Source: Sminthopsis crassicaudata (lineage: Eukaryota). Taken from it: a DNA stretch of 64,000 nucleotides. The stretch is from the NCBI RefSeq assembly GCF_048593235.1, contig NC_133621.1, positions 301,515,146-301,579,145 of the forward strand, in the 5' to 3' direction. Positions 1 through 64,000 of the stretch are shown piece after piece; position 1 is the stretch's first letter, and each line of letters begins with the position of its first letter. Below the pieces are notes generated by a model. That model made no database searches. It had not been told where the DNA came from and saw only the letters and a list, made by a program, of their open reading frames with translations. A program made the translations under genes and the position numbers.

Positions 1-1600
1 GATGATATGAAGATTTTTTTGTTGCATGTAAAAATTTTTGTTACAAAGGAAAGAGGAAGATTGGTGTCATTTCATCAGTATGTTGAGCTGCTAAGGAGAA
101 ACATTCCTGGTTGTTAGAGCTTTCAGTTCCTTTAGTGGATGAGAGAATGGGGGGGTCCAGTTTGCTCCCTGTGCTCATACAGTCCATTTTGCTACTGCTG
201 CTTTCTGACAGGGTTTTAAAGAAACATGTTAACATTTTGGATAGTAAAGTTAACAAGTATTTTTACACTCAGTATTTTATTTAATAATCCTGTCATCTAA
301 GGTAAAAGTGAAAATAGCGAATAGTGAACCATTATTTTGGTATCCTCTTTTAATGTCTGTTACAAGACATCAGATTGCTAGTAGTTTAATAATTTTATTC
401 TTTAACGTTATAATGGTAGAATGGAAGGTGACTAGTCATATTGCCCAATTATTTAATTGATATAGAAACAATTTTATGCTTAATTTTTATTTTGTAAAAA
501 CTGAGCTAAGTTTTGCTTTATTAATAATGTACAAGAATTATATTAAAGCATACCATAGAGCAATTAGCAGATAACTGCAAGCAAACCCTTGTGTTTGTTG
601 GTCTGTTTTAACTGGTGATCAGAGCTTAAAAACTAGTGAGGTAAGATGCTTTAAGACTTGGATTATTGTCTTTAGTATGACTCTTCTACTTGTATAGAGA
701 AATGTGTAGATAAATTGAGCTCATTAGATGTGGATATCATCACAGTTGGGTAAATATACCATTATATCCCTTTTCCCCCTTCCTACTAGTTATAGTGTTT
801 GTGATGTTCTATCTTGGGTTTTCTCTGGAGGGACCCTCAGACCTCTAAGGCCTTGCGCTAGGTGTTTAACAGCTTTGTGTCCCTGTGCAATATTTGGAAG
901 ACTATTCTTTGATTTCTCATTGAATAATTGAGCTGTTTTCTCTTTAAACATATCCTAGATCATCTCTTATATGCCAAGTCTTGTGTTTAGGTCAGTCATC
1001 ACTGGAAATCATGAAGCAGCCTACTTAGGCCCACTACGACTCTGAATTGCTCTTTAGTATGGCTGCCATTTTGATCCAAAATTTCCAATATTCAAGTTAT
1101 CTAGCATCAGCAGAAAAGGGTGCTAAAAGAGCTTTGGTTTTTAGGTTCAGCCCACCTCTTAGCTGGTCTGGAGAGGATCAGTTCCTGGACTTGTCTATAC
1201 TTAAAGCTTTCCTTCTCAAGCTTAAGAGGAACAAGCTGAGCTTGTGTATGGTCTTTGAGAATCTACAATTACCTTTCTGCTCAGCTGAGGCAACCACAGG
1301 AAGATTGTAATGGATTAAGTTTTGACAAAGTTTCTTGTCTGCTGTTTAATATACACAGAGGACAATGTTTAGAATAACTTTGTGATTTAAAGCAAGCTAG
1401 TCAAATTCAAAATTTTCTATCTTAATTACTCTCAACAAGTTAACAACAACTTGTAAATTTCTTTAATTTGTTTCAACTTCTAATGATACTGGAAATGATT
1501 AAATGCTCCCAGGAGTTATGTGCTAGCATCCTGCATTGAGACCTACAGAATTGCAGTCCTAAGATGACGTTTGGGGTCGATGCTGATTTATTCCCCCCAA

Positions 1601-2403
1601 TTTTTTTTATTTTTTCTTGTGTTCAAATTTTTCTCCCTCCCCTAGTCAAGTTATGCAATATAGGTTAAACATCAGCAATTATCCTAAACACATTTCCACA
1701 TTTATGCTGCATAAGAAAAATCAGATCAAAAAGGAAAAAAATGAATTAGAAACAAACAACAAAAAAGATGAAAATACTGTGTTGTGATCCATGTTCAGTC
1801 CCCATAGCCCTCTCTCTGGATGAGGATGGCTCTCTGTCACTATACTATTGGAATTGGCCTGAATCACCTCATTGTTGAAAAGAGTCACATCCATCACAAT
1901 TGATCAGATAAAATTCTCCTGGCTCTAATGACTTCACTTAGCATCAGTTCATGTAAGTCTCTCCAGGTCTTTCTGAAATTAGCCTGTTCATTATTTCTTA
2001 TTGAACAATGTTCTATTACATTCACATACCATAACTTATTTAGCCATTCCCTAACTGATGGCATCCACTCTAGTGGATTTCTAGTTCCTTGACGCTAAAA
2101 AAGAGGGCTGCTACAAACATTTTTGCACATGTGCGTCCTTTTTTTTGGCCTCTTTGGGATACAGACCCAGGAGACACCCTGCAGAATCAAAATTTGATGG
2201 CCCTTTGGGCATAGTTCCATATTGCTCTCCAGAATGGTTGGATCAGTTCACAACTCTACCAACAGTGAATTAGTGTCCCAGTTTTCTCACATCTCTCCAA
2301 CATTTATCATTATCCTTTCCTGTTATCTTATCCAATCTGAGAGGTGTGAGGTGGCACTTCAGGAATTGTTTTAATTTTCATTTCTCTAATCCATAGTGAT
2401 TTG
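1601..2403 (-). mobile_element. 5'-truncated LINE-1 (ORF2 3' end + 3'UTR), marsupial-type
   Basis: T-rich tail at left; strongly similar to the copy at 6524-7391 (e.g. ctgctacaaacatttttgcacat, gggcatagttcca..ttgctctccagaat). Boundaries approximate. Confidence 0.85.
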
Positions 2404-3239
2404 ATGGTGATGCTCACTTTTCCAGGTCATACATGATTTTCTAGCTTGTTTCTTGGTACTTGAAAATAATTTATTAAATGCCTAACAGGCATCTCCTTTG
2501 GGTGACTTAATTTCTTTAGAAACTAATGGGATCTCAGGCATTACAGACAGTTGTGTCAGGAGAATATTGGCATTGTTGCAAGAAGTAAGGACAGTCTAAT
2601 CTGCTTATATTATTCTGAATTCAGGTTAGTTCAGAGTCTCAAATTAATTAAGTTGCTTGATAGATCAAACACAACTGAATATCTTGCTCTGAAAAAAATA
2701 TTTATCCATTGGTCTTTCCTGTGTAGTCACCAGTTGAGGCTGGCCCTTTCTTATGGATCCTTATTAGATTTTGTTCTTGTCACCTTAGGGGATGTCTTCT
2801 ACAAACAGGGAGGTCTGGTGGGAAAGCATTTTTTCCACTGGAACATAGGACCTGAAAGTTTCCATGGGTATCAAAAATTTTAGGGATGCCTTCATTTTTC
2901 CATTTTACATCTCATTTGGTTGTAATAATCAGAGCTTCTAAGGTTACCTTATCTCATTTGTTAAGGAATCCTTAAGAATTTTAGCTAATGCTCAGGAGAT
3001 CCTTTAAGGCTTTTAAAGCAATATTTTGTTGCCAGAACAAATGTGGTGGTGGTGGTGGTGTGTGTGTGTTTGTATTTTTCTTTAATTGTAAAACTATTAG
3101 TCTGCTATGTGCAAAGTATTATTTGTGAAAACGTGCTTGTCCCTAATCCTTTTATATTATTTTAAATTATAAGCAAATTTGTAGTTATTGATGTTTTCTT
3201 ACAAAGATTACCTTTCTTGGGAGTTGAAAAACTGTCATT

Positions 3240-3700
3240 GTTATTGTCCTTTATTGAATTGATTCCTCAGAATTGTCCTCCGTAAGATGGACTCTGTGTG
3301 TGTGCATTTATTTGGTCTGGTTTGGTTACTTTTGCTTTTCCAGGCTTTCACACTATTTCTGCTCATAGTTGGCTGTTCAAATTTTTGGCTGCTCTGTTAT
3401 ATGGAGAATGTAATTTGTTACAGAAGTCTTGACAAGAGCGTCTTTTCTCATTATTGTCTTCTAGTTGTGTTCTTCCAATGATTTGATGATTTGGGTTTAG
3501 TTGGATCAAACTCTCTTTAAGCTTGCTTCTCAATGTGTAATGAAGCGATATTGCTCATAATCTTCCACCATTCTCCTTCTGAAAGACTCTTAAGCTTCAC
3601 AGCAGAAAATGGAGAAAGAAGAAAAAGACAGTCAGCAAAACTAGCTACAGCATTACTAGGATAATGTCTGGTGCAGCTTTTGACATATATCTCACGCATG
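3240..3700 (-). mobile_element. Degraded RTE-clade LINE fragment
   Basis: The minus strand reads ..FRRRMVEDYEQYR.., which resembles the recalled marsupial RTE ORF. Boundaries approximate. Confidence 0.5.
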
Positions 3701-4464
3701 GATAGTCCCCACTTTTTAGCTCTTTTCTACACTCAACCTTGATTATTGTAATTGCACATCATTCAGTCACATTCTTGTCACTTAGTTTAAGTAACAAATT
3801 TTAAGTTGTTTTCCTGGTTCTTCTTACTTCATTTGATAACATCTCATACACTCTTCCTGTGCTTCTCTGAATTCTTCCCTTTCACTGTCTTCAGTATGTT
3901 GTCGACAATCTATCATAATAGAGTACCTTTTTTTTTTTTTTTTTTTTTTTTTAATGGACATCTGCTCTGATTACAGATCTTTAACACAAAAACTACTCCT
4001 GGATATTTAAGGAGAGGTCTCTCAGCTTTTGACCTCCTTGGAGTAGAGTCCTGCCAGTGGATCTCTTGCCAGCATTTTAGCTCCAAATTGCTTTCCAGAA
4101 GGCCTGTACCATTTCACAGCTTTACTAGTAAGTCCTAGTTCAGTGTATTTGTATGTCCATTGCTTCCTCCACATAGGAGGCATCTTTTGTCATCTGTGAA
4201 CCCCGCAGAGGTGTTTGGCATTTATCTTGTCAGTAATTTGAAGTCATCTTACATGTAGTTGCAGTCCCTCTTTTGAGAACTTTCCAGTCATCTCCTTTGA
4301 CCACTTGTTAATTGGGGCATGATTCTTGGGTTCTAGTTTATTGATTCTTATATTTGCCTCCCCTGTGTGGGCCTTGTACCTCTGACCCTTAGTGGAGGGT
4401 CATTGTAGATCTGATTCTTCCCCTTGTTCTGCTTTCTTCCTTATCTTTGTGGTGGCGATTATTT

Positions 4465-4890
4465 TCATCAATAAGCCAACGAGCATTTATTAAGCACCTG
4501 CCAAGTGCCCAGGCACTGTGATACACAATATGACACATAAAGTCAAAGACAGTCTAGTCCATGTTCTTTGGGAGCTCACAATCTGCAGACAGCTCTGTAC
4601 AAGTAGATCAAAAGAGAAGGCCCTAGGTTAAGGAAGTTTGGTGAAAGGGATAGGAGATGGAAGACATAAGGAGGAAGCCAGGAGGCCACTGTCACTGGTA
4701 GCAAGGGAAGCTTGGAAAGGGAGCAAGGAGCCAAGGTATGAAAGATTTTAGATTTGATCCTGGCAGCCATAGAGAGCCAGTGGAGTTGGTTGACCTGAAG
4801 GAGAACATAGTAAAGGTTGATGTTTAGGAAGATCATGCTGAGTTGAAGGTATGGGATGGCAGACCAGCTAGAAGGCTTGTCCAGACATGA
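4465..4890 (-). mobile_element. L2 LINE 3' fragment
   Basis: Antisense L2 terminus gagcatttattaagcacctgccaagtgcccaggcactgtg, followed by purine-rich L2-like body. Confidence 0.7.
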
Positions 4891-6523
4891 CATTATCAGG
4901 CCCTGCACCAGGGGTTGTGGCTCCTCAGGAGAGGAGCTTTTCCATTTTGTGTAATTTGTGATTTGTGCCTGCCACTTGTTGGATGAGAACTCCTGTTCTC
5001 TCTTCCTCCCATAGGTGTGAATGACTCTGCTTCTAGATCTCCTCTGTCCAGAAAGGGAAGGAGAGAGATGTTGAGCTTTATCTTTTCAGACATTCAGTTT
5101 TTTTTCATAACCTTATTTTTGTATTCCTATTTTTAAAAAATTAACATGTATCAACCAAACTGAACCCTGCATATGCACAATGGAAACACAGGGTTGTATG
5201 TGAAATTGCAATGTATGTCCAGCTTGCTTCTGTTATGTTTAGAATATACTCACAGCAATTTCAAAACTGTTCTTTGTCTCTGCTTCCTTTGTGGCCTTTC
5301 CTCTGTTCTCTTTGCATTTTGAAAATAGATTTTAATGGTCTTCTTTTCTTTTTTTGGCAGCCCTTTCTTCCCTCCAGTTGGGAAGAAGGAAAAGGAAAAA
5401 CCTTTGAAATCATTATGTAGTTCCCATTTGGGCAGGGATATATCTAGAAGCCAGCACTTGGGCAGTGGGGCAGTACTGGTAACTCCTATGGATACTTCTG
5501 AAGAGGGTCTCAGCCTCTCTCCCATTTTCCCAGCACTTTGCTTATGTGGGGAACAGGTGGATGTTTTCCAATGGATTGTTTATTTCTATATCTTCATTAT
5601 TGAGCTAGTTAAGATACACCGGCTCTCCAATACTCTTTAATTTTTCTTAGCTGTCTCAGCAGATCCCACTTTAAACAGACACTGCAGATAGCTTTAAAAT
5701 GTATGTGAAAATGAAGAAATTCTCATGATTCCCATTAGCTCTTTACAACTGTCAGGAAGGAAATCTGGTTTGCTCCTTAGGCAGTGAGGCATTCTCTACT
5801 ATCTAAACACAAGTTTGAAGAAAACAGAATTAACATGTTTCCCAACTTAGTATTATGATCATGTACAAGATGGAGATTTGTGTCCTATACTAGGCTTGGG
5901 ATACAGGAGCTAAGATGGTTCTAGATCTTGTGGTGCATAATTATGATCATATTGAGGTAATGTGAAGGTGAGCAAGGAGTAGGTCAGTAGGGCTCTGCTC
6001 CCTGTATTTGCCTTTATAAGATTAGAAGATAAGAGTAAGAATAGAGAAATTAGAATACCCAGTTATACAACGAACTTGCAGATTGTCATGCCTTTGTTGT
6101 TGTTGCTGGAATCCTTAAAACAGGGAATGGTATTGCATACATAATTGACATTTACATCTATTTCTCTTGTGACATAATGTAGTATGTATATTGGCTGTCA
6201 AGTGAGGGTAAAGGAGAAGCTCTTCCCAGTTCTGAACCTCCTAGCCACACTGGGGACGAGTTAGGAAAGGCTACAAGTGCTCATAAGTCTTGTGAGGGAC
6301 CTTTGGCACCTTCCATAATTTGTCTTTTGCGGTTTCTCAGGTTTCATACAGCAGACTTTGCCTTGCTGTCCCCAGTAGGCCTGATAAAATTGACTTGAGT
6401 CTCTACAGAACAGCTTTTCAAAGAAAGCAAATTCAGCGTTTATTGCTACCCTGCATAGCACTATTAACATAGAGGGCATTGGACTAGGCTGGGTAAAAAC
6501 TTTAGGCAAGACCTCATCTTTTC

Positions 6524-7391
6524 TTTTACTTTTTCTTGAAGCTTTTTATTTTCAAAACATGCAAGGATAATTTTTCAACAATGACCCTTGCAAAACCTTG
6601 TGTTCCAATTTTCTCCCTTCCCCCCCAGCCCCTCCCCTAGATAATCCAATATATGTTAAACATGGTGAAAATGCATGTTAAATCCAATATATGCATAGAT
6701 ATTTACATAATTATCTTGTTACACCAGGCAAATCTGATCAAAAAGGAAGAAAAATGAGAACATAAAATGCAAACAACAAAAAGAGTGAAAATGCTGTGTT
6801 GTGGTCTATACTTGGTCCCCACAGTCCTCTCTCTGGGGGTAGATGGCGCTCTTCATTACTGCTCTATTGGAACTGGTTTGAATCATCTCACTGTTGAAGA
6901 GCCACGTCCATCAGAATTGATCATCATATAATCTTGTTGCCATGTATAATCTGGTTCTGTTCATTTCCCTTCATGTAAGTCTCTCCAGGCCTCTCTGAAA
7001 ACATCCTGAAAACATCCTGCTAGTTGTTTCTTACAGAACAGTAATATTCCATTCATAGACCACATTTTATTCGGCCATTCTCCAATTGATGGGCATCCAC
7101 TAAGTTTCTAGACACTACAAAAAGGGCTGCCACAAACATTTTTGCACATATGGGTCCCTTTCCCTCCTTTAAGATCTCTTTGGGATACAGGGCCAGTAGA
7201 AACACTGCTGGGTCAAAGGGTATGCACAGTTTGATAGCTCTTTGGGCATAGTTCCAAATTGCTCTCCAGAATCAATTCACAGATTCCCCCAATAGTGTAT
7301 TAGTGTCCCAGTTTTCCCACATCCCCTCCCACATTATCTTTTCCTGTCATCTTAGCCCATCTGAAAAGTGTATAGTAGTATCTCAAGAGTT
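6524..7391 (-). mobile_element. 5'-truncated LINE-1 with ~16-bp target-site duplication
   Basis: TSD AAGACCTCATCTTTTC (6508-6523) / AAGACAGCATCTTTTC (7392-7407); L1 3'UTR motif cattgacccttgcaaaacc-like; similar to 1601-2403. Confidence 0.9.
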
Positions 7392-7563
7392 AAGACAGCA
7401 TCTTTTCCCCTTGTAATAATAATAGTTTGGTAGTGTGGAGAAGTGGAAAGAATACAGCTTGGTTGGCCCTGAAGGAGGCATGGGCTGGGCAGAGTTTCCC
7501 AGGAGGGGGGTGTTTGTTTTAGATTCTAAATTTTAAAGCCTTAAAATTCAGTAGCATAGTTAG

Positions 7564-7565
<2 letters not shown>

Positions 7566-7613
<48 letters not shown>
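7566..7613. repeat. (TA)24 microsatellite
   Basis: Directly visible. Confidence 0.97.
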
Positions 7614-7618
<5 letters not shown>

Positions 7619-10084
7619 TACTTAGTTAGGGTATAGGCAGCGCATAGACATCGAGTAGGCAACACAGGAACCAGTCTCTTTGGGGCAACAAGTAACCATT
7701 TGGGAGTCATGGCCTAGGAGGTGCAGAGCTGCAAGGGGAAGGAGAGAGCTCAACCAGGAGGAAATGGGGGCAGGTGTCCTGTTGTAAAAGTCCTGAGTTG
7801 TGGCACTAGGGAGCAAATGAAAACATTTGTAAACAGTACAGAAGACGGAAAAGATCAAATCAATAGATTTGGAAAAAAAATTAGACAATCCAATGGTTTG
7901 GGAGGTCGACTACAAGAGGAAAGTTTTGCTATTGTAACAGGCTTTCACAAAAGTCTCTGTTCAATAAGGACAAATGGAAAAACCTTAGAGCAGGCTCTGT
8001 AGTTGACCTGGTGGACAAGCTATGGTGCTTGTTCCAGGAAGATTTGGGAGTCGTTTGTGTAGTTCTTATACAAAATGGCAAAGCTATGGGAACAAAGGGA
8101 GAGATTATGGGGAGAGGAAGGACTAAAAGCCTGAATCTTAAGGCATATTTTTGTAATAAGTGGATTCAGAAAAACTGATCTATCAGAGTCCTGAAACCTG
8201 GGATGAAAGAGGAGGTACTTAACAGGGGTGGGATTAGGGCCTTGGAGTGAATAGGAATCTTCCTGAGAGGCAGAACTGTTGGTACTGAACTAGAACTAAT
8301 GTGAGCCAATGCTAAAGAAGGGGTGTGATGCACAGACACGATTTTAGAAGAGCATATTTCAGAGAGAAGAGAAGGGTCAAGCTTGTTGGCCCCAAAGTCA
8401 TGAGGTATGGGAAAAGCTCTTTCAGGGAATTATTTAAGGGAAAAAAGGTAAATCTTTCTAATGAAGAACAGAGGAGTTAACTAAAGGCATCAAAGGTGTT
8501 CAGGGAACTCCTTCACCAACTTAAATGTAAACAGAAACCTATGAAGAAAGATAGAACGAAGGTAACTCAGGATGAGCACCTTTAAAAGGGGAGAGTCTTA
8601 GAAAAACAAGATGGAAAATCACTTTCTCCCCTCTAGCTAGAGCCACACTATTTTTTTGTGTGAATTCAACAAACCTGATTGTTTCTTCTAGGGAGTTCAT
8701 CTCTCCTCTCCAGTTCATCCATTCCTAAGTATAGACCTGACCACTGCTCAGTCAACTCTAGTGGCTTCTTTTAGCTTCAACCAGAAAGTTCTCCATCTGC
8801 CATTTCAAATCCTTCATAACCTGATACCAGTCTGTAACTCTATCCTTAAATATCATTCCTTGCTTCCCCCTTCACTTACCCTCTATCCATAGTCCATCCA
8901 AATCGGGCTTCTGCATACTGGCTATTCCACTGCTTCCTCTTGTTCCCTTTAAGGATGACTTTTCTATGGGGATTCCCTAGGATAAATTCCCTTTTAATTA
9001 TACCTTTTAGAATTCCAGCTTTGTGAGAAAGATGTAGGAATTGGAACAAAGTAAAATGAGTAGAACTAGAAGAAAAATTACAATATTATAGAGAAATACA
9101 ACTTTGAAAGACATCAGAACGCTGATCCGTGCATTGTATTGAGTCCAGAAAATGGAAGATGGCAGATTGAAAATGAAATCATACGTTCTCAGCCATGGCT
9201 AGTTTGGAGGATTGGTTTGGTTGGATTATGTATGTTAATGATGAGGGCGCTTCTTCTTTTTTTTTTTTTTTTCCCTTTGTGGAGATGAGAAGCAGTGGGA
9301 AGAAAAGATTATAAATATATATTTTTTACCTTCTGTCCGGAGCTCAGCTGTAACTCCATCTACTGTTTCTCCTACTAAAATTACCTTTTATTTCTATTTC
9401 TTTTTAACCATTTTTGTTTTGTCCTGTACAAATTAAGTTATTTAAGGGCAGACACTCCCTGCCTCTCCTGGGGCTCTATTTTGTGGGTGATCTTTTCCTT
9501 TCTAGTTTATTCTTCAAGATCACTTATAGATTGAGGACTGAAACATTCTGAATCTTGCTAGAGATGCTCTTTCTCCCCTCATTTCTAGAACAAACATGTG
9601 TTTTGAAGCAAAAAGTACCAGTCTCCTAGCCTTACTTAGTGAACTTAAAGTGAGCATTTCCTTTATTTTATCCTTTTTAAACCATATGATATTCATTATA
9701 TTCCATCATCCAGATGTTGATACATGAGGCCAAAAAGGGGTAGAGAGGAGATCTTTAATCTTTATGCTAGTGAGTTTGACTTGGATTCTAAAATGTTATA
9801 AAAAATGGTTTGTGAGTATGGACTTGTCAACAATGATAGGCCAGAGTAACTTTTATTAATTTTTTGGATAAGATTTCTAAAATAGTTTGGAAGTATGAAA
9901 GAGAAAACAATTCTGGATTTCAATAAATTATTTGATAATTTTCCATGCTATTGTAATGTAAAAAGTGGAGAAATATGGACTATATCATTTAAATGGATTT
10001 GGAACTAGTCAAGAAAACTAAAATAACCCTGGGGGTAAAGAGAGTGGAGGGGTAAGTATATATTCCTAGTAAAAAGGACACTAC

Positions 10085-10237
10085 AGGGGGCAGCTAGGTG
10101 GCACAGTGGATAGAGCACCAGCCTTGAATTCAGGAGGACCCGAGTTCAAATTTGGTCTCAGACACTTAACACTTCCTAGCTGTGTGACCGTGGGCAAGTC
10201 ACTTGACCCCAGCCTCAGGGGGTGGGTGAGGGGAGAA
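10085..10237 (+). mobile_element. tRNA-derived CORE-SINE (WSINE1/SINE1-like)
   Basis: GGGGGCAGCTAGGTGGCACAGTGGATAGAGC head, B box GAGTTCAAAT, core ctagctgtgtgacc..ggcaagtcactt; TSD GACACTAC at 10077-10084 and 10238-10245. Confidence 0.92.
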
Positions 10238-10819
10238 GACACTACTGTTTATCCCAGCATGTGGTCAGCATATTTAATGAGTGACCTGAAAGTGGTTGAT
10301 TCCAGTAGGGACCTTGGGATCCAGCTCCCTTATAGGCCTAGGGAGATTGTGGCTAACTCAGGATGAGAGCTGTAACTAGAAACTTTTGTGTGAAAATGAA
10401 AGGAAGAGGGATCAGTGTTGGTGATTTCTTTGCCCTCTGTAGGTGTTAACAGTGTGATAGTCAGGAACAAGCAATATGTGGCCTTGCATATTTGAAGGAT
10501 CTTTTTATTCTTTTTTGTGTTAGCCTCCTCAGGCAGTCTGAAGTTTGAGACCCTTCTTAGAATCACGCTTATTAAGATGTATAAAATAAGAATGCATGAC
10601 ATTACTATGGCAACCTATTACATTGAAAAGTTATCGAAATATTAAACAGGTTGCAACAGCCCCAAGTTAAAGACCTGTGTCCTTAATGGGAGCAGGTGAG
10701 TCTTGTTTCTCTATATTAGGGAAGGATAGAGTTGTCCAGAGATTGGCTGGCTACTTCTACAGAAATGATCCACAGGACTCTCTTTAGGTCTTCTTTTGTC
10801 CTATATCAGTTCTCTCGCA

Positions 10820-11753
10820 TGCTAAAGATTCTCAAATCTACGTTCCTGAGACTTTGTTTCACATCTCCAACTGCTTAGCAGATTTAAAATCCCTAGACAT
10901 CTGGCTATATTTCCACTCATTCACACTTTCCTTTATTGCCACTTTGCTTTCTTCTTCCCTACCATTATGACTTTGTCTCATATACACTTTAAATCCCACA
11001 TGTCAAAAACTGATTTTTTTCCCCCAAGCTCTTCCCCCTTCCAAACCTCTTTATTACTGTGTGCTCTAGGCTTACAACTTTTGTCACCCATGACACCTCA
11101 CTTGTTGCAAAGACCTTTGCAGAATTCTACATGCTCTTCCCCCTTCCCTCCTGTTCCCATGACCACCCTAATGCAGGCCTTACCTTCTCAACACCTGGAC
11201 TGTTACAGGAGTCTGCAGGATGTTTTGTAGCCACAAGTCTCTCTCTGCTCTAGTGCAATCTTCATTCAGTACTATGTCACACATACACACCCCTCCTCTC
11301 TACTCAGGAAACTGTAATGGGCTCCCCATCATCTCCAGGATCAAATATAAAATCCTTCAAAACCTCTCCTCCCCATCCCCTATTTGTAGTCTTCCTCCCA
11401 CTCCCCAGTGACACTCTGGGCTGTTGCTCACACAAAATTCCATTTCCTGACTCTGGACATTTTTATTGGCCAAACCTGTACCTAGATGTCCCAACTATAA
11501 TCCCTATTTTCTATAGGAATTTTCTAGGAAATTCTATATTTATAGGATTTTATAGGAAACCTTTCCCATTTTTTATTAATTCTAGTACCTTCCCTTTGTG
11601 AATTCTTTTTTTTTTTTTTTGTTTTGTTTTTCTATAGCTTATTCTTAGTGTGTTTGCATGTTGTCTCCCTATCAATCAAGTTGAGCCTGTCAATTCTTTG
11701 CAGAGTGCTTGGCACATAGTAGGTATTTAATAAATGCATATTGAATGACTGAA
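10820..11753 (+). mobile_element. L2 LINE 3' region
   Basis: Ends in the L2 terminus gtgcttggcacatagtaggtatttaataaatgcatattgaatgactgaa; pyrimidine-rich body. 5' boundary approximate. Confidence 0.75.
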
Positions 11754-12734
11754 ATGGGACACTGTAGAAATTGTAGCAATTCTTGATATTAAATTTAAGA
11801 GGAAACAACTGTAGGTGACATCCTTGAATAGATTAAAAGCTTGTTCTTAAAAACATAATTGCTCCACAAAACAAATCTCTGTCTGCACAGGCATTATGTT
11901 TAATATTCAGTCATCCAATTATCAAAGTTGGTGTGATCTCTAGATGGCCACAATTGAAATTGAGGTTTCTAGACAGATCTCTTAAGTGGAACTACTTGAA
12001 ATTCCCTTAAAGTTGGGTCAGAATCTTGTTTAAATTAATCTTGCTTGAGCAATAAATATCTATGGAAATCAAGCCAATGAAGGAAAAAGGATTGAAAAAA
12101 CCAGCTCTTATACTAATTAGATAAATTGACAGGATCAAGGTGCTCACAGTTCTACTTGAGGACATGTTTTTTCCTTACTTTCCAGTGGTATTTGTGGGAT
12201 TAAATAGTATAAAAGGGGAGGGGAATGAATTCCCAACCAAAACATTTTATTAAACAAGGAGAATTGAGTATGCAGTTTTGAGAGGGTTTGCCTAGATCAC
12301 TTCCAGCAATAATATGTCAAACTGATCAGACTTTGATTCCTAATCTTACCCTTTCACTTGAAAAGTAACTTTCTTTCATAGGTTCAACAAAAACAATTGA
12401 ATTTCCTGAAATTTTATCAGCAAATTCATATATGAGAACAAAAATTTCAGGCTTGCCAGCTTCTGCTGATAGAATGCTTCTCTTTGTTTTCCTAAATATG
12501 CACCTATTTGGGCAAAATGATTTTCTTTTTTTTAACCTTAAGGTTAACTGCTGCTTAACTTGAGATTTGAGAATCTTTGTGTATGTGCCATTGAGTGAAA
12601 TAATTGAAATAATTGCTTTTCACCAAGCAGACTCTACTTGTAGATGGTCATAAAAATAGGGAAGATGAGGTGGTTTTCTATCATATCTGGATAGCGTGGG
12701 AAGTCTCTTAACTGGTCCTCAATTATCTAAAAGT

Positions 12735-12860
12735 CTCCAGACTTTTTTGATTAGGCAACCCATCAGTGGAAATTTTGAACATATACCCAGATATGTTTAT
12801 TTCTGTTATTAACATGTACTGCTATTATATAGCACGTGTTACTTATGTACATTAAGTCAT
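12735..12860 (+). mobile_element. Possible ancient hAT-Charlie MITE fragment (MER113-like)
   Basis: Resembles the recalled consensus (ttttgat..cccatcagt..aaattttgaacat..ccc..atatg); degraded. Confidence 0.35.
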
Positions 12861-13548
12861 TGGCAGTATTTACTAAATCATTTTATTCTTTTTCAAGAAT
12901 CCAGGTGGTTTCAACTTCTCTTGTCAGTTTTTCTTGAGTAATTGTCATCCTCAATATCCCTTATTTTAACCCTCTTGCCAGGACAATCCCTCTATACCCA
13001 TTTTCTTCAGGAAATTGCCTCCATTCTCAGGTATCCCTCTCAATTTTTCCCTATTTACTAACTCCTTCTATGCTTCTTAAAAACACACTCAGGTCTCAAA
13101 TTTCTTAACAAGCCTCTCTTCTATAAATCTCCCTTCCATTTCTCTGCCAAACTCTTAAACTATGACTGTGTGTGTGTAAACTTACAACAAAGATTAAAAA
13201 AGAGAAAAAAAAAAAAAGAACCACCTTCCCCCCCGCCCCCCCCCCCCAAAAAAAAAAAAAAAAAAAAGCCTTTCACCAAGATTTGCCAACATATCAAAAA
13301 GACATCACCTGCAGTGTCCTACAGGGCTGAGCTGGGTCATTGACTTGATCACATTCCATTTCTATTTTGTTGTTGCTGCCCCTAACATTTACATTTTTGC
13401 AGTTGCATATCCTGTTTGCCTGATTTTGCTCTTCCCATGCTTCATCATATTCATCTTTTCTTACAGTGTAGCAATATGACTTTATATTCGTTCACCATGA
13501 TTTGTCTAAGTGTTCTCCATTTGCTCGGTATTTACTTTGTTTCTATTT

Positions 13549-13601
<53 letters not shown>

Positions 13602-13640
13602 TTACTACTACCACCACCACCCACAACAACAACAAAACAA
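13549..13640. repeat. Compound trinucleotide repeat (TAC)~17-(CAC)n-(AAC)n
   Basis: Directly visible. Confidence 0.97.
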
Positions 13641-14129
13641 TGTTATACGTCATTTGTAATATATGGAATGTTTTTCTCATTGGCCCCTGGAATGGGCAGA
13701 TATTTAGCTGTGAAGTGAATGCAAGGATATGGAGACAAGTCACTTGACAAAATTGCTTTCCGGAATAATATCATTTCAGACTTCTAGAATAATGCCTCCC
13801 TCCACAATCCTTCAAACATTGACTGTTCATCTCTTAACGTTTGCTAATTTCCTGAAGAGCTAAATTCATGTGGTTATTAGTAGTTTAATAGCAATGGTTG
13901 ATAGTTCTTTGAAGAAATGTTCATATCATCGATCTCTTAATTCTGAATTTAATGAATTTTAAAAAGCATTTTCACAGGCCGAATAAAACAGAAAAAGAAA
14001 ATCACAGCTGAGCACAATTATTTTGGACATTAAATTCTGTCCCCATCAAATAGTATCAAATTCCAAGTTGTAAAACATGGTAATTGGTTCCAGCTCAATG
14101 GAAATAAATAAAAATCCCATTAAAAATTT

Positions 14130-14285
14130 ATCTGTTTATTAACATAACAGCAAAGGATAAGAAAATGTATATATGAGTCAAGCTGATCATTAAATAATAG
14201 TTATACAACTTAAGCAAAGTGGCAGGATACAAAATAAATCCACATAAATTATCAGTATTTCTCTGTTGCCAACAAAGTCCAACAC
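14130..14285 (+). mobile_element. LINE-1 ORF2 (RT region) fragment
   Basis: agcaaagtggcaggatacaaaataaatccacataaa encodes SKVAGYKINPHK, an L1 RT motif. Confidence 0.7.
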
Positions 14286-15990
14286 TAAGCACAAGTAATT
14301 GTTCTATTTGATCCTTATAACAACCTTGGAAGGTAGTTGTTATTGTCTCCTGCCCCTTCCCTCTTCCCCCCCTTTTTTTTAAATTGAGAAACCTGAATAT
14401 CAAAACATAAAAATTGAACTTTTGGTATCCCCTGTGCTAGAACAACACCTTGCCCACAGATAAGTTTATTTGCAGGATGATAAAATCAAAAATCTCATAG
14501 CTTCTTTGCATTCTGTTGTACCTTAGGGCAACCTCCTGAGTGCTAAGGTTCTTCTTTTAGCACAGTATCTCTAGACAGTTAAATGGAGAGGAGATTGTAG
14601 GGTTCAATTAATTGGGATGATAAGTCTGGTCTGGATTAAATCCAATCCTTGTGTTGGGCACAAGTAGGTAGGTTCCTTGGCTGTATAAATAAGAATAATT
14701 TTTAAATGGTTAAATATGTTTATTTCTAAGTATATTTCTCAAAGTTATGTTTAAAAAGAGATTTTTAAAATGGGCAAGGTGATTGAAATATATTCATGTC
14801 CTCCCTTTTTACTGTCATAGTTATGATTAGTTTAAACTTAGGTGAAGCACTCTTTAATCATCTTAGTTTGCATATAGTATTATCTGATTGGTAACCCATT
14901 CTCTCCTTTTTTTTTTCCACTCCATTCTTGAGAGCTGCATGGTAGATTAAGAGAAATTAGGTCTGTTTGGGGCTAGAGGTCTTATCTTTATTGGAATGGA
15001 GGGTGAGCATCTATTCATTTCTTTTTAGCTCCGAGTTATATTTCTTAGGTTATGACATAGTGAATGCATGATCTTAGTAGGTGTGGTTGGTGAGAAGGTG
15101 AGGCTTTCAAAGCCAAAATGATAGGCCTGCTCCAAGAGTCCAATTGTCTTTTCTTCTATCAAAGTCTGTTGCACAACCCTTGTCTGTATTCTGCAGACTA
15201 GCCAGCCATCTTCTGTGAGGCCGGGAAATTCCTATAAGTGTGTAATTCTTCCCATGAGATATTGCCAAAGCCATCTCTGCTGAATGCTAATGTTTGTTCC
15301 TGATGATGTAGAACATTTATTGAGCACCTAGAACATATAAGGTGCTATTGTATGAAGCTCAGTGTTTCTTTTTTTTTTCCTCACCAAGTGCTAATAATCT
15401 AGAGCGAAACCCTACAATGCAAATGTAGAACTTAGCTTTCACTTAATGGGGAAAAATAGTGTAATTTTTTACAACAATTTATTGTCTATAATCTTTCTCT
15501 CTGTGCTTGGTTTGGCTGTCATTACCTTTTTTTTTTTCTCAGTGAAGGCAAACAAGCATTCATGTTGACCCCATCCCCAAAGCTTATTCTTGAGCCCATC
15601 CTTGAGCTGTCCTTTTTTAATCTAATAATTATTAGCATTTTGTCATCTTCAAGGTGTTACTTCATCTACTTTCTTACATTTCTTTGTCATTCAGGGTCTA
15701 TTTTACTATTTCTTTAGCCATTCTACCATCAAAATATTTAAATTCATCTTTTCTCTGTTATAAATAGCACAACTTATGACACTCTGAAGTCTTTCACGTG
15801 TATTCCTTGTGGGCTCATTGTGTCAGGAAGTGAATGTGGTGCATCCCGTACATTCATAGGGGCTTGGTTTACGGTTCTGGTTCCATGAGACTAGAAATGT
15901 GGAAAGCTGAACATGTTCAGTAGTAAAAAACCATTGTTCTGGGTCTCCTCATTTTCTAAGCCTTAATTTTCTGTTGTTTTTCTCTTCTAG

Positions 15991-16653
15991 ATTTTGGATC
16001 CTTGTTTGACTTAGAACACGACTTACCAGATGAATTAATCAACTCTTCAGAATTGGGACTTACCAATGGTGGCGACATTAATCAGATCCAGTCAAGTCTT
16101 AGCATAGCACAAGATGCTGCCTCAAAACATAAACAGCTTTCTGAATTGTTACGGGCCTGGCAGTTCCCCGAATCTCAATATGGGAGTCGGTGGTCCTGGA
16201 CAAGGCATGGCTACTCAAGCCCAGCAGAACAGTCCTGGAATGGGAATATTGAATAGCATGGTCAAAAGCCCCATGGGCCAGGCCGGCTTGACTTCTCCGA
16301 ACATGGGAGTGGGTGCCAGCGGGCCAAATCAAGGTCCTTCCGCACAGTCTGCCGCGGGTATGATCCCAGGAGTGAACAGTCCGGTTAATCAGCCTGGACT
16401 CGGGATGAACACAGGCATGGGTGCTGGCATGAATCCTGGCATGTTAGCTACAGGCAATGGGCAGGGGATGATGCCAAGTCAAGTCATGAACGGTTCCATT
16501 GGAGCGGGCAGAGGGAGACCGAACATGCCATATCCAAACCAAGGCATGGGAAGTGCAGGCAATTTACTGGCTGAGCCGCTGCAACAAGGCTCTCCCCAGA
16601 TGGGAGGACAAGCTGGATTAAGGGGTCCACAGCCTGGAGGAGCTTTGGGCAAG
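15991..16653 (+). CDS. EP300: EP300 exon 2 (N-terminal LxxLL/NR-interaction region); contains an apparent +1 insertion near 16153-16158
   Basis: ttctag|ATTTTGGA ... GGCAAG|gtaagg. (D)FGSLFDLEHDLPDELIN..KHKQLSELLR, then GSSPNLNMGVGGPGQ..GLRGPQPGGALGK in a shifted frame. 663 nt; 662 is needed for phase consistency. Confidence 0.93.
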
Positions 16654-17593
16654 GTAAGGGGGTGGGGTTAATTTTAACTCTCTCTGGGTCATTATTTAGC
16701 ACTACTCAATTATTAGGTCACATCTACTCTTTCTCTCAGCTGTCAAAATGGTATCCACATGGGTTTGAACTAGTCATTTTGCTGTCCCCAAACTCATCAC
16801 ACACCGCTCTGCTTTTGCCTAAAACATAAAGTATATGTTCTGACCAAACTGACCTACTGTTAGCCATCTTAATGCTCCTACACAGGCCACTCGCCACATC
16901 TGGATTGCAGCCCATCTCACCACTGCATCTCAAATCTTTAACCTTCACCTCCTTCACTCCATGTAGTGCATCTGTTATGTGTATGTGTACATGTGATTTT
17001 TCCCCAACATAGTGGAAGCCAAGAGCACAGTGTTGCTTTTAACGCGGAATTGTGGCTCAGGTGTTTAAAATGGCATCTTTTTGCTAGCTGAAAGTCACTT
17101 CACCCTGTTTGCCTCAGTCACCTCATATTTAAAATGAGCCCAAGAAGGAAATGGCCACTCCAGCATCTTTACCAAGAAAACCCTAAATAAGAACAACTGG
17201 AAAAAACACAACAGCAATAAAGATTTATTAGATCAAGGCAGGTCATACCTCCTCGAGAGATAGTCACACATAATATAGAATATTTTTGTAGAAAAAAGAG
17301 CAGAACTGGACAATACATTGAAAAAAGTCAAAATCATAGGTATGAATGTCCAAGTGTGGAACTCCTTCTACCAAAAGGTGACCAGGGCTGTCTTCCCCAG
17401 AGCTCCTTTGAGAGGCCAAACTTTCTCTCTGTTTGGAAGCATTCAATTTCCCCCATTATTGTCTCTGTGCTGCCTTCACCCTGAAACCATTGGCCTAAGT
17501 CTTCCCAAGCTTCTCTTGTTGATGTTCAGTGATTTTTTTTTCAGTGTTCCAACTCTCCAAATTGGAGTAGTTTGTCATTTCCTTCTCCAGCTC

Positions 17594-17733
17594 ATTTTAT
17601 AAATGAGAGAACCCAGTCAAACAGGACGAAGTGACTGGTTCAGGGTCACACAGCTAGGAAGTCAGGGTCAGATTTGATTCAGGTTCTCCCAACTCCAGGA
17701 TTGGTACTCTACACTGCCTCACCTAGCTGCCCC
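17594..17733 (-). mobile_element. CORE-SINE (MIR/Mar-like)
   Basis: Antisense head cacctagctgcccc and core cagggtcacacagctag. Confidence 0.8.
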
Positions 17734-17870
17734 AAGCATTAACCCTTTAAGCATTGCCAAGTGCTTTATGTGTGTTAACTCATTGGATCAATGCTATCAA
17801 TATCTTTACAGAGGAGGAAGGCCTTGAGAAAGAGATCTGACCTATCAGAATAGTAAAGCCGCTTAAAAGG

Positions 17871-17873
<3 letters not shown>

Positions 17874-17937
<64 letters not shown>

Positions 17938-17945
17938 GTATGTAT
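17874..17945. repeat. (AT)n followed by (GTAT)n
   Basis: Directly visible. Confidence 0.97.
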
Positions 17946-20508
17946 AAAAGGCAGAAACTCAGATTACTCAGTTTTCTGGCCTTCAATCCAAGATGCTTGT
18001 CAGTCTTTTCATGACCTATAGAAGCAGATTTACTTATTTGCTTTGATTAAGTCAGTTCTCATATTTCCTTTCGTGCAATATTAATCACTGAAATATTTGG
18101 GAAAATTTAGCAAAGTGGAGATTTTCCCAGATGCACTGCTTATGTGATTTAATTAGTTATAGTTGCAGGATTAAAATCATTGGTTATTTGTGGAAAACAA
18201 AATAAATTTTGATGGAGTTGAGGTGGGCAGATAGTAGTAATGGGTGATGTAATAAATGGGGTTTTTGATCCAGCAATGTGGGGCCTGAGGAATAAGAATT
18301 GTTGAATCCTGTAGTTTGCAGCTTTAGTGATGTTTTTGCTCGCTGAAATTTTACAGAATTCCTGAAGTATCTGCCAGGCAGGTTGAGCCAAGTTTAGAGA
18401 AATGTATCCCAGATGGCCAACTTTCCTAGAGGAACTACACAACCGTATCTTTCCAGTGTCCTCTTGTACAAGAATTGGATTAAAATGATAGAATAAGTAT
18501 TTATTAATAGAAAGGAAGCGAAATGGAGCCCAAATAATCTGCCCCTTCCAATTAGCAAGGCTTTTCAGACTATGATGGTTTAAGATCTATGTAACATGAA
18601 ATGCAGTTACTGTTGAGCTGGAAAAGATGATGTCATATGCTCGTATAATGAATTGGACAAACTATGGCCTTATAAGTTAAGGTTAAATCCCAGTTCTAGT
18701 TTAAGTAAAAATTACCAGTTAAGGCAAAACCTCTCTGAACCCCCTTTTCTTCATTTCTAAACTGCCCACTCTAAATGCATTAATTGCTTGCCTCTCAAGG
18801 TATTTTTTACAAAAGTGCCATGCAAAACCCATAAAATGCTATGGAGATTGTCGTATAACTCATTCTGAATAAAGCTACTGAAGTTTTTAAGCTTTTTACA
18901 GTAACAATAAAATAATGTAATTTCCATTAACCATTTGTTATATTAAAAAGAGGTCAGAAAAGGAAACATAAGCAAAGGGACTAAAATTAGACTTCATTTA
19001 ACTCCTGATTCTTAAGATGTATATTTAATTTATGATACCAAAAGGGCAGTCTTAATAATTATTGTTGGTAACAAGTATTTGTGGTCCGCTCTTTCACTCT
19101 CATTGATGGTTGTGCAGATTAGATAAGGAAGAATCCAACATTGATCATTAGCTCTGTTGTGAAAGAACTGCCTCTATTTCTACCATGAGCCCCAAGTTGG
19201 GACTTAACAAAATGGGGGAAAAAAAGAGAATATAGACATATAAGGGGGCCAGGAGGAGACATCTAACTACTTAAACCACAATCACAAAAGAGAACAATAA
19301 CATTTTCATTTAAATGCAATTTTAAAAGTTTTACAACCAGGTTGAGAAGAGAAAGTAGAAATTGGGCAAGGAATTAGGCAAAATCTTTAATATTTGTGAC
19401 AGCATGAAAAATGTGAAATCTATTCAAAATAAAAGAACTTTTTACCTATCAGTGGTCAAGAAACTGTTAACCATTTCAGAGATTACATTAATCATCGGAG
19501 AATTTCAAACGGCTACACAACCCAAAATTGTCCAAGAATAGTAAAGGTAGGGTAGGTAATGTTGGTTGACCTCACTCAGCCATTCTGAGATAGGATTTTA
19601 GATCAGTAGCTTATGAACCAGAGTTGGGGTAAAGAAGTTTCCACCAGTAAGGAATGCTAAATGGTCTGGATATAGTAGAATATTAGTGCAAAGTGTCAAA
19701 CTGATGTAGGCACAGGAACTGTAGATTCAGTGACCACAAACATGGGAAGAAACCAACCAGAATGCTCTGTAATTAGTGACCAGGCTTGGTCACAGAAGAA
19801 TGTGCTTCTTTTCCCTTCTTAGCACATACTAACAGACTGACTCAAACTGGATTTTGGAATTTCCTTTATGCTACAAAGAACAGCTTGCAGGGTACAGGAA
19901 TATGCTGTATTTTGAAATGAAAATGAGTTTAAAACAAAAACTAACAACTGAAGAACATATTGCCAAATCGGGTCCCAATACTGAATACTCAATACTGAAG
20001 AGCATAGTTTCTGCAAAGGCAACTGAGTTTAACCAATGGGTCCAGACCCCACCTCTGATAATGAAGAGCTTTCTGTTCCTGGTGAACTGGTATTTGTTAA
20101 CTAAATAGATCGATCTTGGGGACCAAGTAATCCCATCTCAAATTGCTGTAGCATCCCCCCTTAATAACAAAGAGATCCTAAATAATTGATCATCGGTTCT
20201 TGAGAACCCTGCTCACCTTGAGTGTGAAGGTAGTTAGATCTTGTAGCTGCCTCTTTGTGTTGTAAATACTTTACATTTTTTTGGAAGTAATTTTTTTTTT
20301 TTTTTAGTTGTGAAGGCTCTCTACAGAACCAGAAGCCCTTTATAACAGCCATTTGGGGATGTGCAGAGAAGGAGTCCCCCCTTTGGAAAATCCTTCATGA
20401 CAGGAAAGAAACATTTAGTGGGTGGTTGTTTTTTTTTGTTTGTTTTTTGTTTTTTTTGTTTTTGTTTTTGTTTTGGTTTTTTTTGCCAGTATAGATGATG
20501 GTCTAGAC

Positions 20509-20692
20509 CAAGGGTTCTCAAACTACGGCCCAAGGGCCAGATGCGGCCCACTGAGGACATTTACGTGGTCCTTTGGCTTATGGCAAATGGGCTGAGGGGC
20601 GGAGACAGAGCGTGAATTTTTACTATAGTCTAGCCCTCCCACAGTCTGAGGGACAATGAACTGCCCCCCAAATTTAAAAAGTTTGAGGACTG
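20509..20692. mobile_element. Non-autonomous hAT (Charlie group) MITE, OC1/OposCharlie1-like
   Basis: Perfect 8-bp TSD GTCTAGAC (20501-20508, 20693-20700), matching the NTCTAGAN Charlie target preference. Imperfect TIRs CAAGGGTTCTCAAACT / AGTTTGAGGACTG. Sub-terminal ACGGCCC..GGGCCAGATGCGGC as recalled for OC1. Confidence 0.85.
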
Positions 20693-22213
20693 GTCTAGAC
20701 CTTAACCTTAATTGTCTAGTCTGTGACCCACTTTTTAGTTTTTCAGGTACTGAAAGTTTGGTGAACTATCATTTCCATCATTATAGCTTACTTGGGGTTC
20801 CACATCAGTTTGTGTCTCTGAATTCCTTGAAACTCTTTTGGGTTCCTGTGATTTGAGGTGGAATCTCTTCATTATTTATTAGGGGAAGATAGTGCTTTTA
20901 TTTCCAGCTTAAACAGGGCAATTTCCAAAGGTTTGCTTGAGTCCCTTGCACCAGCTCAGAGTAATTGTTCATTCTGAATGAACATTTACAAAGGGATTTT
21001 TAGTGATGTGACTCAAGAATATTATTAGAAAAAGAAAGCTAAAAATGCAGATTAACCCTAAAATTGTGTTGTCCATTAAAGAACCAGCCTCCACCTGACT
21101 ATTTGATTCCCTTCCCCAAGTTATTTCTGGTTGGCTTGGGGCACTAGCATGTGAATTCAACCTTTAATCTTTAAATAAATATTTGTTGATAGTTTTTTTT
21201 CTAATGCTTAGGTCACTTCTCCCCTACTCCCTGATCTCCTTTGATATAGTTTGAATATATTCACTTTCTTAACTTAGAAGGGAAGAAGAACCGTTCCTCA
21301 CGTTCTCCTGGAGCAGGACATTCGTGATCATGGAGAGGGCCCCTGTCTCTTCCCTCTTCATGGATGGGAGTGGTCTTTCTATTTTAGGTAGCTCTGCCCT
21401 TTCTATTACCAATTACCCTTTAAGCAGATCTCCAATTTAAGCTGGGCCTTGGCAAGACTCCAGCTCCTCCCTTGGATTTGTCAGGGTTTGAGGCACAGGT
21501 CAAATTTGAGTGCCCTGTAATCCCTAAATAGCCTCTAGAAAGTTTCTGAACTTATTTTCTCCCTGTTTGAATCCTTGGGATCTTTCCCTTTTTTCTCAAG
21601 TTACACATCCTTCCATTATACACGGTCCCAAGTACACGGTGTTTACAATCATTGGCTGCTCACCTGGACTTGCCTTAGAGCTTAAAGTTGAGGTTGTAGG
21701 GATTTTCTTAGCTGCACACTTAGTGTATGGCGAACTTGAGTTTGAAGGGACTTCATAGGTATGGCTCTAAACTGGGAATGGCTAGTCACTGTGCCCTAGA
21801 GTAACTCAAGTGGATTTGTGAACACAGCACAAAAAAGCATACAGTGGGGAAAACAGGGAGAATAATAAGCACTTTGGAGATTATATGAAGCCTTAATATC
21901 TGCCAAGGTACCTTTGTGTGTGTTGGGGAGGGGGAGTTATTGAGTCTATTTAATGTATTGCCTTAAACTCTGTTGGGCTATAGAAATTTTTTTCCCCCTA
22001 TAGATCTGTGATTATCTTTTTATAAACCATAAAACACATGATTTTTAATTAGTAGATTTTTTTCCCCTCAAACATTTTCTAGTTTATAGATGGTTAAGAA
22101 ATGCTTTTTCTTGCAAAAAATGATTTCATTAATTAGGGGATTTTTTAGAAAAGATGAAATGGTTATGTAGTCGGTACATTGACTTCAATTCTTGTCTTCT
22201 TTATCATTACTAG

Positions 22214-22390
22214 ATGGGAATAATGAACAATCCCAATCCTTATGGTCCACCGTACAGTCAGAACCCTGCTCAACAGATTGGAGCTGCTGGAATTGGACCC
22301 CAGATGCAGAACAAGGCTGGAATGCCCAACAGCTTGCCCCAGTTTCCAATGGACAAAAAGCCTGTTCCTGGAGCAGGGATGCCTAACATG
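22214..22390 (+). CDS. EP300: EP300 exon 3
   Basis: tag|ATGGGAATA ... AACATG|gtaggt; 177 nt; MGIMNNPNPYG..PGAGMPNM. Confidence 0.95.
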
Positions 22391-23860
22391 GTAGGTAATG
22401 TTCTGTGATAAGTTGGGATTAAGATTATTGCCTTCTCTTCCAGGGTTGAGGGTGGGAAACCAACACTCTCCTTGCCACTGGGAGGGCGGGGAGGGGGCCA
22501 TCTCCCTGTTCTGAAATATGAAAAAATTGAATTGTGCATAAATATGCATAACTTGCCTTTCTCTGCTTTTTCATTTTTTCTTTGAACACAAGCGTGGTGC
22601 TGTGTCCCAGAGCCTGGCAGGTGCCACACTGGGATTATGGGGCAGTGGTTGGAATTAGGAAGGAGCAATGATAGCATCTCCTCCTCCCTTGTTCCTCAAG
22701 GGTCTTGCCTTGACCAGGTTAAATCAATCAATTAAAGTATACTGTGTTTAAAATCTCCAGGTATAAAGGCAAGATAGATGATAGAAGCTGCTCCTATTTT
22801 ATATAGTACTTTAAAGTTTCTAAAACATTTCCTTCCATGGCACTTCCTTTCCCATGAGGCAAGTATTACAAGTGCTATTTTCATCATTTTACTAGTGAGT
22901 CAAATTAGGACTCCATTTCTCTTTGCCATTCCACATTGGCCGTTTTGAGTTGACAGCTTTTAAGACCTTGCTAACAACCTATATCTGCTAGATATTAAGT
23001 CAAGGGATGTGTTCTTCCCCCTTTTCTTAGGGGAGGAAGTTGGACTGAGTAAGAATTCCTCACTTTTAATGTCTTCCCGTGACTTTTGTTTGTTTTGCTT
23101 TTACTCTATTATTGCTCTTTGTGCCTGTGTAAGTGTTTTAGGCTTCAGATGCGAAAGAATCCTTCCTTCATTCTACCTCCTCTTCTTCCAAGAATGACAT
23201 TAGAAGCGTATTTGTTAGGATCAAGACACCCGCTTAAGAGAGAAGTGGGACTGGCCTGCACTTGTGAGCCAGGCCTTTGTCTCTCTCCCCTGTTAGCTTC
23301 TTGAAAGCAGGGACAGTGCCTGCATACAGTAGGTGCCTAAAGAAATGCTAGTTGGCTGACCTCAGATTAAGTAGTTCTCCACTCCCTCCCCACTCTTTTC
23401 CCCCATTAACTTCTTCACCTGTATAGAATGTGCCTGTGTCACCAAAACACCAGTCACTTCCCCTATAATTTGGGGTCCCTCGTTTCCTTAGGAGAATGAA
23501 TACCATGACGATTTTTTCTTTGATACCTAATTAATTTTGTAAGATTTCAAGAAAAGAAACTCAGTTTTCCTTCAACTGTCCCTAGCTTCCGAGAATCCCA
23601 TTTTATCTTACTTTTTCTGTCAAGTCTTAGGAGGAACAACATTTCGAGGAGCTATCACTTTGTTGTCTTTGACATCCTAGAAATTCTCTTACATCTTAAA
23701 GTAGGTAAAGGCCTAAATCCACAGTGCCAGGACTTAGCTGCACCTGTGGGAAGGGAGCTTCACTTGTACTGAGGGAGGGCCAGGACGGGCTGCTCAGAGT
23801 CCCCCAGTCCCACCGTAGTGTTAGAGAAATGAGGGGGATGGTGCAAGGAACGGACACTAA

Positions 23861-24154
<294 letters not shown>

Positions 24155-24989
24155 TAGAGTGGGTGCTTAGGCATTATCCAGAGCAATCAGTAGATGAGAT
24201 CAGGGGCTCTTCCCAGGCACACTGTCAGCCAAACAGCTCCTGTTGCACCTGTGGGGTCTCTTGGTAAAGGAGCTGTGTGGAGAGTAAGGGAAGCGGGGTG
24301 TCGGGGCTGCAGTGGGTTCCCAGGGGGAAGGGAGCCCTGTTGGCGTAAAGAATGGCAGCATTGGGGGTGGGCAGAAAAGCAGAGGAGGCTTCTGTGGTCC
24401 TGAGGTTAGCTAGCCCCTAGGCCATGCCATCCTTTCCCTAATCCCACTGATATCTAAATATAGCGTACATTACTTAATGTTGCCTCCTCTTTGGCACAGG
24501 ACTGTAGCCCCTCTTCTGAGGGGAAGTGAGTGTGTTACTATATTTGTTAATGAGCACACCTGCAGGGCAGTAGGGGATGGGATGGGTCCTGCAGTGGGGC
24601 AAGACCTGTGTGGAGACGGGTTTAGGGGGACTGTCCCCTCCTGTGCACTCTCCATTTGTGCTAGAGGAGCTGAGTTTTGCTTTGCACAGAGCTGACTCTA
24701 GTTCCCATTAAGAGCCTCTCTCCTGGGCTGAGGCATGGACCTCCAAGGTAAGAATTGCTGGCTGAAGCCCTCGGTTTTCGCACAGCCTGCTGCCACTCAG
24801 CAAACTTTGGCTTTGCCTTCGAGGCCTGCGCCTCTAGCACAGTTATGACATGCATCTAACAAACTCGAATTCCAATTTCTGCTGTGGCCACTTGAGCTTA
24901 GTAGACAGAAAGCTAGATAATATTACTGCTTTCTATAAACATTTGCTCAGAAACAGAACATAGGGTCATGGGGGGGCAGGGGGGAAGAG

Positions 24990-25111
24990 TCAATTGGGGT
25001 GAAATGACTTTGCCCAGGGCCACACAGCTAGTAAGTGTGAGGCTGGATTTGAACTCCGGTCCTCCTGACTCCAGGGCCAGTGCTCTATCCACTGTGCCAT
25101 TTAGCTGCCCC
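24990..25111 (-). mobile_element. tRNA-derived CORE-SINE
   Basis: Antisense head gtgctctatccactgtgccatttagctgcccc; B box atttgaactc. Confidence 0.9.
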
Positions 25112-28100
25112 ATGGGTCGTTTTTGAGTAAACCCTATCTGCTAATTATTCAAGAAACGTATTCCCCAATTTGATTTTTTTCCCCTCTACCTCTTGATTGA
25201 GGTATCATTTGAAAGTCAAATTCAGTGACCAAGTTTTAGTTTTGTGTTCGCAGGTATTTCTCTGGTGGCTTATCCGGTAAATAGGTTCTAGACTACGACC
25301 ATTAAAATTGATACCTCAGATTTAATCCAACTCATTTATACTTGGTTAGGAATCCACCCACCTACATCCACTCCCCAAATTTGACATCCAGCCTCAAATT
25401 GAAATCTTCTTGGATTGGAGACCTCAAGGAAACTTATGCCACCTTTCCCAGGATTCCCACATGTTGGGAGTGGGGTGGGGTGGAGACAAGAGGGGCTCAT
25501 ATCATCAGCTTTCCACCCGAGGCTGGGGAAGTGATAGAAGGCTACTAGTCCAGGGTTTTCTGCCTCTGTATCTCCTACCCCATTGCTCCCAATGCTTTCT
25601 TCTTGAGGCAAGTCTTCCATTTTACTCAGAACCCTGAGATCTCCTAAGGCCCACTTGTAGCCCAAGTGACTGTCTTGGTCACACTGCCTGAATTATTCAT
25701 GACCATCCATCTAGTGCCTAGACGCAAAGGCCAGACTCCACGACTGTCCCATCCTCTGTAGAATGAGGTCTGGCCTGCTTGGTTTCTGAGATCCTTTTCC
25801 ATTCCATCTATGATGAAGAAGATTTTTATGATAGCTTCTGTTTGCAAAAGTCCCTTGATTATTTTTCACATTAACAACCCATCCACCTTTCCTCAATCCA
25901 GTTCTTCAGCTTTAAATCTAAGTTTGAATGTTGCAGTGTTTATTGATTTGAATTTTGTTAGCTGAACTAATTTCAATAGCAAGGAAAAAGCCATATGCTT
26001 TCTTTTGCACAATTGGTATATGCAACACAGTGACCAGCTTTGCCCATTTGTTCCCCGAGTCTCAGTTTGCTAGACACCTTCCAGACAGGTGCCTGCTCCG
26101 TTTTGAATAGCCATAGTAAATGAAAATTTTCCCAAAGGTCAGTTTCTCATTGACCTTTTAATTGACATCTCTTCTTTCTGGTTCCAATTCTGTCATTCAA
26201 TGACTTGGGCATCTGTGTCACCTACAAAACCATAATGTATTTGATGCATTCTTTCAGCTACACCATTGATAAGCCAATTGGAGTGACTGTCATGGTCTTC
26301 GATCAGAGACTTTACTCTAGTGATCCACTGGTCCATCACTTGAGTTGGATTTGGGGTTTCTCCTGAATTCTTCTAATCCACTTCTGTCTGGTTCACATAA
26401 ATACTGAGAAATTTTGGAAACAGGACCTTCTGCTCTTCTGGACTCATAGCCAGGATGGGCAAGAGATGAGGCTGGTCCAGCAGGCGGGATTCATGCTTGC
26501 CTCTGCTTGACTAAACGTAGTTTCTCAGGGCCCCCAAAGTATCCCTTTAATTTACTCAGCATTTATTCAGTTCTGGTGTGGGTCAATGGAGAATAATACC
26601 AAGTGGAGAAAAGATTTAGACGTATAAAATAAGCCATGGAGATGGGGGAGAATGGGAGATGGTTTTAGATAACCATCTGGTTATAAAACAAGGGTGGTCC
26701 GGGGTGCTGGTAACGAGGAGGGCAAGTGTTTGGCAGATGGGTGATGATGAATTGGACCTTGGGTGCAAGAAAGAGCAAGTCCCTATTCTCCTCAAGCCCT
26801 CCCCTTCTAGTATAGCCCCTTGGGGTGCTCAGGAAGCCATTGAATTAGTTCATAGTAGTGGAGACAGCAGAGCCTGGGGAGAGCTTTGGTGTAGCAGGCT
26901 GGATGGAGGTGTCTGGGGAGAGGGGAGTGGGAGGAAGATGAGACGTATAGTGAGCAGTGGAGGGGGGGGGCGAGCCCTGGGAGCTCAGGGGCAATCTGCA
27001 GGAAGAGCGGGAAGCTAGACAGCCAGCCAGACGAGAGACCCAGCCTTGCTGTGTGTCCCTGTGCCTAGGTTATAGGAGAGGTTGGAGGTGTCCATCCCTT
27101 CTGTGAGTAAGGAGGGAGGGCAGAGCAGAGGGCAAGGATCGGCTGATGCTGATTCCAGAGCAGATCCTGGCGTCTCTGGCTCCTCTGCTTTCTGGTCAGT
27201 TCTTCCCACACCCATCCCTCCTCATAAAAGCCCTCACAAGGCCTGTCCTTCTCAAGCACTGCCGGAATAGCCTCCACAGGTCTTCCCTCCTCACTCCCCA
27301 AGATGTCTCCTTTACACGTCTGCTTAGTTCCCGGCATATGGTTTCTGTTAAAAAAAAAAAAAAAATCTTCAATTTTTCCACAAGCTTAATGGGGGGGGGG
27401 GTTAAATTGTATTTGCATGTTATTCCATGACAATGAGGTAGAAGTGAATTCAAAAAGAGGAAGCAAGGGGAAAACAGGATTGTCATTGGGTGGGATGACC
27501 TTTGTGGCAGGAGTGGAGATCTGGTTGTGTTTGTAAACCACCTGGACCAGGAAAGAATTGGTAAGAAGTGATGCACCCAGAGCTCTGATGGAGAGAGAGC
27601 TTAGAGGTGGGGTCTGCACCAAGGACTCATCTCCGAGGGCCCTCACGGTGTGGGCAGGACAGCGAAGCATTTGTGAATTTTGTTTTTAATTGGGATTATG
27701 GAATTACGGGTTTTCAGTCCTTTAGTCCAGCTTGACATGGGGGCCCCTGGGCATCCCACTAGGGACAAGACTAACAATCCTGACAGTCACCACCAGCCTC
27801 CAATGTTGCCTTTAAGCTGAGCATCCCTCACGTCACTGGTGTGTCCTCAGGGGCACGGTCTCCAGCTCTTTGTGCTTTAACGCTTATAAAAACCTTCTGA
27901 CTCTACTCACCACACACGTACAAATAAAAATCCATTGCATGCTCGCACAGCTGATGCTAAGCCCCCTTCCCCCCCAAAATGAGCTTTGAATTTCAAATTT
28001 TGTGCCTCTAGTTCTCACCTCTTTGCTTCTTACGCTCTTCTCATCCTCTCTTCTTTTCCTTTCCCTTTCATCTCCTTTCTCTCTTAACCCCTCATGGGTT

Positions 28101-29803
28101 GTGGTTAGTATAGACAGGTTGCTGGGTCTGCAGCTTTCTCACCTCATCACCACTTCCACATCTGGGCCTGGTTTTTTGTGTTTCGAGTATACCTTGTTTT
28201 CTGAAAGCTCCACGCTATTCCATTGCTCCACTGAAGGCTGAGGACTAGTGATCAGAGACTGATAGTTCTTCAACCATCATTGGATATGTGGATTGCATTC
28301 TAGAGAGCGCTTTTTTTCCCCTCGGTTCTCTTTGGGAATTCTTTGGCTATTCTAGGGCTGCTCAGCCAGTCCTCTGGTGCCTTCTTTGTGCTTGTTTCTT
28401 GCTTAGTTTTGATCGAGGTACCTATACGGCTGCATCTTTATGGTTAGCCAGAACTCTCCTTTGCCTTTGCATTGCATCTCTCTGTCCAAGGATGCATCTT
28501 AATGGTGATTCAATGATGTCATGATAACTTGGTTGATTAAGATTTGTCAGTAATCATTTCCTTCTTACTGATTAACAGCAAGGTCAGAATAGTCCTTCCT
28601 TTCTTCATTTCTTCTTCTTTGGAAAATAAATTGGGGAAACAGTAATCTGGATGCTTACTTGATCTAGAGGTTTCAGTGATGTCTATTGCCACGGCTGGAA
28701 AAAGAGCTCATGTGTTCAGAGTAAAAATTTTGGTACGCACTAAGTTTCAGAATATCACACCTTCCTGGCTTAGTTTTTCTCAGATGAATTTCTTATCAAG
28801 AGACAGTAAGCCAAAAGTATGGTCATCCTTATTGCATATGTGGTGAAATGAAAATTAAAATACACGACTCCCCTTGCTTCTCAGGAGAATCAAATATTTG
28901 ACTTTGGTCATGGTAGTGGTAGAGGCTAGACCTTCAATTAGCCAAAGAAAGTTGGTGATCTTTAGTAGGTGCTTAGTAACTGTCTGGGGTGACGTGTGCG
29001 GAGAGAGAGGGAACCCTTTTGTTGGTCTGGTCCCAGGTAATATTTTCTGAAACAAGCCAGCAGGGTCCCTCAAGTTGTGATGCCTTCTTGAACCGACCCT
29101 TAGTGAATAAAAGAAGTCTGACGATTTGCTCCATTCAGTTGTGTGGGAGATCCAAGGAATAGATAACAATTGTGACAACAGAAGACTGTATAGAAAGGAG
29201 TGTTAATCCTATACCATATACCTTCCTTGTAGACTTTCAGAACTGCAGTTCAAAGTGAATACATGAAGGGACTTTGGCAAGCCTGAGGGAGAACCTTTGA
29301 GGCCCTATGGAGGTGGGGATGCTATGTAGGGGCCTGAGAAGAGAAATAGAGTTGGGACTTGATGGCTGAGGATCTGGAGAACCTTATAGAGAACCAAGAG
29401 GAGCACCTGTTGTGTGCTTTTTTTCCCCCCCTTTCTCCTTTTCTCTAATAAGATTCATGTAATAGACCTGCAAATAGGGAGATCACGTGTCCTAAGGATC
29501 AAGACCTTGGCTTTTATGCTATCCTTAAGAGTATAAGGATTTTGAGGGAGTTTCTTGTCTCCAATTTTTGCTTTTCTGTAGCTGGAGAAGAAAACCTCTT
29601 GGGAGGTTGGTTGAGTCAGGTTTGTATGATTGCCTACATTGGTTACAGGCTTTGGATGTTTGTGGAGTAGATGACAGATGCCCTTCTTTATAGGCATGAA
29701 GTTACCATGTTGCTTGACTTGATCTTTGCTTACTACACAAAAGAACCAGCAGACATTTTTTATTTTAAAAAAATCTTCCTTCCTTTCCACTTCTTCCCTT
29801 TAG

Positions 29804-29917
29804 TGGCACATTGTGCTTCTTCAAGACAAATCATCTCACACTGGAAGAATTGCACAAGGCACGACTGTCCTGTGTGTTTGCCCCTCAAAAATGCTGGGGA
29901 TAAAAGAAATCAACAAT
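29804..29917 (+). CDS. EP300: EP300 exon 5 (TAZ1, C-terminal part)
   Basis: tag|TGGCACAT ... CAACAAT|gtaagc; 114 nt; [38 protein letters not shown]. Confidence 0.97.
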
Positions 29918-30564
29918 GTAAGCCATCCGTCTCACTGCTTTTGTTCTTTATTATATAGTTTTTCATGAAATCTAATGTGGAATTCAGGAGTCCAGATGTT
30001 TAAATTGTGAAGTCTTGTGCACAGTTGAAGAAAGGAAAGTGTCTTCTTTTCTAGGTTTCAACCGTCCTTTTCTTTCATATTTCTGAACACTATGAAGTTG
30101 ATAATTCTTGTTGGCACCAGAATAAACAAAATTCGGAATCCTTATATTTTTCCCAAGTTAAATAATTAGTTCTCAAATCTAATATTGTTCTGTAAAATTG
30201 GAAAATAGAGAAGAGGCTGTTGAATAGAACAAGATAGGATACCTTTCTTTTAGGACATTTAAATTGCAAATCCACCAAAGGCACACTTAGGTCCTGCCCT
30301 TCCCACTGTCAGTCTTTATTATTATAAGCCTAGCCTTGAGGTACACGATATTTTTGGATCAATTAAAAGTCCTGAGGAAAAACACTGACAATTACTGTGT
30401 AGAGTTTGCAGATCCCCCTGTGGGTGCTCATAGTATTGTCTGCTATGTCCACTTAGAAATAGCATTCATGAGAGGCGAGGTTTTTGAAGACCTTTTTCCA
30501 TTTTAAAGTCTGATCAAGTGGAAGAGCCCAAATTTTATTGGTCCTCCATCACTTTTTAATCTAT

Positions 30565-30710
30565 GAGGCTACATGACAGTGGATAGAAAACTGGGCTTAG
30601 AGCCAGGAAGATCCGAGTTCAAATCCTTCCTTTGACACCAGCAGAGCCTCAGTGTTCTCCTTGGCCAATGACACCTGGAGGTGCTTAGGTCCCTCTCAGC
30701 AGGGTTGGAG
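30565..30710 (+). mobile_element. CORE-SINE (MIR/Mar-like)
   Basis: acagtggataga..caggaagatccgagttcaaatcc head. Confidence 0.75.
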
Positions 30711-31081
30711 ATCACTAGCGGGCCCCTCCCCCTGACACATACACGCCACACCCACACATATACACTTACACACATATACATACATATACACATACACACT
30801 CACTTGGTGATCACAAAGCATCAAGAAGGTCCCAGTCACTTGTTTAATATCATTTTGATCTGCCAGCAGACCAGAGGCTGATTTTCTTATTATCCATTAT
30901 CAGTTCTTTAGACCCCAAAACTCAGTGCTTTTTGGGGGGGAGGGAAGGAAGGTAGGGGAGGTTGGCAGATTTTATGTTTTTGTTTTTACTTTTGAAAGAA
31001 TTGAAGGTGGAATACGCTGGCTATTTGGTCCTAACTACAACTTCCTTATGATATTTTAACATGTTCTACTTCCTTCCTTAG

Positions 31082-31318
31082 CAATATTGACCGGCGCTTC
31101 AGTGGGCATTGGAAATGCTGGTTCTGTAGGGGTGGGTCAGCAAAATACTCCCAGCCTAAACCCTCCCAGTCAGATTGATCCCAGCTCCATAGAGCGGGCA
31201 TATGCAGCTCTCGGCCTAACCTATCAAGGAAACCAGATGCAGACTCAGCCGCAAGCTCCGGTGAAGAATCAGCAGCCAGGGCAGCCAGCCCAGGGCATGC
31301 GCCCCATGAACGCCTTGA
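31082..31318 (+). CDS. EP300: EP300 exon 6
   Basis: tag|CAATATTG ... GCCTTGA|gtaagt; 237 nt; QIDPSSIERAYAALGL. Confidence 0.95.
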
Positions 31319-33289
31319 GTAAGTGCACCCCTCCTTGCTTCAAATGCCTGGTGCCCTGGTCTTATGTGGAACACCTCTGTCGTCATCGGGTTTTTGTGTA
31401 GCCTAGTCAGTTAGATACTTGTTGGAATACATAGATTTACAGAGTCCGTTGTGATAGACATGGGGGGGGGTCAGAGAATGGGGCAGCAGGGGAGCTCATA
31501 TGCCAGGTGGGCACTAACTTAACTGATACTATAGTTGCCAGTTAATTTTTGTTGACAAAATTTTTGTATCACCAAAAGTTATTACCCCTCTTTTTTCCCT
31601 TACTAGAGCAAAATGTTCATTGTATCAGAGACTTTGTACCACATCCTTGGATTTCCCAACTTTCCCTTCTTTGGAACCATGCTTGTTCTTTGTCTTGTTG
31701 CAATGTTTGCTGGGGGGTTTTAGTTTTGTTTTGTTTGCTTTTTGTTTGTTTTTGTTTTGTATCATTTTGTTTTTCTTTTTTCTTTTTTTTTTTTTTTTTT
31801 TTCCTTAAGTGTTCAGCAAGTCATTCCATAGTTAATGAGACAAATAACTACGTTTCATATCCTTTTCTCTCATTATGTTACCCTACGTGAACAAACTGTT
31901 GAAAATGCTAGGATGGGGTATTTGACAAACTTGTTATATCATTACCTTTATTCAAACAGAACTCGCTTGATTCAGGTAGAAATAATAGTTTTCTGACATT
32001 TTATAGGCCCTTAAGCCACCTTTTAATTATGTTTCCATATGTTGCAATGGGTTAAGCCATTCTGGCCCTTAGAGATCCTAACTTTCTCCAGCTGTCATAC
32101 AGCTAAGACTAGAGGGAAGGTCAGAAATTAATTGGCTTTCTTCTGCACCATAATCTGGGACCTTTTTTTCCACAGCCATGTTTCCTCAGTAACCCACTGC
32201 AGTTTTTTGTTTTGTTTTTTGCATTTAAAAAAATTTTAATTTGTATTTTTAAAAACCTGAGAAAGGCTTCCAAGGATTCTCCAGACTGCCAGTGGGTGCA
32301 GGACACAACAGGTGAAGAAATCCTTCACTTCCTCATATATTGTCCAGTGTTGAATTTGAATGGTCCCTAAGGAAGCACTGGGACCTTTACTCTATACAAC
32401 CTGCTCTCTGACCTTTTTCATTTTAAGCCTCGCTGAGATCACTGATTTGCTTAAGATCGACCGACGTTTTATCGACACCTGGTTTCTGCATTTTTATCTG
32501 AATTGTCTTCTGATTGCTTAAAATGTAGTTAGTTCCCAGACTATAAACCCTTAAAATCAATTCTTGAAAGACATTTCTTAGTGTTGGAACTAACAGTCCT
32601 GCCAGGGTGGGAGTGAGGAGCTTAGAACATAAAGGCAATCGCTGCAAGGGTTTCAAGCTTTTCAACAAGCCTGCTATTTTGCATACATATATGCTTGCAT
32701 GCATATGAAACATGAAAAATACAAATTTACTATAATGACTACTTGACTAAGATTCATGTATTCATTTAAACAGTGGAGCCTGCAAAGTACGTCTAAAATG
32801 GGCTTGGATTTACACAAATCTTCAAGAATGTCAATCAAGGTATCTGAAGCTTAGATTAGATATGTCTCTTTGTCAAATTAATAGAGCTTACCTGAGGAAT
32901 GATATTAAGGTACCACCAAAAGCTGAGCCGTTGCCATTTCCAAAATCGTTGTTTAATTTGTCTGCTTGCCAATCTGCCCCCTCCCTCTCCCACACTCCCA
33001 CTTCCATTTCAGTGCTTCCCCAGTTTCAGTCCATCCATCCTGTCACATCCAGGACAAGCATTCTTTCCCTCCTTCTCCCCTCACTCTTCACAGCTCTGGT
33101 TTTTAAGCTGGGAGGAACACCAGAAGTTGTTTAAGGTCATACAGGTTGTGAGCAGGACAGAGCATTTTTAAAGAACTTTTATCACCCTTCTTGCCCCATC
33201 TTAGTTCACCATTCTATTGACTTTCTTCACTTTGCCTTTGGAAATTCTTATTCTCTTCCTAACACCCTTAAATGCTAAAGACATTTTTC

Positions 33290-34650
33290 TGTCTCCCTCT
33301 TTACTTTAAAAATGTCTTAATCATCATCCCATGAGAGCCTCTCCATTGGAGACTGTTCTTTCCCATTTCTCTATTAATAATGGCCAAGGAAGAAATACCC
33401 CTTGCTTACCTCATTGTCTTCTTAAACCTTTGGTCCTTAATCCCCATTCCTCCTTTGCCCACCACATCCAGTTACTACATTATCCTCCCCACCCTCAGTG
33501 CTATTCTTCTCTTTACTACTTCTGGGATGACTTAAGCGCCTAGGCTAGTTCTTGGCTCTTCCACTCCTGTCTGTGTTATTGGAAAGTTTTTTTAATCATG
33601 TTGAAATGTTGACTCCCTTCTTCTATCTTCCTCCATGTCAGCTGCATATTGGCAAGCTTTTCGTGTACCTTACATGGTACCACCATCCACCCTGGTTGAC
33701 CATTTTTGTTCCTTGCTAATAAGGCTTAGTGATCCTGATTGTCCTCTTACCTGCCTGGTTGCTCTTCCCACTTTACTTTCTTGCTTCATCATACACATCG
33801 GGTCTTTTAGAATGAATTTTAGAATAATCCACTTCTCGGGTTTCATCAGGGGAAAAAAAAATCGACATCTACACCAAACCCAACTTCAGTTCCATATTAC
33901 CAGCTGCCAATTGGGCATTTCAAATGGGGTGTCCCAAAGACCTTTTAACATCTAAATTTAAACTCATTCTTTGCCCTTGCATTCTTCCAATGTAAATTAG
34001 CCAAATCTCCTCATGGTGCTTCTTTCCAAGCATCCAATCGCCTGCCATATTTCTTTTTACTCCATTCCCACCTATTACCTAGTGCAGGTCTGAACACATC
34101 TCTCTGACAATGCTGCCACCTCAGTGTGGTGGTGATGGGGACATCCTCCTGGTGTCTCCATGCCTCCAGTCTTTATATTGTTTAAGGTCTGCTCTTCAGA
34201 CTTTAAGGAAAACTCAGTCTGGCTCCTATCAGCTAATTCTGGTGGTTTCTTGTCGACTCAGGCACAAAAGATGAATTATTTTATCTTTTAAGTATCACCG
34301 ATCTTTCTAGCCTTATTAGACATTCCTCCTTTCTCAAACTCTGCTTGCTCTCCAAATTGGCCCTTTTTCTGTGTCTTGTCCCTGTGCCTTTGCCCTGGTT
34401 CTCCCCCATTCCTGGAATGCATTGCTTCTCTTTCTTTATGACATTGTATTCTGCATGGAGCTTTTTCTGGTCCCACTCCCAAACCACCTTCAGTTGTTTA
34501 CCTGTTTGAATTTATACTTCTGCTGCGTATTTTCCCATGTTCTTGTTAACTTCCTCTGTTATAACGTAAGCTCTTCACAAATAGAGATTGTTTAATTTTT
34601 GTGCTTGGATCCAACTAGTGTACATAGACACTTAATAAGATACTTGTTAA
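33290..34650 (+). mobile_element. Degraded L2 LINE
   Basis: Long pyrimidine-rich L2-like tract ending gacacttaataagatacttgtt. Boundaries approximate. Confidence 0.6.
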
Positions 34651-35486
34651 TAGGTTGGTGGAGCTGGACCTAGTAAGGATCTGGACCCATAAAGGTACCC
34701 ACCCACCACAGGAAAGAGAGTAGCAAGCCAAAGAACTCTGCTTTAGGCTGTGTAGCTATTCCTAGGTAAAGACCAAGTCCAATGGGGTCTCCCTATCCAT
34801 CTATGGAGCCCAAGAGGTTTATAAAGTGTATGTCAGAAGTATCTGGTTGTTATTGTTCTCAGCAAAGCTCTATCTCCACTTTTACTCATCAAGTTCTCAC
34901 TCATTTGTTCTTTCTCCCCAGTTTTTATTCTATATACTCTCTTTTCAGATTTCTTGATGTTGAAGGGAATGATTTCCCATTGACTGTTGTTTTTTTTTTT
35001 TTGTGAGCCTCATTATACACAACCTAAAACAACATATCACTTGTCTTGCTTGTTCTATTGGCTTTCTGGCTTTGAAAAGACCCACTAGAGGCTGTCTATA
35101 GTATGCCAGAGGGCAATCTACCCTACACCTTTTGACACTGCTTCTTTTGCCTGAGAACAAAACTGTGTTGAAAGACACTGGCCTTTTTTTCCCCCCCAAT
35201 AGCTCTCTTTGTAACAATTTGCAATGAGAACTGTTGGATTGTGGGTAAGCATGTCCCTTCTTCAAACTAATAGCTATGTATGCTGAGAAAGGGTGTAGAG
35301 ATCAGATGACCAAATAGAGGGGAAAAGTGAAAATTGAAGCAGTTGAGTTTTAGTAAAATATTTTGAAGGCAATGTTCCTACAATCTTTGGAGTATTAGCT
35401 CTGATTTTTAACTGCAGGAAAAAGGTAGCTTAATGTGATTATTCCTGAAGCAGTTTTAAATGATGTTATGTTGACTTATTTACCAG

Positions 35487-35580
35487 GTGCCAGTCCTATG
35501 GGTGTGAATGGAGGTGTAGGGGTTCAGCCATCTAATCTGCTTCCTGACGCAATGATGCATTCAACCATGAATTCTCAAAA
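35487..35580 (+). CDS. EP300: EP300 exon 7
   Basis: cag|GTGCCAGT ... TCTCAAAA|gtaagt; 94 nt; ASPMGVNGGVGVQPSNLLPDAMMHSTMNSQ. Confidence 0.93.
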
Positions 35581-36032
35581 GTAAGTAACTTCGGTTCATA
35601 ATCTGTTCCTAATATTTGGTTTATAAGTGGTTGTTTATTGATTCTTTTGTTCCTTGGACTTGAAGACTCTCTCTGTTGAGATAAGTCATTCTTAAATTAG
35701 GAGTTGTTAAAATCTAATTCAACCTAGTCCCAGGGGAATTGGAATGACAAAGCTACTTTCCTGGTGTACCTGTATCTTGCTGAATACTATACACCACCTT
35801 ATTTAGTGACAAATGAGAAGGGGTTCACATATTTGTTAAAACTGTGGGAAAGCACCGCTTTCTAGCTCAAAACTTGAGGAGGTTGGATTTTTGTTTTTGT
35901 TTTGTTTTTAAAAGATCCAATTATTTGTTCTCTGTGAATTATAGCAATCATCAGGAGAGTTCTTTGTCTCAAATAGTGTCTTTTCCTATTCCTTCTCCTT
36001 AATGTAAACTGTTTTATCGATTTTTCTTATAG

Positions 36033-36170
36033 CCCAATGATGAATGAAAATGCTGGTGTTGCCAATCTGGGGGCTCTGCCAGCAGCCAACCAGCCAGCTA
36101 ACGCTGGAATCCGGAAGCAGTGGCATGAAGATATTACCCAGGATCTTCGGAATCATCTTGTTCATAAACT
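36033..36170 (+). CDS. EP300: EP300 exon 8 (KIX start)
   Basis: tag|CCCAATG ... AAACT|gtaagt; 138 nt; GIRKQWHEDITQDLRNHLVHKL. Confidence 0.97.
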
Positions 36171-36628
36171 GTAAGTTGATGGGAAAGTCAGCTACCTGAC
36201 TGAGCACATGCTCATCGCCTCAGCCCGGCTCTGCTACTCTCCCAACTATTTTGGGACCTCTCCTTTGGCCCCATTTCTCTTCCTTTACCATTATATTGTC
36301 TGCTCACCTTACCACCAGTTTATAGCTGCTTCAGCCAAAAAAAAGCCCGATTGGTGCATTTCCTTCAGCTCTCGTCCTTTCCTGCCACACAGAAAACAGT
36401 ATCAGAAGAAGAGGAATTGTATTATTTCTGTTAAGTTGTGTGTGTGCGCGCCTGTGCATGTTTTGAAAATGCTGGATTGATATTCTACCAATGTACTCTA
36501 TTTTAAAGTGGTAGGTGGTACAGTGGGTAGGGTGCCAGCCTCAGTCAGGAAAAAGGCTTAAGTTCATAGCCAGCTTCAGAATACTATCTTTGATATTGGA
36601 CAAGTCAGTTTCCTATTTCTACCCTCAG

Positions 36629-36746
36629 TGTCCAAGCCATATTCCCAACCCCGGATCCCGCTGCTCTCAAAGACAGGCGGATGGAGAACCTGGTTGCTTA
36701 TGCTCGGAAAGTGGAGGGAGACATGTATGAATCTGCGAATAGTCGG
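36629..36746 (+). CDS. EP300: EP300 exon 9 (KIX)
   Basis: cag|TGTCCAAG ... AGTCGG|gtgagt; 118 nt; [39 protein letters not shown]. Confidence 0.97.
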
Positions 36747-37152
36747 GTGAGTCTCCCCCTCGGGCCCTTGAGTCCCTCCTCCCTGTTCTGGGGGACTCGT
36801 TTTTTGTGGAGCGTTTGCTTTATCGTATCTACAGACACCTCTCTTTCTGCACAAAGCAGATGCATCTTCTGTTAGCACTTAGGTGTGTTTTCAGGTGCTC
36901 TAAATCCCACGTGGAAGATGGAGCTACTTTCTAAAGCTCCAAATTTAAATACTAATGCACATTGTAAAGCCAATTACTAAGTGTTTGCCATGTTGGTGGG
37001 AAAACTGCACCCACTCACTGCTCTGAAGGAACATGGTCTAAACTCCTTCCCTTGGCCTGTGTCAGCCTCTAGATAGATCTATTCAGTCTATTTTCCCATT
37101 TCCTCACTGGCACTGAATAACGTTCTCTTTTTCTTTCTCAAACGATGAAAAG

Positions 37153-37327
37153 GCTGAGTACTATCACCTTCTCGCTGAAAAGATCTACAAGATTCAGAAG
37201 GAACTGGAGGAGAAACGCCGTACTAGGCTCCAAAAACAGAACCTGATGCCTACTGGCCCCGGCCTAGCGCCCCCTTCCATGAGTCAGGGGCCCAGCCTGG
37301 GGCCCCCACCGCCCACCATGGCTGCCA
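37153..37327 (+). CDS. EP300: EP300 exon 10 (KIX end)
   Basis: aag|GCTGAGTAC ... GCTGCCA|gtgagt; 175 nt; AEYYHLLAEKIYKIQKELEEKRRTRLQKQ. Confidence 0.96.
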
Positions 37328-37499
37328 GTGAGTGCTTCTCTGGGGTCATGTTTGACTTTTTGGGTGGGCATGCCTTAAGTTTGAAGGTTATCTGTGCTAC
37401 TACCAAACAACTACAAGAATTGATGGCTACTATAAGCTGTGTCTGTACCTTCTGGCAAGTGAGGACAGAACTCATCATTTTTAATGGCTCCGGGAATAC

Positions 37500-38000
37500 A
37501 ATAGTCTGGGGTCAGAGAAGGGATGGAATAGGGAAGTAGAATGAATTGAAGTGGTCTTGGACACAACTGGGTTGAGATGATGTCCCCTGTTGAGTTGGAG
37601 CTACAATCCTGGAGGTCAAGAAGGGGCATAGAATGGTACATGGCAGAGAATTGGGGGGGGGGCAGCAAAAAGACAAAGGCTCACACCCAGGTAATTAGGA
37701 AAGGGAGAGGCAACATAATGAGTTCACTTTTGGACATAGTGAGTTTCAGTATAGTTATGTGGAAAATACCAGACTCAAAAGTGGTGAAGGCTGACTACAT
37801 TGGTCTGAGAATCACTGGTGTCCATGGGAACTGATGAATCCACTGAGGGAGCAGAGAGAAGGCCCAGCCTTAGCAAGCAGGATTTAAATGCATATTCACC
37901 AAAAAGACCAGAGCCAGAAGGGTCAGGCAGGGAGGAGGCCAGAAAGGAGCTAGCACAAGAGAGTGATTGAAGGGTCAGAGGCTGCAGGCAGGTTCACAGG
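37500..38000 (-). mobile_element. Degraded L2 LINE fragment
   Basis: Purine-rich antisense L2-like sequence (gagtttcagt, ggtctgagaatcactggtgtc). Boundaries approximate. Confidence 0.5.
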
Positions 38001-39620
38001 AGGAAGCCTTGGAAAAACACCACTAGATTAGACATTATAAGTAACTTGGGAGACCTCAGAGAGAACAGTAGGGGGGTGTAAGTGGAGGACCCACCCCCTC
38101 TATATGTAAATGCATTAAACTAGCCTTGAAAGGATGGAGCCTTCAGTGAAAGGCAGCAGAGAGGCTGGTCAGCTAGAGAAGACGGGATGGGATGGAAAGT
38201 ATTGCTTGTGTGGATAGTGGAAATGAGCCATGACAAAGAGATGGGGCACATCTTCAGGGGAGATAATACCTTCTAGGCAAGGAGCTCAGCTGAGGGATGC
38301 CTCTGGTTCACCAAATAGTCAAGGGGGTGAAAAATGCAGGGATGATGTCCTAGGGAAGACCTGAGTGGTCGGGTATTGATCAGGGCGTGGGCACAGTATG
38401 GGAGATAAAAAGTAGCAAAGGAAAAGGTGAAAGGGAATTTGTAAGGCATGAAATAAGTAAACTTAAGGTCTTAGGGGGCAGGGAATGATGTGGGAATAAG
38501 GATAGAGGGAATGCTTGTTCATCATCGAGGAATGATTTCAGATTGGCTTTCATTTCAGCTGGGAAGTTTCGTAAACAGTCAGCGTAGAGGAGGTAGAGGA
38601 GGAGGCATTCATTACCAATGAATTAAGATGTTATTTGCTGAAATTATAGTAAGGTCAGATAGCCTTGTGGACAAAATGGAGGGGGGGAACAGGAGGAAAT
38701 TACTTTGATTTACAGCTCTGTGAAAAACGAAAATGCTTTTTAATATTGTGATGGTGCCCTGGAAGAGTCTGAGTGGCCTTCCACAGGTCTCTCAGATAAA
38801 GACAAAGAAGTCCAGCCCCACAGGAAAGCTAGCCGCTATTTTGTTACTTAGCTGTTACAACAAACCTTGAATTGAACTGAATTGAATTTGGATTATATCT
38901 TCTTGTAGTTACCAAGTTTTATGTGGGTAAATGAGAATGTAAACTTAAAACATTTATCAGCAAACCAGCAATGCACACCACCTACTTTTGTCTGACCCAC
39001 AAGTCATTTACATGTTTTTTAAAAAACCTTTATTGTGGAGCTAAGAAAGAAAATCCTGTCCATCTCTCCCTTCACAATTGTGCTGGTAAGGAGTGCAGTT
39101 AATATGAAAATAGGGGATTTTTTTTTTTTTTAAATAGCCTTTTAAAAAACAACTAGAAAACCCTTTTGAAATCATCCAGTCAACCCTCCTCACTAATTAC
39201 AGGCTCAATGTCCAGTTCCAGAGAAGGAATGACACTGTATAGTCCATAGTCATGAAAGCATAATTTGTGTGTGTTCTTGAGTTCTTGTCATTTTGTCCCA
39301 TTTTAAAGAAAATCATTTGAAAACTGGAGGGAAAAGTAGCCTGGAGGTTCGGCAAACCATGACACAATTCTGAGGATGGTTATCCTGGAAGATATAAGGC
39401 AAATAGTAGCTCTTTCCCAGTATTGAAGGGTTTGGGGAGAGGGAGGATGGGGAAAGCTTCCTTCCCATAATAGGAAGTTTTGCAAGAAGGGTTGCTTTAT
39501 TTGAGGGATTTAGGTGAAATGAGTGTGTAGCTATTTTATATTCATTTTACTTTTGTTGTTTCCTTTAGTTGGTGCTTGTTATTAATAGTTCTAGTTCCAC
39601 AAATTTTATAAAGGGAACTT

Positions 39621-39749
39621 TTTTTTTTCCTGAGGCAGTTGGTTAAATGACTTGCCCAGGGTCACACAGTTAGGACTTGTAATTTGTCTGAGACCAGATC
39701 CTTCTGACTTCAGGATGGTGCTCTATCCACTGCACCACCTAGCTGCCCC
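39621..39749 (-). mobile_element. tRNA-derived CORE-SINE with TSD
   Basis: Poly-T tail; antisense head ggtgctctatccactgcaccacctagctgcccc; TSD AAGGGAACTT (39611-39620) / AAGGTAACTT (39750-39759). Confidence 0.9.
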
Positions 39750-39836
39750 AAGGTAACTTCCTTTTCATTAGGATGCGATAACACATGAGATTATCAGTCT
39801 AATAAGTTGTGCAGTGATCCCACTAGGAGACCTTTT

Positions 39837-40083
39837 GGGGGCCAGTTAGGTAGCACAGTGCATAGAGCACTGGGCTGGGAATCAGGAAGACTCCTCTCCT
39901 CAATTTCAAAATCGGCCTCAGACACCCCAGTGTGTGACCCTGACCAAGTCACTTTATCCTGTTTGCCTCCTTTTCCTCACCTTTAAAATGTCCTGGAGAA
40001 GAAAATCCTAACCACTCTAGTGTCTTTGCCAAGAGAGTTCCAAACAGTCAAGGAAAAGTGGACAGGACTGAAATGAGTGACTA
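39837..40083 (+). mobile_element. CORE-SINE with RTE-type tail (Mar1-like)
   Basis: Head gggggccagttaggtagcacagtgcatagagc; tail ccactctagtgtctttgccaag..ggacaggactgaaatga. Confidence 0.85.
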
Positions 40084-40360
40084 ATTGAAAAATAAATCCT
40101 TGCTTATTCTCCCTCTCCTGCCCTCTCTGCCTCTTTTCCTTCCCTCCCCACCCCCGTACATACACACCATATAGTAGTATAATTATTCTCTTGAAGGAAA
40201 TGGCTGGGCCAGTTTCAGGAAAGAGCTTGTTAAATTGGGCCGGGCGGTACCACCTGAGACCAAAGGTTAAGTTAACAGAGCCCCTAGAAGACTTTCAGTC
40301 TTTTTATTTCCATTTTTGGGAGGAAGGTGTTTGCTTAATCTGGGCTCTCTTCTCCCTCAG

Positions 40361-40438
40361 ATGGTCCTTTGCCAGACCCAACCATGATCCGTGCCAATGT
40401 TCCGACCCAGATGATGACTCGGATGCCTCCACAGACAG
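40361..40438 (+). CDS. EP300: EP300 exon 11
   Basis: cag|ATGGTCCT ... CAGACAG|gtatgt; 78 nt; NGPLPDPTMIRANVPTQMMTRMPPQT. Confidence 0.93.
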
Positions 40439-40545
40439 GTATGTCACCCGCAGTGGTCTTAGTGAGGAGAAACCCCTGGCTGCACACACCCCCTAATAAA
40501 GGGCCATTCCAATGACCAGAACTGCACGTTGTAAAATGTCTTCCT

Positions 40546-40630
40546 GGGGCAGCCCGATGGCACCATGGACAGAAATCTGAGGACCCGAGTTCAAATTTAA
40601 CACTTACTAGCTGTATTATAACACCCCTCC
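40546..40630 (+). mobile_element. Short SINE head fragment
   Basis: ggggcagc..gaggacccgagttcaaattt..acacttactagctgt. Confidence 0.7.
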
Positions 40631-40783
40631 CCCCATATCCTCTCATCCAGCTAAAGAGCATCAATTCCTGTGCAAATTTCCTTCTTTTTTAGCAGAGAGA
40701 ATATTTTGTTCTTTGGAAAGTTCCTGTGATTATGTGGCTCCTTTAGTCACCCTCATTCAGACTCAGTTTGTCTCTTTAAGCAG

Positions 40784-40893
40784 GAATGAATCAGTTTGGC
40801 CAGATGAACATGCAGCTGCCCTCTCTTGGACCCAGACAGACGCCACCTCTTCAGCACCCTGGACAGCTCAGCCAGGCGGGGCCCATGAACCAG
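40784..40893 (+). CDS. EP300: EP300 exon 12 (NAGNAG acceptor; start could also be 40781)
   Basis: aagcag|GAATGAAT ... AACCAG|gtctga; 110 nt; GMNQFGQMNMQLPSLGPRQTPPLQHPGQLSQAGPMNQ. Confidence 0.9.
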
Positions 40894-41802
40894 GTCTGAA
40901 AGGAGTCCTCCTTCCCTTCTCCTCACCCCCACCTCCCCATGCCTTGGTGGGGGTCATCAGCACAACTTCCAGATGGTCGGGCGGGGCCTTCTGCTTGGTG
41001 ATCTTTCCTTTAAACATGGGGTCACACTTTGGGAAGAGAATCAAAGGGGGGAGTGTCGTAGGGTCATGTACCAAATGTAGGTGGTCGTCCCCCCAAAAGG
41101 GAGGATCAAACTGGAGCCGTCCCTGGCTATAGTGTGTGCACAGGCATGGAGGTGCGTGTGGAGGCCTTCTTGGCTTCTGCCTGTGGGACAGAAAGGTCAT
41201 CGTTGATTTAGTCTATTGACCTGCCTGATGTGCTAATGAATGTATGTGGTGTTAGAGGGGAGAAATTGTGCTGCTGTACCCAGTGCTGCTGAATACTTGG
41301 CAGATTTGCTCTCCCTCCCATTAATCACTTCGGATCTTCAAGGAAGTATTTCCTACCTTCTCTTTTCCCTGGGCCAGTAACGTGGATCATACCTCGATGA
41401 CAATTGGGATAGGCCTTTGAGGCAGTAGTTGGACATCGGCTCCTCTTTATTGTCATCGCTTTCCCCTTAGTTGTCCCCCTCCTTTCTTTTTTAATTCCTG
41501 TTTTCCCAAAACCTTAACTTAGTTGAAACTGTTAATTGTCTCCACTGGTTGACATTTATTCTTTCCTTGATCATCCTTTTTAGGGAGTGAAAATGGGGCA
41601 GCTCATTTTGTTCTTAAAGAGTTGTACTTATTCATTAGAAGGTTTTTCTTTCCATAAAATTTAAAGCCATTTTGCCCCATGGGCCCAACTGGGAAAATTC
41701 CAATCCAGCTATCATGAATCCTAAGCTAAGCCTTTTTAGTTCTGCCCACATATCCTTACGGCATCATCTCAAGTTATCCTGGGGCTGTGTGCTCTTTTGC
41801 AG

Positions 41803-41961
41803 TCTCTTGCCTTTGCTTCACGGATGCAACAGCCAGGAGTTGGTCAGCCTTCCAGCCAGAACCAGTTCCTTCAACAGAATCAGTTTTCTGCTTCCTCTCA
41901 AGGACTGAATGCTGCAAATATGCCTATGGCTCAGCCCAACAGCCAGGCACCAGTGTCTCAA
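41803..41961 (+). CDS. EP300: EP300 exon 13
   Basis: cag|TCTCTTGCC ... TCTCAA|gtacgt; 159 nt; RMQQP..QFLQQNQF..QAPVSQ. Confidence 0.9.
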
Positions 41962-42131
41962 GTACGTATGAGGCTTGTTCTGAGTCTGTATTTTCAACTT
42001 TCAGGGGAGCATGTAGTGACTTAGTGTTTTTTGCTCATCTGATTGGGAAACCCATTATGTATTGTAGATGTTGTTTAGGGAGAACACCTTTTGTTTCCCC
42101 CCCTTGGTATATTTCACTGGGTATAACTAAA

Positions 42132-42570
42132 TTTTTTTTTCATAATAATTTCTTTATTTAGAAAGCATGTGCATGGGTAATTTTTCCAACATTGACCCTT
42201 GCAAAACCTTTTTGTTGATTTTGCAAAATCCTACAAATTGCCCCTAGCTGGCAGGTAGTCCAATACATGTTAAATATGTTAAATCCAATATAGGTATTTG
42301 TATTTATACAATTATCTTGCTGCACAAGAAAAATGAGATCAAGAAGAAAGGAAGAGGAAAACTGAGAAAGAAAACAAAATGCAAGAAGGAACAACAGAGA
42401 GAATAGGGGTGCTTATGTGATGGTCCATACTCTGTTCCCACGGTCCTCTCTCTGGGTGTGGATGGCTCTCTTCATCACTGAATAAGTGGAACTGATTTGA
42501 ATCCTCTCATGGTTGAAGAGAGCCACATCCATCAGAATTGATCATCGGTATAGTCTTATTGTGTATAACA
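42132..42570 (-). mobile_element. LINE-1 3'UTR fragment
   Basis: T-rich tail; gcatgggtaatttttccaacattgacccttgcaaaacc motif shared with 6524-7391 and 63232-63365. Confidence 0.88.
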
Positions 42571-42658
42571 ATCTTAACATCTCATTTTAAACTTGCTTAA
42601 TTCAGGTGGAAGTATTCCTTGTGTGAACTTATAAAATGGATATATATTTTTTCAATAG

Positions 42659-43096
42659 GCACAGATGTCCAGTTCTTCCTGTCCTGTGAATTCTCCTGCA
42701 ATGACTCCCGGTTCTCAGGGGAACCACATTCACTGCCCCCCTCTCCCTCAACCCTCGCTGCATCGGAATTCACCTTCTCCGGTCCCCAGTCGGACTCCTA
42801 CACCACATCATACTCCTCCAGGCATGGGGTCCCAGCAGCCTCCAGCTCCAGTAGCTTCAGCCCCTGCTCCAACACCCCCAGCAATGAACTCTGGACCACA
42901 GCCCCCTGCTCTCCACCCTACTCCGAGACAGACGCCCACACCTCCTCAGGCACAGCTTCCTCCCCAAGTACAGCCTCCACTTCCTGCTGTTCCTTCGGTT
43001 GAGCCGCCCCAGCAACAACCCCTCTCCCAGCAGAGCGCCACACCCTCGGTGCCCACCCCAACGGCCCCACTACCGCCTCAACAGCCGACGACTCCA
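42659..43096 (+). CDS. EP300: EP300 exon 14 (Pro/Ser/Thr-rich)
   Basis: tag|GCACAGATG ... ACTCCA|gtatgt; 438 nt; AQMSSSSCPVNSP..SPSPVPSRTPTPHHTPP. Confidence 0.96.
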
Positions 43097-43444
43097 GTAT
43101 GTACAGAACTGACTTTTCTCTCTTCTCTACCTAGCATGACCACTGACAAATAGACTGTTGTGGGTGCCCTGAGACTGCCCGGCAGCCATTTAGTACATTT
43201 GGTGATAACAGAAATAGTCAGGAATGTCTTCAGTCCTTGTGCTGAAGGAAATGTCCCTTCTGTGCTGCTCCTGCCACCATGCGCAGGAGAGCCAGAGGGG
43301 TGCAGCAAGGACATCGACTAGGAAAGCCACTGGCCGAATGGCTTGGAAAAGGGTCATTCTAATCCACCAATTTAGGGGGTCTCCTGGTGCTATACCTTAA
43401 TGTCATGGGGTACAGAATGCAGGAAAGAAAGCATAAAGAGATGA

Positions 43445-43650
43445 AGAGAGGCCTAGACTTTGAAAGACTTGGATTTAAATCAGTTTCAGACATTTAATAA
43501 CTGTGTGATGTTGGACGGATAACCTAGGCAACCTTTGTCTGCCTAGATTTCCTAATTTGTAGGATGGGGATAATAATACCTCTCGGGCTTGTTGGGAGGA
43601 TCCATGAATATATCATAGGTGTGTAGTGCTTAACACATAGTAGTTACTAT
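43445..43650 (+). mobile_element. MIR SINE
   Basis: Core ctgtgtgatgttgg..; tail gatggggataataatacctc..gggcttgttgggaggat..gtgcttaacacatagtag. Confidence 0.75.
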
Positions 43651-44279
43651 GGAAATGATCCCATGTATTTAATGGATCTAAAACATCCTAGCATCCTTTT
43701 TTTATGATTGTAGAAAACCAACTGTGTAGAACATTCCACTGTGTGTGACAGACGTCTCCTGAAGAGGAGAAAGGAGAGCAGAGCATCTGTAGCCTTTGTT
43801 GAATAATGAAACTGTGGGGTGGGGGAGAGTATGTGTAGGAAGGGAAGGGGTCTTCATCTCCAAAAGCAGGGGAAGGGCCTTTGTACACATGTGGGTCACC
43901 ATGGGCTTGAAACTTGGGCCCCTCCTGGGGCAGCCATTTCACTGGAGAGAGATTAGATTATTTGCTTTTTTTTTCCTCATAGATTTAGAAGCTTCTTCAG
44001 GAGTCTCTTAGACTGTTCTAAGGCCCCTGGCATGTTATCTTAAATTGTGTACTAGATACTCAGTCCTTGTTGGAGAAAAAATAAACAGATATTTACAAGT
44101 CTTGGATGTCTATACTTTTTTTAAAATGGTAAATTTAAACACCTGAGTGGTTCAGTGAGAAAAGTTTAAAAGTATAATGGAAACTGCACTGAATTCACAA
44201 AAGTTGAAACTTCATGCCCCAGACAAGTGTTCTCCACATACATTTCCAATATAATTTGGACCCTTTGCTTTGTCTGTAG

Positions 44280-44459
44280 CTTTCCCAGCCTGCTGTGAGC
44301 ATCGAAGGACAGGTATCAAACCCTCCATCAACTAGTAGCACGGAAGTGAATTCCCAGACTGCTCCTGAGCAGCAGCCTTCTCAGGACCTTAAGATTGGCT
44401 CCAAAATGGAGGAGGATCCATCAGAACCCGGAGACCCCCAGCCAGAGGATAAGACAGAG
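44280..44459 (+). CDS. EP300: EP300 exon 15
   Basis: tag|CTTTCCCAG ... ACAGAG|gtaaga; 180 nt; LSQPAVSIEGQVSNPPSTSSTEVNSQ. Confidence 0.95.
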
Positions 44460-44658
44460 GTAAGAGCAGTGAACCATGGCTCATGAGTTTGGTCTTCTCT
44501 TTAGAACAAAAATAAATATAATAAAAAGCATTTGACAAAGCAGCAAGTTCAGACTCCAGTTCTGATTGTTTGCATCTCACTAAATGAACTCCACGATGGT
44601 GTCTCCTCCTTAGCAAATGAAGGATGCTCTAGGACAGAACTCCCTGCTTGTCTTTCAG

Positions 44659-44815
44659 GCCAAAGCAGTGGCTGCGGCAGAAGACTGTAAGCTGGATGCC
44701 ATGGACACCGAAGAGAAACCTAGAGAAGTGAAAGTGGAAGTGAAGGAGGAAGAGGAGCAGCCAAACACTCCAGCCACTCAGTCTTCTCCAGCCCCAGGAC
44801 AGTCGAAGAAAAAAA
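44659..44815 (+). CDS. EP300: EP300 exon 16 (CRD1/SUMO-motif region)
   Basis: cag|GCCAAAGCA ... AAAAAAA|gtaagt; 157 nt; EVKVEVKEEEE..ATQSSPAPGQSKKK. Confidence 0.94.
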
Positions 44816-45469
44816 GTAAGTCTAGGTCAGCTTCTCCCTTGTGGAAAATGGGGAGGAAGGGGCAAGCCGGTCTGGAGTGGCCTGAGGGCCTGCAGAGGCC
44901 CACCACTCAGATCTCCCTTCTTCCCTTTCTGCATTTGGCTCCCTGCTGCTGTCTCCCTTCCTATTCTCCTCTCCCCCCTCCCCCCCTTCTCATTTTCTGG
45001 GCACGGTTCGTCTTAAAAAACCTGAGGACTCTTTTTTTGTCATTACGTTTTAGTAGATTCGTAAACCATTGCCAAGTTTTCCTAGGACCTTCAATAGTTT
45101 ATGACATCTATTAATAAAAATATTATTTGAACATTCTGGGCTTGTTTTGATAAGTCCTGCTTTTGCAGACACATCCCCTGTTTCAGAGCACTTCTAACTA
45201 GTTCATCACAGACGGAATTGACCTAATTCAAGGTGTCTTGGACCCTCTCTATGTAGTGTTGCCTAAAGCTAACTCCTCACCCCCTTGGGAGAGATGGCTT
45301 TAGTGGTCATTTCCTTACATTAGTAGGGGTGGGCTGTGTTAGAGAGGAGAGAGGGAGGTTGAAGGGGCTTGTTTTTGTTTTGTGCACATTTTCTAAGTGC
45401 TCTAACTTACATAAAAAATGTGTGCATATCTGCACTTAGTTATTTCTATTTAAATTTTTTTTTTTGAAG

Positions 45470-45588
45470 TTTTCAAGCCAGAAGAATTACGTCAGGCACT
45501 TATGCCAACACTGGAGGCCCTTTACCGTCAGGATCCAGAATCCCTTCCCTTCCGGCAGCCTGTTGACCCCCAGCTTCTAGGAATCCCG
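45470..45588 (+). CDS. EP300: EP300 exon 17 (bromodomain)
   Basis: aag|TTTTCAAG ... ATCCCG|gtacgt; 119 nt; IFKPEELRQALMPTLEALYRQDPESLPFRQPVDPQLLGIP. Confidence 0.97.
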
Positions 45589-46103
45589 GTACGTATGTGA
45601 CTTTGCCCTCCCATTAGCCCCACTCCTATCTCTGAACTATTACAATATTTTTATTTTATTTATTTTTATATCTCTGGTATTCCGTAATTTGAGGAATTAG
45701 TCATTAGATGCTCAATGAATATAGGCTATGTTTTTAATTTTTCTTGTAGCTTTGAAAATCCATGCATTTGACCAGAAGTGATAATGAGGCAGAAAACACT
45801 AGGTAGTAAGACAACATCAAAAGGGACAGTGCTGTCCCAAGAACATAAGGTAGTTGAGTCATGTTTTGTTCATCTGGGAGTTCTGGATCCAGACTTAGCT
45901 GCAGGTAGAACAGGAAAATGCATCTGCAGCTCTTGCCTGGAAAGTCTCTTAATAGCTATAGAATAAGATAGAGTTCCAATGTTGCCTTTAGAGTTTTATT
46001 CTCTTAGAATAAAGACAGATAAGTGATCCGCCATCCCTTGTTCCTTGGATTTGTCCTGGAAGTCTCTGAATAATGATGGCTTACGTCTGTTGTGTCTTAC
46101 TAG

Positions 46104-46343
46104 GATTATTTTGATATCGTGAAGAGTCCAATGGATCTCTCTACCATTAAGAGGAAATTAGACACTGGACAGTACCAAGAGCCCTGGCAGTATGTGGATG
46201 ACATATGGCTTATGTTCAACAATGCCTGGCTCTATAACCGAAAGACATCGAGGGTGTACAAGTACTGCTCCAAGCTGGCCGAGGTCTTTGAGCAAGAAAT
46301 TGATCCTGTCATGCAGAGCCTTGGCTATTGCTGTGGCAGAAAG
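46104..46343 (+). CDS. EP300: EP300 exon 18 (bromodomain)
   Basis: tag|GATTATTTT ... AGAAAG|gtgaga; 240 nt; DYFDIVKSPMDLSTIKRKL..QSLGYCCGRK. Confidence 0.97.
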
Positions 46344-46765
46344 GTGAGAAATGGGCTCTCCCTCGGGGGTCTCTTCTGGCCCTGGGCTCCCGTGGGCCTG
46401 TCTGAGGATGGGTCTCCGGTGGTTGGCCACTTGTGAGGATAGCTGAGATTGGGATGATTGGTGGTGTTACTGCCGCTATTCCTGCATCTTATTGAATTAG
46501 TAATAACTTTCCCTCACTGTACTGCACCGTACTAAATCAGAAACTTGCTGTGGGCTATTTTATATATATATAAATTTGTGTGTATGTGTGTTTAAATTTA
46601 TTTATTTATTTTTAAGTATTTATTTCCTTAAAAGTAGAACATCAACAGACAGGTGAAGAGAAGTTAAAGTTATGAGCTTGGAGGGTAGAAGGTCCTTAAA
46701 AGCAGTTGATTTGTTCTTTTGGCTTGTCATTCAAACCTTTGCAATGTGTCCCATTTACCTTGCAG

Positions 46766-46854
46766 TTGGAGTTTTCACCCCAAACACTTTGTTGCTATGG
46801 CAAACAGTTGTGCACAATCCCTCGAGATGCCACTTACTACAGTTACCAAAACAG
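46766..46854 (+). CDS. EP300: EP300 exon 19 (RING)
   Basis: cag|TTGGAGTTT ... AAACAG|gtaagc; 89 nt; LEFSPQTLCCYGKQLCTIPRDATYYSYQN. Confidence 0.97.
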
Positions 46855-46925
46855 GTAAGCCTGCCCCCAGAGAGGCCTTCCAGACATCTAGGAAAGGGTG
46901 GGTTCAGGTCTCTTAGGAAAGAATT

Positions 46926-47030
46926 GGGGGCAGCTAGAACCGGCCCTGATATCAGGAGCATCAGAGTTCAAATTTAGCCTCAGGAACCCAACAGTTCCTT
47001 GACCTTGGCCAAGCCATGGCACCCCAGTTG
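46926..47030 (+). mobile_element. SINE fragment
   Basis: gggggcagctag..caggag..gagttcaaatttagcctcag. Confidence 0.7.
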
Positions 47031-48122
47031 CCTCCCCCCCCCCCAAAAGAAAAAAAAAAGGCGAGTGTTCTCTGAGACAATTTATGTTACTAGCTCTTCT
47101 CTGTTCACAGAGAAGTTTATTGCAGTGAGATCCATGAGAAGTTCTTGGTATCCAGATAGATTAAATATGTATTTCAGCGTGTTTATTTTTTGTATATAGA
47201 GAAGAGCCCCTTGCCCTAACCAGCCATCAGCAAATGTTTCTTATCCGTAGTAATTGTATGTCTGCCTTTTCAGGAACCAGCATATAGTATAACTATGCTC
47301 ACTGTATTCTCTTTCATGCTGGCATGCCGTGATATGTGATGGCAAAACTGGAAAAACAAATAAATTTAAATGAAAGAACATTTTTTTTGTAGTGATGGCC
47401 CTTTACCAAGGTTCTGATTTTGAAAAATGATTGCTTTAGCAAAGTTTGACGCACTCTCATTAACATTTTGGTGGTAGTTGAGGCTCCGTTGATTACGTTT
47501 AGTGAAATTTTTAAAGCTAGAATAACTGAATGATAGTTGGCATGGAGCATTCCCCGTTGTCCTGCTCTTCCCCACCCTTGCCCTCCAATATGTTGTCTTG
47601 ACACCATTTTGGCTTCTAAATTCCAGCCCATTCGGAAGTTGTGTGTGTGAGTCTGCATGCAGGCGCACAACTCTCCGGGGGCTTGGCCTCCACCCTATTT
47701 CAGTAAGGACCCCCCAATAGTCAGCCCCCAACTTGGCCAAGGTCAGACTTTGTTCCCCATGATGACCTCGGGATTGTCACAAGAGGGATAGAGGAAAGTA
47801 GGATTGCCCTACTTAAGGGAAGGACACAGGAGCATTTCTCCCCTTCCCCTTCCTCAACCGGATCCTTTGCTTCAAGTGGCATGGGGGGTGTGGGTTGACT
47901 TCATTGGAATTGATTTGCTGCTTGGGGAATCCCATTTGAGAGATTGAATGCTAATCTGTGCTTTGCCTTGGCTTTCTGCTCTGTGTTGTCTTGTCTGGCC
48001 CCGTGTTGTCCGTTGTCCCGCGATCCCACGTTTGTTTTGAGTACGTGTGTACGTGTGTGTTGTTTTTTTTTTTTCTCCCATGCTTGTCGTTGTCTGCACT
48101 TGGCTCTGATTGCAAACACCAA

Positions 48123-48146
48123 CCCAAACCCAAACCCAAACCCAAA
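48123..48146. repeat. (CCCAAA)4 hexamer array
   Basis: CCC runs at 48123, 48129, 48135 and 48141, each followed by AAA. Confidence 0.95.
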
Positions 48147-48286
48147 CTGTGGGTGCCCATGTACCTCCATCATTGACTGTCCTTGTCGCCGTTGATGACC
48201 TGCTCTCTGCTCCTGTCCCCCTCCTTGGCCTGCTGTGATTGGTGGCATCGTTGCGTGGCTTGGGCTGTGTTGGGTGACCGGAACAG

Positions 48287-48316
48287 TTCACCCCAGTATG
48301 GCCTTCTTGCCGACAG
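48287..48316 (+). CDS. EP300: Putative alternative 30-nt 5' extension of exon 20 (adds SSPQYGLLAD to the RING domain)
   Basis: Upstream acceptor aacag| at 48285-48286 lies exactly 30 nt before the canonical AG. In phase 2 it reads S-S-P-Q-Y-G-L-L-A-D-R with no stop. It is the first AG after a ~240-nt AG-free zone. Confidence 0.7.
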
Positions 48317-48397
48317 GTATCATTTCTGTGAGAAGTGTTTCAATGAAATCCAGGGCGAGAGCGTATCTCTGGGGGATGATCCATCCCAGCCTCAAAC
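48317..48397 (+). CDS. EP300: EP300 exon 20 (RING)
   Basis: cag|GTATCATTTC ... CAAAC|gtaagt; 81 nt; YHFCEKCFNEIQGESVSLGDDPSQPQT. Confidence 0.96.
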
Positions 48398-48950
48398 GTA
48401 AGTATCTGTGGCTTAGGATCGGTGCCTGTGAATGTTTCACTTGGAAAAGCGTTGTCATCTCACCTCGTTCATTTGAAAACAGTCATCCCTTTTAGTCCTG
48501 TCTGTCAGTATCATAAATACGTGTTGAGACCAGTGTGTGAGTTGTACACGTCACTTTATCTTGGAAACAAGTGTGGTCTGACCTCTCTCGGAGACTCCAA
48601 CTAGAGAGCAGAAAAGTAATTTCTCTGAGCCATGGACTCAAATAGAAAGGAAAGAGGAGGATGACCTCTAAGGAGGGGCCACTGCTAACATCTTCAGAGG
48701 TTTGATCCAAATCACGACTGAAACTAAAGTTTCCAACAAGATTGAACTCAATTTATTACTCCACGAATTGTATTCAGAATAGAGCGCTGCCGGGTCCAAG
48801 TGAACATCACTATAATGCTTTGAGACCAATGAATATTGTTGAGGGGAACAAAGTCTAAGGCAAAATCTATCATGAACCTTATAGTAATGATTGGGATAAG
48901 TGCTGTACATTTGAAGTGATTCTTCTACTCCCAAAATTCCCATGAGGAGA

Positions 48951-49004
48951 CATACATACATACATACACACACACATACATACATACATACATACATACA
49001 TACA
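48951..49004. repeat. (CATA)n/(CA)n microsatellite
   Basis: Directly visible. Confidence 0.95.
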
Positions 49005-49490
49005 TGGAAGAGAGGACTTGTTTACCTTGCTTTGGGAGATTGGTCCCTGTGGTCTTTTGAAGATGGACCTGACAGGATGAGTGAGTATGAATGTCTATGA
49101 GAAGTTATTTTACAGGCGCAAAGCAACTCTCATCATGTGGGGTCCATTTTCTTATTTATTCATACATTCTTAAATGTTTACGAGCGTTTATTACTTGTCT
49201 CTGTGACAGTCATTCTTAAACATTGACATCATGGGTATTAGTGATGGAATCATAAATACAATCATTATTAGTTGAAATCCTTTTAGCTTACTTTCCACTG
49301 TCATTTATTGGTTTTTTAAATACCGTAGAAGGGATCAATTTACAAATGCTAAACGGAGACAAATTAATTCAGCAGACCGCCTTTGATGGCTATTTATGCT
49401 ATTTATTTTGGCTAGAAGAGTAGATTAAAAAATAGTCATTCCTTTGAAGAGTGTTTTCTTAATGTTGTCCCTTTCTCTGTCTCTCCATAG

Positions 49491-49547
49491 TACAATAAAT
49501 AAGGAACAGTTTTCCAAAAGAAAGAATGACACACTGGATCCTGAACT
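49491..49547 (+). CDS. EP300: EP300 exon 21
   Basis: tag|TACAATAAAT ... GAACT|gtaagt; 57 nt; TINKEQFSKRKNDTLDPEL. Confidence 0.96.
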
Positions 49548-50185
49548 GTAAGTACTGATGGATGTTTTATCATTCTCTTTCCAGAAACCCTTTAATAAAA
49601 TCTCCTTCTCCCACCCCTTCCTTGAATTGTAATTTAACCTGCTACTAAGCTACCTGCTAAGACCACCAGTGAACTGATGAATGATCCAACTGTGTTTTGA
49701 TCCGTGTGCCATTCAGTGACGTGATGTTTTGGTAGCCTTGGAGCATATCTTGGAGCTGTCATCTATCTCTTGGTCGACCACACAGCTCTACAATTAATGC
49801 TTTCACTTGGATCAAGAGCTGAGAAATGATTGTGCTAGAGTGAGGCCTCATGTAATTGGCCTGTTTGTATCATGACTCTGAGAAACGAGGGGTATTGAAA
49901 TATGCAGATATTCTGTGTCACCCCAAGAATTTGAGGAGACAAGAGGTGGTATCTGCTCTTTGGGGGGCCCCAAGGTGGCAGGTGCAGCCCCACTTGTTTG
50001 GTCGTCTCCAACCTTTCCAAATCCTAGCGGCCACAATGCACTGACTTTTGGATGTAGCTAACCAAGGGGCCACTTTCTGTCGTAGTTGGCAGGCCTCCCT
50101 TGACAACGATCACCAGTGGGCCTGGACGTGGCTTTCTTTTCTGGGTGTTTTCTGAGTTGTGACTTTTGGCTATTTTGTTTTCCAG

Positions 50186-50263
50186 ATTTGTTGAATGTAT
50201 AGAATGTGGCCGGAAAATGCACCAGATCTGTGTCCTTCACAACGAAGTCATCTGGCCCTCCGG
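50186..50263 (+). CDS. EP300: EP300 exon 22 (PHD)
   Basis: cag|ATTTGTT ... CTCCGG|gtaagc; 78 nt; FVECIECGRKMHQICVLHNEVIWPSG. Confidence 0.96.
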
Positions 50264-50616
50264 GTAAGCTGCGATGCTGTTAGTTGTCCTTGTACTCATC
50301 CTCTCTTGACCCCCCTGCCACTCGAGGTGCCTGTGGGAGATCAGTGGCCTAGACCTAGTGAGTTGCTGGGGTTACACTGGGAGTTGTGGCAGAGCTGGGA
50401 TCATTCCCAGAATTCCAGAGTTGGAAGTGGGCCACAGGGCTGAACATGGGACCTACCTGAGCTCTTAGCTTGTCTCTTTTTCATGCTTGTCCTGTCTTCT
50501 TGTCAGAAAAACAATTTTTAAAATATCCATTGTAAGAGTTGGTATGTATCCTTGTGAAATTTTGTCTCCTAGACTGGAGTCTTCCTGACTTGTAGAGTAT
50601 ATTTTTATTTATATTT

Positions 50617-50649
<33 letters not shown>

Positions 50650-50651
50650 CA
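50617..50651. repeat. (AC)n microsatellite
   Basis: Directly visible. Confidence 0.95.
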
Positions 50652-50874
50652 TACGCTGCCTTTCTCAGCTTTGTGACATCTGCGTAATTAAATTAATTTA
50701 ATTAAAGGGTGTTTCTAAACCTCCAAATTAAAGCAGAGATTGCTGTGGCTCTCCATTAGAGAAAGGCCACTCTGTAGATCTGGCCTCCTGTTCCAAGTTA
50801 TCAGATGAGGTTCTAGCATCCAGTTCCCCTCTTTGTCCATGAGCATTACAGAATCCTGGTGAACAGCACTACAA

Positions 50875-50905
<31 letters not shown>

Positions 50906-52094
50906 GCAGGTGGTAGGTGAATGGCTTTTAATGTGGTACTGGAAACATTTGGGTATGAGCACCTTTGGTTTCTGGGTCTCTGGTCACAGAAATGCTGAGG
51001 TGGCCGAGTCACACCTGCCCAGAGCAGGCTTAGAACCATGACGGGGGTGTTGTCAGGAAAGGAAGAGAAGCCCGCCATCTCCCAGAGATGTTTCTAGATG
51101 TTGACCATCTTGAGATGAGCCCTTTGCAGTTTTTCTTGGAACTGAAGTCAAACTTTTTGGCATGGAGACAGAGCTGGCACGTTCTATTGGCTTTATAAAG
51201 TCAGAAGGCCCCGGCTGCCCCCTCAGAATGGGTCAGGAGCCGTATCTGTCCATTGCTTTTTACCTTGTTACTATTGGTCTGACCCAAGTGCAAGTAGCGT
51301 TACCCTACCCTCTAGGGCCAGTCATCCACAATCCAAAAGACATTTTCAGACTCAGCCGTTCACTTCCTGATGCGCCTTCCCTGGAGAGCCATGGTCTGAA
51401 ATTGAGAAGCCCGCCTCAGGCCTCTTCTTGGTTCTCCCTGGCAGTTCGTTTGTGCCTGGGGAGGCACCAGACTGGGGCTGTTTCAGCCACAGGCAGCAGC
51501 TCTCTCACACCTCCTCTTCCTCAGATTTTGGCTGGGTGACCTTCCACCTGAAACTACCTGGGTCAGGTTGTCTTCCTCAATTCTGACCCAGACCTTCCCT
51601 GGGACACTTCATTTAGATCATTGTTCTTTATTTCCATATTAGGGCCTTGCTTCCTAGCTGGTTTCTTTTCATGATCTCATTGATTAGATGATTAGTGTCC
51701 TCTTGTAACATCTTGAGTTCTTAATCTTCCTTCTCTGGGCTCCGGGGGTGGGGGGGAGGGTGCTCCCTCCGAAGCCCAAAGTGGTTTTTGGCACTGCCCT
51801 ACAGGGTAGCCCTCTGCCGCTCCCTTGGCGGGCAAGTGGCCTGAAGGAAAGACTATTGCAAGAGTAAAAAACCATGGCCTCTCCAGTTCAGCTGGGACTT
51901 GATGTTCTCTCCCAGCCCAGTAGCCACGAGTGGTGCCTTTGCAGGATCCCATTTTTATACAACTAGAATAGGGAGGTCCCTTTTCTTCTCCACTGTTGGA
52001 AAATATGCCTTCTCTTTTTTGTTTAATTTCCTTTCCGGCTCGTATGAGACTCAGTAACCACATGTGATCTTTTTTGGTTTTGTTCTACCTGCAG

Positions 52095-52162
52095 ATTTGT
52101 CTGTGATGGGTGTCTGAAGAAAACTGGACGAACTCGGAAGGAAAACAAGTTTTCAGCTAAAA
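52095..52162 (+). CDS. EP300: EP300 exon 23 (PHD end)
   Basis: cag|ATTTGTC ... GCTAAAA|gtatgt; 68 nt; FVCDGCLKKTGRTRKENKFSAK. Confidence 0.96.
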
Positions 52163-52722
52163 GTATGTCGCCTCCTTCTCGGTAACTGAACTTCACCTAA
52201 TTAGTCCTGGCAAAGTGTAGGTGAACACTACCACAGGATGCTGTGACAGCTCCTCACTCCTGCTGGACTTGGCCCAGACTTGGGGTTTTATTGGTGGAGA
52301 ATCACCGTCAGTGCCAGTGGGCACCTCGTTTACCTTGTTTATTCCAGAGGCCAGGGCAACCTCAACAAGTCAGCGTCGTCCAAGTTTAGTGAATGGCGTA
52401 TTCCAGAACTGGCACATCGGTTTATTTTGAGTCTCTCTTTTTTCTTTTTCTTCTTTTTTTGCTGATTGTTATTGTTTATATTGGCCCCCTCCCTACAGTA
52501 GGGATAAATTTAGAAGCGAGTATTATGTGCAAGCAAAAGATACCAATAAAAATTTAGTTTTTTAAAATTTTATAGGAATGGGGGGAAGGCAATGTGTTTT
52601 ATCCAGTATGAGATCTTTGGGTGGTCCTAATAATCTCACACGCTGACAATGGTCCTTTTTTCTGGAGAACTGTAAGAGATGTGCTTGTGGATGGTTTTCG
52701 ATGATCACTTTGGTTTCTTTAG

Positions 52723-52873
52723 GGTTACCAACCACCAGGCTTGGTACCTTCCTCGAAAACCGAGTAAATGACTTCCTGAGACGGCAGAATCACCCAGAGT
52801 CAGGAGAGGTCACAGTTCGGGTTGTTCATGCTTCAGATAAAACCGTCGAGGTGAAGCCGGGCATGAAAGCAAG
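52723..52873 (+). CDS. EP300: EP300 exon 24 (HAT)
   Basis: tag|GGTTACCA ... GCAAG|gtaggt; 151 nt; LPTTRLGTFLENRVNDFLRRQNHPESGEV. Confidence 0.97.
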
Positions 52874-52985
52874 GTAGGTCTCGGTTTAAGGCGGGTTTGG
52901 GGGGAGTTCTTGACCATTGCTCTGCCTTATTCTGCACATGTGTGTCCTCCACCTGACCAGCCACGCATTGCTCTGAATCCTGCAG

Positions 52986-53132
52986 GTTTGTCGACAGTGG
53001 TGAAATGGCAGAATCCTTCCCTTACCGAACAAAGGCCCTCTTCGCCTTCGAGGAGATAGATGGTGTTGACTTGTGCTTTTTTGGCATGCATGTTCAGGAG
53101 TATGGATCTGACTGCCCTCCACCCAATCAGAG
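52986..53132 (+). CDS. EP300: EP300 exon 25 (HAT)
   Basis: cag|GTTTGTC ... CAGAG|gtaagg; 147 nt; [28 protein letters not shown]. Confidence 0.97.
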
Positions 53133-53417
53133 GTAAGGGGCGCCTTTGACATGCTGGGATGTACAGAGTGAGCAGGCAGGGCAAGGCTTTCTATGTCTTA
53201 TTCATGCCCTGGGAAAAAGTTGGAGGAATTGGGAAGGCTTATCAGGGCAAATAAGTGGACCTCTTGTCTGTCTTCAAGAACTGTGATCTGTTAGAGATCT
53301 CATCCTGCTTGGCCCCAGGATGGGGCTGGCCTAGGAGCAGAGGTTGCAATGGTACAAATTTAAATTTGGTGTCAAGAACTTTCTTCCACAAAGACTGCCT
53401 TGGAAGTCACCAGGTAG

Positions 53418-53721
53418 AATTGAATGTAAATTGTTAGCACTACTGTCTATCAGGTTGCTTATACCTTCGGAATCCAATACTTAACGTGCAACAAGAAAAT
53501 TGGATTTACACACATTTATTGTATCTAGATTATACTGTAACACATGTAAAATGTATGAGGCTGCCTGACATTTAGGGGGAGGGAGGGGAAAATCTGGAAA
53601 AATGAATACAAGGGATAATGTTATTAAAAAATTACTCATGCATATGTACTGTCAAAAACAAATTTATAATTATAAAATTAATTTTAAAAAAAAGAGAGAT
53701 TTAAAAAAAAAAAAAAAGGAA
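53418..53721 (+). mobile_element. Young 5'-truncated LINE-1 3'UTR with poly(A) tail and perfect 16-bp TSD
   Basis: TSD GGAAGTCACCAGGTAG at 53402-53417 and 53722-53737; A-rich tail 53686-53717. Confidence 0.93.
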
Positions 53722-54186
53722 GGAAGTCACCAGGTAGGGGACTGCCTGGTCTAATCTTGGTGGCCCAGAGGCCCCTTCCTTCTAACTGAGAAATTCTGCC
53801 CTGAAGTAGGTATATTATGATTTAAAATTCAAAATGTCCAATTTTTGGCATCTCCAGTTACCTGAGAAGTTCCATTTATCAAAGAAAGGGCCTGAGTACA
53901 GTCAGAAGAGCACTGAGATTAAAGCTGATTGTTGTCTGGCCAGCGAGGGGGAATGTCATCCAGAGCAGTGTAGAGTATCATGGCAGGTAGCAAAAGTCAT
54001 TCATTAGGAAAAGTTGCTGTGACTTAAAAGATACATTTAGGGATGTAAAACCTACTTTCTATAGGTCTAGGTAGTCTGGAGATAGGAGAATTTCTCTTCT
54101 TCAAATGCCTGCTGGAGTGTCTATACCGATATGAATGACCATTTCAGCAAAATTTGATTTGTTCTTTTTCCTTCCTGTCTTTTTAG

Positions 54187-54300
54187 GAGAGTATATATAT
54201 CTTACCTCGACAGTGTTCATTTTTTCCGTCCCAAATGCTTCAGGACTGCAGTCTATCATGAAATCTTAATTGGCTACTTAGAATATGTTAAGAAATTAGG
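54187..54300 (+). CDS. EP300: EP300 exon 26 (HAT, CoA-binding)
   Basis: tag|GAGAGTA ... TTAGG|gtaagt; 114 nt; [38 protein letters not shown]. Confidence 0.97.
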
Positions 54301-54851
54301 GTAAGTATATCAGTATTCCTATTTTTAATTTTTTTAATATAAATTTATCTTAAGCATTCAAGAAATCAAACAATAGCAGAATCAAATGAACATTGAGGAT
54401 ATTTTTTCAACTGCACTCCTACCTTCAAAGAAAATAATGATCCCATTGATTTAGGTTTTCTTGTCCTATTGAATGTGGGGGGATCCTCATGAGATGATCC
54501 TTTTAAAAAAGTACATTCTGTTGCGCCCAGTAAAAATGGCAGTCACCTCTCTCTCCACTTTTGATTCCTTCATGTTAAACGGCATTTTCAGGAATACCCC
54601 ACACCTTCCTGCTGTACATGAATGATCCTCTGCTACAAGAATTTGTGGTGGTGTGGGCTTCTTTGTGGCAGTGACAGGGTGACCAAAAGGCCTGGCTGCC
54701 CTTTCTTCCTGCTCCGCTGCTACCAGCAACCCCCCGGAGTCATGCTTGGTGTTTGATATCATGGGCACAGTGTCATCCCTGTGGTGGTTCGTTAGGTCAC
54801 TTTGGCTTTTAAGTATCCATTCGTTTCTCACTGAGAACCTTCTTTGGCTAG

Positions 54852-55017
54852 CTACACCACGGGGCACATCTGGGCCTGCCCCCCAAGCGAAGGCGATGAC
54901 TACATCTTTCACTGCCATCCTCCCGATCAGAAGATCCCCAAACCCAAACGACTGCAGGAATGGTACAAAAAGATGCTGGACAAGTCTGTGTCTGAGCGCA
55001 TTGTGCATGATTACAAG
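54852..55017 (+). CDS. EP300: EP300 exon 27 (HAT catalytic W/Y residues)
   Basis: tag|CTACACC ... TACAAG|gtgagt; 166 nt; YTTGHIWACPPSEGDDYIFHCHPPDQKIPKPKRLQEWYKKML. Confidence 0.97.
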
Positions 55018-55401
55018 GTGAGTCCTGTTGTCGATGGTGACTTAGTGCTTGGGTCTCAAACTTGGCTAATAATGGCCCAGACAAAGCATCCCTGCTTGGC
55101 CACATGTTCACTTAAAAAATACACGTTAACAACAGTTCTGTTGTGGTTTGATGTATTATTCTGATCCAGGATGCACTAGTGTTGCATTTGACACCTCCGC
55201 CTCACTGGATGCTAGGTGGAAAAAAACAATAAATTGCCTCCATTTCCTGTTATGTCCCTCCCAGGAAACCATCCCTCATCAGAATTTTGAAAAGGAGGGA
55301 AAACTGCTGGAGCAGAGGTAGCCAACGGAGGCCGGGGCTCCCATCATGCTGGTGGGCCCACTTCCATAGGGGCGGTCATTAACTACATGTGTGTTTTGTA
55401 G

Positions 55402-55566
55402 GACATTTTTAAACAAGCCACAGAAGATCGTTTAACAAGTGCAAAGGAGCTTCCTTACTTTGAAGGGGATTTCTGGCCCAACGTGCTGGAGGAGAGCATC
55501 AAGGAGTTAGAGCAGGAAGAAGAAGAGAGAAAGAGAGAAGAGAACACGAGCAATGAGAGCACAGAT
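55402..55566 (+). CDS. EP300: EP300 exon 28 (HAT)
   Basis: tag|GACATTTTT ... ACAGAT|gtaagt; 165 nt; DIFKQATEDRLTSAKELPYFEGDFWPNVLEE. Confidence 0.97.
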
Positions 55567-56043
55567 GTAAGTCTTCCCCAGAGACGGGGCAGCAGTGGAG
55601 CCCATGGGACTGTCCTCCTTGGAGGGTGGCCTTCACTCCTATGGGGCTTGGTGGTTCTCTCCTTGTTGCGCTGTTATAGACTGTTAGAGCAGGGCAAACG
55701 TCAGATCCTGTCATTGTCGGGGACTTGGTGCTGGCTCCCTTGGTCCTGAGGAGTTTGCAGCTATATGGAGTGCCAGTTTGGGGGAGCCATCCTGAGTTAC
55801 TTTGGCGGCTGAGAAAGCTCAGACCCCCTCCATGCTGTCAATCTCCTGAATGTGAGCCTTTTCTAAGTGCTGTGGGGCTCTGCAGCTTTCCAGGAGGGGT
55901 CAGTCTGGACCCCGGGCCTGGGCTACAGGACTACAAAGGTTCACTGTCCTTCAGCACACCTCTCCATTGGACAGCAGGAGGGGCTTGTTTCCAACTTTTT
56001 CTCTGGCCATAAGTCCTTGACCTTTGTCTCACGTTTCCTTCAG

Positions 56044-56205
56044 GTGACAAAGGGAGACAGCAAGAACGCCAAAAAGAAGAATAATAAGAAAACCAGCAAA
56101 AACAAAAGCAGCTTGAGCCGGGGAAACAAGAAGAAGCCAGGCATGCCCAATGTATCGAATGACCTCTCCCAAAAGTTGTACGCCACCATGGAGAAGCACA
56201 AAGAG
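56044..56205 (+). CDS. EP300: EP300 exon 29 (Lys-rich autoinhibitory loop)
   Basis: cag|GTGACAAAG ... AAAGAG|gtgaga; 162 nt; VTKGDSKNAKKKNNKKTSKNKSSLSRGNKKKPG. Confidence 0.97.
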
Positions 56206-56574
56206 GTGAGACGAGTGGGCTCCTCCTGCAGGAGACCCCTCTCTGCCTGGCTGCCTCTGTCCCCCTGCTCTCTCAGCACAACAGAGAAGTAACAGGCTTC
56301 ATTTTAAAAGCTTCTTTCCAGTTTGAGGGCCTTGGTCTTTGGCCATTAAATGCTGAGTGGGTGTTGTGGCTGTGGGGCAAGCTTGAATTTTGCCTGTTTG
56401 AACGCGGACAAGTATCAAAGAAAATGCCTGTTTTTCAGAATCGTCCATTCCAACAACATTAGGTTCTGTGTGATCTTCAGGGTCCATTTTCTGACTTCGA
56501 GGAAATAGCTTTGTTGTTGTTAGGGAATTTTACTTGTGACTTTCTAGAGCAGCATTTCAGCAGGGAGGGAGGGG

Positions 56575-56587
56575 GTGTGTGTGTGTG

Positions 56588-56622
<35 letters not shown>
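56575..56622. repeat. (GT)n-(AT)n compound microsatellite
   Basis: Directly visible. Confidence 0.95.
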
Positions 56623-56624
<2 letters not shown>

Positions 56625-56814
56625 TGGGGGAGTGGGTGCGTGTGTATCTGTGTGGGTGTTGGTTGGAGAGACAGAGAATGAGAGTGTTCCCCATGCTTCT
56701 AGTGACAAGATATCTTTGAATGATACTAAATTCCAACATACCATGCTGCCATTTGATTCTTTTTTTCCCAAGCTGGAAGATGATGTGAGTAATGTCCTTT
56801 TTTAATCTGATTTT

Positions 56815-56992
56815 TCTTGAACGCATGATGAATGGAAATATGTTTAGAAGAATTGCACACCTTTAACCTGACAAGAGAAAAGAAAAGGGAGGGAGGGAGA
56901 AAAACTTGGAACGTGAAAGTTTTGCAAAAGTGAATGTTGAACTATCTTCACATATATTTTGAAATTAACAAGCTTTTTTTAAAAAAAATCAC
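56815..56992 (+). mobile_element. Older LINE-1 3'UTR fragment
   Basis: gaaatatgtttagaagaattgcaca..ggagggagggagaaaaacttggaa..ttttgcaaaagtgaatgttgaactatc. Confidence 0.7.
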
Positions 56993-57284
56993 TGATAAAG
57001 AGAAATATTGATCTCACAGTAAACATAGACTACCAAAACCATGATGATAAAAAAGTTCTGGTTTAGAATTTTTTTTTTAAGAGCGCTGCTCACTTTGCCA
57101 AAATTCTGTTACAATTCAGGCAGATCTTTGGAAGTTTGTCCCCTTAAACAAGTTGTAAGATTTGAGAGTGTTGTTCCATGTCCTTCTACTCTTTTGGAAA
57201 GAGTATCCTCCTGTCTTTTTGGAAAAGGATCCTCCTGTCTCAGCCTGTTAGTTATACACCTTTGTTTTCTGTTTTTTTTATACA

Positions 57285-57327
<43 letters not shown>

Positions 57328-57583
57328 CACCTTTGTTTTCTGATTGCAATGGAACAGAGAGGGAGCGCGTGCTCGGGCAGGGGGGAACAGGAGAGCCTTT
57401 CTTTCCATGTTGGCGTTCAGAGCAGTGAGCAGCTGTGCTTTGCTGTCCTGAGCTCACTGATGGAGGCAGTCCCCAGAGAATTGTTAGCAGTGGGTTAAGT
57501 CGCAGGAGGCGGCACCAGGGATGCCCACTTGGCATGTGGGAGTGTCCGTTCAATGTGTCACCGGCAGCTGTCCTCTTTTGCAG

Positions 57584-57866
57584 GTCTTCTTTGTGATTCG
57601 CCTCATTGCCGGCCCCGGCCGCCAACTCTCTGCCCCCCATCGCTGAGCCCGACCCGCTCATCCCATGTGACCTGATGGACGGCCGTGACGCCTTCCTCAC
57701 CCTGGCCAGAGACAAACACCTGGAGTTCTCCTCCCTGCGCAGGGCCCAGTGGTCGACCATGTGCATGCTGGTAGAGCTGCACACCCAGAGCCAAGATCGC
57801 TTTGTCTACACCTGCAATGAGTGCAAGCACCACGTGGAGACGAGATGGCACTGCACGGTCTGCGAG
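57584..57866 (+). CDS. EP300: EP300 exon 30 (HAT end, ZZ start); contains an apparent +1 insertion near 57613-57618
   Basis: cag|GTCTTCTTT ... TGCGAG|gtaagc; 283 nt (282 needed). VFFVIRLIAGP, then AANSLPPIAEPDPLIPCDLMDGRDAFL..WHCTVCE in a shifted frame. Confidence 0.93.
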
Positions 57867-58054
57867 GTAAGCTTGTGGTGCCAGGAGCCTCTGGGAAGCC
57901 CCCAGACCTGATGTGGGTTGGGGTGGAGAGGGGCAGGGCTCCCGGGACCGCCCGTATTTCTATACACCTTGGTGCCCCATGAGGGCGAGGCTTTGGGGGG
58001 GAGGATGCTGGGAGTCAGACTTCCCCAGTGACCGGGCCTCTCTCCCTTCTCCAG

Positions 58055-64000: not shown

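What the first reader, a model, noticed from the sequence alone, without database searches (positions are those of the whole stretch)
48287..48316. Hidden in-frame 10-aa insert (SSPQYGLLAD) in the RING domain that gates the HAT site
An alternative acceptor at 48285-48286 converts YSYQN-RYHFCEKC into YSYQN-SSPQYGLLAD-RYHFCEKC, between the N1196 and R1197 equivalents. The frame is preserved and the sequence also serves as the pyrimidine tract of the canonical acceptor. The p300 RING is established to restrict HAT access, and the insert carries an S-P motif and a Tyr. I recall similar SSPKYGLLADR inserts in predicted non-mammalian p300/CBP isoforms and a comparable insert in Drosophila CBP, which would make it ancient; this is unverified. 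A splice-controlled, phosphorylatable switch on acetyltransferase activity is the best candidate for an under-described system in this window.
Basis: partly seen in the sequence, partly recalled or inferred. Interest (0 to 1): 0.75.

Follow-up and report, generated by a model that had tools for sequence, protein, structure and literature searches.

The report
Conserved optional 10-residue p300 RING segment
A second, older splice acceptor 30 bases upstream of the usual one can add ten amino acids to the RING domain of this marsupial's p300 gene; the same option is kept in p300 and CBP from sharks to mammals and is annotated in databases, but I found no paper that has studied it.

Summary
An AG at 48285-48286 lies 30 nt upstream of the usual acceptor (48315-48316) of the EP300 exon that begins RYHFCEKC. 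Using it adds in-frame SSPQYGLLAD after ...YSYQN.

It is not a chance open frame:
- Nine genomic copies (marsupial, other tetrapods, teleosts) keep the AG at the same base, with no indel or stop.
- Variation falls mostly on third codon positions.
- Conservation stops abruptly upstream of the AG.
- An AG-free, pyrimidine-rich zone of 152-527 nt precedes the AG in 8 of 9 copies.
- Paralogues that lost the 30 nt splice to RYHFCEKC from an ordinary tract, so the segment is not needed for the usual acceptor.
- In insects and other invertebrates a homologous segment (SSLKAYGLASD and similar) is part of the annotated protein. The upstream site is therefore the ancestral acceptor, and the vertebrate "canonical" site is derived.

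Sixty-four vertebrate p300 and CBP entries in public databases carry the insert, including tamandua, horse, polar bear, a bat (CBP), a turtle, a snake, frogs and sharks. Its existence is therefore already annotated. No paper in the searched library mentions it, and no solved structure contains it.

The phospho-switch idea remains untested, and the Tyr is not conserved.

The parts
46766..46854 (+). EP300 exon encoding LEFSPQTLCCYGKQLCTIPRDATYYSYQN plus AG (first half of the RING hairpin); donor GT at 46855-46856
   Evidence: ORF 46706-46858 reads ...LEFSPQTLCCYGKQLCTIPRDATYYSYQN.
48042..48284 (+). AG-free, pyrimidine-rich, A-poor zone of 243 nt (A 14%, C+T 62%) ending at the upstream acceptor. 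This is the signature of a distant branch point.
   Evidence: the nearest upstream AG is at 48040, and 0 of 5000 shuffles reach this run length. Equivalent runs of 152-527 nt occur in 8 of 9 insert-bearing loci, against 18 and 44 nt in paralogues without the segment.
48233..48242 (+). Intronic motif ctgtgattgg (A at 48238, 47 nt before the upstream AG). CTGATTGG is kept in the other tetrapod-type loci. Candidate distal branch point or regulator site (inference).
   Evidence: alignment of window, L008, L007, L009, L011 and L010.
48285..48286 (+). Upstream (ancestral) acceptor AG
   Evidence: AG at the identical position in all 9 genomic copies. Invertebrate exons start at this position.
48287..48316 (+). 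Optional 30-nt segment encoding SSPQYGLLAD
   Evidence: The identical peptide appears in annotated tamandua, horse and polar bear p300.
48287..48291 (+). TTCAC, a match to the branch-point consensus yUnAy (A at 48290, 26 nt before the usual AG). Candidate proximal branch point for the short form (inference).
   Evidence: Invariant apart from the first base in one locus.
48295..48296 (+). Third AG, created by the mammalian Gln codon CAG. Using it would add 20 nt and shift the frame.
   Evidence: Absent where the codon is AAA.
48315..48316 (+). Usual (derived, vertebrate) acceptor AG, formed by the codons GAC AG|G
   Evidence: All 16 distinct p300/CBP sequences with solved structures correspond to this junction.
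48317..48397 (+). Constitutive exon RYHFCEKCFNEIQGESVSLGDDPSQPQ(T); donor GT at 48398-48399
   Evidence: (p300 chains, E 1.5e-14).

Best explanation
The window holds the 3' half of a marsupial EP300 gene. The exon that starts RYHFCEKC has two in-frame acceptors 30 nt apart.

The upstream AG (48285-86) is the ancestral metazoan acceptor. The 30 nt behind it encode an ancestral 10-residue piece of the RING domain with the pattern S-S-P-[KQ]-[YF]-G-L-[LIV]-A-D. In invertebrates a homologous piece is part of the annotated protein.

In jawed vertebrates the codons GAC AG|G inside that exon became the main acceptor, so the ten residues became optional. Both options have been kept under protein-coding selection in EP300 and in CREBBP.

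Shown: the anatomy, the conservation, the coding-type substitution pattern, the AG-free zone, and annotated long isoforms in many other species.

Inferred:
- This marsupial also makes the long form.
- The choice is made by branch-point use. A distant branch point upstream of the 243-nt AG-free pyrimidine tract would lead to the first AG. A proximal TTCAC inside the segment would lead to the usual AG.
- The pyrimidine tract is a site of regulation, for example by PTB-type proteins.
- At protein level the ten residues lengthen the beta-hairpin TYYSYQN/RYHFC next to the zinc ligands of the RING, the domain that restricts access to the acetyltransferase site.
For: Gene identity:
- p300 structures match at E 1.5e-14.
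- Bromodomain, HAT and ZZ/TAZ2 exons are present and the last exon ends STLDIH.
- The last exon is 93% identical to wallaby p300.

Genomic conservation:
- The AG is at the same base in 9 of 9 copies, with no indel or stop.
- Third codon positions vary at 6 of 10 sites, positions 1 and 2 at 3 of 20 (Fisher p=0.03). The constitutive exon shows 22 of 27 and 5 of 54.
- All 60 ungapped columns upstream of the AG vary.

Other lines:
- Paralogues without the segment use an ordinary tract (L012, L013).
- AG-free runs of 152-527 nt precede the upstream AG in 8 of 9 copies, and 0-14 of 5000 shuffles reach them.
- Invertebrates carry YFSYQN-SSLKAYGLASD-RYTFCQKC (Diabrotica), SLKAYGVVSD (Bombyx) and K-NPTPSLFSD-KYTFCEKC with a clean exon junction (L005).
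- 64 vertebrate cluster representatives carry the insert, for p300 and CBP. There is a clear score gap between entries with and without it.
- Dendrobates isoforms X1/X2 and X3/X4 differ by exactly these 10 residues, and horse p300 carries SSPQYGLLAD.
- Both AlphaFold runs place the insert as an extension of the hairpin, strands 143-151 and 156-164.
Against:
- The two annotated wallaby p300 isoforms both lack the insert.
- The upstream AG has a weak, G/T-rich immediate context.
- Mammals have an extra out-of-frame AG at 48295-96 that could divert some use.
- Part of the sequence conservation may serve the usual acceptor (branch point and tract).
- Database isoforms are predictions. A few odd junction models (P0258-P0260) show that such predictions can be wrong.
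- The structural models are of low confidence: pLDDT is below 50 at the tip, and TM is about 0.58 to solved p300.
Confidence: 0.8

Rival explanations
1. The 30 nt are conserved only as splicing signals (branch point plus pyrimidine tract) for the usual acceptor. On this view the open frame is a relic of the ancestral exon, and the long isoforms in databases are low-level splicing noise or prediction artefacts with no protein function.
For: TTCAC at 48287-91 matches the branch-point consensus at an ideal 26 nt from the usual AG, and the segment is moderately pyrimidine-rich. Wallaby annotation lacks the long form. Some fish models have spurious junction peptides.
Against: Paralogues that lost the segment splice to the same exon from a generic tract. 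Variation is concentrated on third codon positions and the replacements are conservative: K/Q, Y/F, L/I/V. There is no frameshift in 9 genomic copies, and 64 annotated proteins from two paralogues that separated early in vertebrate evolution carry the insert. The long AG-free zone implies selection tied to the first AG.
Confidence: 0.12
2. The insert is a splice-controlled phospho-switch. Phosphorylation of the S-P serine or the Tyr in the insert would move the RING and open or close the acetyltransferase site.
For: S-S-P is kept in essentially all vertebrate copies. The RING is described as a gatekeeper of the HAT site, and phosphorylation elsewhere in p300 is reported to disrupt the RING-HAT contact (PMC12547938).
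Against: The Tyr is Phe in many teleost and salmonid p300 genes. Insects have S-L-K instead of S-P. The positions best kept across animals are [YF]-G-[LIV]-x-x-D, which suggests a structural role. No phosphorylation data were available and the models are unreliable.
Confidence: 0.1
3. In this marsupial the upstream site is a dead relic. The sequence is still intact but is never used, and the long form is used only in other lineages.
For: No reads could be laid. Wallaby isoforms lack it. The mammalian CAG codon adds a competing out-of-frame AG.
Against: The peptide is identical to that of annotated placental long isoforms. The 243-nt AG-free zone and the AG are intact. A close relative (L008) also keeps the frame.
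Confidence: 0.08

Closest known systems
Annotated long isoforms of vertebrate p300 and CBP, for example XP_077025073.1 (Tamandua p300 X1), UniProt A0A3Q2H4N6 (horse), A0A452V8S3 (polar bear), XP_036266112.1 (Pipistrellus CBP X7), XP_073218873.1 (Lepidochelys CBP X1), A0A670Y0H9 (Pseudonaja) and many teleost entries
   Same: Same junction and the same or nearly the same ten residues. The placental p300 entries carry exactly SSPQYGLLAD.
   Different: They are predictions for other species. The annotated wallaby p300 isoforms lack the insert, and none of these isoforms has been characterised in any paper I could find.
Invertebrate CBP (nejire-type) RING domain
   Same: A homologous 9-11-residue piece sits between ...YQN and RY.FC.KC. 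The intron is at the same position, and [YF]-G-[LIV]-x-x-D is shared.
   Different: It is part of the annotated protein there, with no in-frame downstream AG in L005. The S-P is absent.
The p300/CBP RING as solved (4BHW, 5LKU, 6GYR, 5U7G and others)
   Same: Same domain and same flanking strands. The RING is described as a gatekeeper of the HAT site (PMC12547938).
   Different: All 16 distinct solved sequences are the short form. No structure shows the ten residues.
Regulated 3' splice sites with distant branch points and long AG exclusion zones (from my own knowledge, not checked here: Gooding et al. 2006; PTB-regulated exons of tropomyosin and actinin)
   Same: A long AG-free, pyrimidine-rich zone ending at the first AG, with CUCUCU-type motifs inside it.
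   Different: No branch point was mapped and no regulator tested. Here the competing site lies 30 nt downstream inside former exon sequence.

Membership tests
EP300 (KAT3B) gene, RING-encoding exon | Sequence match to the p300 catalytic core around the RING zinc ligands | tested here: met
   p300 chains match at E 1.5e-14 and CBP slightly lower. FNEIQGESVSLGDDPSQPQ is identical to p300.
EP300 (KAT3B) gene, RING-encoding exon | Gene context: bromodomain, HAT, ZZ/TAZ2 and Q-rich last exon in order on the same strand | tested here: met
   ORFs (46119.., 52701.., 54844.., 57606.., 58028-60241 ending STLDIH); 93% identity to wallaby p300.
Conserved alternative (tandem) 3' splice site with in-frame extension | A second AG at a distance that is a multiple of three, with an open frame | tested here: met
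Conserved alternative (tandem) 3' splice site with in-frame extension | AG position and frame kept across distant species and paralogues | tested here: met
   (9 of 9 genomic copies). (p300 and CBP).
Conserved alternative (tandem) 3' splice site with in-frame extension | Substitutions follow a coding pattern | tested here: met
   6 of 10 third positions vary against 3 of 20 others, p=0.03. The sample is small.
Conserved alternative (tandem) 3' splice site with in-frame extension | Transcripts that use the site | tested here: inconclusive
   Only indirect evidence: annotated isoforms in other species.
Distant-branch-point acceptor (AG exclusion zone class) | Unusually long AG-free zone ending at the acceptor | tested here: met
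   243 nt here and 152-527 nt in relatives, against 18-44 nt in paralogues without the segment.
Distant-branch-point acceptor (AG exclusion zone class) | Mapped branch point far upstream | not testable with these tools
   This needs lariat reads or primer extension.
Phospho-regulated switch segment | Conserved phospho-acceptor residues | tested here: inconclusive
   S-P is kept in vertebrates but not in insects. Tyr is replaced by Phe in many fish.
Phospho-regulated switch segment | Observed phosphorylation and an effect on HAT activity | not testable with these tools
   No data were available. The models are too poor.

The most novel reading that the evidence does not exclude
The long-RING form may be a regulated isoform of both p300 and CBP, tissue- or state-specific and chosen by branch-point selection under a pyrimidine-tract binding regulator. 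It would restore the ancestral, longer RING hairpin and so change how the RING gates the acetyltransferase site or which partners the RING binds. If so, the short form studied in all structural and biochemical work would be only one of two conserved enzyme states.
Probability: 0.25. Interest if true: 0.8.

Novelty: already known. Interest (0 to 1): 0.5.

Why it matters
p300 and CBP are among the most studied chromatin enzymes and are drug targets, and their RING domain is described as the gatekeeper of the catalytic site (PMC12547938). All 16 distinct solved sequences use the short RING. The data here show that a longer RING is the ancestral animal form. They also show that vertebrates have kept the ability to make it, in both paralogues, since before sharks and bony vertebrates split. 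The isoform sits in databases, but I found no paper that names it. If it is expressed in a regulated way, it offers a simple and directly testable handle on RING-dependent autoinhibition. If it is only rare background splicing, it remains a clear example of an ancestral acceptor preserved beside its replacement.

Tried and rejected
- **Reads.** No junction evidence was possible. One local script counted AG dinucleotides over 47885-48285 from the stored file.
- **Joined model.** I searched exon pieces by reference and used natural database proteins for folds.
- **P0009.** This is a read-through ORF with the same Q-type insert. Its DNA was marked 'withheld' and I did not pursue it.
- **AlphaFold, catalytic core with insert (A2).** Mean pLDDT 50.
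- **AlphaFold, bromodomain-RING-PHD module (A3).** pLDDT 65.7, and TM only about 0.58 to solved p300. I used it only for secondary structure, not for placing the insert relative to the HAT site.
- **Literature.** The peptide strings are in no paper. Searches on RING, isoform and splicing found nothing relevant. The one EP300 'alternative acceptor' hit (PMC3850988) concerns another junction. Delvecchio et al. 2013 is not held.
- **Earlier notes of the scan.** Only this same finding turned up.
- **Chance open frame.** Considered and rejected on the comparative data.

Full report
**What is in the sequence.** The window carries the 3' half of an EP300 orthologue on the + strand.
- The exon 46766-46854 encodes LEFSPQTLCCYGKQLCTIPRDATYYSYQN and ends with AG of a split codon. 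GT follows at 46855.
- The next exon is normally entered at 48317, after the AG at 48315-16. It reads (AG)G TAT CAT..., that is RYHFCEKCFNEIQGESVSLGDDPSQPQ(T), and its donor GT is at 48398.
- A second AG lies at 48285-86. The 30 nt behind it are open in the same frame and give SSPQYGLLAD.
- The exon matches solved p300 chains at E 1.5e-14.
- The window also holds the bromodomain, HAT and ZZ/TAZ2 exons and the last exon. The last exon is 93% identical to wallaby p300 and about 81% to placental, bird and reptile p300. The genome is therefore a marsupial's.

**Is it more than chance?** In one genome alone it would not be. I searched with the read-through ORF 48183-48398, which holds the insert without any joining of exons. 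That returned genomic read-through ORFs from other animals in which SSPKYGL[LIV]AD stands directly before RYHFCEKC. A full-library search with the 37 residues gave about 17 such ORFs. I fetched DNA for eight of them.
- In all nine copies, window included, the AG is at the same base. There is no indel or stop in the 30 nt.
- Similarity ends abruptly upstream of the AG.
- Third codon positions vary at 6 of 10 sites, and first and second positions at 3 of 20 (p=0.03). The constitutive exon shows 22 of 27 and 5 of 54. All 60 ungapped columns upstream of the AG vary.
- The replacements are conservative: Q/K, Y/F, L/I/V.
- Two paralogous loci that lack the segment (L012, L013) reach the same RYHFCEKC exon from an ordinary T-rich tract. 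The 30 nt are therefore not needed for the usual acceptor.

**A second, independent signal.** Upstream of the AG at 48285 there is no AG for 243 nt; the previous one is at 48040. None of 5000 shuffles reaches that length.
- The other insert-bearing loci have AG-free runs of 152-527 nt. L008 has one extra AG 3 nt upstream and then 178 nt without any.
- The two loci without the segment have runs of 18 and 44 nt.
- The zone is A-poor and pyrimidine-rich.
- From my own knowledge, such AG exclusion zones mark acceptors served by distant branch points. They imply selection that keeps this AG the first one met.
- A motif CTGATTGG inside the zone is shared by the tetrapod-type loci.
- TTCAC at the start of the segment fits the branch-point consensus, 26 nt before the usual AG.
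- I therefore infer a choice between a distal branch point, which leads to the upstream AG, and a proximal one, which leads to the usual AG. This is inference only.

**Where it comes from.** Full-length insect CBP proteins read YFSYQN-SSLKAYGLASD-RYTFCQKC (Diabrotica) or SLKAYGVVSD (Bombyx).
- Other invertebrate proteins carry SSPTKGFICD, SGQFGISCD or TKPQFGVAPD at the same place.
- In a compact CBP gene from a marine metagenome (L005) the junction is explicit...TAT GAA AAT AA|gt...tttag|A AAT CCG ... GAC AAG TAC. That gives K-NPTPSLFSD-KYTFCEKC, and there is no in-frame downstream AG.
- Many invertebrate genomic exons begin at this same point.
- The upstream site is therefore the ancestral acceptor. 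The vertebrate main site arose inside the exon at the codons GAC AG|G.

**Is it known?** A search with a natural long isoform (P0132, a narrow region around the insert) split the hits cleanly: at least 65 bits with the insert, at most 53 without.
- Sixty-four vertebrate cluster representatives carry it.
- p300 entries: many teleosts, a snake, frogs, tamandua and polar bear.
- CBP entries: skates and sharks, teleost crebbp-b, a turtle and a bat.
- Horse p300 also has SSPQYGLLAD.
- In Dendrobates, isoforms X1/X2 and X3/X4 differ by exactly these ten residues.
- Both annotated wallaby isoforms lack it.

The isoform's existence is thus already in public annotation. In the literature I could search, the peptide occurs in no paper. 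A 2025 review of p300/CBP regulation does not contain the stem 'splic' at all. Other searches found nothing relevant. All 16 distinct p300/CBP sequences with solved structures are the short form.

**What it might do.** The RING is described as a gatekeeper over the HAT substrate site (PMC12547938).
- Two AlphaFold runs on the natural tamandua long form both drew the insert as a lengthening of the hairpin TYYSYQN(S)/(L)ADRYHFC, with S-P-Q-Y-G at the tip.
- Confidence there is below 50. The models fit solved p300 only moderately, with TM about 0.58.
- I take the hairpin extension as plausible. The position relative to the HAT site is unknown.
- The residues best kept across animals are [YF]-G-[LIV]-x-x-D. 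The S-P is vertebrate-only and the Tyr is often Phe. A structural role therefore looks more likely than a phospho-Tyr switch, and S-P phosphorylation remains open.

**Limits.**
Use of the site in this species is therefore inferred, not shown.
- The fetched metagenome and Logan loci carry no organism names.

**Verdict.** The feature is a real, ancient alternative acceptor, already annotated but not studied in any paper I found. The proposed phospho-switch function is unproven.

Noticed in passing
window 48295-48296: The mammalian Gln codon (CAG, where other vertebrates have AAA) creates a third AG 10 nt after the upstream acceptor. Using it would add 20 nt and shift the frame. It lies only 5-6 nt after the candidate branch A at 48290.
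   Followed up: partly
L008:~770-810 (close relative of the window): This locus has gAGcAG at the upstream acceptor, a NAGNAG-type tandem 3 nt apart, and encodes K instead of Q in the insert. Its intron aligns with the window over more than 150 nt.
   Followed up: no
window 48120-48152: A (CCAAAC)n microsatellite lies in the intron about 140 nt upstream of the upstream acceptor, inside the AG-free zone.
   Followed up: no
window ~60700-60880: A run of N (gap or masked) lies downstream of the EP300 stop codon, in the 3' UTR region.
   Followed up: no
P0258, P0259, P0260 (Sinocyclocheilus and Amphiprion database models): These models carry unrelated short peptides (SSLCVY, SKLNIFSC, SNPHYSSLSINIM) at the same junction. 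They look like prediction artefacts in paralogues that have lost the conserved segment.
   Followed up: partly
P0230, P0267, P0268, P0269 (Dendrobates tinctorius p300 X1-X4): Besides the 10-residue RING event, the isoforms differ by a second 7-residue event elsewhere in the protein (lengths 2438/2431 and 2428/2421).
   Followed up: no
L005:299-5467 (TARA ocean metagenome scaffold): A very compact CBP/p300 gene of an unidentified marine eukaryote. TAZ1, KIX and bromodomain lie in one 852-residue ORF, and the RING segment K-NPTPSLFSD is constitutive.
   Followed up: partly
P0009: A read-through ORF with the same SSPQYGLLAD and an upstream intron translation very like the window's. Its DNA was marked withheld, so its source is unknown and I did not pursue it.
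   Followed up: no
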